A DNA stretch of 64,000 nucleotides from an uncultured Alphaproteobacteria bacterium (GTDB taxonomy: Bacteria; Pseudomonadota; Alphaproteobacteria; Rs-D84), in the NCBI GenBank assembly GCA_944393245.1, contig CALXZM010000003.1:14151-78150 (forward strand). The letters run 5' to 3'. A program made the translations under genes and the position numbers. Position 1 is the stretch's first letter. Every line of letters begins with the position of its first letter. Shown in pieces: positions 1-64,000 of the stretch. A model generated the notes under the pieces. The model was not told where the DNA came from. It was given only the letters and a program-made list of their open reading frames with translations, and made no database searches.

Positions 1-111
1 CACTAAATTTTATATTGCGTGTGCAGTGAAATTTAGCGTTTATGTGCGGGTGATTTTTATACTCTGACGCATGTGGACACTCTTTGAGAAGGGAAGGAAA
101 GGAGAAACGAT

Positions 112-1407
112 ATGATGCAGGCAGCGGCGACAAAAACAATGACTAACTTGGACGATATCAAGGGGGCCATCGCCGCAAAAATGGATTCTGCTGCATTTAC
201 TTCCTGGATTGCACCGTTACAGTTTGATGTTTGTGGGGATGCGTTGGTGTTGACGGCGCAAAATCAATTTTCTGCTGATATTATTGGATCCGTTCATAAA
301 AATGTTTTGGCAAATGTTGCGGCTGGTTTTGGTTTGAATTTGAAAATCGTTGTTCGTGGGGCGGGCGTTGTGGATGCGCCAGTTGCAAATGACAACAATG
401 TTCAATCTTTTGCGCCGGTGGCACCGGTTGCAAACAATGCGCGCAATTTGTCATTGGCGGCATTTGATTCATTTGTATGTTGTGATGAAAATGCATTTGT
501 ATTGTCGGCATGCAAAAAAATGGCGGCGGGGACGGTATCTTTTTCCCCGCTGTTTATTTACGGTCCGGCAGGGTGTGGAAAATCATTATTGGCTGATTGT
601 ATTGAAAATGCATCTGCGGGGCGCACAATTAAAATGTCTGGCGGTCAGTTTGTTTCTGAATTTACACGCAGTCTGCATGACAGAACAGTGTTTGCGTTCA
701 AGGATTTTTGCCGTAATTGTGACACATTTATTTTAGATGATGTTCAGTCGTTGGCCGGTAAACGTGCGACATGTGAAGAATTTGCCCAATTAATTATTGA
801 TTTACGTGCGGCGGGTAAAAATGTTGTGTTAACTGCAAATGTCGCACCGGGTAACTTGAATGGATTTGATCGCAGAATGCAGTCACTGATGGCGTCTGGT
901 TTGGTTGCAGACGTTGTTGCACCAACAACAAATGTAAAGCGTGTTATGTTAATGCGTGCAGGCGTGGCGTCCGATGTGGCAGATGAAATTGCAACACGTA
1001 TTGCGGGTGATGGGCATTTGGTTGGCGGGGTTGCAATGAAAATTAAAACGTATGCTGAATTAATGGGCGCAAATGTAACAATGGATGTTGCCCAACATTT
1101 ATTGGCGGATACATTGCAAAAGGCAAAAACCCCAATCGCAATGGTAAAAATGATGTGTGAAAAATTGGGGGTTTCATATGACGTCGTTTGTGGCAAGGGC
1201 CGCAGTCGTGCAATTGTTTTGGCCCGTCAAATGATGATGGCGGTATTGAAAATTGCAACAAATATGTCATTGACAGAAATAGGGCGCGTTTGTGGTGACC
1301 GTGATCATGCCACAGTTGTATATGCGATTGCACAAATTGAAAAATTGAAAAAGTCTGATTTGGTTTTGGCCGCACAAATTAATCAATTGGTTGCCGATTG
1401 CAAATAA
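112..1407 (+). CDS. dnaA: Chromosomal replication initiator DnaA
   Basis: 431 aa. Walker A GPAGCGKSLL, AAA+ core, and C-terminal DnaA-box-binding HTH (VLARQMMMAVLKIATNMSLTEIGRVCG...DHATVVYA). TGTGGACA DnaA-box-like site upstream at ~80-88. Confidence 0.9.
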   Translation: MMQAAATKTMTNLDDIKGAIAAKMDSAAFTSWIAPLQFDVCGDALVLTAQNQFSADIIGSVHKNVLANVAAGFGLNLKIVVRGAGVVDAPVANDNNVQSFAPVAPVANNARNLSLAAFDSFVCCDENAFVLSACKKMAAGTVSFSPLFIYGPAGCGKSLLADCIENASAGRTIKMSGGQFVSEFTRSLHDRTVFAFKDFCRNCDTFILDDVQSLAGKRATCEEFAQLIIDLRAAGKNVVLTANVAPGNLNGFDRRMQSLMASGLVADVVAPTTNVKRVMLMRAGVASDVADEIATRIAGDGHLVGGVAMKIKTYAELMGANVTMDVAQHLLADTLQKAKTPIAMVKMMCEKLGVSYDVVCGKGRSRAIVLARQMMMAVLKIATNMSLTEIGRVCGDRDHATVVYAIAQIEKLKKSDLVLAAQINQLVADCK

Positions 1408-1550
1408 TTAAGCATGATAATTTTGTGGCGGTGGAATTTCGCTGTTGGAATTACGCAGAAAATATGATAAAATACACTTATAAATATAAGATTTCGTGCT
1501 GAATCTAAACCAACCTTTATTTTCGGCATCTGGGACGGAGTAGAGATATT

Positions 1551-2861
1551 ATGAAAAAAGTTTTACTGTTTACAACATTGCTATTTGTATTACATATAGA
1601 AACCGCATTTTCAGCCCGTGGCGGATGCACCCCCATCAGATGTGATGAATCTAAATTTAATACTAAAGAAATGTTGACTCAGGATGGTGTAACAGGCGGT
1701 GTAAATAATAATGATGATGGTCGTTTTTCAAGTAAATTGTGCTATATGTGTGATACTGGTGGCCAAAATTCCCAGTGCAATTACAATGATATAGTCGTTA
1801 TTGCAAATGAAGGTGGACAAGGTATAGCTTTTCAGTGTACAGATACACGTGGTGCAAATGATACATGGATAAAAGTCAATGAATCTAGTTTGGGGGTGTG
1901 CGGTGATTCACCACTAAGCAAAATGGATGGTTATATAGCAAATGCTCTTATCTCAGAGTTAAGAGCGGGGCAAACAACGTCTGGATCTGTGTCTGTTAAT
2001 ATAACACAAACAGGCACTTATGATTCCTTATGTCGATACAGAAGATGCCTGGATGGATACACTGCATTTTCTGGACAGTTTTGTGTTAAGGCTCAATCGA
2101 ACGATCAATCGACACCGCAGCCAACACCAACACAACCCAATCAACAGACAACACCAACCACCACATCTATTTGCGAGGCACGGTGTAAATCTTTGACGGG
2201 GCAACAGTATGTTGAATGTACGACCTGTTGCAAGGTTCCAGAGAGTATTGCTGATTGGGATGGGAAAAATTGTGTCTGTGCTGATAAAAGTACTATATGG
2301 GATACTAACACGCAAACATGTGTTCCCCCCACTGTTTCTGATGAAGAAGAACCAGAAGTCGGATACACGTGTCCAGAATCTATAATAAATACAGTCAACG
2401 AGTGGCGCAGCACTTATCCACAATGTGTGGTACAAATAGACAATTTAATTTCATACTGTAATGCCAGTAATCCGAACGCGTCCCAGGTTAATACGTTGTA
2501 TACCCAAATACAACAATGCATCAGTGGTGTTGATGCAGATGCTGCTGCGGCCGCTGCGGCGGAACTGGCGGCATCCCAGGCTGCATCCCTGCGTCGTATA
2601 GAAAGTGCGGCATCAAAGATGAATGATATAGCATCTGGGTTAAAGTTAACGGTATGGCGCAACGAAGAAGGTAAATTTAATACATCACGTCTGTTATCTG
2701 ATTCCATTGCTGGTGTAGTATTGGGGACAGCGGGTGGATTAATAACCAGTCATGTGGTAAAAAAGAATAATATAGAAAACGGATTTGAAGACATACAATG
2801 CACCATCGGTGGCCAAGTGGTTGCCGGATGGGGTGACGAGTTCCGCGTCGGTATCCAATAG
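1551..2861 (+). CDS. Secreted Cys-rich protein with Pro/Thr-rich linker and C-terminal hydrophobic anchor; function unknown
   Basis: N-terminal signal peptide (MKKVLLFTTLLFVLHIETAFSA). Many Cys in CxxC...GY...C spacing, e.g. CRYRRCLDGYTAFSGQFC. Linker QSTPQPTPTQPNQQTTPTTTS, poly-Ala stretch, and a C-terminal TM-like segment SIAGVVLGTAGGLITSHVV. RBS GGAG upstream. Confidence 0.55.
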   Translation: MKKVLLFTTLLFVLHIETAFSARGGCTPIRCDESKFNTKEMLTQDGVTGGVNNNDDGRFSSKLCYMCDTGGQNSQCNYNDIVVIANEGGQGIAFQCTDTRGANDTWIKVNESSLGVCGDSPLSKMDGYIANALISELRAGQTTSGSVSVNITQTGTYDSLCRYRRCLDGYTAFSGQFCVKAQSNDQSTPQPTPTQPNQQTTPTTTSICEARCKSLTGQQYVECTTCCKVPESIADWDGKNCVCADKSTIWDTNTQTCVPPTVSDEEEPEVGYTCPESIINTVNEWRSTYPQCVVQIDNLISYCNASNPNASQVNTLYTQIQQCISGVDADAAAAAAAELAASQAASLRRIESAASKMNDIASGLKLTVWRNEEGKFNTSRLLSDSIAGVVLGTAGGLITSHVVKKNNIENGFEDIQCTIGGQVVAGWGDEFRVGIQ

Positions 2862-2879
2862 TCAGATGGGGAAAACAAT

Positions 2880-2908
2880 ACACCGGACTTAACGTCCGGT
2901 GTGGTTTT
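2880..2908. terminator. Hairpin ACACCGGAC-TTAAC-GTCCGGTGT between convergent genes; putative bidirectional intrinsic terminator
   Basis: 9-bp perfect stem with T-rich tails on both strands. Lies between the + gene ending at 2861 and the - gene ending at 2919. Confidence 0.45.
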
Positions 2909-2918
2909 ATGTGGGGAA

Positions 2919-3377
2919 TTATTTTTGTAATTCGCGTAACTTATTCATATATTGTTTGCGAATGTTTATTTGCCATTGCAAATCGCGACGTGACGCATGG
3001 TTCAGTCGGTATATAAAATCAGGTCTGCGCCAATCATATACTATTTCACCGGTCGGAAACAGCAGTATTGCAGGTTCAAATGTATCTTTGTCCAAATATT
3101 CGATGATTGTGCTGGCCAACTTTTCGCCCATTGTCGTTTTCAATTGTGCAAATGACGTTACCATATTATGGGTGGCGGGGTTTGGAAAGGGGACGGCACG
3201 CGCCCATGTATCAGAATTTTCAACATTTTGCCCGTTTATTGATACTATTTGTAATGGTGTTGCACCGTATTCACCAAAATAACGCGCACTGCCAGAAAAA
3301 CGTACAGTGTATGTGTTTTTATTTTTTTTGCTGTCGCGTGTATGCGGCGGCGTATAATTTTGTGGTGTTTTGTTCAT
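2919..3377 (-). CDS. Hypothetical protein (152 aa), no recognisable family
   Basis: Clean ORF between a terminator hairpin and parE. No motif recognised. Confidence 0.4.
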   Translation of the reverse strand: MNKTPQNYTPPHTRDSKKNKNTYTVRFSGSARYFGEYGATPLQIVSINGQNVENSDTWARAVPFPNPATHNMVTSFAQLKTTMGEKLASTIIEYLDKDTFEPAILLFPTGEIVYDWRRPDFIYRLNHASRRDLQWQINIRKQYMNKLRELQK

Positions 3378-3399
3378 GAAATTATCCTTAATTGATTAA

Positions 3400-5379
3400 T
3401 TATACAAATAAATCCTTTACAAATTGGGCATGTTCAGTGATGAATTTAAAACGAAATTCAGGTTTTTTGCCCATTAATTCGGATACTATTGTACGGGTTT
3501 TTTCTGTATCTTCGGCACCGTCGTCCGTACGCGGCGGCAGGTCAACGCGTATCAGGCGACGCGTTTTGGGTGACATTGTTGTTTCCTTTAACTGATTCGG
3601 CATCATTTCACCCAAACCTTTGAACCGGGATATTTCGATTTTTTTATTTTTGTATTTCGTATTTTTAAGATTTTCTAGTTCTTCGTCCGTGTCGACATAT
3701 ATCGATTCGGTGCCACATGTTAATTTATACAGTGGTGGACAAGACAGGTACAAGTGCCCGCCGTAAATCAACTGGGGCATAACCTGATAGAAAAACGCCA
3801 TCAGCAATGATGCAATATGACTGCCGTCGACATCGGCATCGGTCATGACAATTATTTTTTCATAGCGCAGTTTGCTGTCGTCCCAATCGCGCACCGTGCC
3901 GGCACCGATAATATCGATTAATTCGTTTAATTCCTTGTTCGCACTGAAACGTTCGTCGGAATTTGAAACAACATTTAATACTTTCCCACGCAGCGGCATT
4001 ATTGCCTGGGTCGCGCGATCGCGTGCCTGTTTCGCAGTGCCACCGGCGGATTCGCCCTCTACTATAAACAACTCAGTTCCGCTGACGCCATGTTTGGAAC
4101 AATCGGCCAATTTTGCAGGCATACGAATTCGCTTCGTTGGGGTTTTGCGGGCGATTTCTTTGACCTGTTTTGTTTTGATGCGCGCGTTTGCCAGGTTTAT
4201 GACAAATTCCAGCAATGCGTTTGCTGTTTTGGGATCTGATGCCAAAAATATTTCCCATGGATCACGCAGGGCGTTTTCTGTAAAACGCGCAATTTCAGGA
4301 TTGGATAATTTTTCCTTGGTCTGGCCCAGAAATTGCGGTGTTTTATAAAATACAGATACAATCGCCGCAACAGAATCAAATACGTCATCACTGATTATTG
4401 ATGCCGCAGATTTATTATTGGTTTTTTCACCATATGCCTTTATCCCGCGGGTAATCGCAGATTTAAAGCCCGTTTCATGCGTTCCGCCGTCAATTGTTGC
4501 AATTGTGTTGCAATATGATGCAAAAAAGCCATCGTCTGATGCCGCACCGTTTTCATCCGTTAAAAATGTTAAAGCCCATTCCACACGACCCGAATCATCG
4601 GGAAAATCAACCGTGCCACTGAAAATTTTGGGTAAAATACGCGGTTTATCACGGGTTTTTTCATCCAGAAAATCTGCCACACCATTTGGATAGTAAAATT
4701 CCGTCTGGGCGGGAATATTCATGTCGTCTGTTAATAATTCTGGATTGCATATCCATTCAACGCGTACACCACGTGACAGAAATGATTTTGCGCGGGCCAT
4801 ACGATAAATCTTGACCGGTTTGAATACCGCGTTTGCGCCAAATATTTCATCGTCAATTGTGAATCTGATTTTTGTGCCATGATTTTTTGTGGCGTCGCCA
4901 CGTGTCATTTTACTGGTCGGTTTGCCACGTGAAAATGTTTGACGCCATTCGTATCCGTCACGGGAAATCGTCACAATCATTTCAGATGACAGGGCGTTGA
5001 CCACTGAACTGCCAACACCGTGCAGACCACCACTGGTTTTATACACATTATTATTGAATTTTCCGCCAGAATGCAGGGTGGTTAAAATAACCTCCAGCGC
5101 GGATTTGCCCGGGAATTTTGGGTGTTCGTCAACTGGAATTCCGCGGCCGTCGTCGGTTATTTCAATCGTTTTGGCGTCTATTAAATTTACAATAATTTTC
5201 TTGGCAAAGCCGGCGACAGCCTCGTCAATAGAGTTGTCCATAATTTCCACCGGCAGATGATGCCATGCCTTTTCATCTGTGCCACCAATATACATGCCGG
5301 GACGCAGGCGCACGGGTTCCAAACCCTCTAATACCTGAATATCCGATGCGTCATAAGAATGTGTGTTTTGTTCAGTCAT
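3400..5379 (-). CDS. parE: Type IIA topoisomerase ATPase subunit; length and N-terminus favour topoisomerase IV subunit B (ParE) over GyrB
   Basis: 659 aa. N-terminus YDASDIQVLEGLEPVRLRPGMY matches the ParE/GyrB GHKL ATPase. TOPRIM (EGESAGG, DxD) and C-terminal region present. Lacks the ~170-aa insertion typical of proteobacterial GyrB. Confidence 0.75.
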   Translation of the reverse strand: MTEQNTHSYDASDIQVLEGLEPVRLRPGMYIGGTDEKAWHHLPVEIMDNSIDEAVAGFAKKIIVNLIDAKTIEITDDGRGIPVDEHPKFPGKSALEVILTTLHSGGKFNNNVYKTSGGLHGVGSSVVNALSSEMIVTISRDGYEWRQTFSRGKPTSKMTRGDATKNHGTKIRFTIDDEIFGANAVFKPVKIYRMARAKSFLSRGVRVEWICNPELLTDDMNIPAQTEFYYPNGVADFLDEKTRDKPRILPKIFSGTVDFPDDSGRVEWALTFLTDENGAASDDGFFASYCNTIATIDGGTHETGFKSAITRGIKAYGEKTNNKSAASIISDDVFDSVAAIVSVFYKTPQFLGQTKEKLSNPEIARFTENALRDPWEIFLASDPKTANALLEFVINLANARIKTKQVKEIARKTPTKRIRMPAKLADCSKHGVSGTELFIVEGESAGGTAKQARDRATQAIMPLRGKVLNVVSNSDERFSANKELNELIDIIGAGTVRDWDDSKLRYEKIIVMTDADVDGSHIASLLMAFFYQVMPQLIYGGHLYLSCPPLYKLTCGTESIYVDTDEELENLKNTKYKNKKIEISRFKGLGEMMPNQLKETTMSPKTRRLIRVDLPPRTDDGAEDTEKTRTIVSELMGKKPEFRFKFITEHAQFVKDLFV

Positions 5380-5540
5380 AGCACAATAGTATTAGTACAT
5401 TTTGCCAAATCTTGCAAGTGAAAGAATTCTGGAACGTGCGTTGTATGGCCCATGAATACAAAGGAAAATATTTTTATAACCTTGATTTTTATATTATTAT
5501 ATCTATATATTTGTGGGCATAAGAATTATGGAATACAAAA

Positions 5541-6671
5541 ATGAATAAAAATCCGTATGAAGTTTTAGGTGTCGCACGTGATGCGTCGGATGCTGATATT
5601 AAAAAAGCATACCATAAATTGGTGATGAAATATCATCCTGACAGAAATCCAGGGGACAAGGCGGCCGAAGAAAAATTCAAGGAAGTCAATAACGCTTTTG
5701 ATATTTTGAAAGATCCGCAAAAGCGTGCTGCATATGACCGGTTTGGTGATGCGGCATTTGCGGGTGGAAATGCGTCTGGGGCAAATCCTTTTGGGGCGGG
5801 TGCCAATCCATTTGGTAATGGGGCGTTCCATTTTAACATGGGCGGTGGTGCCGGTATGGATGACATTTTGCGTGAAGCCATGCGTGGTTTTGGTTTTGAT
5901 ATGGGCGGTGGCGCACGTGGTGAAAATGCACAACGTCGTGGGCGCGATTTGCTGGACGATGTGTCAATTGATTTACGCGATGCGTATTTTGGTACAACGC
6001 ATACGGTAAAATTTACAACAAATGTCGAATGTGACAAGTGTCATGGTTTTGGTACCGCAGATGGGAAAGAGGCACCCACATGTTCGCGCTGTGGCGGGAC
6101 AGGCTATGTTCGTACGGCGCGTGGATTTTTTGCAATGGAAACACCGTGTCCTGACTGTAATGGGTTGGGGCATAAAATTGACAAGAAATGTCCACAATGT
6201 GATGGGGCAGGTATTGTACGCAAGACCAGAACACTGGATGTAAAAATACCCGCGGGGGTCGAAGATGGTGCGCGGTTGCGCTTGGCCGGTCAGGGTGAGG
6301 CCGGACAAAACGGTGCGCCGGCGGGGGATTTTTATCTGGATATACATATTCGTCCGGACAAGCGGTTTGTACGCAATGGGCCTGATTTGATTACACGTGC
6401 GGATATACCGTTTACCACATTGGCATTGGGCGGTGAAATAGAGGTTGACACCATTGATGATAAAAAATTATCTGTAAAGGTTCCGGCCGGTACCCAGGTG
6501 GGGGAAAAGTTGCGTGTACGCGGGCATGGAATGCCGGGGCGTCGTGCCGGGACGTTTGGTGATTTGTATATTGAAATAAATATGCCGGTGCCAACAAAAC
6601 TGACCGAAAAGCAAAAGAAAATTTTGACCGAATTTGCCGAAACAAAGGGCACCAGAAAGGGTTGGTTTTAA
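5541..6671 (+). CDS. dnaJ: Molecular chaperone DnaJ
   Basis: J-domain with HPD (KYHPDRNP), G/F-rich region, four CxxCxG zinc-finger repeats, and C-terminal domains. Confidence 0.9.
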   Translation: MNKNPYEVLGVARDASDADIKKAYHKLVMKYHPDRNPGDKAAEEKFKEVNNAFDILKDPQKRAAYDRFGDAAFAGGNASGANPFGAGANPFGNGAFHFNMGGGAGMDDILREAMRGFGFDMGGGARGENAQRRGRDLLDDVSIDLRDAYFGTTHTVKFTTNVECDKCHGFGTADGKEAPTCSRCGGTGYVRTARGFFAMETPCPDCNGLGHKIDKKCPQCDGAGIVRKTRTLDVKIPAGVEDGARLRLAGQGEAGQNGAPAGDFYLDIHIRPDKRFVRNGPDLITRADIPFTTLALGGEIEVDTIDDKKLSVKVPAGTQVGEKLRVRGHGMPGRRAGTFGDLYIEINMPVPTKLTEKQKKILTEFAETKGTRKGWF

Positions 6672-6682
6672 ACGTACAGAAA

Positions 6683-6724
6683 AACGCGCTGTGTGCATGA
6701 AATAGTGCATGCAGCGCGTTTTAT
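6683..6724 (+). terminator. Intrinsic terminator hairpin after dnaJ (AACGCGCTG...CAGCGCGTT + TTAT)
   Basis: 9-bp stem with an internal TGCATG/CATGCA sub-stem, followed by a T-rich run. Confidence 0.45.
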
Positions 6725-6737
6725 ATGCTTTTAAAAA

Positions 6738-6766
6738 ATCCCGTCATTTTTGACGGGATTTTTTAT
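6738..6766. terminator. Bidirectional intrinsic terminator (ATCCCGTCA-TTTTT-GACGGGAT + T6) between dnaJ and pgsA
   Basis: Perfect 8-9-bp stem flanked by A-run upstream and T-run downstream, so it works on both strands. Confidence 0.6.
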
Positions 6767-7365
6767 TATTTTTTTATTTGTTTTAATTTTTGGGCAAATG
6801 TAAATGTGTATTGTGTTGCCGACCACAATGATGCCAACAGTGCCAACCATGTGCCCCAAATACCGATATATGACAATATGTTCATTGTTGTTAACATTCC
6901 TTCGTTCATGGTGTCTGTGACCAATGTTGCCAATGCAAATAATAACAAGAATGCCGTAATCGCAATCATTTGCAGTGTTGTTTTTATTTTGCCCATTGAA
7001 AAACGCGCCTTTGGTACGGGCATTTCTATCTTTTGTGTACCCAGAAATTCACGCAGGCCACTGATGTATAATTCGCGCGCAATCATTAAAATTACTGGAA
7101 CAACGATAAACCATACCGGCATTAAAACAGTTAACATGATTAACGTATTAACAACCAACAATTTATCGCCAATGTGGTCCATTACGCCGCCCAATTTTGT
7201 GCATACATTATATTTGCGGGCCAAAAATCCATCAAACCAATCTGATATCGCAGCCAGCAAAAACAATATGAACGTTGTCCAATACATGCCGAACATAATT
7301 GTTGGTATAATCGCAAATGCCGCAGCAATGCGAAATGCCGATAAAAAGTTTACGAAAAATTTCAT
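6766..7365 (-). CDS. pgsA: CDP-diacylglycerol--glycerol-3-phosphate 3-phosphatidyltransferase (CDP-alcohol phosphatidyltransferase family)
   Basis: Motif DWFDGFLARK...GDKLLV in a multi-TM protein. Start placed at internal MKFFVNF (RBS AGGAG) to avoid overlap with uvrC. Confidence 0.8.
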   Translation of the reverse strand: MKFFVNFLSAFRIAAAFAIIPTIMFGMYWTTFILFLLAAISDWFDGFLARKYNVCTKLGGVMDHIGDKLLVVNTLIMLTVLMPVWFIVVPVILMIARELYISGLREFLGTQKIEMPVPKARFSMGKIKTTLQMIAITAFLLLFALATLVTDTMNEGMLTTMNILSYIGIWGTWLALLASLWSATQYTFTFAQKLKQIKK

Positions 7366-7402
7366 AATGCAACTCCTTGGGTTTTTTATATCAATGCAAT
7401 TA

Positions 7403-8827
7403 TTATACCACTTCTGAATGAAAATGGGCATATATTTTTTCGGCGGCCGATTTCCCCAGGCCCGGTACGTGCATTAATGCGTCCAGACTGGCATCAGTTA
7501 TTGCACGCACAGAACCAAAATGGTTAAGCAGTGCACGTTTTCTGGTTGGACCTATGCCGTCGATTTCGTCCAATACGGATGATGTCATTTGCTTTGCACG
7601 GGTTGTTCGGTGGTATGTGATTACAAATCGGTGCGCTTCGTCACGGACAGCACGCAGTAATAAAAACAGGCGTGAATCTTTTGGTATGTCGCGACATATT
7701 GTGCCGTCAGGCATTATAAAGTGTTCGTCGCCATCGCGAACAACACCCTTGGTAACACCCAGTATCGGGATGTTAGGGGCCGTTTTATGTGCGATATTCC
7801 ATTGGGCTGGTCCGCCGTCAACAATTATTAAATCTAGATTTGGGCCACGTTCAACCGCACGTGATACAAATTCCGCCATCATGGCAATATCATTGCCGGC
7901 ACGTGCCGCGTCACGCAGTTTGAAATGCCTGTATCCAGCCTTGATAAATCCGTCATGGCCAAATGTTATCATTGCGCCAACTGGATTTTTTCCAAACAGG
8001 TGTGAATTATCAAAAACACCGGCCATGTTTATTTTTAATCCCAACCATTGTTCTAAATCGGTTACAGAATCTGACCAATCAAAATTCGCGCTGTGTGCAT
8101 GATTCCGGCGTATACCGCGTGTTGATGTTTGTGTTAAAGTTGCAATTTTATCACGTATAACGGCAGCAGATTCAAAATCCATCGCGTCTGAATATTTTTT
8201 CATTTGATGGGTTAAATCTGTGATAATTGGTTCGCTGTCCCCGGTCAGAATTCGTCGCGCCAATGCAACATTTTCAGCATAATCTGTTTGGGGAATTGTA
8301 CATGGGGCACTGCATCGGCCAATTTGATACAGCAGGCATGGGCGGGTGCGGTTGCGCATGAACGTATCGGTACAGGTACGAATTTTGCATACCTTTTGAA
8401 TTGTTTTTATCGTTTCGTTTAACGCATTTACCGATGGGTATGGACCATATACGTCACGACGTTGGGATATTTTACCACGAAATTTTAACAGGCGTGGATA
8501 TTCCGATTGGGTTAATGCAATCATTGGATACATTTTCCCGTCGGTCAGCATGATGTTATATTTAGGCTTTTGCGTTTTTATCAGGTGCTGTTCCAACAAT
8601 AATGCGTCTGATTCTGTGGGGACAGTTTCCCAGTCAACACGGGCGACCAGGGTACGCATAACCTGTTTATGGGGTTCCAATTTTGATATATCTGTGTATT
8701 GCTTTAAACGATTGTACAGGTTTTTAGCCTTGCCCACGTACAGTAATGTCCCGTCTGAATCATACATTTTGTATACGCCGGGGGCGTTGGGACTGTTTTC
8801 AATTAAATCAGAAAATTGAATATTCAT
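7403..8827 (-). CDS. uvrC: Excinuclease ABC subunit C (compact 474-aa form)
   Basis: N-terminal GIY-YIG (GVYKMYDSDGTLLYVGKAKNLYNRLKQY), UVR domain (MDFESAAVIRDKI), RNase H-like endonuclease region and C-terminal HhH pair (LDEIDGIGPTRKRAL...VPGLGKSAAEKI). Start taken at MNIQFSD. Confidence 0.85.
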   Translation of the reverse strand: MNIQFSDLIENSPNAPGVYKMYDSDGTLLYVGKAKNLYNRLKQYTDISKLEPHKQVMRTLVARVDWETVPTESDALLLEQHLIKTQKPKYNIMLTDGKMYPMIALTQSEYPRLLKFRGKISQRRDVYGPYPSVNALNETIKTIQKVCKIRTCTDTFMRNRTRPCLLYQIGRCSAPCTIPQTDYAENVALARRILTGDSEPIITDLTHQMKKYSDAMDFESAAVIRDKIATLTQTSTRGIRRNHAHSANFDWSDSVTDLEQWLGLKINMAGVFDNSHLFGKNPVGAMITFGHDGFIKAGYRHFKLRDAARAGNDIAMMAEFVSRAVERGPNLDLIIVDGGPAQWNIAHKTAPNIPILGVTKGVVRDGDEHFIMPDGTICRDIPKDSRLFLLLRAVRDEAHRFVITYHRTTRAKQMTSSVLDEIDGIGPTRKRALLNHFGSVRAITDASLDALMHVPGLGKSAAEKIYAHFHSEVV

Positions 8828-8878
8828 ACCTTTTATGATAGAATATAAAAAACTAAATATCAAATAGAGGTTATATAC

Positions 8879-9343
8879 ATGAAACAAGAATCTGGACGTT
8901 CAATGATTGAAATGATGGGGGTGTTGGCCATTATGGGGGTTATTACCGTGGCGGCAATTGCGGCAATATCCAGTGCGATGAACATGCAAAAACATAACGA
9001 GGTTAATGACCAAGTATTGCAAATGGTGACACAGGTACGTCAAACTTTTACTGAATATGATGATTATTCAAATATCAATAATGCAACAATATTTGGGGCA
9101 ATTGGTATGTCAAATAAAAATCCGTATGGTGGTACATATGAAATCAATGTCAATCCATCAAATACGCGCCAGTTTGTAATATCAATTAATGGTTTGTCGC
9201 AGTCTGATTGTGAATATTTTATAACCAAGGGCTGGGATGGTTCCGTTGGGTATGAGGCATCCGGGCGCACGGAAAGTGGTGCCACAGGAACGTGTACCAA
9301 TCCAAATGGTGAAAATGTTGTCAGAATAACGTACGGCGAATAA
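8879..9343 (+). CDS. Type IV pilin/pseudopilin-like protein with prepilin-type N-terminal cleavage/methylation motif
   Basis: N-terminus MKQESGRSMIEMMGVLAIMGVITVAAIAAI has Gly at -1 and Glu at +5 followed by a hydrophobic helix (class III signal). 154 aa with two Cys near the C-terminus. RBS AGAGG. Confidence 0.55.
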   Translation: MKQESGRSMIEMMGVLAIMGVITVAAIAAISSAMNMQKHNEVNDQVLQMVTQVRQTFTEYDDYSNINNATIFGAIGMSNKNPYGGTYEINVNPSNTRQFVISINGLSQSDCEYFITKGWDGSVGYEASGRTESGATGTCTNPNGENVVRITYGE

Positions 9344-9361
9344 TGCCGTGGGCGGGGTAAA

Positions 9362-10333
9362 ATGGCGGAAATGGTTGAAATTTCCCAGGTCGAAGATGGT
9401 ACGCGGTTATTGCGCTGGTTTTTGCGTCGGTATCCATCAATGCCCCAACGTGAATTTTATAGACTGTGTCGTGGCGGACAAATTCGGGTAAATTCATCGC
9501 GTGCCCGTGGCCAGGAAATTTTACATGCCGGTGATGTGGTGCGTGTTCCACCAACAGTGGCCAGTTATGCCGCCAAACCAACAAAAAAAACAGAAACTGG
9601 GGCAAATTTTTCATTGTCTGATTTGGAAAAATTGCGTCAGTGTATCATTCATGATGATACTGATATTGTTGTGTTTAATAAACCGGCTGGGTTGGCGGTT
9701 CAGGGCGGAACGGGAATCCGAAAATCTGTGGATAAAATGGCGGCCGCATTATTTCCGTATGATAAAATTTCGTTGGTGCATCGTCTGGATCGTGAAACCA
9801 GTGGGATTTTGGTCGTGGCAAAAAATCAGCGTGCCGCCCAGGTGTTGGCCGATGAATTTCAAAATAAATCCGCACATAAAGAATATTTGGCATTGTTAAA
9901 TGGCGATGTTCGCCCGGCGCGTGGGGTTATTGATAATTATATGGTCAAAGGCCAGGTGTTTGACACACCCGCACGTTTGAATGGGGGAACGGGGCAACGG
10001 CCACAACGTGCAATTACTGAATATCAGGTTTTATCCCAGGCCGGTGGACATTTATCGTGGGTTCTGTTTTCACCAAAAACTGGGCGTACGCATCAATTGC
10101 GTGTGCACAGTGCTGTGTGTCTGAATGCGCCGATTGTCGGTGATATGTTGTATGGGGCGGATAAGCAACTGGATGCACCGTTGCGTTCAATGTTGTCAAC
10201 AAATAACTTGTTTTTGTTGGCGTATAAGTTAACATTTCAGCACCCAGGCACCGGAAAAACGATGACTTTGCGTGCACCGATACCTGATTTTATGCAACCG
10301 GTAATAAAATTCCTGGAATTCAAATTGCCGTAA
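9362..10333 (+). CDS. rluC: RluA-family 23S rRNA pseudouridine synthase (RluC/RluD-like)
   Basis: S4-like N-terminal domain. Catalytic motif HRLDRETSGILVVAKN and the conserved RTHQLRVH block. Confidence 0.8.
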   Translation: MAEMVEISQVEDGTRLLRWFLRRYPSMPQREFYRLCRGGQIRVNSSRARGQEILHAGDVVRVPPTVASYAAKPTKKTETGANFSLSDLEKLRQCIIHDDTDIVVFNKPAGLAVQGGTGIRKSVDKMAAALFPYDKISLVHRLDRETSGILVVAKNQRAAQVLADEFQNKSAHKEYLALLNGDVRPARGVIDNYMVKGQVFDTPARLNGGTGQRPQRAITEYQVLSQAGGHLSWVLFSPKTGRTHQLRVHSAVCLNAPIVGDMLYGADKQLDAPLRSMLSTNNLFLLAYKLTFQHPGTGKTMTLRAPIPDFMQPVIKFLEFKLP

Positions 10334-10342
10334 AAGATAGCT

Positions 10343-12442
10343 GTGGAAATGGTGAAAACGAAGAAAAAAAAAGGTACTTTTTTTAAAATTATGCGCGTGT
10401 TGGTCCTGTTTATAATGGGGCTGATTGTGGCGGTTGTAATTGCGTTGTCGCAAATAAATTTGGAAACACTGCGTGGCAGTGTGTTGGCTGTATTACAAGA
10501 TGCAACTGGTTTGCCGGTACAAATAGACGGGGCCGTGTCGTGGAAATTGTCTTTGCGGCCACAAATTGAATTGAATCAGGTGCGGGTACCAAACGCCCAA
10601 TGGGCCACGCATGACAATGCATTCAGTGCTGAAAAAATAGACGTAACGTTGGATTTAATTTCTTTGTTTCAGGACAGGCCCACAATTCAAAGTATCAAAA
10701 TATATGATGCTGATATTTGTATAGAGCAAAATGAAAATGGTGAATTTTCAGTTATGCCCGATGTAGGGGCGGACAATCAAAAATCTGTTGATGCCGGTGG
10801 TGATACTTTGAATGTTGGACCAGACGATTTTCCGTTTACTGATCCGGGACTGGGGGTGTTGGAAATTCAAAATTTAGATGTTGATTTTCTGGGGGCGATG
10901 TATTCGTTGCCAGGGTTTCAAATTCGGTATATTCCACATGGTGATACGCGCGAATACAGCGGATGGATAAAAAATGGCAGAAAGGTATTTCCGTTTATTT
11001 TGGCTTTTTCACAATACAATGCAGAAAGACGGGTGTATCCATTGCGAATCGCATTTGCCACAGGTGGCCAGGCACTGATTGCAAATATAGCACTGGAAGG
11101 TACCAGCAAGGCACCAATTGATTTTATAATCAAGGGCGATATTCCTGATATTGCAGAACTGGGCAAGATTTTTAATTTAAATCTGGAACCGATGCCAACG
11201 GTGAATGTTAATATTGCCGGGGGATATGATTGGCAAAAGTTAACACTGCGAAATTCATCGGTAACGGTACGTGGAAATACATTGGCTTTTTCTGGTAATG
11301 TTGACTGGTCTGGAAAGATGCCGGTGATAAGTGCGACATTGGAATCTGATTCGCTGAATTTGTTGGAATTATTCCCTGATTTATATGATGGGGTATGGGT
11401 GCGGCCAGACAGGGAATTAAATGTTTTTCATGATATTCCACTGTATGGTGCTGAATTTTTGAAATTTAATGCAAATTTGCATGTGATGCTGGATAATTTT
11501 ATAGTCTATCGTGATTTAAATTTACGTGATACAGATGTGACAATCAAATTGGAAAATGGACGGGTGCGTATTGATTCTGCAACGAATATAGCGGATGGTG
11601 ATGTTCGGGTGGCTGCAAATATAAATATTGATTCAGACGGGCGTATGTATGCGCGTGTTGGCGGTGTCGGGCGTAATATCGTAATTGGAAATTTATTGAA
11701 TCAAATTAATGTCAGGGATTTTATATCTGAATTACCAGTAAATTTTGATATGTATACAGAGGTCACCGGCAGTAATCTGTCTGAATGGATGCAGACAATA
11801 ACCGGGCCCGTGAAAATATATTCTGCTGCGCCGGGATATGCGCATTCGGCGTTGGTGTCCAATATATATGGTACGGACTTTTTGACAACTTTGCGTCACA
11901 GTATTCAGGATTTATTTAGTTCAGAAAAAAAGTATAATCAGATAAAAATTTCTTGTGCGACGGTAAATACAATTTTACGCGAAGGATTAATAGAAACACA
12001 AAATGGGGTGGCTGTTGAAACAAATGCGATAAATGTTCGCTTGGCAGGGCGGTTGGATTTGGGTGATGAAAAAATTCAATTGTCGTTAACAACTGTGCCA
12101 GTGCGCGGATTGAAATTGTCGTTAACAGGAAACGTCGTAAATTCAATAGAAATTACCGGCAATTTGGCTGAACCGACAATTCAAATTAGTGGGGCGGCTG
12201 TTGCGGGCAAAGTGGCGTCTGCAACTGGAATTGGATTATTGTTGGCACCGTTTACCGGGGGAATTGGTTTGGTTGCGGGTGCAGGTGTTGGTTTGTTGGC
12301 GGGCGATTTGTTGGAAAATTGGTTGGCTGATGACCATCCATGTGAAACCGCCATGGAACGTGGCGCGCCAGTACGACGTGATGATCCAGAATGGATGAAT
12401 ACGCCGGTTATTGATTTGGCAAATTCAATATTACAGAAATAG
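10343..12442 (+). CDS. asmA: AsmA-family outer-membrane assembly protein
   Basis: 699 aa. N-terminal TM anchor (FKIMRVLVLFIMGLIVAVVIAL) followed by a long beta-rich periplasmic region typical of AsmA/TamB-like proteins. Confidence 0.6.
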   Translation: MEMVKTKKKKGTFFKIMRVLVLFIMGLIVAVVIALSQINLETLRGSVLAVLQDATGLPVQIDGAVSWKLSLRPQIELNQVRVPNAQWATHDNAFSAEKIDVTLDLISLFQDRPTIQSIKIYDADICIEQNENGEFSVMPDVGADNQKSVDAGGDTLNVGPDDFPFTDPGLGVLEIQNLDVDFLGAMYSLPGFQIRYIPHGDTREYSGWIKNGRKVFPFILAFSQYNAERRVYPLRIAFATGGQALIANIALEGTSKAPIDFIIKGDIPDIAELGKIFNLNLEPMPTVNVNIAGGYDWQKLTLRNSSVTVRGNTLAFSGNVDWSGKMPVISATLESDSLNLLELFPDLYDGVWVRPDRELNVFHDIPLYGAEFLKFNANLHVMLDNFIVYRDLNLRDTDVTIKLENGRVRIDSATNIADGDVRVAANINIDSDGRMYARVGGVGRNIVIGNLLNQINVRDFISELPVNFDMYTEVTGSNLSEWMQTITGPVKIYSAAPGYAHSALVSNIYGTDFLTTLRHSIQDLFSSEKKYNQIKISCATVNTILREGLIETQNGVAVETNAINVRLAGRLDLGDEKIQLSLTTVPVRGLKLSLTGNVVNSIEITGNLAEPTIQISGAAVAGKVASATGIGLLLAPFTGGIGLVAGAGVGLLAGDLLENWLADDHPCETAMERGAPVRRDDPEWMNTPVIDLANSILQK

Positions 12443-12583
12443 ATATAAACTGGAATTCTTTTCATGATATGTGTGTTGGGGGTGGGGTATTTTGCCTGGA
12501 ATAACCCTTGCACCGAATCGGGGTTTTTTGATAAACTGATTTAGAAAGAATGTAGGACGAAAATATTTTAACAGGAGCACATT

Positions 12584-13702
12584 ATGGAATTTTCAGTATT
12601 TCGTCAGGTTTTAATTCGTGCGCTGGGGCATATGCAGTCCATTGTTGAAAAACGTGCGACTTTGCCAATATTGATGAATGTTAAAATCGATGTCGCGGAC
12701 GATTTGGTTTTATCTGCAACTAATGTTGATTTGGAATTGGTTGAACATGTGGCCGCAGATATTACATTGGGTGGTAAAACAACCGTTCCGGTTCAAATGT
12801 TGTATGATATTGTTCGTAAATTGCCCGATGATGCGGAAATATCTTTTAAGCAGTCTGGTGATCAATTGGTTGTGTCCAGTGGACGCGCTGTTTTTCATTT
12901 GCCAACGTTGCCGGCGGAAAATTTTCCGGCAATGGCGGGCAGTAATTTGACCACTAAATTCCAGATGACCACCGGGGATTTGGCACACCTGATAAATCAA
13001 ACAAAGTTCGCAATCCCAACTGATGATGTGCGGTATCATTTGGGCGGAATTTATTTCCATATATCAGATGACAGCAAAGAAAAAATGTTAACGGCGGTTG
13101 CAACTGATGCCCAGCGTATGGCATTGTGCGCCATGCCGGCACCTGCGGGCAGTGTGGAAATGCCAGCGGTAATTTTGCCGCGTCGTGTCATTGGCGAATT
13201 GTCCAAGTTATTAGAAGATGCCACCGTTGATGATGTTACGGTTGAATTATCAGATACCAAGGCACGCTTTACAGTTGGTGCGGCGACATTGACCAGCAAA
13301 TTGGTTGATGCGCAGTATCCAAATTATCGCGTCGTTATACCAAAGGGTAACGATAAAATCGCTGTGTTGGACAGAAAGCAGTTCTTGAACGCGGTTGATT
13401 TGGTGTCTGTTGCCAGTGTGGACAAGACTAAATCTGTGCAGTTGACATTTTCAATGAATAAATTGGTTGTTAATGCGTCCAGTCCAGATGCCGGTACCGC
13501 AACCCAGGAATTGGATATAGAATATAATGGCGACAGTTCGTTTACAATTGTATTTAATGTGAAATTCTTGATGGATGTGGCCAGCCAGGTAGAGGGCGAA
13601 AAATTCCAAATGGAAATGCAGGACCCATTATCACCGACTATTATTAAGTCTACGGATAAAAATACGGATGCATTGTTTGTTTTGATGCCAATGCGTATGT
13701 AG
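12584..13702 (+). CDS. dnaN: DNA polymerase III beta sliding clamp
   Basis: 372 aa with three-domain clamp architecture. Conserved N-terminal block LPILMNVKI...LVLSATN. Confidence 0.9.
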   Translation: MEFSVFRQVLIRALGHMQSIVEKRATLPILMNVKIDVADDLVLSATNVDLELVEHVAADITLGGKTTVPVQMLYDIVRKLPDDAEISFKQSGDQLVVSSGRAVFHLPTLPAENFPAMAGSNLTTKFQMTTGDLAHLINQTKFAIPTDDVRYHLGGIYFHISDDSKEKMLTAVATDAQRMALCAMPAPAGSVEMPAVILPRRVIGELSKLLEDATVDDVTVELSDTKARFTVGAATLTSKLVDAQYPNYRVVIPKGNDKIAVLDRKQFLNAVDLVSVASVDKTKSVQLTFSMNKLVVNASSPDAGTATQELDIEYNGDSSFTIVFNVKFLMDVASQVEGEKFQMEMQDPLSPTIIKSTDKNTDALFVLMPMRM

Positions 13703-13722
13703 TTTGGGGTTCGTTCATATTA

Positions 13723-13750
13723 ATCCCGCAAGTGCGGGATTTTTATTTTT
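13723..13750 (+). terminator. Intrinsic terminator after dnaN (ATCCCGCA-AG-TGCGGGAT + T-run)
   Basis: Perfect 8-bp stem followed by TTTTTATTTTT. Confidence 0.65.
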
Positions 13751-13813
13751 AGGCCGATTCGAAATTGCAAATTTGTTTTTTTATGATAACATGGCCCAGC
13801 AAAAAAAGAGTTT

Positions 13814-14362
13814 ATGATTATGAATATAGAAGAAATTATACCCGGCAAAGAACCGCCAAAAAATATGAATGCGATAATAGAGGTTCCAGAAAACGGATAT
13901 GTAAAGTATGAAATAGATAAATTAACCGGTCTGCCACGGGTGGACAGAATTTTACACACGCCGATGGCATATCCGGCAAACTATGGGTATTTCCCGGGAA
14001 CGTTGGGGGATGATGGTGACCCGTTGGATTGTGTGGTGGTGTGTAATGCACCGTTACGGCCCGGCGTATTGATAGAGGTTCGGCCCATTGGGGCATTGTT
14101 GATGGAGGATCAGTCCGGTGGCGATGAAAAAATAATTTGTGTTCCGCGTGATAACATAGATCCGTTTTATACCGCGACGGAATATATTGAACAATTGCCA
14201 GAAATTTTACGGTCCAAAATCGAATACTTTTTCCATCATTACAAAGATTTGCAACCAAATGCATGGTCCAAGGTCAAAGGGTGGGCTGACCGTGCAACGG
14301 CTGATAAATTGATTATGGACAGTATTGATCGTTATTGGGCAAATAAACGGGCGGCACAATAA
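13814..14362 (+). CDS. ppa: Inorganic pyrophosphatase
   Basis: Family I PPase motifs (IIEVPEN..KYE, DGDPLDCVVV, ED..GGDEKIICVP). Confidence 0.9.
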   Translation: MIMNIEEIIPGKEPPKNMNAIIEVPENGYVKYEIDKLTGLPRVDRILHTPMAYPANYGYFPGTLGDDGDPLDCVVVCNAPLRPGVLIEVRPIGALLMEDQSGGDEKIICVPRDNIDPFYTATEYIEQLPEILRSKIEYFFHHYKDLQPNAWSKVKGWADRATADKLIMDSIDRYWANKRAAQ

Positions 14363-14422
14363 ACACTTGCGTTGTGTTGTATTGATTTTATAATATTCAC
14401 AAAAATCAAGGGGGTATTTATT

Positions 14423-14992
14423 ATGGCATCATATATAGCAAATGATATGCGTGTGGGTTGGGTTATTTCACACAATGGTAAACGTTATTCTGTCATGTCT
14501 ATTACCAAGGTTAAACCGGGCAAGGGTGGCGCATTTGTTCAGGCTGACCTGCGCGATATTGATTCTGGGAACAAGGATAATAACCGTTGGCGTGCAGAAG
14601 ACAAGGTTGAAAAATTAATGGTCGAAGACACAGAATGCCAATATCTGTATTCTGATGGTTCAGATGCGTATTTTATGAATTTGTCCAATTATGAACAGTT
14701 TACCGTTTCGGTTGAATCACTGGGTGAACAGATGAAATTTTTGGCCCCAGAAATGATGGTAAAGGTAAACTTTGTCGAAGGACAGCCCGTATCCGTATCT
14801 TTGCCCAAAACAGTTATCGCAACAGTTGCAGAAACTGAACCCGCGTTAAAGGGCCAAACCGTTTCCAACAGCGGTGGTAAACCGGCTATTTTGGATAACG
14901 GTGTACGTGTTCAGGTTCCTTTGTTCATCGAACAGGGTGAAAAAATAGTGGTAAATACTGAAACGTTGGAATACGTTGAACGCGCAAAATAA
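14423..14992 (+). CDS. efp: Elongation factor P
   Basis: MASYIANDMRVGWVISHNGKRYSVMS...KPGKGGAFVQADLRDI includes the KPGKG loop. Start placed at ATG 14423 with RBS AAGGGGG. Confidence 0.9.
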   Translation: MASYIANDMRVGWVISHNGKRYSVMSITKVKPGKGGAFVQADLRDIDSGNKDNNRWRAEDKVEKLMVEDTECQYLYSDGSDAYFMNLSNYEQFTVSVESLGEQMKFLAPEMMVKVNFVEGQPVSVSLPKTVIATVAETEPALKGQTVSNSGGKPAILDNGVRVQVPLFIEQGEKIVVNTETLEYVERAK

Positions 14993-15056
14993 ATAAAAAT
15001 AAATTATAATAACACATCTGGCGACAAAAAATTTGCTTATGTATGTTCAATACACG

Positions 15057-15293
15057 ACGCAAATTTTTTGTCGTCATCTGTATTACTCTAATTCATTTTA
15101 TATAACACCACATCTGTGTGTGGTGACAACCAGCTCGTGTAACATTTGTACACTTCGTGGTTGTCACTGCACGCATCTGTGGCATTCTAATTTATTTTAC
15201 AGTGGCATTTTACGCAAATTTTTTGTCGTCATCTGTATTACTCTAATTCATTTTATATAACACCACATCTGTGTGTGGTGGCATTCTAATTTA
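15057..15293. repeat. Tandemly duplicated ~150-bp intergenic element containing a CACCACA-TCTGTG-TGTGGTG hairpin in each copy
   Basis: A ~70-bp block ACGCAAATTTTTTGTCGTCATCTGTATTACTCTAATTCATTTTATATAACACCACATCTGTGTGTGGTG occurs at 15057-15126 and again at 15211-15280. Each copy is followed by GGCATTCTAATTTATT. The element sits between convergent efp and fba. Confidence 0.7.
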
Positions 15294-15303
15294 TTCTTGT
15301 GGG

Positions 15304-16254
15304 TTACTGTTTTAATTTCCCGTCTGAACCCATAATATTTTTTATTTCGTCAATGCAATTATTGTAAATATTCTGGCGACCGGCGGTTAAATAATCGCGT
15401 GGATTAAAACTGGCCGGGTTTTGTGCCAATGTTTCCCGTACGCCCGCCGTAAATGCCAGGCGCGAATCACTGTCCACGTTGATTTTGCAAATGTTCATTT
15501 GAACAGCACGGCGCAGTTGGTCCGCTGCAATGCCCATCGCGTTTGACATTTTTCCGCCATATTCATTTATAGTTTTGATAAAATTTTGTGGAATACTGGA
15601 CGCGCCATGTAAAACCAATGGAAAATCTGGCAATTGTTTTGCAACCCTGTCCAGAATATCAAAGCGTAATTCTGTGTCGGCCAATTTGCGTTTGTATGCG
15701 CCGTGACTGGTACCGATTGCAATTGCCAATGAATCTATGTTTGTGGCGTTTACAAAATTTACGACGTCGTCGGGATTGGTATAATTTGATGTGGTACTGT
15801 GTGTATTTTCATCTTCGACCCCGGACAGAACGCCCAGTTCCGCTTCGACTGTTACATCATATTTATGTGCGTATTCTGTTACAGTTCGTGCCAAATCAAC
15901 GTTTGCATCAAATGGCAATTTTGACCCATCAATCATCACAGATGAAAAACCAATCTGGATTGCGTGAACGCATGATTCGAACGATGAACCATGATCCAGG
16001 TGCAGTGCGACCCCATTATGTTCGCGCAGGTTTAGTCCCCAAATCATTCCGCGCAATAAATCGTCGCCCATGTATTTTAAGGCTGATTCAGATACCGCCA
16101 AAATTACAGGACTGTGCGTATCGTGTGCTGCATTTATAATTGCGGTCAATGTTTCCATATTGTAAAAATTAAATGCGGGTACAGCATAATGGCGCGCCAA
16201 CGCGTCCATAAACATGTTTGTAGTATTAACCAATCCAAAATCTTTATAGTCCAT
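15304..16254 (-). CDS. fba: Class II fructose-1,6-bisphosphate aldolase
   Basis: 316 aa. Zn-dependent class II aldolase blocks (HLDHG, GTSHGAYK, VLHGASS). Confidence 0.85.
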   Translation of the reverse strand: MDYKDFGLVNTTNMFMDALARHYAVPAFNFYNMETLTAIINAAHDTHSPVILAVSESALKYMGDDLLRGMIWGLNLREHNGVALHLDHGSSFESCVHAIQIGFSSVMIDGSKLPFDANVDLARTVTEYAHKYDVTVEAELGVLSGVEDENTHSTTSNYTNPDDVVNFVNATNIDSLAIAIGTSHGAYKRKLADTELRFDILDRVAKQLPDFPLVLHGASSIPQNFIKTINEYGGKMSNAMGIAADQLRRAVQMNICKINVDSDSRLAFTAGVRETLAQNPASFNPRDYLTAGRQNIYNNCIDEIKNIMGSDGKLKQ

Positions 16255-16356
16255 GTAAATGTTCCTTTGGTTATCTGTTTGTTTTTAAATTATAACATAC
16301 AAAGGCCACTTGGTCCCGATATAATTTTTTTGGGAATTTTTTCCGAACAATAAAAC

Positions 16357-16385
16357 TTGACAATTAAATGATTTTGTCATATATT
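16357..16385 (+). promoter_or_regulatory. Near-consensus sigma70 promoter TTGACA-N17-TATATT overlapped by palindrome TGACAAT-N8-ATTGTCA (candidate operator)
   Basis: -35 TTGACA at 16357-16362, 17-nt spacer, -10 TATATT at 16380-16385. The inverted repeat TGACAATTAAATGATTTTGTCA spans 16358-16379. It lies ~290 nt upstream of the lipoprotein gene at 16677. Confidence 0.45.
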
Positions 16386-16676
16386 TATATGTGAATTAAG
16401 TCGGCACACATGTATATTATGTGGGGTTAACGTAAATGATAATGATGAACAATCTGTATCGTTTTTATTCTGGTGGTTCGCCCGATTGGCCGCCATGCGA
16501 CAAATGTCGTAATGGGGGGGAAACGGGGGATGAAAAATCATCGAAAACGTTGACCGCTGAATATGCTGTTGTGTCAAATGTGGGATAAAGTCTGGGAATT
16601 TTTTCCAGGCTTTTTTTGTATTTGTTAGGAAAAGTCCCAACAGATACATTGCCAAGAAAAAATAAAGGGGGCAACC

Positions 16677-17135
16677 ATGCAATTTAAAAAAACGGTACCG
16701 TATAAACTGAAACGCATAATCCCGATGTTGGGTATTGCGGGCGCATCATTGTTTATGGGCGGCTGCGAGAAAGAAGAACCATTGCGTGATGTAGAATTGC
16801 ATTTTAGTCCCGATAATTATTTTGAGATAAGCTATGAAGACCGTGGTGAATATGGCATTAGTGAATTATCAAAAGCATATGTAAATGAACCGACCGTTGG
16901 TACAATATATCTGGTGCCGGATGGGGATTGGGCAACCTGTAAAACAGATATAATAAATGAAGTACGCAGAAGATATTTAGAGCCATTATTTGACTATTCA
17001 CCAAAGTTTAAGGGCAAAGGCGATTTTAATTTTTATCCTGGTGCCGCATCCCAGGTATCCCAAGACAGTTTATGGTTTGTTAATAAGGGATTCACAATAA
17101 ACAAATATCGTCCATTAAGTGATTATCAACGTTAA
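16677..17135 (+). CDS. Lipoprotein, paralog 1 of a tandem pair (unknown family)
   Basis: Signal peptide with lipobox (ASLFMGG|C). 152 aa. About 65% identical to the next gene. RBS AAGGGGG. Confidence 0.65.
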   Translation: MQFKKTVPYKLKRIIPMLGIAGASLFMGGCEKEEPLRDVELHFSPDNYFEISYEDRGEYGISELSKAYVNEPTVGTIYLVPDGDWATCKTDIINEVRRRYLEPLFDYSPKFKGKGDFNFYPGAASQVSQDSLWFVNKGFTINKYRPLSDYQR

Positions 17136-17163
17136 AAAATCCATTAAGCATAAGGAGTAAAAC

Positions 17164-17622
17164 ATGAAATTCACAAAAACGGTACCGTACAAACTGAAAC
17201 GCATAATCCCGATGTTGGGTATTGCGGGCGCATCATTGTTTATGGGCGGATGTGAAAAGGAAAAGCCATTGCGCGATGTGGAATTGCATTTTAATCGTGA
17301 TGATTTTTCTACAATAGTATATCAAGACCGGGGGGAAATTTTCATTAGTGAATTAGCAAAAGCATATGCAAATGATCCGACGGTTGGTACCATATATCTG
17401 ATACCTGATGGCGAGTGGGGTACCTATGTTGCCATTAGTATAAGTGATATGCGTCAAACTTTTTTGGAGCCAATGTTTAATTATTCGCCAAAATTTAAGG
17501 GCAAAGGCGATTTTAATTTTTATCCTGGTGCCGCATCAAAAATACCACAGGATAGTTTGTGGTTTGTCAGCAAGGGTTTTACAATAAACAAATATCGCCC
17601 ATTAAGTGATTATCAACGTTAA
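17164..17622 (+). CDS. Lipoprotein, paralog 2 of a tandem pair (unknown family)
   Basis: Identical N-terminal 30 aa and lipobox, and conserved C-terminus SPKFKGKGDFNFYPGAAS...GFTINKYRPLSDYQR. RBS AAGGAG. Confidence 0.65.
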   Translation: MKFTKTVPYKLKRIIPMLGIAGASLFMGGCEKEKPLRDVELHFNRDDFSTIVYQDRGEIFISELAKAYANDPTVGTIYLIPDGEWGTYVAISISDMRQTFLEPMFNYSPKFKGKGDFNFYPGAASKIPQDSLWFVSKGFTINKYRPLSDYQR

Positions 17623-17625
17623 AAA

Positions 17626-17650
17626 ATCCGGCATAATGCCGGATTTTTTA
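17626..17650 (+). terminator. Intrinsic terminator after the lipoprotein pair (TCCGGC-ATAAT-GCCGGA + T6)
   Basis: GC-rich stem followed by TTTTTT. Confidence 0.6.
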
Positions 17651-17757
17651 TGCCGAAAACAACCCCCGGTTTGGATTTGGTGGTTTTATTATTTGACAGT
17701 ACGGCGGAAAACGTGCAAAAATTTAATTGTAAAAACGCTATACGGCGGGGGAAATGA

Positions 17758-18957
17758 ATGAGAAAGATTTTTTTCACACTATTATGTATATGTATCTTTA
17801 ACACCGGCGCAATCGCCGAGTTTGTGACCGATTGCACAATGGATGAAAATGGTAACTGTTCCGAGGGATGTGAACCCAATAATAAGGGTACCACCTGCTT
17901 GTTATGCCAACCCGGTTCTTATAAATCGGGTAATAATAAAAATGCGTGTACACAATGTGTTTTCCCAGCTGGTGCAATATACAAGGAAAATAATCAATCC
18001 GGATTGATCACAGCGTGTGAATGGACTGCAACATGTACAGAGGGGCAATATTGGGTTAACGGTAGTTCGGAATCCGGTTCGGATACATTTGGTTGTACCG
18101 CGTGTCCAGGCAATTATGGACCAATGGAGGGGAGTGGGGAATTAAGTGTAAGTGGCAGTGGATACACAGCATCATCTGATATAACAAGTGGTGATGTTAA
18201 TAACAGATGCGATGCCAATGTTATAACATTGCTGTTGCACAAAAATATTGACCTGAGTGACACTATGTATGCAGATCATGATGTGAAGGCCAAATATGGG
18301 GTGGGATTTAAAATCCACGACGATGATGATGATTGGGCTGAAACGATAAATGGGGCAATGCAACCAAATAAGAAAATTATTCAATTTAATGGGTATAACT
18401 CTGCAAGTGCGTGTAATGCTGATATGTATTTTGATACACGTGGGAAATTACAACAAACTTGGGATGCTTTGTTTGGTTTGGGAAATCCTGCAAATTTATA
18501 TGCGTGCTATACAACGTCAGAAGTTACAATAAATTATTTTGACCCAGGTGATGCAACAGAACCATGGCGTACGGATACGGTTGGGATTGATAATGGCTTT
18601 GTGTATAATGTGGTGGATTATGGTGGAACGTATGAAGCTTCTGGACAAGTGTTTTTATCATATACATGCAATACAGGGGATGGGGGATCGTGCGGGAGTG
18701 CGCAACCGGGCAATCCGTTGCGGATTTTAGTGATAGATGCGACAGAAATAAATTTGGTGGCGCAGTTTGGTGCCTGTCCAGCTGGGTCTTATTGTACAGG
18801 TGGTAATAAAAAACCGTGTCCCGCCGGAACAACCAGTGATGCTGGGTCCCAAACGGTTCGTGATTGTTATATGGTTGCTGGGGAAAATGGAACGCAGTTT
18901 TGTGATGTTAATGGATGTTTTACTTTACCGGGTACTGGTAATATTGCATACGAATAA
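17758..18957 (+). CDS. Secreted Cys-rich protein with ephrin-receptor/TNFR-like (GCC2/GCC3-type) CxxCxxGxY repeats
   Basis: Signal peptide MRKIFFTLLCICIFNTGAIA. Repeats CLLCQPGSYKSGNNKNACTQC, CTACPGNYGP and CPAGSYCTGGNKKPCPAGTTS fit the C-x2-C-x2-G-x-Y...C-x2-C pattern of eukaryotic ephrin-receptor-like Cys-rich domains. Also an Asp-rich stretch HDDDDDW. Confidence 0.55.
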   Translation: MRKIFFTLLCICIFNTGAIAEFVTDCTMDENGNCSEGCEPNNKGTTCLLCQPGSYKSGNNKNACTQCVFPAGAIYKENNQSGLITACEWTATCTEGQYWVNGSSESGSDTFGCTACPGNYGPMEGSGELSVSGSGYTASSDITSGDVNNRCDANVITLLLHKNIDLSDTMYADHDVKAKYGVGFKIHDDDDDWAETINGAMQPNKKIIQFNGYNSASACNADMYFDTRGKLQQTWDALFGLGNPANLYACYTTSEVTINYFDPGDATEPWRTDTVGIDNGFVYNVVDYGGTYEASGQVFLSYTCNTGDGGSCGSAQPGNPLRILVIDATEINLVAQFGACPAGSYCTGGNKKPCPAGTTSDAGSQTVRDCYMVAGENGTQFCDVNGCFTLPGTGNIAYE

Positions 18958-19061
18958 AAGCAAAAACCAAACTTGACAATCGTGAATTTTGTGCAACAAT
19001 TAAAGCACGAATCGGGGAGTGTGACAGAGGATAGCAGAATTTGAATCCAAGGATACGAAAT

Positions 19062-19442
19062 ATGAAAAAAGTTCTGGTTTCTGTAATCGCGTTGACATCC
19101 CTGGCGGGCTGTGGCGCATATTATGATTATTACAAGGGTGATATCAGATATACTCAGGATGGCCCAGATTGTATTTATTATGCCAATGAACATGGGCGCA
19201 ATTATTCCCAATATATCGGTGGTTTGGACACGGGTAAAAAAATTGTTTATCGCAATACTCGGTGTGAAGATTTGTATGCGTTGGACAATTTTGGCCAGGA
19301 ACCACGTCGTGATCGTAAAATCATAACACCCGCCGCACAAATTACACCGTGTTCAAAATGCAGTGAACAAGTGTCTTGTAATTCCTGTGCACAGGCACAA
19401 CCGGTTTTGAAGCGCAGATACATTATCGTTCCGGCGATGTAA
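19062..19442 (+). CDS. Small Cys-containing lipoprotein (unknown function)
   Basis: MKKVLVSVIALTSLAG|C lipobox, and a C-terminal CSKCSEQVSCNSC cluster. RBS AAGGA. Start at ATG 19062 rather than the ORF-track start. Confidence 0.5.
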   Translation: MKKVLVSVIALTSLAGCGAYYDYYKGDIRYTQDGPDCIYYANEHGRNYSQYIGGLDTGKKIVYRNTRCEDLYALDNFGQEPRRDRKIITPAAQITPCSKCSEQVSCNSCAQAQPVLKRRYIIVPAM

Positions 19443-19559
19443 TATGAATTGTTGCATAAATGCAGCGGCACATAAATTGTGCCGCTGTTTTTATGTGTTT
19501 ATGTCGTTGCACAGTCGTCAAAATTGTGATAAAATTGTATAAAAAGAAAGGGGTTTTAT

Positions 19560-19940
19560 ATGAAAAAACTGTTACAGAAATTCGGTGTCGCTGGTATCGT
19601 TGTTTTGGCGGGTGGGGCCGCTGCATTGGCGGCCGGTCCCGCTGGTGTTGGGGTAGATCAATCCGGATTATGCGCACTGATTGGACAAATGCAGGGTGTG
19701 TTTAAAATTTTGCGTACATTGGCGTTTGTTGGTGCGGCGTTCATTATCGCTGGATGGGCGTGGGGTTATATTTCCAGTGGCAAGTTTGAAATGGAAGATT
19801 TGCGTAAAAAGGGTACCGGTATGCTGGTCGGGTTCGTTTTGTTATTCGGTATCGGTATAGTGTTACAGTTCTTCCTGTCGTCGGCCGGTTTGGAATTGAT
19901 TGGCTGCCAGGATGTGATTTTGAACTGGGGCAATGTGTAA
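19560..19940 (+). CDS. VirB2/TrbC-like type IV secretion pilin candidate (orphan)
   Basis: 126 aa. Long signal peptide, then two hydrophobic helices separated by a short charged loop (GLCALIGQMQGVFKILRTLAFVGAAFIIAGWAWGY / GMLVGFVLLFGIGIVLQFFL). Size and topology match the VirB2/TrbC family. No other T4SS genes lie nearby. Confidence 0.45.
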   Translation: MKKLLQKFGVAGIVVLAGGAAALAAGPAGVGVDQSGLCALIGQMQGVFKILRTLAFVGAAFIIAGWAWGYISSGKFEMEDLRKKGTGMLVGFVLLFGIGIVLQFFLSSAGLELIGCQDVILNWGNV

Positions 19941-19952
19941 TATAAGATAAAA

Positions 19953-19989
19953 AACGGGGCGACCGTTTGGTCGCCCCGTTTATTTATTT
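19953..19989. terminator. Bidirectional intrinsic terminator (AACGGGGCGACC-GTTT-GGTCGCCCCGTT)
   Basis: 12-bp perfect stem flanked by A-run and T-run. Sits between the convergent genes ending at 19940 and 19996. Confidence 0.7.
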
Positions 19990-19995
19990 GAATTT

Positions 19996-20931
19996 TTATC
20001 TTAAACTTTGTTTTGCAAATTTATTTATAAATTTTCGTTCCATTTTCTTTAATTCACCAGTTAGTTGGGAAATTGACTTTTGGGATATGTCCTGTTCCGG
20101 GGGACGGTTTGTTTGCTGAATCATTTTTACGCGGTTGTTTATTAATTCTGTGTACAGGATTTCTGTGAATTTGTTGAAATTCATGTTCGGGTTTTCGTCC
20201 AGTTTGGATATGGCGCGATTTAACGCATTCCTGCGCGCCAGTAATGAATGAACGCCCATATAATCATATATTTTGCCACGAATGTTATAGTAATCTTTTA
20301 TTGTATTTATGTCCGATGTGTAAAAAAATGCGCGGTGTAACATGTTATTAAATTGGCGCATGTTTGCATTGTTTCTGTGTGCGATGCCGTTTATTATTTT
20401 GTTTGATTGTGTCAGGGCGTTGCGCTGATAAATTCGGGCGAATTTATATGACATGTTATATAATTCTGTGAATTTTATGCCGGGATTCATAAAGTATAAT
20501 TGGGCAAATATCATTCGGCCCCATGGTTGTAATATTTTCCAACATGCATATCTGGTCAATTTGGCGTCTGGGCCATTTTTACGCAATGTGTTGCCAAATA
20601 TGCTGTTGATTATGTAATCATGATTGATTTTTACAGCATGGTCGGTATAGAAAGATTCAAATGTTTTTGGTTGTGCAATGCCGTTTGGTGTTTGGGGATA
20701 AACTGATTTAAAATCTGTTGGATGAATGTTTTCTAAAACAGTATCCATTATATTGTCATGTTTGCCCACATATGATTCACCAAATAAATTATACAAATCC
20801 GAAAACAACCAATATTCTGTATCGTTTAATTCAGTATCGGTTGGAAATAATGTCGGTTGAATATTTTCGTTTACACGATGTTTTGTGCTTTGCAGGATTC
20901 TGTACGTTGATTCATATATTTTTGATGCCAT
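19996..20931 (-). CDS. DinD/Bro-N-like protein (DNA-damage-inducible protein D homolog; phage antirepressor-type N-terminal domain)
   Basis: 311 aa. EYWLFSDLYNLFGESYVG...LTRYACWKILQ resembles the Bro-N core of E. coli DinD (EFWSARDLAPLLDY...SRYACYLVVQ). The C-terminal IYDYMGVHSLLARRNALNRAISKL resembles DinD ILDHMGSTELAANLFRATQTEEKL. The 4-bp gap to the upstream RHH gene indicates an operon. Confidence 0.5.
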   Translation of the reverse strand: MASKIYESTYRILQSTKHRVNENIQPTLFPTDTELNDTEYWLFSDLYNLFGESYVGKHDNIMDTVLENIHPTDFKSVYPQTPNGIAQPKTFESFYTDHAVKINHDYIINSIFGNTLRKNGPDAKLTRYACWKILQPWGRMIFAQLYFMNPGIKFTELYNMSYKFARIYQRNALTQSNKIINGIAHRNNANMRQFNNMLHRAFFYTSDINTIKDYYNIRGKIYDYMGVHSLLARRNALNRAISKLDENPNMNFNKFTEILYTELINNRVKMIQQTNRPPEQDISQKSISQLTGELKKMERKFINKFAKQSLR

Positions 20932-20934
20932 TTT

Positions 20935-21189
20935 TTACACCAATGTTTGTTGTTGCGGGGCAGGTTGGGCGTCAGCACTGACCAATGAATACAGGACAGA
21001 TGATATTAGTAATTGGTATGGAACGTGTTGTTGTTCTGCCAGTTTTTTTATGCGTTCCAATATTTGATGGGGAATTCGCATGTTTATGACACTGTCTGAT
21101 TTGTTAAATGCGCGATATGCTGCGTATTCTTTTAACAGTGCTTCGATATTCATTATGAATAATTGCTGCATTACGTTTGGCATACACAA
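20935..21189 (-). CDS. Ribbon-helix-helix DNA-binding protein, BrnA-antitoxin-like
   Basis: The C-terminal half INMRIPHQILERIKKLAEQQHVPYQLLISSVLYSLV matches the BrnA/CopG-type motif (..itiRld.dvlewfk..a...g.gYQtlIN.vLreyv). TTG/ATG start. No BrnT-like toxin ORF is found upstream. Confidence 0.5.
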   Translation of the reverse strand: MCMPNVMQQLFIMNIEALLKEYAAYRAFNKSDSVINMRIPHQILERIKKLAEQQHVPYQLLISSVLYSLVSADAQPAPQQQTLV

Positions 21190-21459
21190 TCTCCTATACC
21201 GACGACAATACCACAGTACTTACAATTGACTATATCACTGTATTGACGCTTGTCAATACATTTGTAATTATGGGTGTCAACACGGCTGTAATTACGGTTG
21301 TGGGGGCGTTTGTGTTGTTTGGTGTGTTGTGGTACAAAAAACATTTATGTGTTGTAAATTTTTGTCTGGTTTTAGTGCTGTGGTGGGCGCGATTTCTTGC
21401 TTTTTTATGAACATGTGTATAAAATGGTTGTATTCTGATTATGGAAAGGATTTATTGTT

Positions 21460-22779
21460 ATGATTAAAAAGTTTTTTTATGTGTTTATGCTGTGTGCTGT
21501 ATTCAGCGTGCCTGCACGTGCAGAATTAAAGGTTGATATTGTTGCCGGGGCCACTGAACCAGTATCAATCGCGGTTCAAAAATTGGAAACAGTTGGTAAA
21601 GTTAATCCCGATGATGCAAAAATGATACGCGATGTGGTGGATGCTGATTTGAAATCTACGGGATTGTTCAGAATTGTTTCAAGGGATGCGTTGCCTGAAT
21701 TTGTTGAAATGGGAAAAATGCCTGATTTTCAATTATGGTCCGCGGTAAAGGCCCAGGTTTTGGTTCAGGCAAAATTGGCCGCTGAATCCGGGGGACGGTA
21801 TAATTTGGAATTCTATGTTTGGGACGTCAATGGCAAAGAGCAGATAGAGGCACAAAGTTTGGTCGCGTCAAAAAAATCTGCGCGCCGTTTGGCCCATATT
21901 ATGGCAGATGCAATTTATGAACGTTTAACCGGCGAAGTTGGCTATTTTGATACTCAAATTGTTTTTATTGCCGAAAGTGGGCCGGTACAAGATCGCGTAA
22001 AACGTATGGCTATTATGGACCAGGACGGACATGGAATGCGTTATTTGTCAGACGAAGATACTTTCGTTATGTCGCCACATTTTTCGCCGAATATGCAAAC
22101 TGTTGTCTTTCTGTCGTTCAGGGATGATGACCCAATGGTTTGGACGTTGGATTTAGAAACAGGGGAACAGCGTCGTTTGGGACAATTTGGGGGAATGAAC
22201 TTTGCGCCGCGCTTTTCACCAGATGGGACTAAAATCGCATTGTCGTTGGTTAAAAATGGAATTACGCATATATATGAATATGATATTGCGTCAAAAAAAC
22301 TGCGTCAATTGACGTTCGGATATTCTTTGAATACCAGTCCGTCTTATTCCCCAGATGGTAAAAAAATGGCATTTAATTCAGATCGCAGTGGTAATCAGCA
22401 GATTTATATACTGGATTTAGAATCTGGTGATGTTGAACGCATAACGTATGGGGCGGGGCGGTATGCAACACCTGCGTGGTCCCCAGACGGTAATTTTATC
22501 GCGTTTACAAAAATGGCGGATGATACATTCTATATCGGCATTATGGATCCGCGTGGCCGTAATGAAAAAATATTGGCCGGTGGCTGGTATATGGAGGCCC
22601 CATCTTGGGCACCAGGATCACGGCGGTTGGTGTATTATGAAACTGAAAAATCGTTGGACGGTATGGAACGTTTCAGTCATATTCGCAGTGTGGATATAAC
22701 CGGACAAAATATTTATGATATAGAATTGCCTGATGGCGTTTATGGGGTTGAACCGACATGGTCACCAAAATTGCCATAG
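21460..22779 (+). CDS. tolB: Tol-Pal system beta-propeller protein TolB
   Basis: Signal peptide, N-terminal TolB domain, and repeated S(P/W)SPDG beta-propeller blades (FSPDGTKIA, YSPDGKKMAF, WSPDGNFIAF). Confidence 0.85.
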   Translation: MIKKFFYVFMLCAVFSVPARAELKVDIVAGATEPVSIAVQKLETVGKVNPDDAKMIRDVVDADLKSTGLFRIVSRDALPEFVEMGKMPDFQLWSAVKAQVLVQAKLAAESGGRYNLEFYVWDVNGKEQIEAQSLVASKKSARRLAHIMADAIYERLTGEVGYFDTQIVFIAESGPVQDRVKRMAIMDQDGHGMRYLSDEDTFVMSPHFSPNMQTVVFLSFRDDDPMVWTLDLETGEQRRLGQFGGMNFAPRFSPDGTKIALSLVKNGITHIYEYDIASKKLRQLTFGYSLNTSPSYSPDGKKMAFNSDRSGNQQIYILDLESGDVERITYGAGRYATPAWSPDGNFIAFTKMADDTFYIGIMDPRGRNEKILAGGWYMEAPSWAPGSRRLVYYETEKSLDGMERFSHIRSVDITGQNIYDIELPDGVYGVEPTWSPKLP

Positions 22780-23192
22780 GGCGCGTGGTCAAAATACTTT
22801 GTTGGTCTGTGATGTTTGGGGCGGGCGGGGCATGTGCCACGCCCGCAATTGTTGATTATGTTATTGATGGTGATACTTTTGCAGCGCGACTGTTGTTTGA
22901 TGACGGCATAAAAATAAAGGTGCGTGTTCGTGTTGCTGATATAGATACGCCTGAAATAAATGGGATGTGTGAATCTGAAAAAGTTATGGCAAATCGGGCG
23001 CGGGACAGGTTGGTGGAATTAATGCCCGTGGGTACAGTGGTGGAACTGGTTGATATTACAGACGATAAGTATTTGGGACGTATTGATGCAGGCGTCATAT
23101 TGCCTGATGGGCGTAATTTGTCGCGTATAATCACAGACGAAGGACTGGGGCGGTCATATAACGGTGGTAAACGTATGTCGTGGTGTAAATAA
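22758..23192 (+). CDS. Secreted staphylococcal-nuclease (SNase/thermonuclease)-like protein
   Basis: Signal-like N-terminus, then VIDGDTF...VRVADIDTPE...GR motifs of the SNase fold. Overlaps the tolB stop by 22 nt. Start uncertain (alternative ATG at 22812). Confidence 0.6.
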   Translation: MVTKIAIGRVVKILCWSVMFGAGGACATPAIVDYVIDGDTFAARLLFDDGIKIKVRVRVADIDTPEINGMCESEKVMANRARDRLVELMPVGTVVELVDITDDKYLGRIDAGVILPDGRNLSRIITDEGLGRSYNGGKRMSWCK

Positions 23193-23194
23193 AA

Positions 23195-23225
23195 ATCCTG
23201 CACAGGTTGCAGGATTTTTATATTT
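23195..23225. terminator. Bidirectional intrinsic terminator (ATCCTGCA-CAGGT-TGCAGGAT + T-run)
   Basis: 8-bp perfect stem with A5 upstream and T5 downstream. Separates the SNase-like gene (+) from plsC (-). Confidence 0.6.
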
Positions 23226-23228
23226 TTA

Positions 23229-23936
23229 TTATGCGCTGTGGCGATTGATTGCCGCCCCAATTTCATCCAATGATGCGGTGCATGGTAACATTGGTTCAAA
23301 CCACAGGTGGGCCGTGCCAGAATGCATTTTACCATGCTTTGGCCAATATTTACCTGAATCAGTACCAACGGGCAATATCGGCAGTTTTAATTCATGTGCC
23401 AGAAATAATAATCCGCGCTTTATTTTTACCGGATGGCCGGGTTTTGTACGTGTACCTTCGGGAAATATTATCAGGTTTTGGCCGTCCATTATTTTTTTCG
23501 CAACTGCGTGGGTTAATTTTTTCATGTTGGTGGCACCACGTGCGCGATTTACCGGTTGCAGACCCATCCGCCAGAATGCCCAACCGTATACAGGAATCCA
23601 TAATAATTCGCGCTTTATTATGAAAAAGAAATTAGGTACATGAACGGTTAATATGGCAACTTCTAAGATAGACATGTGTTTTGCAGCAATTATGGATTTG
23701 CCGTCAAATCTGATGTTGCCGTTACGCGCAACTGGAATACCGTTTTCTTCGACCGGCGGATAGTGGATTTCATATTTTATGCCCGCTATGTAATGTGACA
23801 GACCCAATACGCCCATGGCACATACGCGAATTAAAAAACGTATTAAGCGTTTTGATATTAGTCCAATTAATAATATCGGCGACCATAAAATAAAATATGT
23901 GTATAATACTACCTTGAAAATAATAGTTCTTAACAT
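23229..23936 (-). CDS. plsC: 1-acyl-sn-glycerol-3-phosphate acyltransferase family protein
   Basis: N-terminal TM helix. Acyltransferase blocks AAKHMSILE (HX4E/D-type) and IFPEGTRT. Confidence 0.7.
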   Translation of the reverse strand: MLRTIIFKVVLYTYFILWSPILLIGLISKRLIRFLIRVCAMGVLGLSHYIAGIKYEIHYPPVEENGIPVARNGNIRFDGKSIIAAKHMSILEVAILTVHVPNFFFIIKRELLWIPVYGWAFWRMGLQPVNRARGATNMKKLTHAVAKKIMDGQNLIIFPEGTRTKPGHPVKIKRGLLFLAHELKLPILPVGTDSGKYWPKHGKMHSGTAHLWFEPMLPCTASLDEIGAAINRHSA

Positions 23937-23959
23937 GCTGTTTTTTTCCTTTTTTAAAA

Positions 23960-24469
23960 TTAACCTTCTTTGATTCCAAACAAAGTTGCGATGTATTTTA
24001 TATATTCAATGGTCCATCTTTCAAGTCTTTTCGTAACGGGCATGTCTGTTAGTGGTACGGGACAGGCAACAATTTCTGAATATGGTAATTCGTGTTCTAT
24101 TAGGTATTTTGCACGGTTCATGTGATCTTCGGTTGTGATGACGACAATTCTGTCCAGACCAGTGCGTTGTGCAATTTCCTTTATCGCCAATGCGTTTTGA
24201 TATGTGGATTTTGAATCTGATTCAATTGTAACGCGGCGGGCCATTTCGTATGAACCATTTGTACCAGCGCCAATTATATATAAATCTGTGCCGGGGTGTT
24301 TGCGCAATTGACGCATGGCAAATGGAATTCGGCGCATGTCACCTGTTAAAACAAATATGGTGTCGTCCGGCAAAATTGTTGCGCATTTACGCGGTGCCAT
24401 CGATTTAAATACCATTCCGCCAATTACAAAACACGTTATTATCAATAAAGATGGGGTTAATAATTTCAT
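23960..24469 (-). CDS. DUF218 (YdcF/SanA/ElyC-family) protein
   Basis: N-terminal TM. The VLTGD..R and IIGAGTNG..E..R pattern matches the YdcF/ElyC periplasmic domain. Confidence 0.55.
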   Translation of the reverse strand: MKLLTPSLLIITCFVIGGMVFKSMAPRKCATILPDDTIFVLTGDMRRIPFAMRQLRKHPGTDLYIIGAGTNGSYEMARRVTIESDSKSTYQNALAIKEIAQRTGLDRIVVITTEDHMNRAKYLIEHELPYSEIVACPVPLTDMPVTKRLERWTIEYIKYIATLFGIKEG

Positions 24470-25311
24470 TAATCATTCTTTAAAATACTGATTGTGGTAC
24501 GACGTGTAATCCATATTGCAAAAATTATTATTGCAATCGGCAATAAAAACAGCGCAAACCATCCCCAGCCAGATATTCCCAACATGGCCATTAATCCAAC
24601 GCGGGCACTGTGTGCCGCGCCCAATATCAGCATCAATACCGGGGCCGCAACCACGAATCCCGCACCGCCGGCAACAATACATATTTTGGCAATAATTATT
24701 TGCATTTGACGGGCAACGTATGCATCTGTTGCGCCGATTTGATTCAATATTTCCAGTTCACGTCTGTGCAGTAATGCGGTGTTGCGGGCAATGTATGAAA
24801 TACACAAACCAATCGCCCCCAGGGTCAGCAATAACACAAACGATGAAATTAAAATCATTTTCCACCCGGCGGATGTTGAACTTTTTAATGCCTGGGCATG
24901 GGTTAGAAAGCGTGCACTGGTCCCGATTTGCTGTTTTACGGATTCTAAATCATCGGTTGAATTAAATTGTAATTCATACATTTTTGGCAGATAGTTTTCC
25001 AATGCGTCACCACCGCCAGACAGCCATGGACGCAGCAAATCATGCATTTGTTCGGTTGTTATTTCCGTTACGGATTCCATTTTGTCTGAATTTTTATCGA
25101 TTATCTGTTTTACGGAATCGATGTTTTTAGGATTCATAACCTGTATCGTGGCAGTTAAATCCCATTGGGCATTCCAACGTACAACGCCGGTGCCAATTGC
25201 CAAAACTATGCCGAATGCCAACACCGCTAAAAATGTTAACAGTGCCATAATTGCCGTCATAAATACGGATTGATCGCGAACCAATGAAAATACAATCGGT
25301 TTTTTTGTCAT
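24469..25311 (-). CDS. ftsX: Cell-division ABC transporter permease FtsX-like
   Basis: 280 aa. TM1, a ~100-aa periplasmic loop, then three C-terminal TMs. Immediately downstream of an FtsE-like ATPase, start adjacent to its stop. Confidence 0.7.
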   Translation of the reverse strand: MTKKPIVFSLVRDQSVFMTAIMALLTFLAVLAFGIVLAIGTGVVRWNAQWDLTATIQVMNPKNIDSVKQIIDKNSDKMESVTEITTEQMHDLLRPWLSGGGDALENYLPKMYELQFNSTDDLESVKQQIGTSARFLTHAQALKSSTSAGWKMILISSFVLLLTLGAIGLCISYIARNTALLHRRELEILNQIGATDAYVARQMQIIIAKICIVAGGAGFVVAAPVLMLILGAAHSARVGLMAMLGISGWGWFALFLLPIAIIIFAIWITRRTTISILKND

Positions 25312-26109
25312 TTATGCATTTCCAATATCTTCGAATTGTTTGGATAATTCCGTGAAGTAGTTTTGTGGCTTGGGTCCCTTCCATATTTTTTTTGTTGCAT
25401 CGGATGGCGCAGTTTTTTGTGTTGTTGTGTTATTAATAAAACTTACCCGATGGTTTTCAACATGTATTACTGGGAATTTGTATGTTTCCATCAGTTTGGT
25501 ACTGTGTGTTGCCAAAATTATTGTTGTGCCGAATGTCTTATTCATTTGCACAAACAATTCCATCAGACGTGATGCGTTTTCATCGTCCAGATTACCCGTC
25601 GGTTCGTCGGCCAATAAAATTGCAGGCTGTATAATAATCGCGCGTGCGACGGATACACGCTGTTGTTGGCCGCCGGATAGTGTTTTTGGATTTGCGTCCG
25701 CATATTTGGCCAGACCAACCCATTCTAAAACCTTTATAACTAATTTTTTTATTTTTGATTCAGATAACCCGCGTACGCGCAGTGGCAACGCAACATTATC
25801 AAATACTGACATGTGCGATAGCAGGGAATATTCCTGAAACACGATGGCCATTTTATGGCGCAATTTTGCGATTTCGTCGCGGGTCATATCGTTTGTTATG
25901 CGTCCGAATAATTTTATTTGCCCGCGACATGGTTTATGTAATTGGTAAATTAATCGCAGTAATGTTGTTTTACCTGCGCCCGATGCACCGGACAGAAAAT
26001 AAAACGCGCCCGCACTGATGTTAAATGACACGTCGGACAGGACTTCGCGTGCATTATCGTCATAGCGCGCGCCAACGTTTGCAAAAGATATTGCGGTGTT
26101 GTCTGACAT
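25312..26109 (-). CDS. ftsE: Cell-division ABC transporter ATP-binding protein FtsE-like (with ~40-aa C-terminal extension)
   Basis: Walker [10 protein letters not shown], signature [15 protein letters not shown], Walker [14 protein letters not shown]-loop ATHS. Confidence 0.8.
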
Positions 26110-26196
26110 ATTAAAAATAATATTAAAAAAAGATTATACGGTCAAGGCATACATAAAAATAAAAATGCGCATACTGCACATTTTTATTTAAATTTA

Positions 26197-26604
26197 TTAT
26201 TCGTTCACTTCAACCGTTTTTGTTGTGGAATTACGGTTCAGTGCCCATACTTCTTCGCCCGTGCCAGGATATTGTGGGCGTTCTTTGCCGTATGATATTG
26301 TTTTTATTCTTTCTGGTTCAATGCCGTCGGCAATTAAAACATGTGCTGCATTACCCGCACGCAATGCCCCCAGTGCCAGATTGTATTCCGTGGAACCACG
26401 TTCGTCACAGTGACCTTCTAGTACGACATTAACATTTGGATTTGTTTTCATATATAATGATTGTTGTTCCAAATTTTCACGTGATTCATCCGTAATAACA
26501 GCAGAATCAAATGCAAAGAAAACTTTGTCGTCATTTATATCGGACGGCACACCACTGCACGCCGCCAACCCCAGCATAACAAAGCATAAAGAAACTTTTT
26601 TCAT
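26197..26604 (-). CDS. pal: Peptidoglycan-associated lipoprotein (OmpA-like domain)
   Basis: Lipobox MLGLAA|C, and OmpA-like C-terminal domain (NPNVNVVLEGHCDERGSTEYNLALGALRA). Confidence 0.8.
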   Translation of the reverse strand: MKKVSLCFVMLGLAACSGVPSDINDDKVFFAFDSAVITDESRENLEQQSLYMKTNPNVNVVLEGHCDERGSTEYNLALGALRAGNAAHVLIADGIEPERIKTISYGKERPQYPGTGEEVWALNRNSTTKTVEVNE

Positions 26605-26711
26605 TGTTTATTCCATCCTTGTTGCAACAGCAATTTTAATTACATATTAAGAATTTAGCAAATTTTATAAAAAGTTGTCAATATGTGATTTTCCACTTTT
26701 TTTACATGGGG

Positions 26712-26726
26712 CGTTTATGGTATAAT
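26712..26726 (+). promoter_or_regulatory. Extended -10 promoter element TGGTATAAT upstream of the outer-membrane protein gene
   Basis: TGnTATAAT at 26718-26726, 28 nt before the start codon. RBS AAGGAAGGA follows. Confidence 0.4.
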
Positions 26727-26753
26727 GGCATTAACATAAAAAGGAAGGAAAAT

Positions 26754-27470
26754 ATGAAAAGATTGGTTTCTTTGGCTGTTTTGTGCGGTTTGACTGTACC
26801 TGCATTTGCCGCGCCCAGTTATTTGACGCGTGATGGTAATGGCGGATACGTCGTTACATATGATTACACGGACAAGGCGAAAACCGGATGGTATGTTGGT
26901 GGGCGTGCCGAATTGGGATTCTGGAACTGGGAAAACAAGTACAGTGTGGACAGTGATTTGGCTGCGGACGAGGCGTTTAATAGCGATAAGTATTCGTTTG
27001 AACCCGCATTTGGTGGCAGTATATTTGGTGGAAAACGCTTTGCGTATTTCTGGCGCGCTGAATTGGAGGCCGGATATCTGGGCTATTTCAAGGATAAAGA
27101 TGCGGCCGCAGAATTTACTATGCAGATTCCGTATGTAATGCTGAACGGATATTATGATTTTACAAACGGTTTGTATCTGGGGGCAGGTGTTGGACTTGCG
27201 ATGCCAATAACGACAATAGATATGGTTTGGGCCGATGGTTCTGATCGTACTGAATACGGTGTTGCACCGATGGCCGGTGTAATGTTGGGATATTCATATA
27301 AATTGGATTATAATCTGGTGTTGGATATTCGTTATCGTTTGGCTGGCATGACCGGAATTGATCAACGTATAAATAATTTGACGACTGGGACAACCAATCA
27401 TTGGTTCCAAAATGACATTGATTTTATCCTGGATAATTCAATATCAATTGGTATCAGATATGAATTTTAA
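26754..27470 (+). CDS. Outer-membrane beta-barrel protein (OmpA-like/Omp25-type small porin family)
   Basis: Signal peptide MKRLVSLAVLCGLTVPAFA, alternating amphipathic beta strands, and a C-terminal aromatic residue (...GIRYEF). Confidence 0.7.
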   Translation: MKRLVSLAVLCGLTVPAFAAPSYLTRDGNGGYVVTYDYTDKAKTGWYVGGRAELGFWNWENKYSVDSDLAADEAFNSDKYSFEPAFGGSIFGGKRFAYFWRAELEAGYLGYFKDKDAAAEFTMQIPYVMLNGYYDFTNGLYLGAGVGLAMPITTIDMVWADGSDRTEYGVAPMAGVMLGYSYKLDYNLVLDIRYRLAGMTGIDQRINNLTTGTTNHWFQNDIDFILDNSISIGIRYEF

Positions 27471-27482
27471 CACAAAATGCTG

Positions 27483-27512
27483 TTGACCCGATTCGTGTAA
27501 TTGTGATATTAT
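27483..27512 (+). promoter_or_regulatory. Candidate sigma70 promoter (TTGACC-N18-TATTAT) for the repeat-protein gene array
   Basis: -35 TTGACC at 27483-27488, -10 TATTAT at 27507-27512, 20 nt upstream of the ATG at 27533. Confidence 0.35.
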
Positions 27513-27532
27513 TGTATAGGTAGAGAGAATTG

Positions 27533-30280
27533 ATGAAAAACGATCTGAAAATTTCGACACTGACAATTATTTGCGTCTTGTGTACGGCGGTATCTGGTGC
27601 ATATGGTGCATCGTCGGTTCGTTCGTTTGGTGGCAGTGGAACGTATGCCAGTGCATCTGACGCGGCGGCGGCCAATACCAGTTCGACAACTTCTGTTCGT
27701 GGTGGGTCTGTGCGTGTAAATCCGGGATCTGGTGTTTCGGGTTCAAGCACGACTATCGATGCCGGTACAACAACAAATGGCCGTGTTGCGACAACACCGC
27801 GTTTGTCAATTGGGCATTATCTGGGTGGCGGAACGTCAATTAGTGGTGGCAGTTCACTGCGTCCGCAAACGCCGGGATCTTCGTCTGGTGGTTCTTCGTC
27901 CGGTGGTGATGGTGGGTTGGATCCAGATGTTGCGGCGGGACTGCGTCAACAGGTTGATCAATTACAGCGTGATGTCGAAGATTTGCGTAATGCTGATGAT
28001 AATATAAATGACCAGTTGTTGGATAAACAGGATGCTTTAATTCCTGGTGATGATGGTTATATCATTATAGATGATGCTACGAACGAAATCTTTGTTGATG
28101 TCGATGCGTTGCAGGGTGCGTTGGAAACCGTTGCGGGCAAAGATGGGCGTGAAGTTGAATTGGGTTCCAATGATACGCATTTGTTGTGGCGTTATGTCGG
28201 TGAAAGTGGTTGGCATGATTTGATTGCGATTGCTGATATTACCGGTCCCCAGGGCCCCCAGGGTGAAAAGGGTGAAAAGGGTGATCCGGGTGATGCGGCC
28301 AATCTGGATGCTTATTCAACAACTGAACAAATGAATCAGGCGATTGGTAATGCGATTGCCGCGCTGGCGGATGTTTATGCGACCAAGGCAGAATTGGCCA
28401 ATTATGCAACGTCTGATGATTTATCGCGTGGTTTGGCGGCCAAGGCAAATGCAGCAGATGTTTACACCAAGGCAGAGGTTTATAACAAGACCGAAGTTGA
28501 TGACAAGGTTGCTGATATTGTTGCCGGTGATATGGACGGGGCATTGGCCAATAAAGCCGATAAAACGTATGTAGATACACAACTGGCGACCAAGGCCGAT
28601 AAAACAGAATTGGCAAATTATGCCACCACGGAATCTGTTACTGCGCTGGATTCCGAAATGGACGAAGTGAACGCCACTGCGACCGAGGCGGCATTAGGTG
28701 CCGCACAGGCGTTGAGTGGCCTGACCGGCAAAGAAGATACATCAAATAAGACACAAACGCTGACAAACAGTGCAACACAGTATCCGTCTGGTGCGGCGGT
28801 AACGACGGCGTTGGAACAAAAGGCTGATAAGTCTGAATTAGAAAATTACGTCACGTCAGATGAATTGGCAGGCAAGGCGGATCAAAGCGCGTTGGATAAT
28901 TTGACTGGACGTGTTTCCGCGAACGAAGCGGGTATATCTGAATTAAATACCACGATGGGGTCGGGTGAATTGACCACGTCTGACAAAACGGTTTTGGGCG
29001 CAATCAATGAATTGAAATCCAAAACGGACGGTATGGCGACCGACGGTAATTTTGAAGAAATGAATAGCAAGATTACCGAAATGGAAGGCAAACTGGATGG
29101 CAAGCAGGATGTTGCCAATATGGCCCAGACCGTGACCGACGATGAAACAAAATATCCGTCGTCTGCGGCGGTTTATGGCGAATTGGAAACCAAGGCAAAT
29201 GCGTCCGATTTGGCGAACTATGCAACCACTGAAACCGTGAACCAGATAACAGAAAATGTCACCAATGTTACGCAAACGGTAACGCAGTTGGGTGATACAA
29301 TTAATAATGCTGAAACGGGACTGAAAAAACAGGTCGAAGATGCCGTTACAGCTGCGAATACCGCCAAAGAGGCGGCCGATGCGGCGACATCTGCGGTTGC
29401 GGGCAAGCAAGATGCATTGGGATTCACCCCGGAAAATGTTGCGAACAAGAGTTCAACTGTTGTTGATGATGAATCAAAATATCCATCATCTGCGGCGGTT
29501 TATGGCGAATTGGAAACCAAGGCAAATGTTTCCGATTTGGCGAACTATGCAACAACTGAAACCGTGAACCAGATTGAACAAAATGTGACCAACGTCACGC
29601 AAAAGGTTAATGAAATCACTAATCCGGATACTGGATTGGCATCCCAGGTTACAAATATCACAAATGTAATTGGCGATGCGGATTCCGGTCTGGTCAAGGA
29701 TGTTGCCGATGCGGCGGCGGCGGCTGATGCGGCACAACAAACCGCAACAGAGGCTAAAAACACCGCTGATGCGGCGCAAACAACTGCTGACGAGGCAAAG
29801 GCCGGTCTGGATGCCAAGGAAGACAAGTCCAACAAGGCCACGTCTATTACGGGGGAAAACCAATCGTCTGCGACGGTGTATCCGTCGGTTGGGGCGATTA
29901 CCCAATGGACGAATGATCGCATAAATGAATTATCGACCGAGGGCCTGCCCGTGAATCCGGATAATATTGGTGCGGGTGCGATTACCACAGAAAAAATAGC
30001 AGATAATGCCGTTACAGAAGATAAATTGAGTGACGAATTAAATACTGAAATTGATGGCAAGGCAAATACGGCCGATTTGGGGGCGTTGGCGACCAAGGAT
30101 CAGATTACAAATGCGGATGTTGCGGATGACGCGGCAATCGCGAAATCAAAGCTGGCATCGGATGTTCAGGCGGCTTTGGACAAGGCTGCTGATGCTGTAA
30201 GTATGGCGGGTGCGTCTGAAAACAGCGTACTGGGTACCGACGACGAAGGTAATCCGGTCTGGTATGAAATAGCAATGTAA
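27533..30280 (+). CDS. Large secreted repetitive fibre-like protein (paralog 1) with collagen-like triplet segment and tail-fibre-like repeat modules
   Basis: Signal peptide, Ser/Gly/Thr-rich low-complexity N-terminal region, THLLWRYVGESGWHDLIAIADITGPQGPQGEKGEKGDPGD (collagen-like G-X-Y preceded by a W..Y.G...W..L motif), and many ELANYATTE / KYPSSAAVYGELETKA / AITTEKIADNAVTEDKL repeats. The C-terminal module YPSVGAITQWTN...LPVNPDNIG is shared with paralog 2. Confidence 0.7.
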   Translation: MKNDLKISTLTIICVLCTAVSGAYGASSVRSFGGSGTYASASDAAAANTSSTTSVRGGSVRVNPGSGVSGSSTTIDAGTTTNGRVATTPRLSIGHYLGGGTSISGGSSLRPQTPGSSSGGSSSGGDGGLDPDVAAGLRQQVDQLQRDVEDLRNADDNINDQLLDKQDALIPGDDGYIIIDDATNEIFVDVDALQGALETVAGKDGREVELGSNDTHLLWRYVGESGWHDLIAIADITGPQGPQGEKGEKGDPGDAANLDAYSTTEQMNQAIGNAIAALADVYATKAELANYATSDDLSRGLAAKANAADVYTKAEVYNKTEVDDKVADIVAGDMDGALANKADKTYVDTQLATKADKTELANYATTESVTALDSEMDEVNATATEAALGAAQALSGLTGKEDTSNKTQTLTNSATQYPSGAAVTTALEQKADKSELENYVTSDELAGKADQSALDNLTGRVSANEAGISELNTTMGSGELTTSDKTVLGAINELKSKTDGMATDGNFEEMNSKITEMEGKLDGKQDVANMAQTVTDDETKYPSSAAVYGELETKANASDLANYATTETVNQITENVTNVTQTVTQLGDTINNAETGLKKQVEDAVTAANTAKEAADAATSAVAGKQDALGFTPENVANKSSTVVDDESKYPSSAAVYGELETKANVSDLANYATTETVNQIEQNVTNVTQKVNEITNPDTGLASQVTNITNVIGDADSGLVKDVADAAAAADAAQQTATEAKNTADAAQTTADEAKAGLDAKEDKSNKATSITGENQSSATVYPSVGAITQWTNDRINELSTEGLPVNPDNIGAGAITTEKIADNAVTEDKLSDELNTEIDGKANTADLGALATKDQITNADVADDAAIAKSKLASDVQAALDKAADAVSMAGASENSVLGTDDEGNPVWYEIAM

Positions 30281-30294
30281 GGGGAATTTGAAAA

Positions 30295-32133
30295 ATGAAA
30301 AAACAAAATATTGTATTTTCTGGATTTATGGCGGCGATACTGTTCAGTGCCGGTGCGGCCAACGCTGCGACCCAAATTGCCAGCAAGCAGTACGTTGATA
30401 ATCGTGAAACGTCAATCCTGCAAACGGTCAGCAATACATATGAAACCAAGGAAAATGTTACAAACCTGACTGAACAGGTAACCCAGTTGGATGATACAAT
30501 CAATAATGAAGATACTGGTCTGGCGGCCAAGGTTGACGATGCTGTCGCTGCCGCGGCCGCAGCGAAACAAACGGCTGATACCGCCAAATCAACTGCAACC
30601 GGCGCACAAAGCGCGGTAGAGGCATTGGGGGCAACCGTTGGTAATGCTGAATCTGGTTTGGTCAAAGATGTAAATGATTTGCAAACAACTGTTGGTCAGT
30701 TGGATACAGAAATGGATTCTAAATTGGATTCTGCAACCGCTGCATCAACATATGAAGTTATATCAAACAAGGCGGCTGAAATCAACGAAGGTAATCAAAC
30801 ATCGCCAACAGCATATCCGTCAGTGGGCGCAATCGTTCAATGGACTAATAAAAAGATTGCGGACTTGTCAGATACTGGATTGCCAGTTAACCCCGGTAAT
30901 ATCAATGATGGAACTATTGCTGGCAGTAAATTGGAAAATGGCGCGGTCACAACTGATAAAATCGCCGATGATGCGGTGACATCTGACAAAATCGCCGATG
31001 ATGCCGTTGGTTCGGGCCAGATTGCAGACGGTGCGGTTGGTACTGATGATATTGCCGATGGTGCCGTGACATCCGATAAATTGGATGGAACATTGGCGGG
31101 ACAAATTGCCGATATTTCTGGCAAGCAGGACATTGCAATGGGTGTCGGTCACGAAAATCATATCGTGACAACTGATGCGTCCGGTAATATTACATCCGCC
31201 GCGACAATCGGCCAGGACAAGGTTACTGGTTTGACCACGGCATTGGCGGGCAAGGCCAGCACAGACGATATTCCGACCGCGGTTTCGGAACTGACAAACG
31301 ACAGCGGTTATTTGACAAATGCCGATATGACCGGCTATGCCAAAACAACTGATTTGGATGCCAAACAGAACAAAAATGTTGGCAGTGAAAATAATGGTAA
31401 AATTTTGACCGTGGGCGCGGATGGTAATATCACAACATCCGCCACAATTGCCCAGTCAAAGGTCGAAGGATTGGAAACCGCATTGGCGGGTAAATTGGAA
31501 TCTGATGATTTGACGGGCTATGTAACCAGTGAATCGTTAACAACCACGTTGGACGATTATGCCACAACAACGGATTTGGGCGCGAAACAAGATAAATTAA
31601 CCGCAACTGGTGCCGCAAATCAACCCGTATATGTTAATGAACAGGGCGTTGTAACGGCCGGTAACACAATTCCGACGGTAACAACAAATATTACCACGGG
31701 CATCACAGATGCGGCCCAGGCGGGCGCAGTGGCCGATAAATTGGCACAAAAGGAAGATGCCGCGAACAAGGTCAAGACGATTAGTGATGGCAATAAATCG
31801 TCTGAAACACTGTTCCCGACAATCGGTGCGATTACCACATGGACTGACCAACAAATTCAAAAATTGTCTGATACTGGTATACCCGTTAATCCGGACAATA
31901 TTGGCAATAGTGCGATAACGACTGATAAAATTGCCAATGGTGCTGTTACAACAGAAAAATTGGCGGACGATTCCGTGACAGAAGACAAACTGAGCAATGA
32001 TGTCGTTGCATCTATTGATGCAAAGTTACCGGCGCCGGATGCGGACTGTGTTGCGGATTCAAATCTGTGCGTATTATCTGTGACACCAGGGGGTGATTTG
32101 GCGTGGGTTGCGGTAACACAACCGGCGGAATAA
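30295..32133 (+). CDS. Secreted repetitive fibre-like protein (paralog 2)
   Basis: Signal peptide ending ANAATQIASKQYVD. Repeats (K/R)IADDAVTSDKIADDAVGSGQIADGAVGTDDIADGAVTSDKL. Two copies of the YPS(V/T)IGAI.(Q/T)WT...LSDTG(L/I)PVNP.NI module. Trp-containing C-terminus (LAWVAVTQPAE). 14-bp gap from paralog 1. Confidence 0.7.
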   Translation: MKKQNIVFSGFMAAILFSAGAANAATQIASKQYVDNRETSILQTVSNTYETKENVTNLTEQVTQLDDTINNEDTGLAAKVDDAVAAAAAAKQTADTAKSTATGAQSAVEALGATVGNAESGLVKDVNDLQTTVGQLDTEMDSKLDSATAASTYEVISNKAAEINEGNQTSPTAYPSVGAIVQWTNKKIADLSDTGLPVNPGNINDGTIAGSKLENGAVTTDKIADDAVTSDKIADDAVGSGQIADGAVGTDDIADGAVTSDKLDGTLAGQIADISGKQDIAMGVGHENHIVTTDASGNITSAATIGQDKVTGLTTALAGKASTDDIPTAVSELTNDSGYLTNADMTGYAKTTDLDAKQNKNVGSENNGKILTVGADGNITTSATIAQSKVEGLETALAGKLESDDLTGYVTSESLTTTLDDYATTTDLGAKQDKLTATGAANQPVYVNEQGVVTAGNTIPTVTTNITTGITDAAQAGAVADKLAQKEDAANKVKTISDGNKSSETLFPTIGAITTWTDQQIQKLSDTGIPVNPDNIGNSAITTDKIANGAVTTEKLADDSVTEDKLSNDVVASIDAKLPAPDADCVADSNLCVLSVTPGGDLAWVAVTQPAE

Positions 32134-32190
32134 CCGAAACAAAGGATTAAAAAAACAACAAATAAAAAAAGAAAGAAAGGAAAGAAAAAA

Positions 32191-33816
32191 ATGAAAAAAT
32201 TAACAGCAGGTATTTTTGCAACATTATTGGCCGTTGTTTCGGTCGATGGGGCATACGCCGCAATCGCATCCAAGGGATACGTTGATGAAAAGGTTGGAAC
32301 AGTTACAACTGCACTTGGAAATAAAGCTGATAAAACAGAATTGGGTAATTATGCAACAACAGCAGCCTTGACTTCCGGTTTGGCGGGTAAGTTAGATACT
32401 GAGGGTACGGCTGCAAAAGCTACAGCAGATGCTTCTGGCAATGTAATCACAACAACATATGCAACAAAAACAGAATTAAACGCAGCTGAAAAGATTGCCA
32501 ATCGTGTGACAACGGTTTCTGATGCTTCTGATGATACACATTATCCAACGGCAAAAGCGGTTTGGGACGTTGTTCAGGCCGAAACATCTGACATTGCGTC
32601 CAGTGGTGATTTGAGTGCGTTGACAACGCGTGTCGGTACATTGGAAAAAGCGTCTGCGACACATGCGACAAAGACAGAATTAACAGATGGTCTGGCCGAA
32701 AAATTGGATACTGCAACCGCGGCAACAACGTATGCAACCAAAACGGAATTGGCTGGAAAGCAAGATAAAATTGCCGGTGCACAGTTAGAGGCATTGAATT
32801 CAGGAATTACCGCGGACAAGGTAGAGGCATATGATGGTTATGCCGCACAGATTTCTGGCAAGTTAGACGCTGCGGGTACGGCTGCAAAAGCTACAGCAGA
32901 TGCTTCTGGCAATGTAATCACAACAACATATGCAACAAAAACAGAATTAGGTGCAAAAGCGAATACCGCTGATTTGGGTGCATTGGCAACAAAAGATACA
33001 GTAAGCGCAACTGAAATTGATGCAGATGCAGTTACAACAGAAAAAATCCTGGATGCTAATGTAACAAAAGCGAAATTGGCATCTGATATACAGACATCTT
33101 TGGGTAAAGCGGATTCTGCTTTACAGCAAGCTGATTTGGCGGATTATGCAAAGACTGCAGAGGTAGCAAGTACATATGAAACCAAAGAAAACGCAGCTTC
33201 AACATATGAAACAAAAGCAAATGCTTCTGCAACATATGAAACAAAAGCAAATGCTTCTGCAACATATGAAACAAAAGCAAATGCTTCTGCAACGTATGCA
33301 ACAAAAGAAGAAATTAAAGGTATGGCAACTGATGCAAACCTGGCACTGAAACAGGATAAAACAGATAATTCATTGGAAACAACAAGCAAGACAGTTGTTG
33401 GGGCTATCAATGAAGTAAAGACAACCGCTGACGGTGCAAGCACTGCTGCAAAAGCAGCACAAACTGCGGCTGATTCAAAATTGCCGACCGCCACATATAA
33501 CACCCAGGTTGGTACTGTTTCAGCAGAAAATATGGGAACAACGGCAAAAACGGTTGTGACCGCTATCAAGGAAGTAGCAGGTGAAGCGGAGGCTGCACAA
33601 TCTGCAGCGTCTGCGGCAGATTCTAAAGCTCAGGCAGCACAAAGTGCAGCAGAAGCCGCTGATTCTAAAGCTCAAGCAGCACAAACAACTGCTAATGCAG
33701 CTATCCCAAAAGTAAATGCGGAAGGTAGTGACGGTAAGTACGTTTTGACTGCAACGGCTGCAAATGGCGTTGCTACATACAAATGGGAACTTATCGAACG
33801 TGGGTCTGCTGAATAA
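32191..33816 (+). CDS. Secreted repetitive fibre-like protein (paralog 3)
   Basis: Signal peptide plus AAIASKGYVDEKV. Internal exact 75-bp duplication (DASGNVITTTYATKTEL module), 30-bp tandem repeats (TYETKANASA x4-5), C-terminus ...ATYKWELIERGSAE. Confidence 0.7.
   Translation: MKKLTAGIFATLLAVVSVDGAYAAIASKGYVDEKVGTVTTALGNKADKTELGNYATTAALTSGLAGKLDTEGTAAKATADASGNVITTTYATKTELNAAEKIANRVTTVSDASDDTHYPTAKAVWDVVQAETSDIASSGDLSALTTRVGTLEKASATHATKTELTDGLAEKLDTATAATTYATKTELAGKQDKIAGAQLEALNSGITADKVEAYDGYAAQISGKLDAAGTAAKATADASGNVITTTYATKTELGAKANTADLGALATKDTVSATEIDADAVTTEKILDANVTKAKLASDIQTSLGKADSALQQADLADYAKTAEVASTYETKENAASTYETKANASATYETKANASATYETKANASATYATKEEIKGMATDANLALKQDKTDNSLETTSKTVVGAINEVKTTADGASTAAKAAQTAADSKLPTATYNTQVGTVSAENMGTTAKTVVTAIKEVAGEAEAAQSAASAADSKAQAAQSAAEAADSKAQAAQTTANAAIPKVNAEGSDGKYVLTATAANGVATYKWELIERGSAE
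33172..33321 (+). repeat. 30-bp tandem repeat (about 5 units, 3 perfect) inside paralog 3, encoding TYETKANASA
   Basis: ACATATGAAACAAAAGCAAATGCTTCTGCA repeated head-to-tail. Flanking units are diverged by 3-6 substitutions. Confidence 0.85.
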
Positions 33817-33927
33817 TGATTTGTAAAAATGTGTGCGGTGTTAAATGTGCACCGCACACAGGTAAAAAAAACAGATTGCGATAAACGAACAGTGGAACGA
33901 AACAGATACTTTGGGTAGAATACGGAT

Positions 33928-34836
33928 ATGATAAAGTCAAAAGGCATTTTCGCAGTTTCATTTATAGCTATGATGGTGGCGGGTGGCGCATATGCAAATA
34001 TTGCGTCACAGGGCTATGTCGATCAGCAGATTGATACCAGACAGGTTGCCGGTGATTATGCGACGAACACCGCATTGGGGACTGTTCGTACAACCGCAAC
34101 AAATGCCCAATCCGCAGCCGCTGCGGCAAAAACCGCGGCAGATGACGCACAAGATGCGGCAGATGCCGCCGCCAGTGCTGCTGCCACTGCACAGCAAACC
34201 GCCAATGCCAAGGTTTCAACCGCACAGGGTAGTTCTGCCGCTAATAAGGCCGTAATTACAAATGCGTCTGGTAATATCACAACGGGGACAATTTCGTCGG
34301 CGATGATTACAGATGGCACGATAACCAACGCTGATATTTCGGCCAGTGCGGCGATTGCCCAATCAAAAATTTCTGGTTTAACGACTGCGTTGGCGGGCAA
34401 GGCAAATACTGCTGATGTTCCGACAAAAACAAGTGATTTAACAAACGACAGCGGGTTTATTACTGCCGAAGAATTGCCCGATGGATATACTTTGCCGGTG
34501 GCGACAGCAGACACTTTGGGTGGTGTGAAATCTGGTGGTGATATTACTGTGGCGACCAGTGGTGCCGTTACCGTGAACAGTGCAACCAAGGCCGACAGTG
34601 CAACAGCCGCCGCAAGTGCCACCAAGGCGACACAGGACGCGTCCGGGAATGTGATTACAACCACATATGCAACCAAGGCACAGTTGACTGCATTAGATAG
34701 TTCAACATCTGGTTCTGGTGCGGTTGTGACAGATGTTTCACAAACAGATGGCAAGGTTACTGTTACCAAGGGCAATGTTCAAATCCCTGTGGGCAGTGCA
34801 ACCGCAACAACATATGCGACCATTTGGGTTGAATAA
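33928..34836 (+). CDS. Secreted repetitive fibre-like protein (paralog 4, shortest)
   Basis: Signal peptide plus ANIASQGYVDQQI. Shares the DASGNVITTTYATKAQL module and the GLTTALAGKA(N/S)T.D(V/I)PT module with paralogs 2 and 3. Trp-containing C-terminus TYATIWVE. Confidence 0.7.
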   Translation: MIKSKGIFAVSFIAMMVAGGAYANIASQGYVDQQIDTRQVAGDYATNTALGTVRTTATNAQSAAAAAKTAADDAQDAADAAASAAATAQQTANAKVSTAQGSSAANKAVITNASGNITTGTISSAMITDGTITNADISASAAIAQSKISGLTTALAGKANTADVPTKTSDLTNDSGFITAEELPDGYTLPVATADTLGGVKSGGDITVATSGAVTVNSATKADSATAAASATKATQDASGNVITTTYATKAQLTALDSSTSGSGAVVTDVSQTDGKVTVTKGNVQIPVGSATATTYATIWVE

Positions 34837-34840
34837 TATT

Positions 34841-34866
34841 TCCCGCCATTGGCGGGATTTTTTGTT
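34841..34866 (+). terminator. Intrinsic terminator after the repeat-protein array (TCCCGCC-ATT-GGCGGGA + T7)
   Basis: Perfect 7-bp GC-rich stem followed by TTTTTTG. Confidence 0.7.
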
Positions 34867-35000
34867 TTTTACTAGTTTTTATAATCTTGATTTATCTATT
34901 ATTGCCAAACTGGGGCAGGTGTAGAAAATTTAATCTTGATTTATTCCAGTGTGTATTTTAGAATTTTTTGCGTGATTTGGCAATGCCGAATTACATTGAA

Positions 35001-35182
35001 CATCAGTGTTAGTAGACGGGTTTAGTCACCCGAATATAACGCAATAACTAACCGATATGTTCCCGACATAATCGTCGGGAAGTCGTTTGCTATACAACAG
35101 CCCACGTGGTAAAGGCAACGAATTCATCGTTATATTTGAATGACTAACTTCCCGACACCTGAACACTGATCAGGTGTTTTTT
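35001..35182 (+). other. Structured ~180-bp element: candidate cis-regulatory leader (attenuator/riboswitch-like) or MITE-like relic, ending in an intrinsic terminator 16 nt before the PAP2 gene
   Basis: 9-bp terminal inverted repeats ATCAGTGTT (35002-35010) and AACACTGAT (35162-35170). Internal hairpins (CGGGT..ACCCG, and TTCCCGAC-ATAATC-GTCGGGAA with a second TTCCCGAC copy at 35149). Terminator CACCTGA-ACACTGA-TCAGGTG + T6 at 35156-35182, partly overlapping the right inverted repeat so the two pairings are mutually exclusive. Confidence 0.3.
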
Positions 35183-35198
35183 AGTTTAGGGATGTGGG

Positions 35199-35759
35199 AT
35201 GTTGCGTTTTTTGTTTGTTGGGGTGCTGGGTATCACTATATCATTGTGCGCGGCGCCGTATGCGTGGGCCGGTGACGTTATTGCCAAAATAGGGGATTTT
35301 ATTTCTTTTAAGATTTTGCCGGTATATTCGTTTGGAACAACAATTTATAATTCTGATTGGGATACGTGGTACGATTATGATTGGAATGGATTAAAGCAGT
35401 TGATTGTTGTGAATATGGTCAAATCAACTGTTGTTGATGGTATAAAAGAAAATGTTTTTGAAATGCGCCCAAACGGCAGTGGGGGTGACAGTTTTCCGTC
35501 TGGGCATACTGCAAATGCGTTTGCTCAGGCAGCTTTTATTCATCGACGTTATGGTATAAAGCAAGCTATTGTGCCGTACGTGTTGGCCACTTTTGTCGGA
35601 TTTTCACGGGTGGAATCACGTATGCATTATACTCACGATGTTTTGGCAGGGGCGACAATCGGATTTTTATCGGCTTGGATTTTTGCAGACGAAAAAAAGT
35701 CCGTCGTTGTCAGTGCTGATACAAACAGTTTTGGGTTACGTTTTAATTTTGTGTTCTAG
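35199..35759 (+). CDS. PAP2-family (acid phosphatase / phosphatidylglycerophosphatase B-like) periplasmic phosphatase
   Basis: Signal peptide. PAP2 signature blocks KENVFEMRP (KX6RP), PSGHT, and SRVESRMHYTHD (SRX5HX3D). Confidence 0.75.
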   Translation: MLRFLFVGVLGITISLCAAPYAWAGDVIAKIGDFISFKILPVYSFGTTIYNSDWDTWYDYDWNGLKQLIVVNMVKSTVVDGIKENVFEMRPNGSGGDSFPSGHTANAFAQAAFIHRRYGIKQAIVPYVLATFVGFSRVESRMHYTHDVLAGATIGFLSAWIFADEKKSVVVSADTNSFGLRFNFVF

Positions 35760-35762
35760 TTA

Positions 35763-36338
35763 TTAAAACAGTGATATTAAGCAAACGCCCAGGCCTGCTG
35801 CAATTATTGCGCCAATTGTCAATGGCCAAAAATATTTTTTTACTATCGCGTTGGCGCGTTCCTGGAAAAAATACAGCAATGTTGCGATGATTGCAAAGCG
35901 ACCCGTGCGGAATATTGCCGATACAGCAATAAATATCCACAGTGGGTATCCGATAAATCCCAACCATATCGCCAGTAATTTATACGGTATCGGTGTTACC
36001 GCCGTCAGTACGATTATCAAAATTCCGTATTTGCTGAACATCGGCTTTATCGCCGTTTCTATTAATTCGGGGTTGGTAAATGTGTTTATTATCCACTGGC
36101 CCAATGAATCCCACAGCCATGCACCAATCAGATATGCAATTGCACCACCGACAATCGAACCCAATGATGCCGCGATTGTAATCGGAACAGCACGTTTTTT
36201 GTTCGCAATAATGGGGGGCGTCATGAATACCTCTGGCGGGACGAAAAGGAATATCGATTCGCATACTGTTAAAATAAATACTATCCATGCATAGGCGCGA
36301 CTTTCTGATTTGCTTAAAATATATTCTGCGAATTTCAT
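35763..36338 (-). CDS. DedA/YqaA-superfamily inner-membrane protein
   Basis: 191 aa, 4-5 TM helices. Motif FLFVPPEVFMTPPII resembles the YqaA/DedA re-entrant loop consensus. Confidence 0.45.
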   Translation of the reverse strand: MKFAEYILSKSESRAYAWIVFILTVCESIFLFVPPEVFMTPPIIANKKRAVPITIAASLGSIVGGAIAYLIGAWLWDSLGQWIINTFTNPELIETAIKPMFSKYGILIIVLTAVTPIPYKLLAIWLGFIGYPLWIFIAVSAIFRTGRFAIIATLLYFFQERANAIVKKYFWPLTIGAIIAAGLGVCLISLF

Positions 36339-36432
36339 AAGTATCCTTTACAATAGGCAAAAAAATTTACTTGATTGTAATTTATCATTTTATAATTTAC
36401 AATCAATATATAAGTTAGCATGGTAAGTAAAA

Positions 36433-36786
36433 ATGAACAGACAAAATAATAATTCTAATCGGGCACAACGTATCGCCAGCAAGGTGCAAACCTTGGTCGC
36501 AGAAATTCTGCGCGATGATTTTGGTGATGACAAGATTATTTCAGGTGTGTCCCTGGTCGGGGCGGTGGCACATGGTGGGTTGCAGTTTGTACGGCTGTTT
36601 TATTATTCGCATAATCCTGATATAAATGCAGTGCAGGACAGATTGAATAAAATTACGCGTACGGTGCGATATGAATTGGCGGCGCGTATGAATCAAAAGT
36701 ATGTGCCTGAAATCCGATTCGAATATGATGATACGTTGGATCGGGCGGAACGAATGGAAAAAATTTTTCAAAATCTGGATAAATAA
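36433..36786 (+). CDS. rbfA: Ribosome-binding factor A
   Basis: 117 aa. Pattern RAQRIASKVQTLVAEILRD...ISGVSLV...VPEIRFEYDDTLDRAERMEKIF typical of the RbfA KH-like fold. Directly upstream of lepA. Confidence 0.65.
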   Translation: MNRQNNNSNRAQRIASKVQTLVAEILRDDFGDDKIISGVSLVGAVAHGGLQFVRLFYYSHNPDINAVQDRLNKITRTVRYELAARMNQKYVPEIRFEYDDTLDRAERMEKIFQNLDK

Positions 36787-36884
36787 AAAATATCTGCTTT
36801 TAGGCGTATTTTATAGTTGCAGATGTTCTTATACTGGTGTATCATTGCCGCATAGATTTGTGATAATGTATCCCAGGATTTTTT

Positions 36885-38684
36885 ATGAAGCAGCAGAATA
36901 TCAGAAACTTTGCAATCGTTGCGCATATTGACCACGGAAAATCAACCCTGTCGGACAGGTTGATTGAATATACCGGCGGTTTGCAATCGCGCGAAATGAA
37001 GGCACAGGTTCTGGATTCTATGGATATTGAACGTGAACGCGGAATCACGATTAAGGCGCAAACCGTTCGTTTGAACTATACCGCCAAAGATGGCCAGGTT
37101 TATCAATTGAATTTAATGGATACGCCGGGGCACGTTGACTTTTCATATGAAGTGTCACGGTCGCTGGCCGCGTGCGAAGGTGCGCTGATTTTGGTTGATG
37201 CAACCCAGGGGGTTCAGGCACAGACATTGGCAAATGCTTATCTGGCGTTGGATAATGATTTGGAAATGTTGCCTGTGCTGAACAAAATTGATTTGCCGTC
37301 CAGTGATGTTGATGGAACGCGTGCACAAATTGCGGATGTTATCGGGCTGGATGCGGGGGATGCGTTGTGTGTGTCCGGCAAAACCGGTGCCGGTGTCCCA
37401 GAATTATTGGAAGAAATTGTTCAGCGTTTACCCGCACCGCGTGGAAATGAAAATGCGCCAGCGCGCGCGTTGTTGGTGGATTCTTGGTATGATTCGTATC
37501 TGGGGGTTGTGGTATTGGTGCGCGTGGTTGATGGACGATTGACGCGTGGCCAGAAAATCAGATTTATGGCAACTGGTGCAGAATATTTAATTGAAAAAAT
37601 TGGATATTTTACACCAAAAATGGTTGATGTCGATTCGTTGGAAACTGGTGAAATCGGATTTATTATCACAGGTATGAAAACCATTCATGATTGCAAGGTT
37701 GGTGATACAATCGTTGATGCGCGCAATGGTGTGAACTGTGAACCGTTACCGGGGTTTAAGCCGTCTGTGCCGGTGGTGTTTGCGTCTTTTTTCCCAGTAG
37801 AGTCTGATGATTATCCAGCGTTACGTGACGGGGCTGAAAAGTTGGCGTTGAATGATGCGTCATTTGTGTTTACGGTGGAAAAATCGTCGGCGTTGGGATT
37901 TGGATTGCGATGCGGTTTTTTGGGACTGCTGCATATGGAAATTATCAGTGAACGGTTGCGTCGCGAATTCAATTTAAATCTGATAAATACTGTACCCAGC
38001 GTATTGTACAAAGTGTATTTGCGTGACGGTTCTGTGATTGATTTGGAAAATCCGGCTGATATGCCCGATCCAACACGAATTGCATCGATAGAAGAACCAT
38101 GGGTTCGGGCGACAATTATGATGCCTGATAAATACATGGGGGGCATTATGTCGCTGTGTTCGGAACGGCGCGGGGTTCAGGAAAATATTTCATATGTCGG
38201 AAATCGTGCGGTACTGGTGTATCAATTGCCGTTGGCGGAAATAGTGTTTGATTTTTATGATCGTGTAAAATCGCTGTCGTCGGGGTATGCGTCGTTTGAC
38301 TATGTGGTGCAGGGATATCGTCCGTCTGATTTGGTAAAGGTTTCCATATTGGTGAACGATGAAAATGTGGAACCGTTGTCGTTTATGTGTCATCGCAGTT
38401 TTGCTGAAAAACGTGGACGTCAGATTGTTGAACGGTTAAAGGATTTAATCCCACGACATCAATTTAAAATTCCATTACAGGCCGCAATCGGGGGCAAAAT
38501 TATCGCGCGTGAAACAATTGCTGCATATCGCAAGGATGTTACCGCAAAATGCTATGGCGGGGACATTACACGTAAAAGAAAGTTATTAGAAAAGCAAAAA
38601 GAAGGAAAGAAAAGAATGCGTACCTTTGGCAATGTAGAAATTCCGCAATCGGCATTTATCAATGCGTTAAAGGTTGGAAATTAA
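36885..38684 (+). CDS. lepA: Translation elongation factor 4 (LepA)
   Basis: N-terminal G domain [29 protein letters not shown]. LepA-specific C-terminal domain. 599 aa. Confidence 0.9.
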
Positions 38685-38728
38685 TACAGATATGGTATGT
38701 ATACAATGATTAAACAAAAGGAAAACAA

Positions 38729-39106
38729 ATGTCAGTATGGACATATATAACCAAAACACCAAAGCATATAATTCGTGCCGATTGGGATGAATATAAGTAT
38801 TTGGGTAAATGTGTGAATAGTGCAAGAAAGAAATGCGATATTGCACGCGCTGGTTTAAACCAGGGGAATAATGGATGCGTGTATGTGCGCTTTTATGATG
38901 TACCGGATTTTGGACGCGATACTGATGGTGGCAGACGGGCTGAACGTGAAACATGCGATAATTTTCAATACTCGGTTCCGTGCCGGAATAAAGATTGCCC
39001 TTACTATGAAAAAAATGTTGAATATTTCAGTGCAATGCATTTGCACAGGGCATTGGCAAAACAACGCAAAATATTCTGGGTACAGAAATTTGCAAATTGC
39101 AGATAA
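38729..39106 (+). CDS. Small Cys-rich protein, paralog A (unknown; mobile-element-associated)
   Basis: 125 aa with 7 Cys including CRNKDC. Basic C-terminus. Shares motifs (W.DE.K...C....R..L; C-x4-C; YF.A....K....FW) with the next ORF. Confidence 0.45.
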   Translation: MSVWTYITKTPKHIIRADWDEYKYLGKCVNSARKKCDIARAGLNQGNNGCVYVRFYDVPDFGRDTDGGRRAERETCDNFQYSVPCRNKDCPYYEKNVEYFSAMHLHRALAKQRKIFWVQKFANCR

Positions 39107-39118
39107 ACGGGGGCCATT

Positions 39119-39493
39119 ATGGTGTGTGCTGTAAAAGAGTGGCGCGATTTAAAACAAAAATGTGATGAAGCGTATAAAAAAGTCGATGCGTGTCGTGATG
39201 CGTTAAAGGGCAGATTTGACAAGCGTTTGTTTTCACCAGAAGCATGTTTTGCATGTATAAAAGTGGCTGTGGATGTTACAGAAACCAAAGATAAAAATTG
39301 GTTCGTTGTTAATTCTGATGTTTCGTTTTGCCCCAAATTTGTTCCTGAAAATTATGACGCAAAATGCACAAATAACGAATGTATGTTTCAACAACGCAAT
39401 CATGCTTATTTTGATGCGCTGAAAAAATATAACAATTTAATTAAGCAGAAAAATACTTTTTGGCGCGATAAATTACGTGTCAGAAAAAAATAA
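39119..39493 (+). CDS. Small Cys-rich protein, paralog B (unknown; mobile-element-associated)
   Basis: 124 aa with 8 Cys (CFAC, CTNNEC). Basic C-terminal tail RDKLRVRKK. 12-bp gap after paralog A. Confidence 0.45.
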   Translation: MVCAVKEWRDLKQKCDEAYKKVDACRDALKGRFDKRLFSPEACFACIKVAVDVTETKDKNWFVVNSDVSFCPKFVPENYDAKCTNNECMFQQRNHAYFDALKKYNNLIKQKNTFWRDKLRVRKK

Positions 39494-39513
39494 AATACAA
39501 TGGGGGACGGGAT

Positions 39514-40512
39514 ATGGCGCATCAATTTTTCTTTAATCCGTTCATATTGGATAATCTGCCTGCGCCGTCCGCCGGGTTTGATGTTGTCCAGGATTTGTCT
39601 GAACCGCGTTTGCGCATGTATGTTACCAGTCGCGGGGTAAAAACTTTTTTCGTGCGCAAACGTGTTCATGGACGTGATAAAAGAATAATTATTGGTAATT
39701 ATCCAGATGTGGATATAGAACAGGCGCGTGGTGCCGTCCCAGGTGTGTTGGCAACCGCCATGGAAAAACCACATGTCCACAGAAAAAAAATAACACTGAA
39801 AAAATTCATGGATTTATATCTGGAAAAACGGGTGCGTCGCAACAGTTATTCGCGATATAAATTGGAACGTGCGATAAAACATCATTTGGGGCCGTTAATG
39901 GATAAAAATATTTCTGATATAACGACCGATGATGTCGCAAATGTAATTGATAATATTGGTGGACGTGCGATTGCTGCGCGTATGCAGGAATTTTTGCAAA
40001 GTGTTTTTAAGTATGCGATTGATTCTGGATATGCAAAACAAAATCCAGTTGCGGTATTACCAAAAATCCAACAAACACGTCGTGTGCGACCACTGAACCG
40101 TGCCGGTTTTCACAGATTGTTGGATGCGATTAATCGTGAACCTGATTTAAATTTGCGTGCGGCGTTTTTAATGTTGGTTTATGCGTTTGCACCAAAAAGC
40201 CAGGTTTTTTCCATGCAGTGGTCTGATTTGGATTTTAATCATGATACATGGGGCGACAGACCCTTGTCTGATATGGCAATTGTTTTGTTACAGGATTTGC
40301 CCCAGGATGGAATATGGGTTTTCCCGGGGCGGGGACGTGGGCATTTGACTGATCCGCGTGTGGCATGGCGACGCGTGGCGAAAAATGCAGGAATTCCAAA
40401 TTTGACCATGGATGATGTGCATAAATTCTTGGTACGACAATTGACTTGGACGTCTGATCGTGAAGATTTTAGGGCCAATATGAATGCGTTGTTGGCTGAT
40501 GTTATGGCGTAA
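39514..40512 (+). pseudogene. Degenerate tyrosine-recombinase (P4-type integrase-like) gene; catalytic residues apparently lost
   Basis: The N-terminal arm-binding-like region (RLRMYVTSRGVKTFFVRKRV) and the integrase SAM-like/core blocks (FMDLYLEKRV...; MQWSDLDF) are recognisable. The box I Arg is replaced (APKSQVF instead of LRRGEL), the box II HxxR is degenerate, and there is no C-terminal Tyr. No downstream continuation in other frames. Confidence 0.5.
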
Positions 40513-40648
40513 GTGCGGTGTTAAACCAACAATATCAATTTTTGTTATCATTTGTTATAATTCCTTGACACCAGGGTTAGAAAATGATAGTTTTAAGTAA
40601 TGACGCCCGAAAGTGGGCCACAAATTTAACTGAAACAAAGGATAAAAA

Positions 40649-40885
40649 ATGACAACTTTTGAAAAAGTAAAAAAAATCGTGTGCGAAAAATTGGGCGTAC
40701 CAGAAGCCAAGGTTAAAGAAGATGCTTCATTTGTAAATGATTTGGGCGCTGATTCTTTGGACGTTGTTGAATTCGTTATGGCTGTTGAACAGGAATTCGG
40801 CATCGAAATCCCAGATGACCAGGCGACAAAATTGTCGACCGTTGGTGAAGCCGTCAAATATATTGACGAACACACTAAAAAATAA
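40649..40885 (+). CDS. acpP: Acyl carrier protein
   Basis: 78 aa with LGADSLD phosphopantetheine-attachment motif. Confidence 0.92.
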
Positions 40886-41022
40886 TCTGGGGTGTTTGCC
40901 AGATTAACAGTTAAATCCGTTGACGAATTTTTTGTCGTTGACGGATTTTTTTCTGTACGTATGACTGGAAACGGGTTATTATATCGGTGTGTTTATACAA
41001 AAACTTATAAAGGATAAAAAGC

Positions 41023-42276
41023 ATGAAAAGAGTTGTTATTACCGGTATGGGGATTGTTTCACCGGTTGGAACAGGAATTGAATACGCATGGAAAAATATT
41101 TTAAATGGCGTTTCCGGTGTGCGTAAAATCGATACGTTCGATGCATCTGATTTGACTTCACAGATTGCAGGGTTGCCAATTATTGGGACTGAACCAGGGC
41201 AATATAATCCTGATTCTGTTGTTGATGCACGTGAACAACGCAAAATGGATAAATCTATTGTATATGGCGTTGTTGCCGCGGATGAAGCAATTCGTGATGC
41301 CGGGCTGATTGAATATGACGGTGATAAAACACGTATCGGTGTTTCAATTGGCGCAGGTATTGGCGGATTGAATACCATTTATGATAACTGTGTGGAATTG
41401 TATGCAAATGGGCCACGCCATATCAGTCCGTTTTTTATTCCAAAGGTTATTATTAACATGACTGCGGGACATGTTTCAATCAGATATGGATTAAAAGGAC
41501 CGAATTTGTCCGTCGTTACAGCGTGCGCGTCGGCGGCACATTCAATTGGCGAAGCGGTACGTTTGATTCAGCATGGTGATGCAGATATTATGGTTGCCGG
41601 CGGGGCCGAGGGCGCAGTCGGTAAAATTGGTGTTGCAGGATTCTGTGCGATGAAGGCTTTGTCCACACGCAATGACGCGCCTGAAAAAGCATCACGCCCA
41701 TGGGACAAGGAACGTGATGGATTTGTCATGGCCGAAGGTGCCGGTATTTTGGTACTGGAAGAATATGAACACGCCGTTGCACGTGGTGCAAAAATTTATG
41801 CAGAGGTTGCAGGATATGGTCTGTCGGGTGATGCGTATCATATTACCGCCCCAGCCCCAGGTGGCGAAGGTGGCATGCGTGCAATGCAGGCCGCGTTAAA
41901 TGATGCCGGTATGCAACCGGGTGATGTTGATTATATTAATGCGCATGGTACATCAACGGGATTGGGTGATTTGGGCGAATTAAATGCCGTTAAAACCCTG
42001 TTCGCGGGTACAGATGTTTGCATGTCTTCGACCAAATCCATGACGGGACATTTGTTGGGTGCCGCGGGTGCCGTTGAATCAATATTCTGTGTTTTGGCGA
42101 TTCGTGACGGTATTGTTCCGCCAACCATCAATTTGGAAAATCCAGAAGATGAAGTCGGTGATTTCAATTTGGTTCCAAATGTTGCACAACAGCGTCCAGT
42201 TAATGTCGCGTTGAGTAACTCTTTTGGATTCGGTGGCACAAATGCCAGTTTGGTAATCAAACGATTCGAAAAGTAA
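41023..42276 (+). CDS. fabF: 3-oxoacyl-[ACP] synthase II
   Basis: 417 aa. Active-site Cys in VVTACASAAHSIGEA, catalytic His blocks (INAHGTST, GHLLGAAG), C-terminal NSFGFGGTNASLV. Confidence 0.9.
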   Translation: MKRVVITGMGIVSPVGTGIEYAWKNILNGVSGVRKIDTFDASDLTSQIAGLPIIGTEPGQYNPDSVVDAREQRKMDKSIVYGVVAADEAIRDAGLIEYDGDKTRIGVSIGAGIGGLNTIYDNCVELYANGPRHISPFFIPKVIINMTAGHVSIRYGLKGPNLSVVTACASAAHSIGEAVRLIQHGDADIMVAGGAEGAVGKIGVAGFCAMKALSTRNDAPEKASRPWDKERDGFVMAEGAGILVLEEYEHAVARGAKIYAEVAGYGLSGDAYHITAPAPGGEGGMRAMQAALNDAGMQPGDVDYINAHGTSTGLGDLGELNAVKTLFAGTDVCMSSTKSMTGHLLGAAGAVESIFCVLAIRDGIVPPTINLENPEDEVGDFNLVPNVAQQRPVNVALSNSFGFGGTNASLVIKRFEK

Positions 42277-42282
42277 TAAAAA

Positions 42283-42310
42283 AACGGGGCGTTGCCCCGT
42301 TTTTTATTTT
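42283..42310. terminator. Bidirectional intrinsic terminator (AACGGGGC-GTT-GCCCCGTT) between fabF and the acyl-CoA synthetase gene
   Basis: A6 upstream and T6 downstream of a GC-rich stem. The same stem motif recurs at 19953 and 46362. Confidence 0.7.
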
Positions 42311-43992
42311 TGTTTTTCTTCGTCTTTGCCCAATCCAATAACGTTTTTGACGGGGTCTATGATAGTATCCTTGGCACTGTCCAGTGTGCGGATTAATGCG
42401 CGACGGATTTTGCCAGATATTGTCATCGGCAGACTGTCGACGAATTCAATTACGCGCGGGTATTTATATGATGCCGTGCGTGCGCGAACGTGGTCCTGTA
42501 ATTGACGGATTAAAACGTCGGTGCCCTGAAAGTATTTGTTCAGAACAATTGTTGCCTTGACCGCCATGCCACGTGTCGGGTCTGGAATTCCAGTGACGGC
42601 AACTTCACGTACAGCGGGATGTTCCAACAGGACGCTTTCAACCTCAAACGGGCTGACGCGATATCCTGATGTTTTTATTAAATCGTCATTGCGGCCGACA
42701 AACCAATAATATCCATCGGCATCACGGTATGCCACGTCACCAGTATGATAATAACCATCGCGGAATACCTTGGACGTTAATTTGTCGTTTTTATGATAAC
42801 CCTGGAACAGGCCAACCGGATGACCGTTTTTTAACGAAACGCATATTTCACCAACTGTGCCGGTCGGAACAGGGCGACCACCTTCGTCCAGTAACTGAAC
42901 ATCCCAACCGGCCGCAGGCATGCCCATGCTGCCTGGTTTGGGTTCTATCCATTGGTTGGTAAACATCATCAGGCATGTTTCTGTTTGGCCGAAACCTTCG
43001 TGTAATTTTATGCCTGTCGATTTTTGAAAACGTTCAAAAACCTCTGGATTTAATGCTTCGCCGGCAACGTCGGCCTTGGCCAGGGCTGATAAATCATATT
43101 TGCTGAAATCGGCATGTATTAACATTTTGTAAACTGTTGGGGGCGCGCAAAATGATGTTATGTGATGTGTTGCCATGGCACTTAACAAATCGTGGGCAGT
43201 GGCGATGCCGGAAAAATCAAATACGAAAACCGTTGCGCCAGCCAACCATTGGCCATACATTTTTCCCCATGAACATTTTGCCCAGCCAGATTCAGATAAT
43301 GTAAAGTGTATATCACCATCGTGCAGACGTTGCCAAAAGACGGCTGTATTTATATGCCCCAATGGATATGTAAAATTATGCGCAACCATTTTTGGCATGG
43401 CGGTTGTGCCACTGGTGAAATATATTACCATCGTATCTGTGTTTTCATTTGGAACGCGTTCCAATGTTGTTGGCATTGTGTTAATGGATTCAGCAATTGC
43501 GTCATTGAATATTAACGGAATGTCCTTGTTTGTGATTGCCTTTTTAATTTCATCAATTATGTGACCGTCATCAAATGCAATAACGGCCTTGGATTCTGCC
43601 TGTTCAATGCGGTATTCGATATCTTCGGCCTTTAATTGATTAGTTGACGGAATGGGAATCACACCGATTTTATGCATTGCCAACATTAAAATCCAATATT
43701 CCCAACGACGGCGCATAAACAGTAATACCGTGTCACCACGTGTCAAGCCGCGCGATAACAAAAAGTTTGCAACTGCATTTGACATACGTGATAAGTCCCG
43801 GAATGTAAATTTCTTTGTTTCGCCCGAATCGTTTGTCCACAGCAATGCAATTGCGTCGGGGGTTTCCTGGGCCAATACATCAATTACATCATATGCAAAA
43901 TTAAAGTGGTCCGGAACAATCGGTGCACCATTTTTAATATAATCATCATAATTTTCAAATTTTTCCTGTTTCAAAAATTTAAGTGCAAACAT
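42304..43992 (-). CDS. AMP-dependent synthetase/ligase (acyl-CoA synthetase family)
   Basis: AMP-binding signature YFTSGTTAMPKMV, and the TGD...GR..D..K C-terminal motif (YHTGDVAYRDADGYYWFVGRNDDLIKTSGYRVSP). 562 aa. Confidence 0.75.
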   Translation of the reverse strand: MFALKFLKQEKFENYDDYIKNGAPIVPDHFNFAYDVIDVLAQETPDAIALLWTNDSGETKKFTFRDLSRMSNAVANFLLSRGLTRGDTVLLFMRRRWEYWILMLAMHKIGVIPIPSTNQLKAEDIEYRIEQAESKAVIAFDDGHIIDEIKKAITNKDIPLIFNDAIAESINTMPTTLERVPNENTDTMVIYFTSGTTAMPKMVAHNFTYPLGHINTAVFWQRLHDGDIHFTLSESGWAKCSWGKMYGQWLAGATVFVFDFSGIATAHDLLSAMATHHITSFCAPPTVYKMLIHADFSKYDLSALAKADVAGEALNPEVFERFQKSTGIKLHEGFGQTETCLMMFTNQWIEPKPGSMGMPAAGWDVQLLDEGGRPVPTGTVGEICVSLKNGHPVGLFQGYHKNDKLTSKVFRDGYYHTGDVAYRDADGYYWFVGRNDDLIKTSGYRVSPFEVESVLLEHPAVREVAVTGIPDPTRGMAVKATIVLNKYFQGTDVLIRQLQDHVRARTASYKYPRVIEFVDSLPMTISGKIRRALIRTLDSAKDTIIDPVKNVIGLGKDEEKQK

Positions 43993-44081
43993 TTTTACTT
44001 TTTCCTTTATGTATGTTTAGTACCTGGAAAGTATTGCAGATATTTTTCACATAGTAAAAGAAAAATAGCAAATAAAAACAG

Positions 44082-44110
44082 TTGATTTTTTATGTGGATG
44101 GGTGCATAAT
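44082..44110 (+). promoter_or_regulatory. Candidate sigma70 promoter TTGATT-N17-CATAAT for tRNA-Pro
   Basis: -35 at 44082-44087, -10 at 44105-44110, ~30 nt upstream of the tRNA 5' end. Confidence 0.4.
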
Positions 44111-44141
44111 CGGCCTGCTTGACTAAATGGATTAGAAGTAG

Positions 44142-44218
<77 letters not shown>

Positions 44219-44287
44219 GGAATTAAAACCACCATTGGTGGTTTTTATTTTTGCAAGTTGGATTTTTATCTGTATAATTGATTAGCA

Positions 44288-45304
44288 ATGAAAATGAAAA
44301 AAATTATTCAATCCAATAAATATGTAACTGTTATATGTATCGCAATAATAATTATTGTTATTGCGCTGGTTTGGGTGTTCGGAATTCATTCAACAGTACG
44401 TCAGGATGCTGTTTTTAATGTGACGCGCGGGGCCAGTGTTTCACATGTTGCCGCGCAATTAGATGCGCGGGGGTTAATCGATTCGCAATTTTTATTTAAG
44501 TTGGCCGTGCGTGGTAATGGCGGGGCCGTACAGTCGGGGCAGTATGATATTCCGCGTGGGGCCAGTGTTTGGCGTATTGCCGGCATGTTTGCGCATGGTG
44601 ATGTTGCCGCCACAACCGTTGTCGTACCCGAAGGATTGACCGTAAAACAAATAAAAGAATTATTAATGAATGATACCACGTTGACTGGCGGGGTTGAATG
44701 TGGCGCAGGTACAGATTTGCCGGTTTGTAATTTGCATGATGGTGATTTGTTCCCGGATACATACCGGGTTGCGCGTGGAACATCGCGTTTGGCATTGTTG
44801 GATTTAATGCGTAAAAAAATGCTGGAAATAGAAAGCAAGTGGGACAGGGCGGGGCGTATCGTGCCAAAGCCACTAAAAACATGGAACGATGTTATTACAT
44901 TGGCATCCATTGTTCAGAAAGAAACACCAAAAAAGTCAGAAATGCCAATTGTGGCCAGTGTTTATTTGAATCGATTGCGTGATGGAATGCGTTTGCAGGC
45001 GGATCCGACGGTTGTGTATGCTTTGACCGATGGGTTGGGGGATATGCGCGGGCGGCCACTGCTGCGTGGGGCACTGAAAATAAACAGTCCATATAATACA
45101 TATACAAATTATGGATTGCCACCCGCGCCAATTGCTAATGTGGGGTTGGATGCGATACGTGCGGTGCTGCAACCGGCCGATACAAATTATTTGTATTTTG
45201 TGGCAGATGGGCGGGGTGGGCATAGGTTTGCCCGTACATATGCCGAACATATGAAAAATCATGCCGACTGGCGTATGATAAAAAAAATTCAAAATGAAAA
45301 TTAA
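44288..45304 (+). CDS. mltG: Endolytic murein transglycosylase MltG (YceG-like)
   Basis: N-terminal TM anchor, then YceG-like domain (SGQYDIPRGASV...; LQADPTVVYAL; catalytic Glu in IVQKETPK). Confidence 0.75.
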   Translation: MKMKKIIQSNKYVTVICIAIIIIVIALVWVFGIHSTVRQDAVFNVTRGASVSHVAAQLDARGLIDSQFLFKLAVRGNGGAVQSGQYDIPRGASVWRIAGMFAHGDVAATTVVVPEGLTVKQIKELLMNDTTLTGGVECGAGTDLPVCNLHDGDLFPDTYRVARGTSRLALLDLMRKKMLEIESKWDRAGRIVPKPLKTWNDVITLASIVQKETPKKSEMPIVASVYLNRLRDGMRLQADPTVVYALTDGLGDMRGRPLLRGALKINSPYNTYTNYGLPPAPIANVGLDAIRAVLQPADTNYLYFVADGRGGHRFARTYAEHMKNHADWRMIKKIQNEN

Positions 45305-45564
45305 AAATCTGCAATTCATTAAAAAGTTTAATAATTTATTTACTGAATAAATTTTGATTAAAAAAATTAAAACGCCCAGGATTTAGGGCGTTTTAATTGA
45401 TTGCTTGTGAATAAAATCCGATTCGCGCACCCGCGTAATATATCATATTTTTGCATAAAATGCAAAAATCTTTAAACTTGCAAAGGGTTTGATTCACAAT
45501 ATACAATTATATTATAACTAGACGTAAAAATCTGGTTCCCGAGAACATAACGAAAGGATACATT

Positions 45565-46341
45565 ATGAAAAAATTAGTTTTAACATCTTTATTGGCAGTT
45601 TTTGCGGCAACTGGTGCAAACGCGGCAATCAACGATAATCCGTTGTATCGTCCGGACCAGGGACGCTTTTACAGTGTGACGGCGTTGGAATCATCGTCAC
45701 GGTCAACCAATACATATACTTTGGGCGAAGCATTTGGTTATGGTATTACAGACAGATTGGCAGTTGGTTTGGAAACAACCGCGTCAACAGCGAATTGGTT
45801 TGACCAAAATTCTTGGGATACATTTGGTGTTGGTTTGAATTACCGCGTATTTGACGGCGCAAATTGGAAGGCTGATGTATTTGGCTCTTATGGGTTCGGC
45901 GGTGTTTGGCCATATGGCGAAACATTCCTGGGCGAAGGAAATACATTGTATGCATGGACGGTTGGCGCCAGTGTTGGTTATGAAACAGCAGAATGGACAG
46001 TTGCGGGGCACATCGCATATGATTATTTAAATTCAGAATCATTCAACTGGGGTGATGATGGCGTTCATTCTTTGCGCGTTGGTGCCGATGCATTATTTGC
46101 AATGAATACGCAATGGTCATTGGTATTGGGTGCTGAATACCAGATTGATGACATGGGTGATTTGACGAACGAAGACAACCGTGGCACATGGTTGGGTAAA
46201 TTGGGTGTAAACTATAACATTGATGACGCCAAATTCATTGGTGCATATGTTGGTAAAGAAATGAGCCATACACCTAATGCTGGTGAATGGAAAATTGAAG
46301 ACGGCTTTGCATATGGTGTAAAGTTTGGTATTGAATTTTAA
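45565..46341 (+). CDS. Outer-membrane beta-barrel protein (porin-like, unknown family)
   Basis: Signal peptide MKKLVLTSLLAVFAATGANA. Alternating amphipathic strands rich in G/Y/W. C-terminal ...GVKFGIEF. Confidence 0.6.
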   Translation: MKKLVLTSLLAVFAATGANAAINDNPLYRPDQGRFYSVTALESSSRSTNTYTLGEAFGYGITDRLAVGLETTASTANWFDQNSWDTFGVGLNYRVFDGANWKADVFGSYGFGGVWPYGETFLGEGNTLYAWTVGASVGYETAEWTVAGHIAYDYLNSESFNWGDDGVHSLRVGADALFAMNTQWSLVLGAEYQIDDMGDLTNEDNRGTWLGKLGVNYNIDDAKFIGAYVGKEMSHTPNAGEWKIEDGFAYGVKFGIEF

Positions 46342-46361
46342 TACCCAACAGACTGAACAAA

Positions 46362-46386
46362 AACGGGGCGTTTGCCCCGTTTTTAT
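46362..46386 (+). terminator. Intrinsic terminator after the OMP gene (ACGGGGC-GTTT-GCCCCGT + T-run)
   Basis: GC-rich 7-bp stem followed by TTTTTATT. Confidence 0.7.
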
Positions 46387-46390
46387 TAGA

Positions 46391-46466
46391 TAACAGAGTA
46401 CAGATAACAGAGAACAGATAACAGAGAACAGATAACAGAGAACAGAGAACAGAGAACAGAGAGCAG
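46391..46466. repeat. Heptanucleotide microsatellite (AACAGAG/AACAGAT, about 11 units)
   Basis: TAACAGAGTACAGATAACAGAGAACAGATAACAGAGAACAGATAACAGAGAACAGAGAACAGAGAACAGAGAGCAG. Lies between the OMP terminator and the str-operon promoter. Confidence 0.85.
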
Positions 46467-46614
46467 GGGGGGATAATTTGTTGTTTAACTTAAAAATTCA
46501 GGCAAAACGCAAACATTGGTACTAATAAAAAAATCGTCATGTTGCGATAAGACAAAGTTCCCAGTTTTTTGGGAATTTCTACCTGTTTTTTTGGTAAAAA
46601 TCCCCAGATTTTCC

Positions 46615-46643
46615 TTGACAATTTACGGGTTCGTGGTTATAGT
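46615..46643 (+). promoter_or_regulatory. Strong sigma70 promoter TTGACA-N17-TATAGT for the str operon (rpsL-rpsG-fusA-tuf)
   Basis: -35 TTGACA at 46615-46620, -10 TATAGT at 46638-46643, followed by a ~145-nt leader containing an imperfect long inverted repeat (CTGCATGTTCTGACAG...CTGTGCAG). Confidence 0.55.
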
Positions 46644-46791
46644 GTATTCACTTTCCGTGTAAACAAGGAAAGAAAAAACACAGAATTCTGCATGTTCTGA
46701 CAGATTTATAATCGCGGGTGTCCCGTTGAAATAAGTCTGAACAGATGTTCTGTGCAGATAAAAAAGAGTACTAATAACAAAGAGATTTTGA

Positions 46792-47163
46792 ATGCCAACA
46801 GTAAATCAACTGATTCGGAAGCCGCGTAAAAAGGTTGTTGTTAAATCAACAGCGCCGGATATGATGGCGGCACCGCAAAAACGTGGTGTTTGTACACGTG
46901 TGTACACAACCACGCCGAAAAAACCTAATTCGGCCCAGCGTAAGGTGGCCCGTGTAAAACTGGCCAATGGTCGTGAAGTTACGGCATATATCCCTGGCGA
47001 AGGGCACAATCTGCAGGAACACAGTGTTGTTATGATTCGTGGCGGCCGTGTAAAGGACTTGCCGGGTGTTAAATATCACATTATCCGCGGTGTTTTGGAT
47101 ACCAAGGGTGTGGAAAGCAGAAAGCAGGGGCGTTCTTTGTATGGTGCAAAGGTCGCTAAATAA
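46792..47163 (+). CDS. rpsL: 30S ribosomal protein S12
   Basis: [12 protein letters not shown]...[11 protein letters not shown] highly conserved. Confidence 0.95.
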
Positions 47164-47234
47164 TTAATACACGCGGGCTGTCCCGTGTGAGTAATTCGGG
47201 GTGGCCCGGATGAAGCAATAAAAGGAAATTTATT

Positions 47235-47708
47235 ATGTCAAGACGTAAAGGTGCAGCAAAGCGTGAAATTTTGCCGGATTCAAAATATAATAATCTGGTT
47301 GTTGCAAAATGTATTAATGTTGTTATGTGGGACGGCAAAAAAGAAGTTGCTGAAAATGTCGTTTATGGTGCGTTGGATAAACTGAAAAAAATTGCAAAAG
47401 ACGGCGATGAATTGACTGCGTTCTTAGAAGCAGTTGATGCATTAAAACCATCAGTTGAGGTTAAGGGTCGTCGTGTTGGCGGTGCAACTTATCAGGTTCC
47501 AGTCGACGTTCGCCCAGCACGTCAGCAGACATTGGCATTACGTTGGTTGGTTACGTTTGCACGCAAGCGTGGTGAACGTTCCATGGAAGACAGATTGTTC
47601 GGTGAATTGCGTGATGCATTAAATGGTCAGGGTGGGGCGTTCAAAAAGAAAATTGATACCCATAAAATGGCCGAAGCGAACAAAGCGTTTGCGCATTTCC
47701 GCTGGTAA
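47235..47708 (+). CDS. rpsG: 30S ribosomal protein S7
   Basis: [15 protein letters not shown]...conserved S7 blocks. Confidence 0.95.
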
Positions 47709-47769
47709 TACTGGGGTTTTATTGGTGGAAAAATAACAGTAACTGACAACAATAAGGGAAAGAATCATT

Positions 47770-49851
47770 ATGTCTATTGGAAAAAAAGCACCTTTGGATA
47801 TGTACCGCAATATCGGTATTATGGCGCATATTGACGCGGGTAAAACCACAACATCAGAACGCATTCTTTTCTATACAGGAAAAACATATAAAATTGGCGA
47901 AGTGCATGATGGCGGCGCCACTATGGACTGGATGGAACAGGAACAGGAACGTGGTATTACAATTACGTCCGCGGCAACAACTTGCTTTTGGCGCGATCAT
48001 CGTATTAATTTGATTGATACTCCGGGGCACGTGGATTTTACCATGGAAGTGGAACGTTCTTTGCGTGTGTTGGACGGTGCGGTCGCGGTGTTTGAATCGG
48101 TTTCCGGTGTTCAGCCACAGACTGAAACTGTTTGGCGTCAGGCTGACCGTTATAATGTGCCACGTATTTGCTTTGTTAATAAAATGGATCGTATCGGTGG
48201 TAATTTCTTTCGCTGTGTTGATATGATTCGTGAACGTTTGGGGGCCAATCCGCTGGTGGTGAATTTCCCAATTGGCGCAGAATCTGATTTCCGTGGCGTT
48301 GTTGACGTTGTCGAAATGCGCGGTATTGTTTGGGAAGATGACCTGGGCAAAGATCCGCATATCATTGACATCCCAGATGATTTAAAGGAAAAAGCCGAAG
48401 AATTACACAACAAATTAATTGAAGAAGTTGTAACACTGGATGATGAAATTATGGAAGCCTATATGGAAGGCAAAGAGCCAGATGTTGCAACAATTAAAAA
48501 ATTAATTCGCAAGGGAACAATCGCACAGAACTTTAACCCTGTGTTGTGTGGTACCGCATTTAAGAACAAGGGTGTTCAGCCATTGTTGGATGCGATTGTT
48601 GATTATTTGCCCAGCCCGTTGGATATTCCGGCCATCAAGGGTACGGCGATGGATAAAAAGACGGTTATTGAACGTCATGCCAATCCGAATGAACCGTTCA
48701 GCGCGTTGGCGTTTAAGGTCGCAAATGATCCATTCGTTGGAAATTTGATGTTTATACGTATTTATTCAGGTAAATTGGTATCTGGGTCATATATTTACAA
48801 TTCCAACCGTGATAAACGTGAACGTGTTGGACGTATGTTATTAATGCATGCCAATCAGCGTGAAGAAATCAAGGAAGCATCCGCAGGTGATATTGTTACA
48901 TTGGTTGGTATGAAGGAAACAATTACCGGTGATACATTGTGCGATGAATCCAATCCAATTATTCTGGAAAACATTCATGTTCCAGACCCGGTTATGAGCA
49001 TCGCAGTTGAACCCAAGACCAAGGCTGATATCGAAAAAATGTCGTTGGGGTTACAGGCATTGGCCAAAGAAGATCCGTCGTTCCATGTGTCTGTGGACGA
49101 AGAATCGGGCCAGACGATTTTGGCGGGTGTTGGTGAATTGCACCTGGAAATTTTGGTTGACCGTTTGTCACGCGAATTCAAGGTTGATGTTAATGTCGGT
49201 GAGCCGCGCATTGCGTATCGCGAAACATTTGGTAAACCAGTAACCGAAGAATACACACATAAGAAACAGTCTGGTGGTTCGGGTCAATATGCCCAGGTTA
49301 AAATTGAATTTGAACCGTTGGAACCTGGTTCTGGATATGAATTCGAAAACAAGATTGTTGGTGGTGCTATTCCAAAAGAATACATCCCCGGTGTCGAAAA
49401 GGGTTTAAAGATAGCGCAACAGACAGGTGTTCTGATTGGCTATCCCACTGTGGATTTCAAAGCTACATTGGTTGATGGTAAATATCACGAAGTCGATTCC
49501 AATGTATTGTGCTTTGAAATTGCGGCGCGTGCATGTTTCCGCGAAGCGATGAAAAAGGCTGCGCCAAAGTTGTTGGAACCGATTATGAAACTTTCGGTCA
49601 CCACACCGGAAGAATACGTCGGTGACATCATCGGGGACCTGAACAGTCGTCGTGGACAAATCAATGGTATCGAAACACAGTTCGGTAATCAGATGATTTC
49701 GGCATACGTTCCATTGGCTAACTTGTTCGGATATGTCAAGACATTGCGTTCTTTGTCACAGGGGCGTGCAAATCCGTATATGGAATTGTCCCACTATGCC
49801 GAAGTGCCGAAAAATGTCGCAGACGAGGTTATAAAAAAGCTGACAAAATAA
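47770..49851 (+). CDS. fusA: Elongation factor G
   Basis: 693 aa. G-domain [25 protein letters not shown] domains III-V. Confidence 0.95.
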
Positions 49852-49960
49852 AAAAAATAAAAAAAGATTGTGATTTTTGATTTCTGGTTTATGATTTATT
49901 CTAATGAATCGGAAATCAGATTTCAGAAATCAAACTTAACAAAGCCCTAAGGAGAAAACT

Positions 49961-51148
49961 ATGGCAAAAGAAAAATATGTAAGAACCAAGCCACACGTTA
50001 ATATTGGTACAATTGGTCACGTTGACCATGGTAAAACAACATTGACGGCTGCTATTGTTCATTATTATGGTGTTGGTGCTGACCAGGCCAAGGGTGTTGA
50101 TCAAATCGATAACGCACCAGAAGAACGCGCACGTGGTATTACAATTAATACAGCACACGTTGAATACGAAACAGAAAATCGTCATTATGCGCACGTTGAC
50201 TGCCCGGGACACGCGGACTATGTTAAAAACATGATTACTGGTGCGGCCCAGATGGACGGTGCTATCTTGGTGGTTGCTGCAACAGACGGTCCGATGCCAC
50301 AGACACGCGAACACATTCTGTTGGCACGCCAGGTTGGTATTCCAAAAATCGTTGTTTATTTGAACAAATGCGATTTGGCAAATGACCCAGAATTGTTGGA
50401 ATTGGTCGAAATGGAAATTCGTGAACTGTTGTCTGCGAACGATTTCGATGGTGAAAATGTGCCAATTATTCGCGGTTCTGCCGTTTCCGCATTGGAAGGT
50501 AAAAACGATGGTTTGGGCAAAGAATCAATTGATGCATTGTTAAAAGCATGTGATGAATACATCCCATTGCCAGAACGTCCAGTTGATAAACCATTCTTGA
50601 TGCCGATTGAAGACGTATTCTCTATTACTGGCCGTGGTACAGTGGTTACAGGTCGTATCGAAGCTGGTACCGTCAAGGTTGGTGATGAATGCGAAATCGT
50701 TGGTTTGCGTCCAACACAGAAAACAACTGTTACCGGTGTTGAAATGTTCCGCAAATTGTTGGATCAGGGTGAAGCCGGTGATAACGTAGGTTTGCTGTTG
50801 CGTGGTACCAAGAAAGAAGATGTTGAACGTGGTCAGATTATCTGCAAACCGGGTTCCATCACACCACATACAGAATTTGAAGCAGAAGTTTATATTCTGA
50901 CCAAAGAAGAAGGTGGACGTCACACTGCATTTTTCAGCAACTATCGTCCGCAGTTCTATTTCAGCACAACAGACGTAACCGGTACAATTACACTGCCGGC
51001 GGATAAAGAAATGGTTCTGCCGGGTGATAACGTTCGTATCACGGTGCAACTGATTGCCCCGATTGCTATGGACGAAGGCCGTCGCTTTGCTATCCGTGAA
51101 GGCGGACGCACAGTTGGCGCGGGCGTTGTATCGAAAATTATTAAATAA
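49961..51148 (+). CDS. tuf: Elongation factor Tu
   Basis: 395 aa. [22 protein letters not shown]. Confidence 0.95.
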
Positions 51149-51232
51149 TAAATAAATGTCGCGGGTCGGTGTAACTGGATAAATAAACGCCAGTGATTAC
51201 CGGCCCGGAATAACGATAAGGAAAACGAGCAA

Positions 51233-51544
51233 ATGGTACCAACATCTAAAATTCGCATCAAATTGACAGCGTTTGACCACAGAGTCTTGATGGAATCTGT
51301 GGATGAAATAGTCAAAACTGCAAAGCGCACTGGCGCGGATGTAGTCGGACCCGTTCGCTTGCCGACATTGATTAAGAAATTTACTGTTAACCGTTCGCCA
51401 CACGTTCATAAAAAGTCGCGCGAACAATTTGAAATTCGCAATCACAAGGCGGTTGTTGATATTGTTAATCCAACCCCGCAAACAGTAGATGCATTGATGA
51501 AGTTGGATTTGGCGTCAGGTGTTGATGTTAAAATTAAATTATAA
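51233..51544 (+). CDS. rpsJ: 30S ribosomal protein S10
   Basis: [21 protein letters not shown]...[16 protein letters not shown]. Confidence 0.95.
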
Positions 51545-51617
51545 AATGTTTGTGTTGGGCGGACGTAATTATGGTGTGTACAACCGGCCAACCTACTAAC
51601 AAATAAAGGCAAAAGAA

Positions 51618-52346
51618 ATGAAACGTAGCGGTTTAATAACAACAAAAATTGGTATGACACGTTTGTATGATGACGGTGGCGTGGCACATCCTGTAACAGT
51701 TTTATCCGTCGGTGATTGCACGGTTATCGGCAATCGTACAGTGGAAAAGAATGGGTATGTCGCAAACATACTGGGCGTGCGTGAAGCCAAGGCAAAGCAT
51801 GTTGCTAAACCGCAGGCTGTGGCAGCGGAAAAAGCCGGTGTAAAACCGTATCGCAAGGTTGTCGAATTCCGTGTGTCTGATGATTGCATTATCCCAGCGG
51901 GAACACAATTGGTGGCTTCGCACTTTATCGCTGGCCAGTTTGTTGATGTTCAGGCAACCAGCAAAGGTAAGGGTTTCCAAGGGGCCATGAAACGTCATAA
52001 CTTTGGCGGTAAAGAGGCATCCCATGGTGTTTTAAAGGCACATCGTTCAATTGGTGGTACAGGTATGCGTGAATGGCCAGGTCGTGTTTTAAAGGGTAAA
52101 AAAATGGCCGGTCAGATGGGAAATGAAATCGTTACTGTCCAGAATTTGAAAGTGTTTGGCGTTGATGATGCGGAAAATTTAATCTTTGTCGAAGGCGCAG
52201 TTCCAGGGGCAAATGGCACATTCGTTTTAATCAGTGATGCCGTTAAAAAGGAACAGAAAGATTTGCCGGTTCCGACAAAAATGAAAGTTGCTGAATCTAA
52301 TGAACAGCAGGCAGCAGAAACCGAAACAGAACCTGTTGCGGAATAA
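51618..52346 (+). CDS. rplC: 50S ribosomal protein L3
   Basis: GLITTKIGMTRLYDDGGVAHPVTVL, FQGAMKRHNFGG. Confidence 0.93.
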   Translation: MKRSGLITTKIGMTRLYDDGGVAHPVTVLSVGDCTVIGNRTVEKNGYVANILGVREAKAKHVAKPQAVAAEKAGVKPYRKVVEFRVSDDCIIPAGTQLVASHFIAGQFVDVQATSKGKGFQGAMKRHNFGGKEASHGVLKAHRSIGGTGMREWPGRVLKGKKMAGQMGNEIVTVQNLKVFGVDDAENLIFVEGAVPGANGTFVLISDAVKKEQKDLPVPTKMKVAESNEQQAAETETEPVAE

Positions 52347-52380
52347 TTAAATGGCAACAGATTAGAGTAAGGTGGAAAAA

Positions 52381-53001
52381 ATGCAAATAGATGTTATAAA
52401 TTTTGATGGCAAAGCGGTCGGCAAAGTTGATTTGGCAGACCAGATTTTTGGTGTTGAACCACGCGCAGATATTCTGCATCGTGTTGTTACATGGCAACGG
52501 GCGAAATCGCGCGCTGGCACACATGCGGTAAAAACTGTTTCTGATGTTGCGGGCAGTGGTAAAAAGGCCTTTAAACAAAAGAAAACAGGTAATGCACGCC
52601 AGGGTGAAAGATACAATGTTCACATGCGTGGCGGTGGCGTTGTTCATGGGCCAGTTGTTCGTGATCATTCAATTGATCTGCCGAAAAAGATTCGTGCATT
52701 GGGACTGAAAATGGCTTTGTCGTCCAAGGTTCGTGATGGAAATCTGGTGGTGATTGATTCAGAAAAATTGGCGGCGGTTAAAACAGGGGCATTGGCAAAG
52801 CAATTGAAAAAGTTGGATTTAAATTCTGCTTTGTTTGTTGGTGCTGCTGATTTGGATGCTAATTTCCAGAAATCCATGGCAAATATTCCGAATATCGATG
52901 CACTGCCGACCATTGGGTTGAATGTGTTGGATATTTTGAATCATGACAAATTGGTTTTGACGGCTGATGCAGTCAAAGCGGTTGAGGCGCGCTTGGCATA
53001 A
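52381..53001 (+). CDS. rplD: 50S ribosomal protein L4
   Basis: Conserved L4 core (QRAKSRAGTHAVKT..GSGKKAFKQKKTGNARQG). Start at ATG 52381 after RBS AAGGTGG; the ORF-track start 52372 is GTG. Confidence 0.9.
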   Translation: MQIDVINFDGKAVGKVDLADQIFGVEPRADILHRVVTWQRAKSRAGTHAVKTVSDVAGSGKKAFKQKKTGNARQGERYNVHMRGGGVVHGPVVRDHSIDLPKKIRALGLKMALSSKVRDGNLVVIDSEKLAAVKTGALAKQLKKLDLNSALFVGAADLDANFQKSMANIPNIDALPTIGLNVLDILNHDKLVLTADAVKAVEARLA

Positions 53002-53039
53002 TTGGTTGCCAATGACGCAAGACGAAAAGGTATAACAAA

Positions 53040-53375
53040 ATGGCAGAAAAAAAAGTTAATTCAGAGAAAAAAGTCGTGCGCACCGCTGGTATTTATGATA
53101 TACTGCGTCGCCCGATAATCTCGGAAAAGACGGCAAAATTGTCTGAAAGCAATGGTGTTGCGTTCGAAGTTGCAGCAGATGCGACCAAGGAAGACGTGGC
53201 ACGCGCTGTTCAGGCGATATACAATGTAAAACCGACCAAGGTTAACATTGTTGTCGTCAAAGGCAAAGAAAAATCATTTCGCGGACGTGGCGTGGGTATG
53301 AAACGGTCTGTTAAAAAGGCGTACGTTTCATTGCCGGCGGATGCGAAGTTGGATTTATCTGCAAACGTACAATAA
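53040..53375 (+). CDS. rplW: 50S ribosomal protein L23
   Basis: DILRRPIISEKT...; conserved operon position. Confidence 0.9.
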   Translation: MAEKKVNSEKKVVRTAGIYDILRRPIISEKTAKLSESNGVAFEVAADATKEDVARAVQAIYNVKPTKVNIVVVKGKEKSFRGRGVGMKRSVKKAYVSLPADAKLDLSANVQ

Positions 53376-53450
53376 TATAAACAGCGCGCCGGCAGAGAAC
53401 CCGATATATAATGGGTGTTAGTGTCGTCGCAAAAACAAAGGTAAGAAAAA

Positions 53451-54284
<834 letters not shown>

Positions 54285-54306
54285 TAAATAAAAAACGGAG
54301 TAATTG

Positions 54307-54588
54307 ATGTCTCGTTCAGTATGGAAAGGTCCGTATGTTCATCCGTCCATCTTGAAAAAGGTTGCGGCGGCAAATGAAAAAAATGACCACAAGCCGATTA
54401 AGACTTGGTCGCGCAGCAGCACTATCATTCCGACGATGGTTGGTTTGACATTCGAAGTGCACAATGGTAACAAATTTATTCCTGTGTCCATTGTCGAAGA
54501 TATGATTGGTCACAAATTGGGTGAATTTGCACCAACACGTACTTTCAAAGGGCATGCGGCCAATAAAAAAGCGGCGGCGGCAAAGTAA
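54307..54588 (+). CDS. rpsS: 30S ribosomal protein S19
   Basis: [11 protein letters not shown]... Start at ATG 54307 (the ORF-track start is TTG at 54304). Confidence 0.93.
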
Positions 54589-54633
54589 TAATTTCTGGCG
54601 ACCGACAGGAATATAAATAATAGGGTAACAGTT

Positions 54634-55047
54634 ATGACAACGACAAGATATGGAATAAAAGATAATCAAGTGCGTGCGTTTAACAGAATGATCCGCATCA
54701 GTCACCAGAAATTAAATCTGGTTTGTGATTTGGTGCGTGGTTTGCCAGTTGAACGTGCAATCGATGTCTTGAAATTTTCTAAGAAGCGTGTTGCCGGTGA
54801 AGTTTTAAAAACTTTGTTGTCGGCCATCGCAAATGCAGAACACAACAAAAAATTACCAGCAGAAAGCCTGTATGTTAAAGAAATTTGGTGTGGTAAAGCG
54901 TTGACGATGAAACGTATATTTCCGGGACCACGTGGCAGTGCACGTCCGATTTTGAAACCTTTTTCTAATTTGACAATCGTTTTGGAATCTGGTGTGGCAC
55001 CAACAAAGAAAACAGCCAAGGCAAAGGCAGACAAAAAAGCTAAATAA
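54634..55047 (+). CDS. rplV: 50S ribosomal protein L22
   Basis: Conserved L22 fold blocks; operon position. Confidence 0.9.
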   Translation: MTTTRYGIKDNQVRAFNRMIRISHQKLNLVCDLVRGLPVERAIDVLKFSKKRVAGEVLKTLLSAIANAEHNKKLPAESLYVKEIWCGKALTMKRIFPGPRGSARPILKPFSNLTIVLESGVAPTKKTAKAKADKKAK

Positions 55048-55141
55048 TTAATCTGGCCGGTGGTATGGAATTTTATTCCTGAATAAAGATTGTTGCCAAA
55101 TCTTCAAGAACACCGGTCAAAAACAGTAAGGAAAAAGTAAA

Positions 55142-55843
55142 ATGGGACAGAAAGTATCACCTATCTCGTTGCGTGAATTTATAAACAAGGTAACAGATTC
55201 GCGCTGGATTGCGGGTAAAAAAGACTATGCAAATTTGCTGGCCGAAGATATTAAAATCCGCAAGTTTATTGAAAAAAAATTGAAAAAGGCTGGTTTGGCC
55301 AAGGTTGTTATTGAACGCTTTGCCAAAAAAGTCGTGGTTACAGTGCACACATCGCGTCCGGGTATGATTATCGGTAAAAACGGTGCCGATATCGAAGCGT
55401 TACGCAACGATATTAAAAAATTGGTTAAAAATGACCAGGTCGTTGTTAATATTTATGAAGTGCGTCGCCCGGATTTGAACGCACAATTGGTCGCGCAGAA
55501 TATTGCGCAACAAATCGAAGGACGTGTGTCCTTTAAACGTGCAATGAAAAAGGCTGTTCAGAATGCGGTAAAGGCTGGGGCCCAGGGGATCAAGGTTATG
55601 TGTTCGGGGCGTCTGAACGGTGCGGAAATCGCCCGCAGTGAACAAATCCGCGAAGGACGTATTCCATTGCACACCTTGCGTGCTGATATTGATTATGCAT
55701 CAATTCAGGCGAAAACAACGTACGGCGTTATCGGGGTAAAGGTTTGGATTTACACTGGCGATGTCGTAAATAAAGAAAAGCTGGCGTCTGAAATGGCGCG
55801 TCCAACAGAATATGCCGGCAGCAGCGAAAGAAAAAGCAAGTAA
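55142..55843 (+). CDS. rpsC: 30S ribosomal protein S3
   Basis: [11 protein letters not shown]..., KH domain, and [12 protein letters not shown] block. Confidence 0.95.
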
Positions 55844-55910
55844 TTTTTGACGGTCATCTATATGGTGCCGGTAAATCAAAAATTAAATAAATAAACAAAG
55901 GGTCGTTATT

Positions 55911-56324
55911 ATGTTAATGCCAAATAAAACAAAGTTTCGCAAGCAGCACAAAGGGCGTATTCACGGTGTTGCCAAAGGTGGCAGTGAATTAGCGTTCGGT
56001 TCTTTTGGGCTGAAGGCGATGACGCCGGAACGTGTTACCGCGCGTCAAATAGAGGCGGCGCGTCGTGCCATTACACGTCATATGCGTCGTATGGGTAAAC
56101 TGTGGATTCGTGTGTTTCCAGATGTGCCTGTTACCAAAAAACCAGCAGAAGTTCGTATGGGTAAAGGTAAGGGGGCCGTTGAATACTGGATTTGTCGCGT
56201 AAAACCAGGACGTATTTTGTTTGAAATTGATGGTGTGAAACCTGAAATTGCATATGAAGCGTTCGCGTTGGCGGCGGCAAAACTGCCGGTCAAAACAAAA
56301 GTTGTTGAACGCAAGGTCAACTAG
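55911..56324 (+). CDS. rplP: 50S ribosomal protein L16
   Basis: [16 protein letters not shown]... Confidence 0.95.
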
Positions 56325-56376
56325 TTACACGTGGGCATGCGATTTTATCGGTGCCTGGCAAAAAAGGTAAGAAAAA

Positions 56377-56571
56377 ATGGCAGAAAAGAAAGTGGAAAAA
56401 GAATCTTTGACGGCAGAGGCGTTGCAAAGCAAATTGGAAAATCTGAAAAAAGATCAGATGAACCAACGTTTTCAGCATGCTGCTGGTCAGATGCCGAAAA
56501 CACATGTTATGCGTCAAACCCGTCGTGAAATCGCACGTGTTAAAACAAAAATAAACGCAGCGAAAAAATAA
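56377..56571 (+). CDS. rpmC: 50S ribosomal protein L29
   Basis: 64 aa; conserved position between L16 and S17. Confidence 0.85.
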   Translation: MAEKKVEKESLTAEALQSKLENLKKDQMNQRFQHAAGQMPKTHVMRQTRREIARVKTKINAAKK

Positions 56572-56696
56572 TAAATAATTGCCGATTTTTGTTGAGATTT
56601 CTAAATTTTTAGTTATCATTATGCGAAATCGGGTAAAAAAAGTGGTTAATTTATGCGGATTTTGCGCATAAATAAAAATGATAAGGGACAAAAGTT

Positions 56697-56966
56697 ATGC
56701 CAAGACGTATACTGCAAGGAACAGTTAAAAGTACAGCAAATGACAAAACAGTCGTTGTAGAAGTTGAACGTCGTTTCCGTCATCCGTTGTATGGCAAGTT
56801 CGTAAAGCAGAATAAAAAGTACAAGGCGCACGATGAAAACAACGAATACAAGGTTGGTGATATCGTCGCAATAGAAGAGCATCGTCCGATTTCCAAGACT
56901 AAATCTTGGGTCGTAAAGGGACGCGTTGGCGTTTCCAAGGATGAATCGGTGGACGTTGCTGAATAG
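56697..56966 (+). CDS. rpsQ: 30S ribosomal protein S17
   Basis: [31 protein letters not shown]. Confidence 0.93.
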
Positions 56967-57065
56967 TAATCACACACAGGTTCTTTGAGGTCGAAAGGCA
57001 GTCGGAACCTGATGAAACAAAGCGCTGGGGGATTGCCCTGGACGCAGGACAAAAGGTGAAGTGGT

Positions 57066-57440
57066 ATGATACAAAATGAAACAGTTATGACGGTCGCCGA
57101 TAATTCTGGTGCACGCAAGGCTATGTGCATCAAGGTTTTGGGTGGTTCACATCGTCGTTATGCAACGGTTGGTGACAAAATTGTTGTTGCCATTAAAGAG
57201 GCTATACCGCGTGGTAAAGTACAAAAGGGTACTGTACAGCGTGCAATAATCGTGCGTACAAAATTTCCGGTAAAACGTCCGGATGGTTCAATTATCCGTT
57301 TTGATGACAATGCGGTTGTGTTGATAAATAAAAACAACTTTGAACCAATTGGTACACGTATTTTTGGACCCATTGCGCGTGAAGTTCGTCGCAAATACGA
57401 TGTTCAGAAAATTGTATCTTTGGCACCAGAAGTTATATAG
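57066..57440 (+). CDS. rplN: 50S ribosomal protein L14
   Basis: [27 protein letters not shown]. Confidence 0.95.
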
Positions 57441-57474
57441 TACCGGGGTAATGTAACAGACAAAAGGTTTTGAA

Positions 57475-57777
57475 ATGAAAATTAAAAAAGGCGATGAAGT
57501 CGTAGTTATTTCGGGAAAGTACAAGGGCGTCAAAGGTAAAGTACTGGAAGCACGTCCGACTGAATCCCGTGTGGTTGTAGAAGGTGTTAACCGCCATAAG
57601 TGGCATGTTAAACCGACACAGGAACAGCCAGGTCACATCGTTGACCGCGAGGCCCCAATCCATGTTTCCAATGTTGCATTGGTTGATCCGAAAACTAAAA
57701 AAGCAACACGTGTTGGATATAAAATGGATGGTGATAAAAAAGTTCGCATTGCAAAAAAATCTGGTGCGGAATTATAA
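57475..57777 (+). CDS. rplX: 50S ribosomal protein L24
   Basis: [20 protein letters not shown] motif. Confidence 0.93.
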
Positions 57778-57824
57778 ATAACTGGTTCCCGCTGTTACGG
57801 GGACGAAACGTTAAGGAATAGAAA

Positions 57825-58370
57825 ATGCAAAGCAGATTGCGTGAAATTTATGAAAAGCAGATTGTTCCTGAATTGATTAAAGAATTCGGGTACAAAAATT
57901 CATTGGAAGTGCCCAAATTAACAAAAATTGTTTTGAATATGGGCGTTGGCGAAGCGGTATCTGATAAAAAGAAATTGGATGCTGCTGTTACGGATTTGAC
58001 GGCAATTGCCGCACAAAAGCCTGTTGTTACATGTGCAAAAAAATCCATCGCAACATACCGTTTACGTGAAGGTCAACCCATCGGATGTAAAGTTACTTTG
58101 CGTGGCAAAAGAATGTATGATTTCCTGGATAAATTGATTACTGTTGCGTTGCCACGTGTAAAAGATTTTCGCGGTTTGTCAAAATCAAAATTTGATGGAC
58201 GTGGAAATTATGCTTTTGGTATCAAAGAACATTTGATTTTCCCTGAAATTTCCGTTGATAAAATTGATGCGATACGTGGGATGGATATTGTCATCGCAAC
58301 AACGGCCAAAACAGATGACGAGGCACGCGCACTGCTGACTAAAATCGGCCTGCCGCTGGTTCTGAAATAA
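57825..58370 (+). CDS. rplE: 50S ribosomal protein L5
   Basis: Conserved L5 blocks ([15 protein letters not shown]...). Confidence 0.95.
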
Positions 58371-58385
58371 TAAAAGGTATATAAT

Positions 58386-58688
58386 ATGGCAAAATTAGCG
58401 TTAATCAATAAACAAAAAAAACGTGAAAAATTGGTCGCCAAATACGCCAAAAAACGCGCCGCGGAAAAGGCAAAAATGTCTGTGAACGCGTCGCCAGATG
58501 AACGTATAGAGGCAATGAAAACATTGGCAAAACTGCCACGTAATGCAAACCCAACGCGTTTACATAATCGCTGTGCAGTGACAGGACGTTCACGCGGTTA
58601 TTTCCGTATGTTCGGTCTGTGCCGCCAACAGTTCCGTACACTGGCATCCGAAGGAAAACTGCCGGGCGTGCGCAAGTCTAGTTGGTAA
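58386..58688 (+). CDS. rpsN: 30S ribosomal protein S14 (long form)
   Basis: 100 aa ending ...[39 protein letters not shown]. Confidence 0.93.
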
Positions 58689-58763
58689 TTTTTAATCCCC
58701 AGTTGTGGACAATGCAGCTGGGTTCCGCGGGGAAACCCAAAGAGTAACAAGGAGTTATACAAG

Positions 58764-59162
58764 ATGTCATTATCACACCCAATCGGAGATATGCTGACCC
58801 GTATTCGTAATGGGCAGAATGCCGGTAAAGAATTTGTAACCGTTCCATGCAGCAAATTGCGCGCGGCGGTTTTGTCCGTCTTGAAAGACGAAGGTTTTAT
58901 TACTGATTTCCGCAAAGAACAAATTGACGAACATCGTGCCAATTTGGTTATTGAATTAAAGTATGTCGGCGGAAATGGTGCTATCCAAGAAATAACAGTT
59001 GTTTCAAAGCCAGGACGCCGTGTATATTCCGGCAGTGCAAAAATGCCAAAGGTTTTGAATGGTTTGGGCATCGCGATTGTTTCTACACCAAACGGGGTTA
59101 TGACCGATCACAAAGCGCGTCTGATGAACGTCGGCGGTGAAGTATTGTGCAAGGTTATTTAA
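58764..59162 (+). CDS. rpsH: 30S ribosomal protein S8
   Basis: MSLSHPIGDMLTRIRNGQ... Confidence 0.95.
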   Translation: MSLSHPIGDMLTRIRNGQNAGKEFVTVPCSKLRAAVLSVLKDEGFITDFRKEQIDEHRANLVIELKYVGGNGAIQEITVVSKPGRRVYSGSAKMPKVLNGLGIAIVSTPNGVMTDHKARLMNVGGEVLCKVI

Positions 59163-59182
59163 TATATAGTGAGGATTGAATT

Positions 59183-59734
59183 ATGTCTCGTGCAGGAAAA
59201 CATCCAGTTAAATTGAAAGAGGGCGTAACGGCGGCAATTGCAGACGACGTCCTGACTGTCAAAGGCCCAAAGGGTGAAATTAAATTGTCTTTGGATACAA
59301 AGCATTCTGGTTTGGTTGATGTCGTTGTAGAAGCGGACCAGGTTGTCGTTACCCCAAAAGATGCAGAGGATAAAACATCACGTGCAATGTGGGGAACAAT
59401 GACACGTAATGTGCGCGCCGCTGTCGAAGGCGTTACCGATGGGTTTAGCAAGGCCATGTATATGAAGGGCGTTGGTTACAAGGCGTCTGTTAGTGGAAAT
59501 AAATTGGTCCTGGTTGCAGGGTATTCACATGATGTTATTATGGAAATACCAGCCGGATTGACCGTTCAAATGGGTGAAACGCCAACAGAATTTATCATTA
59601 ATGGTATTGATAAATGCTTGGTTGGACAGTTCGCTGACAAGGTTCACAAAGTTCGCAAAGCTGACCCGTACAAAGGCAAAGGTATATTCTATAAGGGTGA
59701 AAGAATACGCCGCAAAGAAGGTAAAAAGAAATAA
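59183..59734 (+). CDS. rplF: 50S ribosomal protein L6
   Basis: MSRAGKHPVKLKEGVT...; two-domain L6. Confidence 0.93.
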   Translation: MSRAGKHPVKLKEGVTAAIADDVLTVKGPKGEIKLSLDTKHSGLVDVVVEADQVVVTPKDAEDKTSRAMWGTMTRNVRAAVEGVTDGFSKAMYMKGVGYKASVSGNKLVLVAGYSHDVIMEIPAGLTVQMGETPTEFIINGIDKCLVGQFADKVHKVRKADPYKGKGIFYKGERIRRKEGKKK

Positions 59735-59785
59735 TAGTTAATTAAGAATTCCCGCTGTTACGGGGATTGGAAAAAAGGAAACAAA

Positions 59786-60142
59786 ATGTTGAAACATTTG
59801 TCTACAGAAGAAAGACGCACGTTGGCAAATCGCAGTGCGTTGAAAAGAAAAAATCCGGGAAAAATTCGCCTGTCGGTTTTTCGTTCGGGACGTCATATTG
59901 AAATCCAGGCCATTGATGATGTAAAGGGACATACGGTTTGCGCCGCATCGTCCAAGGAAAAAGGTTTCAAGGGCAAGGGATGGAACGTTGCCGGTGCTGA
60001 ATTGGTTGGCAAGGCATTCGCTGAACGCGCAGTAAAGGCAAATATTGCAGATAACTGCTATTTTGATCGTGGTGGATATCGTTATCACGGCCGTGTAAAG
60101 GCACTGTGTGAGGCAATCCGCGCGGGTGGCGTCAGAATTTAA
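59786..60142 (+). CDS. rplR: 50S ribosomal protein L18
   Basis: Conserved L18 blocks; operon position. Confidence 0.9.
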
Positions 60143-60164
60143 TCGGTAATATACGGAGTTTATA

Positions 60165-60725
60165 ATGGCACGTTTTGATGATAAAAAATTGCAAACGGAT
60201 AATTTGGTAGACAAACTGGTTTCTATCAACCGTGTTTCTAAAACTGTAAAAGGCGGACGCAATATGTCATTCGCGGCACTGGTTGTTGTCGGTGACAAGG
60301 CTGGACGCGTTGGTTTCGGCAAGGGTAAAGCGTTGGAAGTACAAAGCGCAGTTCAAAAAGCAACCAAGGCAGCCAAGGCAAAAATGATTCGTGTACCGTT
60401 AAAAGAAGGGCGCACTTTACATCATGACAGTTCTGCAAAATATGGTGCAAGTAAATTGGTCGTGCGCAGTGCTGTTCCGGGTACTGGAATTATTGCAGGT
60501 GGTGCGTTGCGCGCAGTGTTTGAATGTCTGGGGGTTCAGGACGTTGTTGTTAAGTCCCAGGGGTCAAATAATCCAAATAATATGATTCGTGCGGCTTTTC
60601 TGGCGTTTGCTAAAATGAATTCGCCGAAAACTGTTGCGGCACGTCGTGGTAAAAGCGTTGCTGAAATTATTGCCGGTCGTGACGGTAAAAAATTGGAAAA
60701 CAACGATGCTGCGGAAGCTAAATAA
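60165..60725 (+). CDS. rpsE: 30S ribosomal protein S5
   Basis: [18 protein letters not shown]...; dsRBD plus S5 C-terminal domain. Confidence 0.95.
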
Positions 60726-60756
60726 TTATAAGTATCGATAAAAACGGAGACTAGTT

Positions 60757-60936
60757 ATGGCAAAAATAGTTGTAAAGCAGGTTAGAAGTGTTATCGGTCG
60801 TCCAGCCGCGCAGCGCAAAGTTGTGGCAGCGTTGGGTTTGGGACGTATTGGTAAAATGCACGAGGTCGAAGATACACCGGCTGTTCGTGGTATGGTGGCC
60901 AAAGTTTCACATCTGGTAGAGATTGTTGAAAAATAA
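60757..60936 (+). CDS. rpmD: 50S ribosomal protein L30
   Basis: 59 aa, [59 protein letters not shown]. Below the ORF-track length cutoff; found by reading the gap between rpsE and rplO. Confidence 0.85.
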
Positions 60937-61018
60937 TTTTGATAAACCGAGTACACCAGTGGTGTGCGACAAAGAATCATGATACAATATGGTTCGCAGG
61001 ATAAAAGGAAACAAAAAA

Positions 61019-61476
61019 TGAAATTAAATGCTTTGATGGATAATTTCGGTGCACGCAGTAATGCTAAACGCGTTGGTCGTGGTATCGGTTCTGGGATGGG
61101 TAAAACCGCCGGTCGTGGTAACAAAGGGCAAAAGGCACGCAGTGGTTCACGCAAGCAGGCGACGTTCCAGGGTGGACAAATGCCAATTTTGCGTCGTTTC
61201 CCGAAATTCGGATTTAACAATCCATTTGCCAAAGAATACGTTACTATCAATTTGGGTGATATTGAAAAATTCATTGCGTCGGGCAAAATTGATGCTAAAT
61301 CACCAATCACAATTGATACGTTAATGAATGCCAAAATTATTAATCGCACAAAAGATGGATTAAAGATTTTGGCCAAGGGTGAAATCAAAACATCTGTAAA
61401 CATTGTTGCAGATAAATGGTCCAAGGCGGCCGAAGCTGCAATTGTTAAAGCAGGTGGTTCCATTACAAACAAATAA
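61019..61476 (+). CDS. rplO: 50S ribosomal protein L15
   Basis: MKLNALMDNFGARSNAKRVGRGIGSGMGKTAGRGNKGQ. Start at ATG 61019 after RBS AAAAGGAAA. Confidence 0.93.
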
Positions 61477-61534
61477 CAATAATGTATTGCATCCGGAAAC
61501 CCGGATGCAATACTGATTAATAAAGTTCGTTCGC

Positions 61535-62851
61535 ATGAAATTTTTGAGAGAATTTTTTGGAAGTATGTCCGATTTACAAAAGCGCATATTGTTTACAATA
61601 GGTGCGCTGATTGTATATCGTATCGGTTCGTTTATTCCATTGCCGGGGGTTAATGCGTCCGCGGTATTGCATCTGTTTACGGGTGAAGGCAGCGGAATGA
61701 TGGGAATGTTCGATATGTTTTCAGGCGGATCGTTATCGCGTATGTCTGTGTTGGCATTGAATATTTTCCCGTATATTTCGGCATCAATTGTATTGCAATT
61801 ATTAACCGCCACCAGCAAATCGTTGAACGAACTGCGCAAAGAGGGCGAATCGGGACGTATTAAAATTAATCAGTACACACGTTATTTGGCCGTGTTTTTG
61901 GCCGTTGTCCAGGGATGGGCCGTTGTGCGTGGATTGGAATCCATGGCGCCAGTTAATGGTGTTGCGGCGGTTGTTAATCCTGGATTTGCATTTGAATTAT
62001 CGGCCATTATCGCGTTGGTGGGTGGAACTGTTTTTGTTATGTGGTTGGCCGAACAAATTACTGCGCGTGGTATAGGCCAGGGGGCATCCCTGTTGATTTT
62101 CGCCGGTATTATCGCAGAGGTTCCAGGTGGTATCGCACAGTTGATGTCGTTGGGATCAGTTGGGCAAATTTCACCGGCCATGATTGCACTGATTGTTGTA
62201 TTCGTCGTTGGTATCGTTGCGCTGATTGCTTTCTTTGAACAGGCACAACGTCGTATTCAAATTCTGTATCCGCGCCAGGTTATGTCCAACGGCATTATGA
62301 ATACTAATGCATCTTATTTGCCAATCAAGGTTAACATGTCCGGGGTTATGGGGCCTGTGTTCGCAGCCAGTATTATGATGCTGCCGGCATTTATTCAGCG
62401 TTTCGTTCAAAGTGAAAATCCGATTGTGCAGTCTGTTATGGGATTTTTCACATATGGTACGTGGTCGTATATAATAACGTATACTATATTGATTGCGTTT
62501 TTTGCATATTTCCAGACGGCGGTTATTTTCAATTCAGAAGAAACTGCAAATAATCTGAAAAATGCAGGTGGGTATATTCCGGGGGTACGTCCGGGTGAAC
62601 AGACAATGCATTATTTGGATTCTGTTGTGTCGCGTACAACAGCCATCGGTGTATTGTATTTGATTGTTGTGTGCGTCGTACCTATTATTTTGAATACTCA
62701 TGCGGGTATGCCATTGGCAATCGGTGGAACAAGTGTATTGATTGTGGCCGGTGTGGTTTTGGATACTGTTAATCAGGCGCAGTCATATCTGGTGGCAAAG
62801 CAATATCGCAGTGTTATTAAAAAGGCACAAAAGAAGGGGCGGTTCCGTTAA
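61535..62851 (+). CDS. secY: Preprotein translocase subunit SecY
   Basis: 438 aa, 10 TM helices, conserved GSFIPLPGV and GNGISL-type blocks. Confidence 0.95.
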   Translation: MKFLREFFGSMSDLQKRILFTIGALIVYRIGSFIPLPGVNASAVLHLFTGEGSGMMGMFDMFSGGSLSRMSVLALNIFPYISASIVLQLLTATSKSLNELRKEGESGRIKINQYTRYLAVFLAVVQGWAVVRGLESMAPVNGVAAVVNPGFAFELSAIIALVGGTVFVMWLAEQITARGIGQGASLLIFAGIIAEVPGGIAQLMSLGSVGQISPAMIALIVVFVVGIVALIAFFEQAQRRIQILYPRQVMSNGIMNTNASYLPIKVNMSGVMGPVFAASIMMLPAFIQRFVQSENPIVQSVMGFFTYGTWSYIITYTILIAFFAYFQTAVIFNSEETANNLKNAGGYIPGVRPGEQTMHYLDSVVSRTTAIGVLYLIVVCVVPIILNTHAGMPLAIGGTSVLIVAGVVLDTVNQAQSYLVAKQYRSVIKKAQKKGRFR

Positions 62852-63005
62852 TTGAATTGGCGGAATTGTAATAAAATTTGACTTTTGCGGCATTTTATAT
62901 AAAATAATGCGGCAAAATAAAATACGCGTGTAATTGTTTTTGATTGCATGTGGTTGTATCGGGGCGCGAAAACGCGCACCACAGTAAATAAAAGGAAAAT
63001 GAAAA

Positions 63006-63383
63006 ATGGCACGTATAGCAGGTGTTAACATTCCGACAGACAAGCGCATTGAAATTGCGTTGCAATACATTCATGGTATTGGCCCAGCCAAGGCAGCGCA
63101 AATTTGCAAGGCCCTGAAATTAAAAGACGGGTTGCGCGCCAAAGATTTGACTGATGCGGATATTGTTAAAATTTCTAGTTACATTGAACAAAACTTTAAG
63201 GTCGAAGGTGACGTTCGTCGCGAAGTTGCAATGAACATCAAACGTTTACAGGATTTGAAAACATATCGCGGTATTCGTCATCGTAATCGTTTGCCGGTTC
63301 GCGGCCAGCGTACACGTACAAACGCACGTACCCGCAAGGGCAAGCGTGTCGTTGTCGCAGGGTCTGCGGTCAAGGGTAAATAA
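63006..63383 (+). CDS. rpsM: 30S ribosomal protein S13
   Basis: [26 protein letters not shown]... Follows secY directly, with no adk or rpmJ in between. Confidence 0.95.
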
Positions 63384-63446
63384 TATTAACAGGTAGAGAT
63401 TAACACGATAGTTAATTGAAGACATCTAAATCAAAGGTAAAAAATA

Positions 63447-63830
63447 ATGGCAGTAACAAAAGCTAAAAAGAAAGTCGTAAAAAAGGTATCACATGGCATC
63501 GCCCACGTGGTCGCGACAAATAACAATACACGTATCACAATCACAGATCAATCTGGGGCTGTGTTGGCATGGGCAACCGCGGGTGCAAATAATTTCAAGG
63601 GTGCAAAAAAATCAACACCATATGCCGCAACGGTTGTTGCTGATGCAGTTGGCAAGAAAGTTGCTGAAATGGGTATGAAAACGGTTGACGTTTTGATGCG
63701 TGGTATTGGCCAGGGTCGTGAATCTGCTGTCCGTGGGTTGGCGAATGCGGGATTGATTGTTCAATCCATTACCGATACGACACGTATTCCGCATAATGGT
63801 TGCCGCCCGAAAAAAGTACGTCGCGTCTAA
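63447..63830 (+). CDS. rpsK: 30S ribosomal protein S11
   Basis: GIAHVVATNNNTRITITD..., and the C-terminal PHNGCRPKKVRRV. Confidence 0.95.
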   Translation: MAVTKAKKKVVKKVSHGIAHVVATNNNTRITITDQSGAVLAWATAGANNFKGAKKSTPYAATVVADAVGKKVAEMGMKTVDVLMRGIGQGRESAVRGLANAGLIVQSITDTTRIPHNGCRPKKVRRV

Positions 63831-63835
63831 TTCAA

Positions 63836-63861
63836 AATCCCGCAAAAGCGGGATTTTTTAT
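63836..63861 (+). terminator. Intrinsic terminator after rpsK (ATCCCGC-AAAA-GCGGGAT + T6)
   Basis: Perfect 7-bp stem followed by TTTTTTATT. Confidence 0.7.
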
Positions 63862-64000
63862 TATTATAATTTTTTGTTATTTATTTTAATAAATATTAGT
63901 ATATTATTGTATAAATAATCGTGAGCTATTATGAAAACAGGTATGGAAATACTGAAAGTTTGTCCAAAATATTGTGATATGCTTTACCGTGTTCATTCTA

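What the first reader, a model, noticed from the sequence alone, without database searches (positions are those of the whole stretch)
38729..40512. Degenerate integrase with two upstream Cys-rich small paralogs: relic of an integrative element between lepA and acpP
The 332-aa ORF retains the N-terminal arm-type DNA-binding region and the integrase core fold signature of P4-like tyrosine recombinases. The box I Arg, the HxxR dyad and the nucleophilic Tyr are missing, so it is probably inactive. Immediately upstream are two ~125-aa Cys-rich paralogs with CxxC/Cx4C clusters and basic C-termini. No att-like repeat of the nearby tRNA-Pro 3' end was found next to it. This looks like a decayed mobile element whose cargo (the Cys-rich pair) is maintained. 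The pair could be zinc-ribbon nucleic-acid-binding proteins of unknown function.
Basis: partly seen in the sequence, partly recalled or inferred. Interest (0 to 1): 0.5.

Follow-up and report, generated by a model that had tools for sequence, protein, structure and literature searches.

The report
Domesticated dead integrase, hypervariable Cys-protein array
The "broken" integrase is not a decaying relic: it is a catalytically dead integrase derivative conserved as a fixed single-copy gene in about 275 species of small-genome gut alphaproteobacteria (Candidatus Enterousia and relatives), while the two small Cys-rich genes upstream belong to a fast-evolving, dispensable, locus-specific family.

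Summary
Three same-strand ORFs lie between lepA and acpP: 125 aa, 124 aa and 332 aa. The 332-aa protein (intL) keeps the P4-type arm-binding and core-binding domains and an integrase-like fold, but it lacks every catalytic residue.

The "decayed relic" reading is not supported.
- intL is 327-353 aa, with the same lesions, in relatives down to 38% identity.
- It sits at lepA-[0-5 small ORFs]-intL-acpP-fabF in all 80 species loci examined. A genome scan confirmed 275 matching stretches.
- Its dN/dS is 0.06-0.10, similar to rbfA.
- No att-like repeats flank it, and the scan found no copy on viral contigs.

It is therefore an exapted, non-catalytic integrase. I infer that it acts as a sequence-specific DNA-binding or DNA-bending factor.

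The Cys-rich proteins are the variable part, not maintained cargo.
- They form one family with four invariant Cys and a median pI of 9.2.
- The family was found only in this gap, at 0-5 copies, with at least five independent losses.
- Their dN is mostly 5-11 times that of intL.
- Some copies are fused to ACP-like domains.
- Their profile weakly resembles the zinc subdomain of phage gp32.

Organism: Candidatus Enterousia (order Rs-D84), with genomes under 1 Mb. Novelty: a new variant of a known kind.

The parts
39514..40512 (+). intL: a 332-aa catalytically dead, C-terminally trimmed derivative of a P4-type tyrosine integrase. Approximate domains: arm-type DNA-binding domain 1-85, core-binding/SAM-like domain 90-185, degenerate catalytic-fold domain 195-332.
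   Evidence: Pfam finds the N-terminal and central domains only. Alignment A1 shows all catalytic residues lost plus two deletions. The AF2 model has pLDDT 90.4. The best Foldseek match is full-length lambda Int 1z1b (E 2e-9), followed by other tyrosine recombinases and the P4-like arm domains 3jtz and 3rmp. More than 1000 homologs were found, and the top 120 are all 332-350 aa. dN/dS is 0.06-0.10. The arm domain is the most conserved part.
38729..39106 (+). s1: a 125-aa member of the small Cys-rich (SCR) family. The four family-invariant Cys are C50, C76, C85 and C90. It has a basic C-terminal helix.
   Evidence: ORF listing. Iterative HMM places it in a family that takes in 141 of 148 gap ORFs. 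The invariant Cys are shown in A4. The AF2 model is low confidence, pLDDT 62: helix, beta-hairpin, long helix. Only 2 homologs were found in 5.8 billion clusters.
39119..39493 (+). s2: a 124-aa second SCR paralog. It lacks the N-terminal Y..KTP motif but keeps the 4-Cys core and the FW..K tail.
   Evidence: alignment A3.
36885..38684 (+). lepA (EF4). It is the conserved upstream neighbour and is probably co-transcribed. In relatives without SCR genes, 22-79 bp separate lepA and intL in the Enterousia loci, and as little as 4 bp in the outgroup.
   Evidence: No terminator-like site lies between the lepA stop and the intL start.
40513..40648 (+). intL-acpP intergenic module. It contains tandem TTGTTAT repeats (40542-40558), where TGTTATAAT is an extended -10-like element. 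It then has TTGACA-N17-TAGTTT and a 5'UTR hairpin GCCC-N6-GGGC. It belongs to acpP. That it is an intL binding site is a hypothesis only.
   Evidence: It is nearly invariant in 82 of 82 loci, at about 2 bits per position. The hairpin pairs show compensatory changes. It stays with acpP in L090, where a gene is inserted between intL and acpP.
40649..40885 (+). acpP (acyl carrier protein), the conserved downstream neighbour. It is followed by fabF at 41023-42276.

Best explanation
SHOWN. The 332-aa ORF (intL) descends from a P4-type (Arm-DNA-bind_3) tyrosine integrase. It lost its whole active site: the box I Arg, the Lys hairpin, H-x-x-R, and the His/Tyr segment through two deletions. It then became a vertically inherited, single-copy chromosomal gene of the Candidatus Enterousia / Rs-D84 alphaproteobacteria, at the fixed position lepA-X-acpP-fabF, and it is under strong purifying selection.

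INFERRED. It can no longer cut or join DNA. It keeps a well-folded three-domain integrase architecture, and its most conserved part is the arm-type DNA-binding domain. It therefore most likely works as a non-catalytic, sequence-specific DNA-binding and DNA-bending or bridging protein, that is, a regulator or architectural factor. This parallels other inactivated tyrosine recombinases that serve as site-specific DNA binders. One candidate target, untested, is the invariant tandem TTGTTAT repeat in the acpP promoter immediately downstream.

SHOWN. The two small genes upstream belong to a family found only in the lepA-intL gap within the sequence searched (this window and the fetched loci). The family is basic, has four invariant Cys, varies from 0 to 5 copies, was lost independently several times, and mostly evolves 5-11 times faster than intL at non-synonymous sites. 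In two clades it is accompanied by, or fused to, divergent ACP-like domains.

INFERRED. These are zinc-binding proteins with a gp32-like C-x8-C-x4-C knuckle followed by a helix. They act as dispensable, rapidly diversifying accessory factors that bind nucleic acid, ACP or intL.
For: Loss of catalysis:
- PF00589 is absent in intL, while its closest long relatives score 78-91 bits.
- Residue-level alignments show each catalytic residue lost.

Fold retained:
- AF2 pLDDT is 90.4.
- Foldseek matches lambda Int, Tn1549 Int, XerD and P4-like arm domains.

Selection and age:
- Six 50%-identity clusters of 327-353 aa share the same lesions. A clear E-value gap (1e-61 versus 1e-34) separates them from ordinary 380-440 aa integrases.
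- dN/dS is 0.06-0.10, against 0.04-0.15 for rbfA.
- The genome-contig scan confirmed 275 matching stretches, and the 80 loci returned are named Enterousia or gut alphaproteobacterial MAGs.
- Synteny is identical in all 80 loci and in relatives at 49%, 44% and 38% identity.
- The gene is single-copy in the window and each locus, has no att repeats, and no relative was found in IMG/VR.

DNA-binding emphasis:
- 34% of arm-domain columns are at least 95% conserved, against 10% and 14% in the other two domains.

Precedent:
- TnsF of Tn6022 is an inactivated tyrosine recombinase that works as a sequence-specific target selector (PMC10293859).

SCR family:
- 141 of 148 gap ORFs fall in one HMM family, with four invariant Cys.
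- The family occurs nowhere else in the window or flanks: 166 hits inside the gap, 0 outside.
- Copy number mapped on a tree shows expansions and at least five losses.
- dN is mostly 5-11 times that of intL, with omega 0.2-0.6 in most pairs.
- Median pI is 9.2.
- ACP-like fusions and ACP-like paralogs occur in the array.
- The gp32 zinc subdomain gives the top four PDB profile hits (best E 0.0037), and hhalign gives probability 87.5% with the three Cys aligned.
Against: - No direct evidence shows that intL binds DNA, or which sites it binds.
- The TTGTTAT repeat overlaps an extended -10-like element. A similar tandem motif occurs at another intergenic region in about 9 loci. The exact motif is not enriched in the window. 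Its conservation may simply reflect the acpP promoter.
- The module stays with acpP when an insertion separates it from intL.
- One distant member (P0133) sits in a different context: acyl-ACP thioesterase-intL-recR.
- The gp32 similarity is marginal. 3 of 150 column shuffles reached the real hhalign score. The model itself is low confidence (pLDDT 62), and Foldseek with it found no gp32 match.
- Expression of the three genes has not been shown.
Confidence: 0.75

Rival explanations
1. One reading: a decaying remnant of an integrative element (island or prophage) inserted between lepA and acpP. The integrase is a pseudogene in the making, and the Cys-rich pair is retained cargo.
For: The protein clearly derives from a mobile-element integrase. 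All catalytic residues are gone. GC dips slightly over s2, to 0.35.
Against: intL has the same length and the same lesions down to 38% identity. Its dN/dS is 0.06-0.10. It is present at the same site in every species locus examined, and the genome scan confirmed 275 matching stretches. No att repeats flank it. The supposed cargo is absent in the outgroups and was lost at least five times, while intL is never lost.
Confidence: 0.03
2. intL is a non-catalytic partner, regulator or decoy for another recombination system. It could be a regulatory subunit of an active Xer or integrase. Or it could be a dominant-negative 'immunity' protein that occupies arm or att sites and blocks integration of P4-like elements into a very small genome.
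For: It retains the full three-domain integrase architecture, including a conserved arm-binding domain and the scaffold of the catalytic domain. The genomes are under 1 Mb and are probably under pressure against mobile DNA (PMC12306168).
Against: The window and the 12-kb flanks of 99 loci contain no second recombinase and no transposon genes. PADLOC finds no defence family. The C-terminal segment that mediates protomer contacts in tetramers (known for lambda Int; background knowledge) is deleted together with the Tyr segment.
Confidence: 0.12
3. The apparent loss of the active site is an artefact (frameshift, assembly error or mis-set ORF), and an intact recombinase is encoded.
For: None found.
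Against: The identical ORF occurs on 7 independent contigs. Hundreds of independent assemblies give a 332-333 aa product. The lesions are substitutions and in-frame deletions shared by all family members. No alternative-frame ORF downstream carries an LGH...Y segment.
Confidence: 0.01
4. The SCR genes and intL are functionally unrelated neighbours. The lepA-intL gap is simply a permissive spot where a fast-evolving gene family, for example effectors or conflict genes, expands by tandem duplication.
For: intL exists without SCR genes in the outgroups and in six Enterousia species. SCR evolves an order of magnitude faster than intL.
Against: The family was found only in this gap and always in the same orientation and operon-like spacing. 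This is compatible with either view.
Confidence: 0.35

Closest known systems
P4-like / CP4-type tyrosine integrases (Pfam Arm-DNA-bind_3 + Phage_int_M + Phage_integrase; e.g. the HPI integrase arm domain, PDB 3jtz and 3rmp)
   Same: The N-terminal arm-type DNA-binding domain, the central core-binding domain and the overall fold are the same. The closest sequence relatives are about 30-36% identical over residues 4-306.
   Different: There is no catalytic R-K-H-R-H-Y. Two deletions (10 aa and 24 aa) shorten it to 332 aa, against 380-440 aa. It is not next to a tRNA att site, not on a mobile element, and is vertically inherited.
TnsF of Tn6022-type Tn7-like transposons (inactivated tyrosine-recombinase target selector; Faure et al. 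2023, PMC10293859)
   Same: It is a bacterial tyrosine-recombinase derivative that lost catalysis and is retained for sequence-specific DNA recognition and bending. It is the best functional analogy.
   Different: TnsF has N-terminal zinc fingers and tandem CB domains, sits inside a transposon with TnsABC/TniQ, and targets comM. intL has a P4-type arm domain, no transposon genes nearby, and is a host chromosomal gene. The two are unrelated in sequence beyond the superfamily level.
ALOG and Crypton-derived eukaryotic genes (domesticated tyrosine-recombinase DNA-binding domains acting as transcription regulators; PMC3537659)
   Same: The principle is the same: the DNA-binding part of a tyrosine recombinase is exapted as a host regulatory protein (listed).
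   Different: They are eukaryotic, and only the N-terminal domain is kept. Here a bacterium keeps all three domains, with a gutted active site.
Zinc-binding subdomain of phage T4 / RB69 gp32 ssDNA-binding protein (PDB 1gpc, 2a1k)
   Same: The SCR C-terminal half aligns over 48 columns, with C76, C85 and C90 on gp32 C77, C87 and C90, followed by an N..Y...(Y/F)W helix.
   Different: SCR proteins are about 125 aa, too short for the full gp32 core. The first ligand is Cys instead of His64. The statistics are marginal, and the low-confidence model gave no structural match. This is a lead, not membership.

Membership tests
Tyrosine recombinase / phage integrase (PF00589) | Catalytic residues Arg-I, Lys-beta, His-II/Arg-II (HxxR), His/Trp-III and the Tyr nucleophile | tested here: not met
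   Arg to Pro; the Lys hairpin is deleted; HxLRR is replaced by MDDVHK; the LGH...Y segment is deleted. There is no PF00589 hit, against 78-91 bits in the active relatives.
Tyrosine recombinase / phage integrase (PF00589) | Core-binding domain plus catalytic-domain fold | tested here: met
   AF2 pLDDT is 90.4. Foldseek matches lambda Int (E 2e-9), Tn1549 Int, XerD and XerA.
P4-like integrases | N-terminal Arm-DNA-bind_3 (DUF4102) domain followed by the Phage_int_M central domain | tested here: met
   PF13356 scores 28.9 bits and PF22022 scores 37.9 bits, both above the 27-bit cut-off. Structural matches are 3jtz and 3rmp.
Integrative element / genomic island | Flanking att direct repeats, usually duplicating a tRNA 3' end | tested here: not met
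   Only short, chance-level repeats occur in 36.5-44.5 kb, and none matches tRNA-Pro.
Integrative element / genomic island | Variable presence among related genomes (insertion polymorphism) | tested here: not met
   intL is present at the same junction in all 80 species loci and in three distant relatives. No relative was found on IMG/VR contigs.
Integron | Active IntI, an attI site, and cassettes each bounded by attC | tested here: not met
   The integrase is dead. The small ORFs are 12-20 bp apart, which leaves no room for attC. All belong to one family and are co-oriented with intL.
TnsF-type inactivated recombinase target selector | Encoded within a Tn7-like element together with TnsA/B/C and TniQ | tested here: not met
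   The neighbours are rbfA, lepA, acpP, fabF, an AMP-binding enzyme and mltG.
gp32-type zinc subdomain | Ligand pattern (His/Cys)-x(n)-Cys-x(8-9)-Cys-x(2-4)-Cys followed by a helix | tested here: inconclusive
   Profile against PDB gives E 0.0037, with only gp32 among the top hits. hhalign gives probability 87.5%. However, 3 of 150 shuffles reach the real score, and there is no fold match from the low-confidence model.
gp32-type zinc subdomain | Zinc actually bound; ssDNA binding | not testable with these tools
   This needs purified protein (ICP-MS, EMSA).
Known anti-phage defence systems (PADLOC) | Match to any defence-protein model | tested here: not met
   None of the three proteins has a hit at E <= 0.01.

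The most novel reading that the evidence does not exclude
An integrase became an indispensable host factor. A dead P4-type integrase would be an order-wide, essential DNA-binding regulator or architectural protein of the reduced-genome Rs-D84 bacteria. It might control the adjacent acpP-fabF lipid genes through arm-type TTGTTAT repeats. The adjacent array of gp32-like zinc-finger and ACP-fusion proteins would diversify rapidly as modulators of intL or of ACP in some host-symbiont or mobile-element conflict.
Probability: 0.2. Interest if true: 0.75.

Novelty: new variant of a known kind. Interest (0 to 1): 0.55.

Why it matters
Well-documented cases of tyrosine recombinases turned into host proteins are mostly eukaryotic (ALOG, Crypton-derived genes). 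The bacterial case found here, TnsF, still lies inside a transposon.

This locus offers a clean bacterial example. A full-length integrase scaffold was stripped of its active site and then kept for the whole history of an order-level lineage, in genomes under 1 Mb where useless genes are expected to be lost. That makes it a strong candidate for a new class of integrase-derived DNA-binding factor. It also cautions annotation pipelines, one of which calls it "integrase", and island or prophage predictors that use integrases as markers.

The neighbouring SCR family, which was found only at this locus, is a compact natural experiment in rapid gene-family turnover. Its ACP-like fusions give a testable lead to function.

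Tried and rejected
- Pfam, NCBIfam, PHROGs and PADLOC scans of the small proteins, singly and as 102 family members, gave no consistent family.
- AF2 of s1 with a 5-sequence alignment gave pLDDT 62. Foldseek against PDB and BFVD gave nothing below E 0.1.
- Word-index homolog searches for s1 and s2 returned only 1-2 near-identical hits, because the family diverges too fast.
- The search for related loci with the SCR alignment failed, because no stretch was conserved enough.
- An att or flanking-repeat search found chance-level matches only.
- An integron-like reading was rejected: there is no attC spacing, only one family, and a dead integrase.
- A regulon search for TTGTTAT-N3-TTGTTAT in the window found one exact site, which is not enriched (5 observed against 2.2 expected with 2 mismatches).
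- Rfam on 36-44.5 kb found only tRNA-Pro above threshold.
- Literature searches found no description of this family.
- The first dN/dS script timed out and was rerun successfully.
Full report
**1. Observation**

The three ORFs are real and lie at the stated coordinates on the + strand.
- s1: 38729-39106, 125 aa.
- s2: 39119-39493, 124 aa.
- intL, the integrase-like ORF: 39514-40512, 332 aa.

They sit between lepA (36885-38684) and acpP (40649-40885), with fabF at 41023-42276. The genes are tightly packed, with gaps of 44, 12 and 20 bp, and each has a purine-rich ribosome-binding site. No terminator-like site separates lepA from intL.

Pfam finds Arm-DNA-bind_3, Phage_int_M and Phage_int_SAM_3 in intL, but no PF00589 catalytic domain. 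NCBIfam gives only far-sub-threshold XerD-type hits over the N-terminal half.

The alignment with lambda Int, and above all with the closest active P4-like integrases (A1), shows each lesion.
- The box I Arg is replaced by Pro (YAFAPKS against YTGARRS).
- A 10-residue deletion removes the beta-hairpin that carries the catalytic Lys.
- HDLRR is replaced by MDDVHK.
- A 24-residue deletion removes the LGH...IYAR segment with the second His and the Tyr nucleophile.

s1 and s2 are paralogs (BLASTP E = 8e-08 over the C-terminal 41 aa). Both are Cys-rich and basic, with pI 9.3. No att-like repeat was found.

**2. The integrase-like gene is conserved, not decaying**

A search of 5.8 billion protein clusters returned 1071 hits at E <= 0.001. 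The best 120 are all 76-99% identical, and 119 of them are 332-334 aa long.

An exhaustive search of 50%-identity representatives found six further full-length clusters of 327-353 aa at 38-49% identity (E 1e-98 to 1e-61). A clear gap follows, and then come ordinary integrases of roughly 380-440 aa at about 30% identity (E <= 1e-34). All short members share the same substitutions and the same two deletions. The long relatives hit PF00589 at 78-91 bits, and the short ones do not. The active site was therefore lost once, long ago, and the protein has been kept since.

A scan of one genome per GTDB species confirmed 275 matching stretches. The 80 loci returned are titled Candidatus Enterousia or uncultured gut alphaproteobacteria, and one comes from a closed 958,618-bp MAG chromosome. 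Enterousia belongs to the order Rs-D84, whose members have genomes under about 1 Mb (PMC12306168).

In all 80 loci the order is rbfA ... lepA-[gap]-intL-acpP-fabF. The same order, lepA-intL-acpP-fabF(-mltG), holds for relatives at 49%, 44% and 38% identity. One 38% relative sits between an acyl-ACP thioesterase and recR.

Pairwise Nei-Gojobori estimates give intL dN/dS of 0.06-0.10. For comparison, rbfA gives 0.04-0.15, lepA about 0.02 and fabF about 0.03.

intL is single-copy in the window and in each of 99 loci. The pattern scan found no relative in IMG/VR viral contigs.

**3. Structure**

With alignment A1, AF2 gives a confident model (pLDDT 90.4). Its best PDB matches are full-length lambda integrase (E 2e-9), Tn1549 Int, XerD and XerA, and for the N-terminus the arm-type domains of P4-like integrases, 3jtz and 3rmp.

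Across 96 orthologs the arm domain (residues 1-85) is the most conserved region. 34% of its columns are at least 95% conserved, against 10% for the core-binding domain and 14% for the C-terminal domain.

**4. The small Cys-rich (SCR) proteins are the variable part**

The lepA-intL gap ranges from 22 bp with no ORF to 2.3 kb with five ORFs. Six Enterousia species have no SCR ORF in the gap: L036, L053, L073, L074, L085 and L091.

An iterative HMM seeded with s1 and s2 captures 141 of 148 gap ORFs. The family has four invariant Cys. Its consensus is Y..KTP...I..D..EY..L ... C ... C..F.....C....CP....N..Y......Y......K..FW..KF...K, and its median pI is 9.2.

The HMM finds the family only in this gap: 166 hits inside and 0 outside, across the 64-kb window and all flanks.

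On a lepA+intL+fabF tree, one copy looks ancestral for the Enterousia crown group. There are expansions to 2-4 copies and at least five independent losses, and the outgroup has none.

In the same genome pairs, SCR dN is mostly 5-11 times the intL dN. For example, in L046/L048 intL is 89% identical and SCR only 30%. Gene-wide dN/dS is 0.2-0.6 in most pairs. This explains why word-index searches found only 1-2 homologs.

Several non-member ORFs in the gap are ACP-like: free in L028 and L034, and doubled in L016. In L002, L007, L017 and L024 an ACP-like domain is fused to the N-terminus of an SCR domain. These domains are 30-43% identical to the resident AcpP and keep the DSL serine motif.

**5. 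Functional leads for SCR**

No library family matches consistently.

A profile of 102 members searched against PDB sequences returns phage gp32 as its four best hits: RB69 gp32 (two entries) at E 0.0037, and T4 gp32 at 0.029 (1gpc) and 0.042 (8gme). The match covers the gp32 zinc subdomain.

hhalign against a nine-sequence gp32 alignment gives probability 87.5% over 48 columns. SCR C76, C85 and C90 align with gp32 C77, C87 and C90, followed by the N..Y...(Y/F)W helix.

The controls are only moderately reassuring. The reversed profile scores 13.6 against 42.6 for the real one, but 3 of 150 column shuffles reach the real score. The AF2 model from a 5-sequence alignment is of low confidence (pLDDT 62) and gives no structural match.

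I treat "gp32-like zinc knuckle, probably nucleic-acid-binding" as a lead only.

**6. The downstream intergenic region**

The intL-acpP spacer is almost invariant across 82 loci: TTGTTAT-N3-TTGTTATAAT-N3-4-TTGACA-N17-(TG)ATAGTTT. It is followed by a 5'UTR hairpin with compensatory changes.

The tandem repeat, one helical turn apart, resembles an array of arm-type sites. However, TGTTATAAT is also an extended -10-like element. A similar tandem motif occurs at a second intergenic region in about nine loci. The motif is not enriched in the window. The module also stays with acpP when an unrelated gene is inserted between intL and acpP in L090.

It is therefore the acpP promoter and leader. Whether intL binds it is untested.

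**7. Interpretation**

Shown:
- intL is an ancient, catalytically dead integrase derivative under purifying selection. It is single-copy in every locus examined and occupies a fixed chromosomal position in a reduced-genome lineage.
- SCR is a family found only at this locus, fast-evolving and dispensable.

Inferred:
- intL acts as a non-catalytic, sequence-specific DNA-binding or DNA-bending protein.
- The closest functional analogy is TnsF, an inactivated tyrosine recombinase used as a DNA target selector by Tn6022 (PMC10293859).
- In eukaryotes, the analogous cases are the ALOG and Crypton-derived regulators (PMC3537659, listed).

intL is not a member of the catalytic integrase family in the functional sense, because the defining residues were tested and are absent. 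It is also not part of a mobile element, an integron, a Tn7-like transposon or a known defence system.

No paper describing this family was found.

**8. Verdict**

Novelty is a new variant of a known kind, an exapted tyrosine recombinase. Interest is moderate, 0.55. The main open questions are what intL binds and what the SCR/ACP-fusion array does.

Noticed in passing
window 40530-40648 (and the intL-acpP spacer of L002-L093): The acpP promoter and leader are almost invariant across 82 species: TTGTTAT-N3-TTGTTATAAT, then TTGACA-N17-TAGTTT, then a 5'UTR hairpin GCCC-N6-GGGC in which 3 of 4 pairs show compensatory changes. The module stays with acpP in L090, where a gene is inserted between intL and acpP. 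Nothing in Rfam matches it.
   Followed up: partly
L045:12665, L051:12271, L080:10392, L082:10596, L088:11146 and others (minus strand): The same tandem motif, TTGTTATAAT-TTGTTAT, occurs in a second intergenic region. In L080 this lies between mltG and a porin-like gene, just after a hairpin terminator, and it points antisense to mltG. It may be a shared promoter type or the promoter of a small RNA.
   Followed up: partly
L002:5346-5975, L007:6444-7055, L016:3858-4487, L028:5276-5578, L034:5265-5570: Divergent ACP-like paralogs lie inside the SCR array. They are 30-43% identical to the resident AcpP and keep the DSL serine. They occur free, doubled, or fused N-terminally to an SCR domain. This suggests a functional link between SCR proteins and acyl carrier protein.
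   Followed up: partly
window 42304-43992 (- strand) and tRNA-Pro 44142-44218: The AMP-binding (acyl-activating) enzyme gene is on the minus strand here but on the plus strand in L001, L002 and L007, and the position of tRNA-Pro(CGG) also differs between loci. This looks like a local inversion or rearrangement downstream of fabF. A 12-bp-stem bidirectional terminator sits at 42279-42305.
   Followed up: no
L090:7019-8506 (- strand): In one species, a 495-aa repeat-rich gene with a signal-peptide-like N-terminus is inserted between intL and acpP. It is the only break of the intL-acpP adjacency among the 80 loci.
   Followed up: partly
L040 (CAZJGX010000008.1): This contig is labelled 'uncultured Muribaculaceae bacterium' but carries the alphaproteobacterial lepA-SCR-intL-acpP-fabF locus. 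Binning contamination or mislabelling is likely.
   Followed up: no
L095:2580-5033 (GCA_964514455.1): The most divergent intL relative (P0133, 38% identity, 353 aa) lies between an acyl-ACP thioesterase and recR-ksgA rather than between lepA and acpP. Here too it neighbours an ACP-related gene.
   Followed up: no
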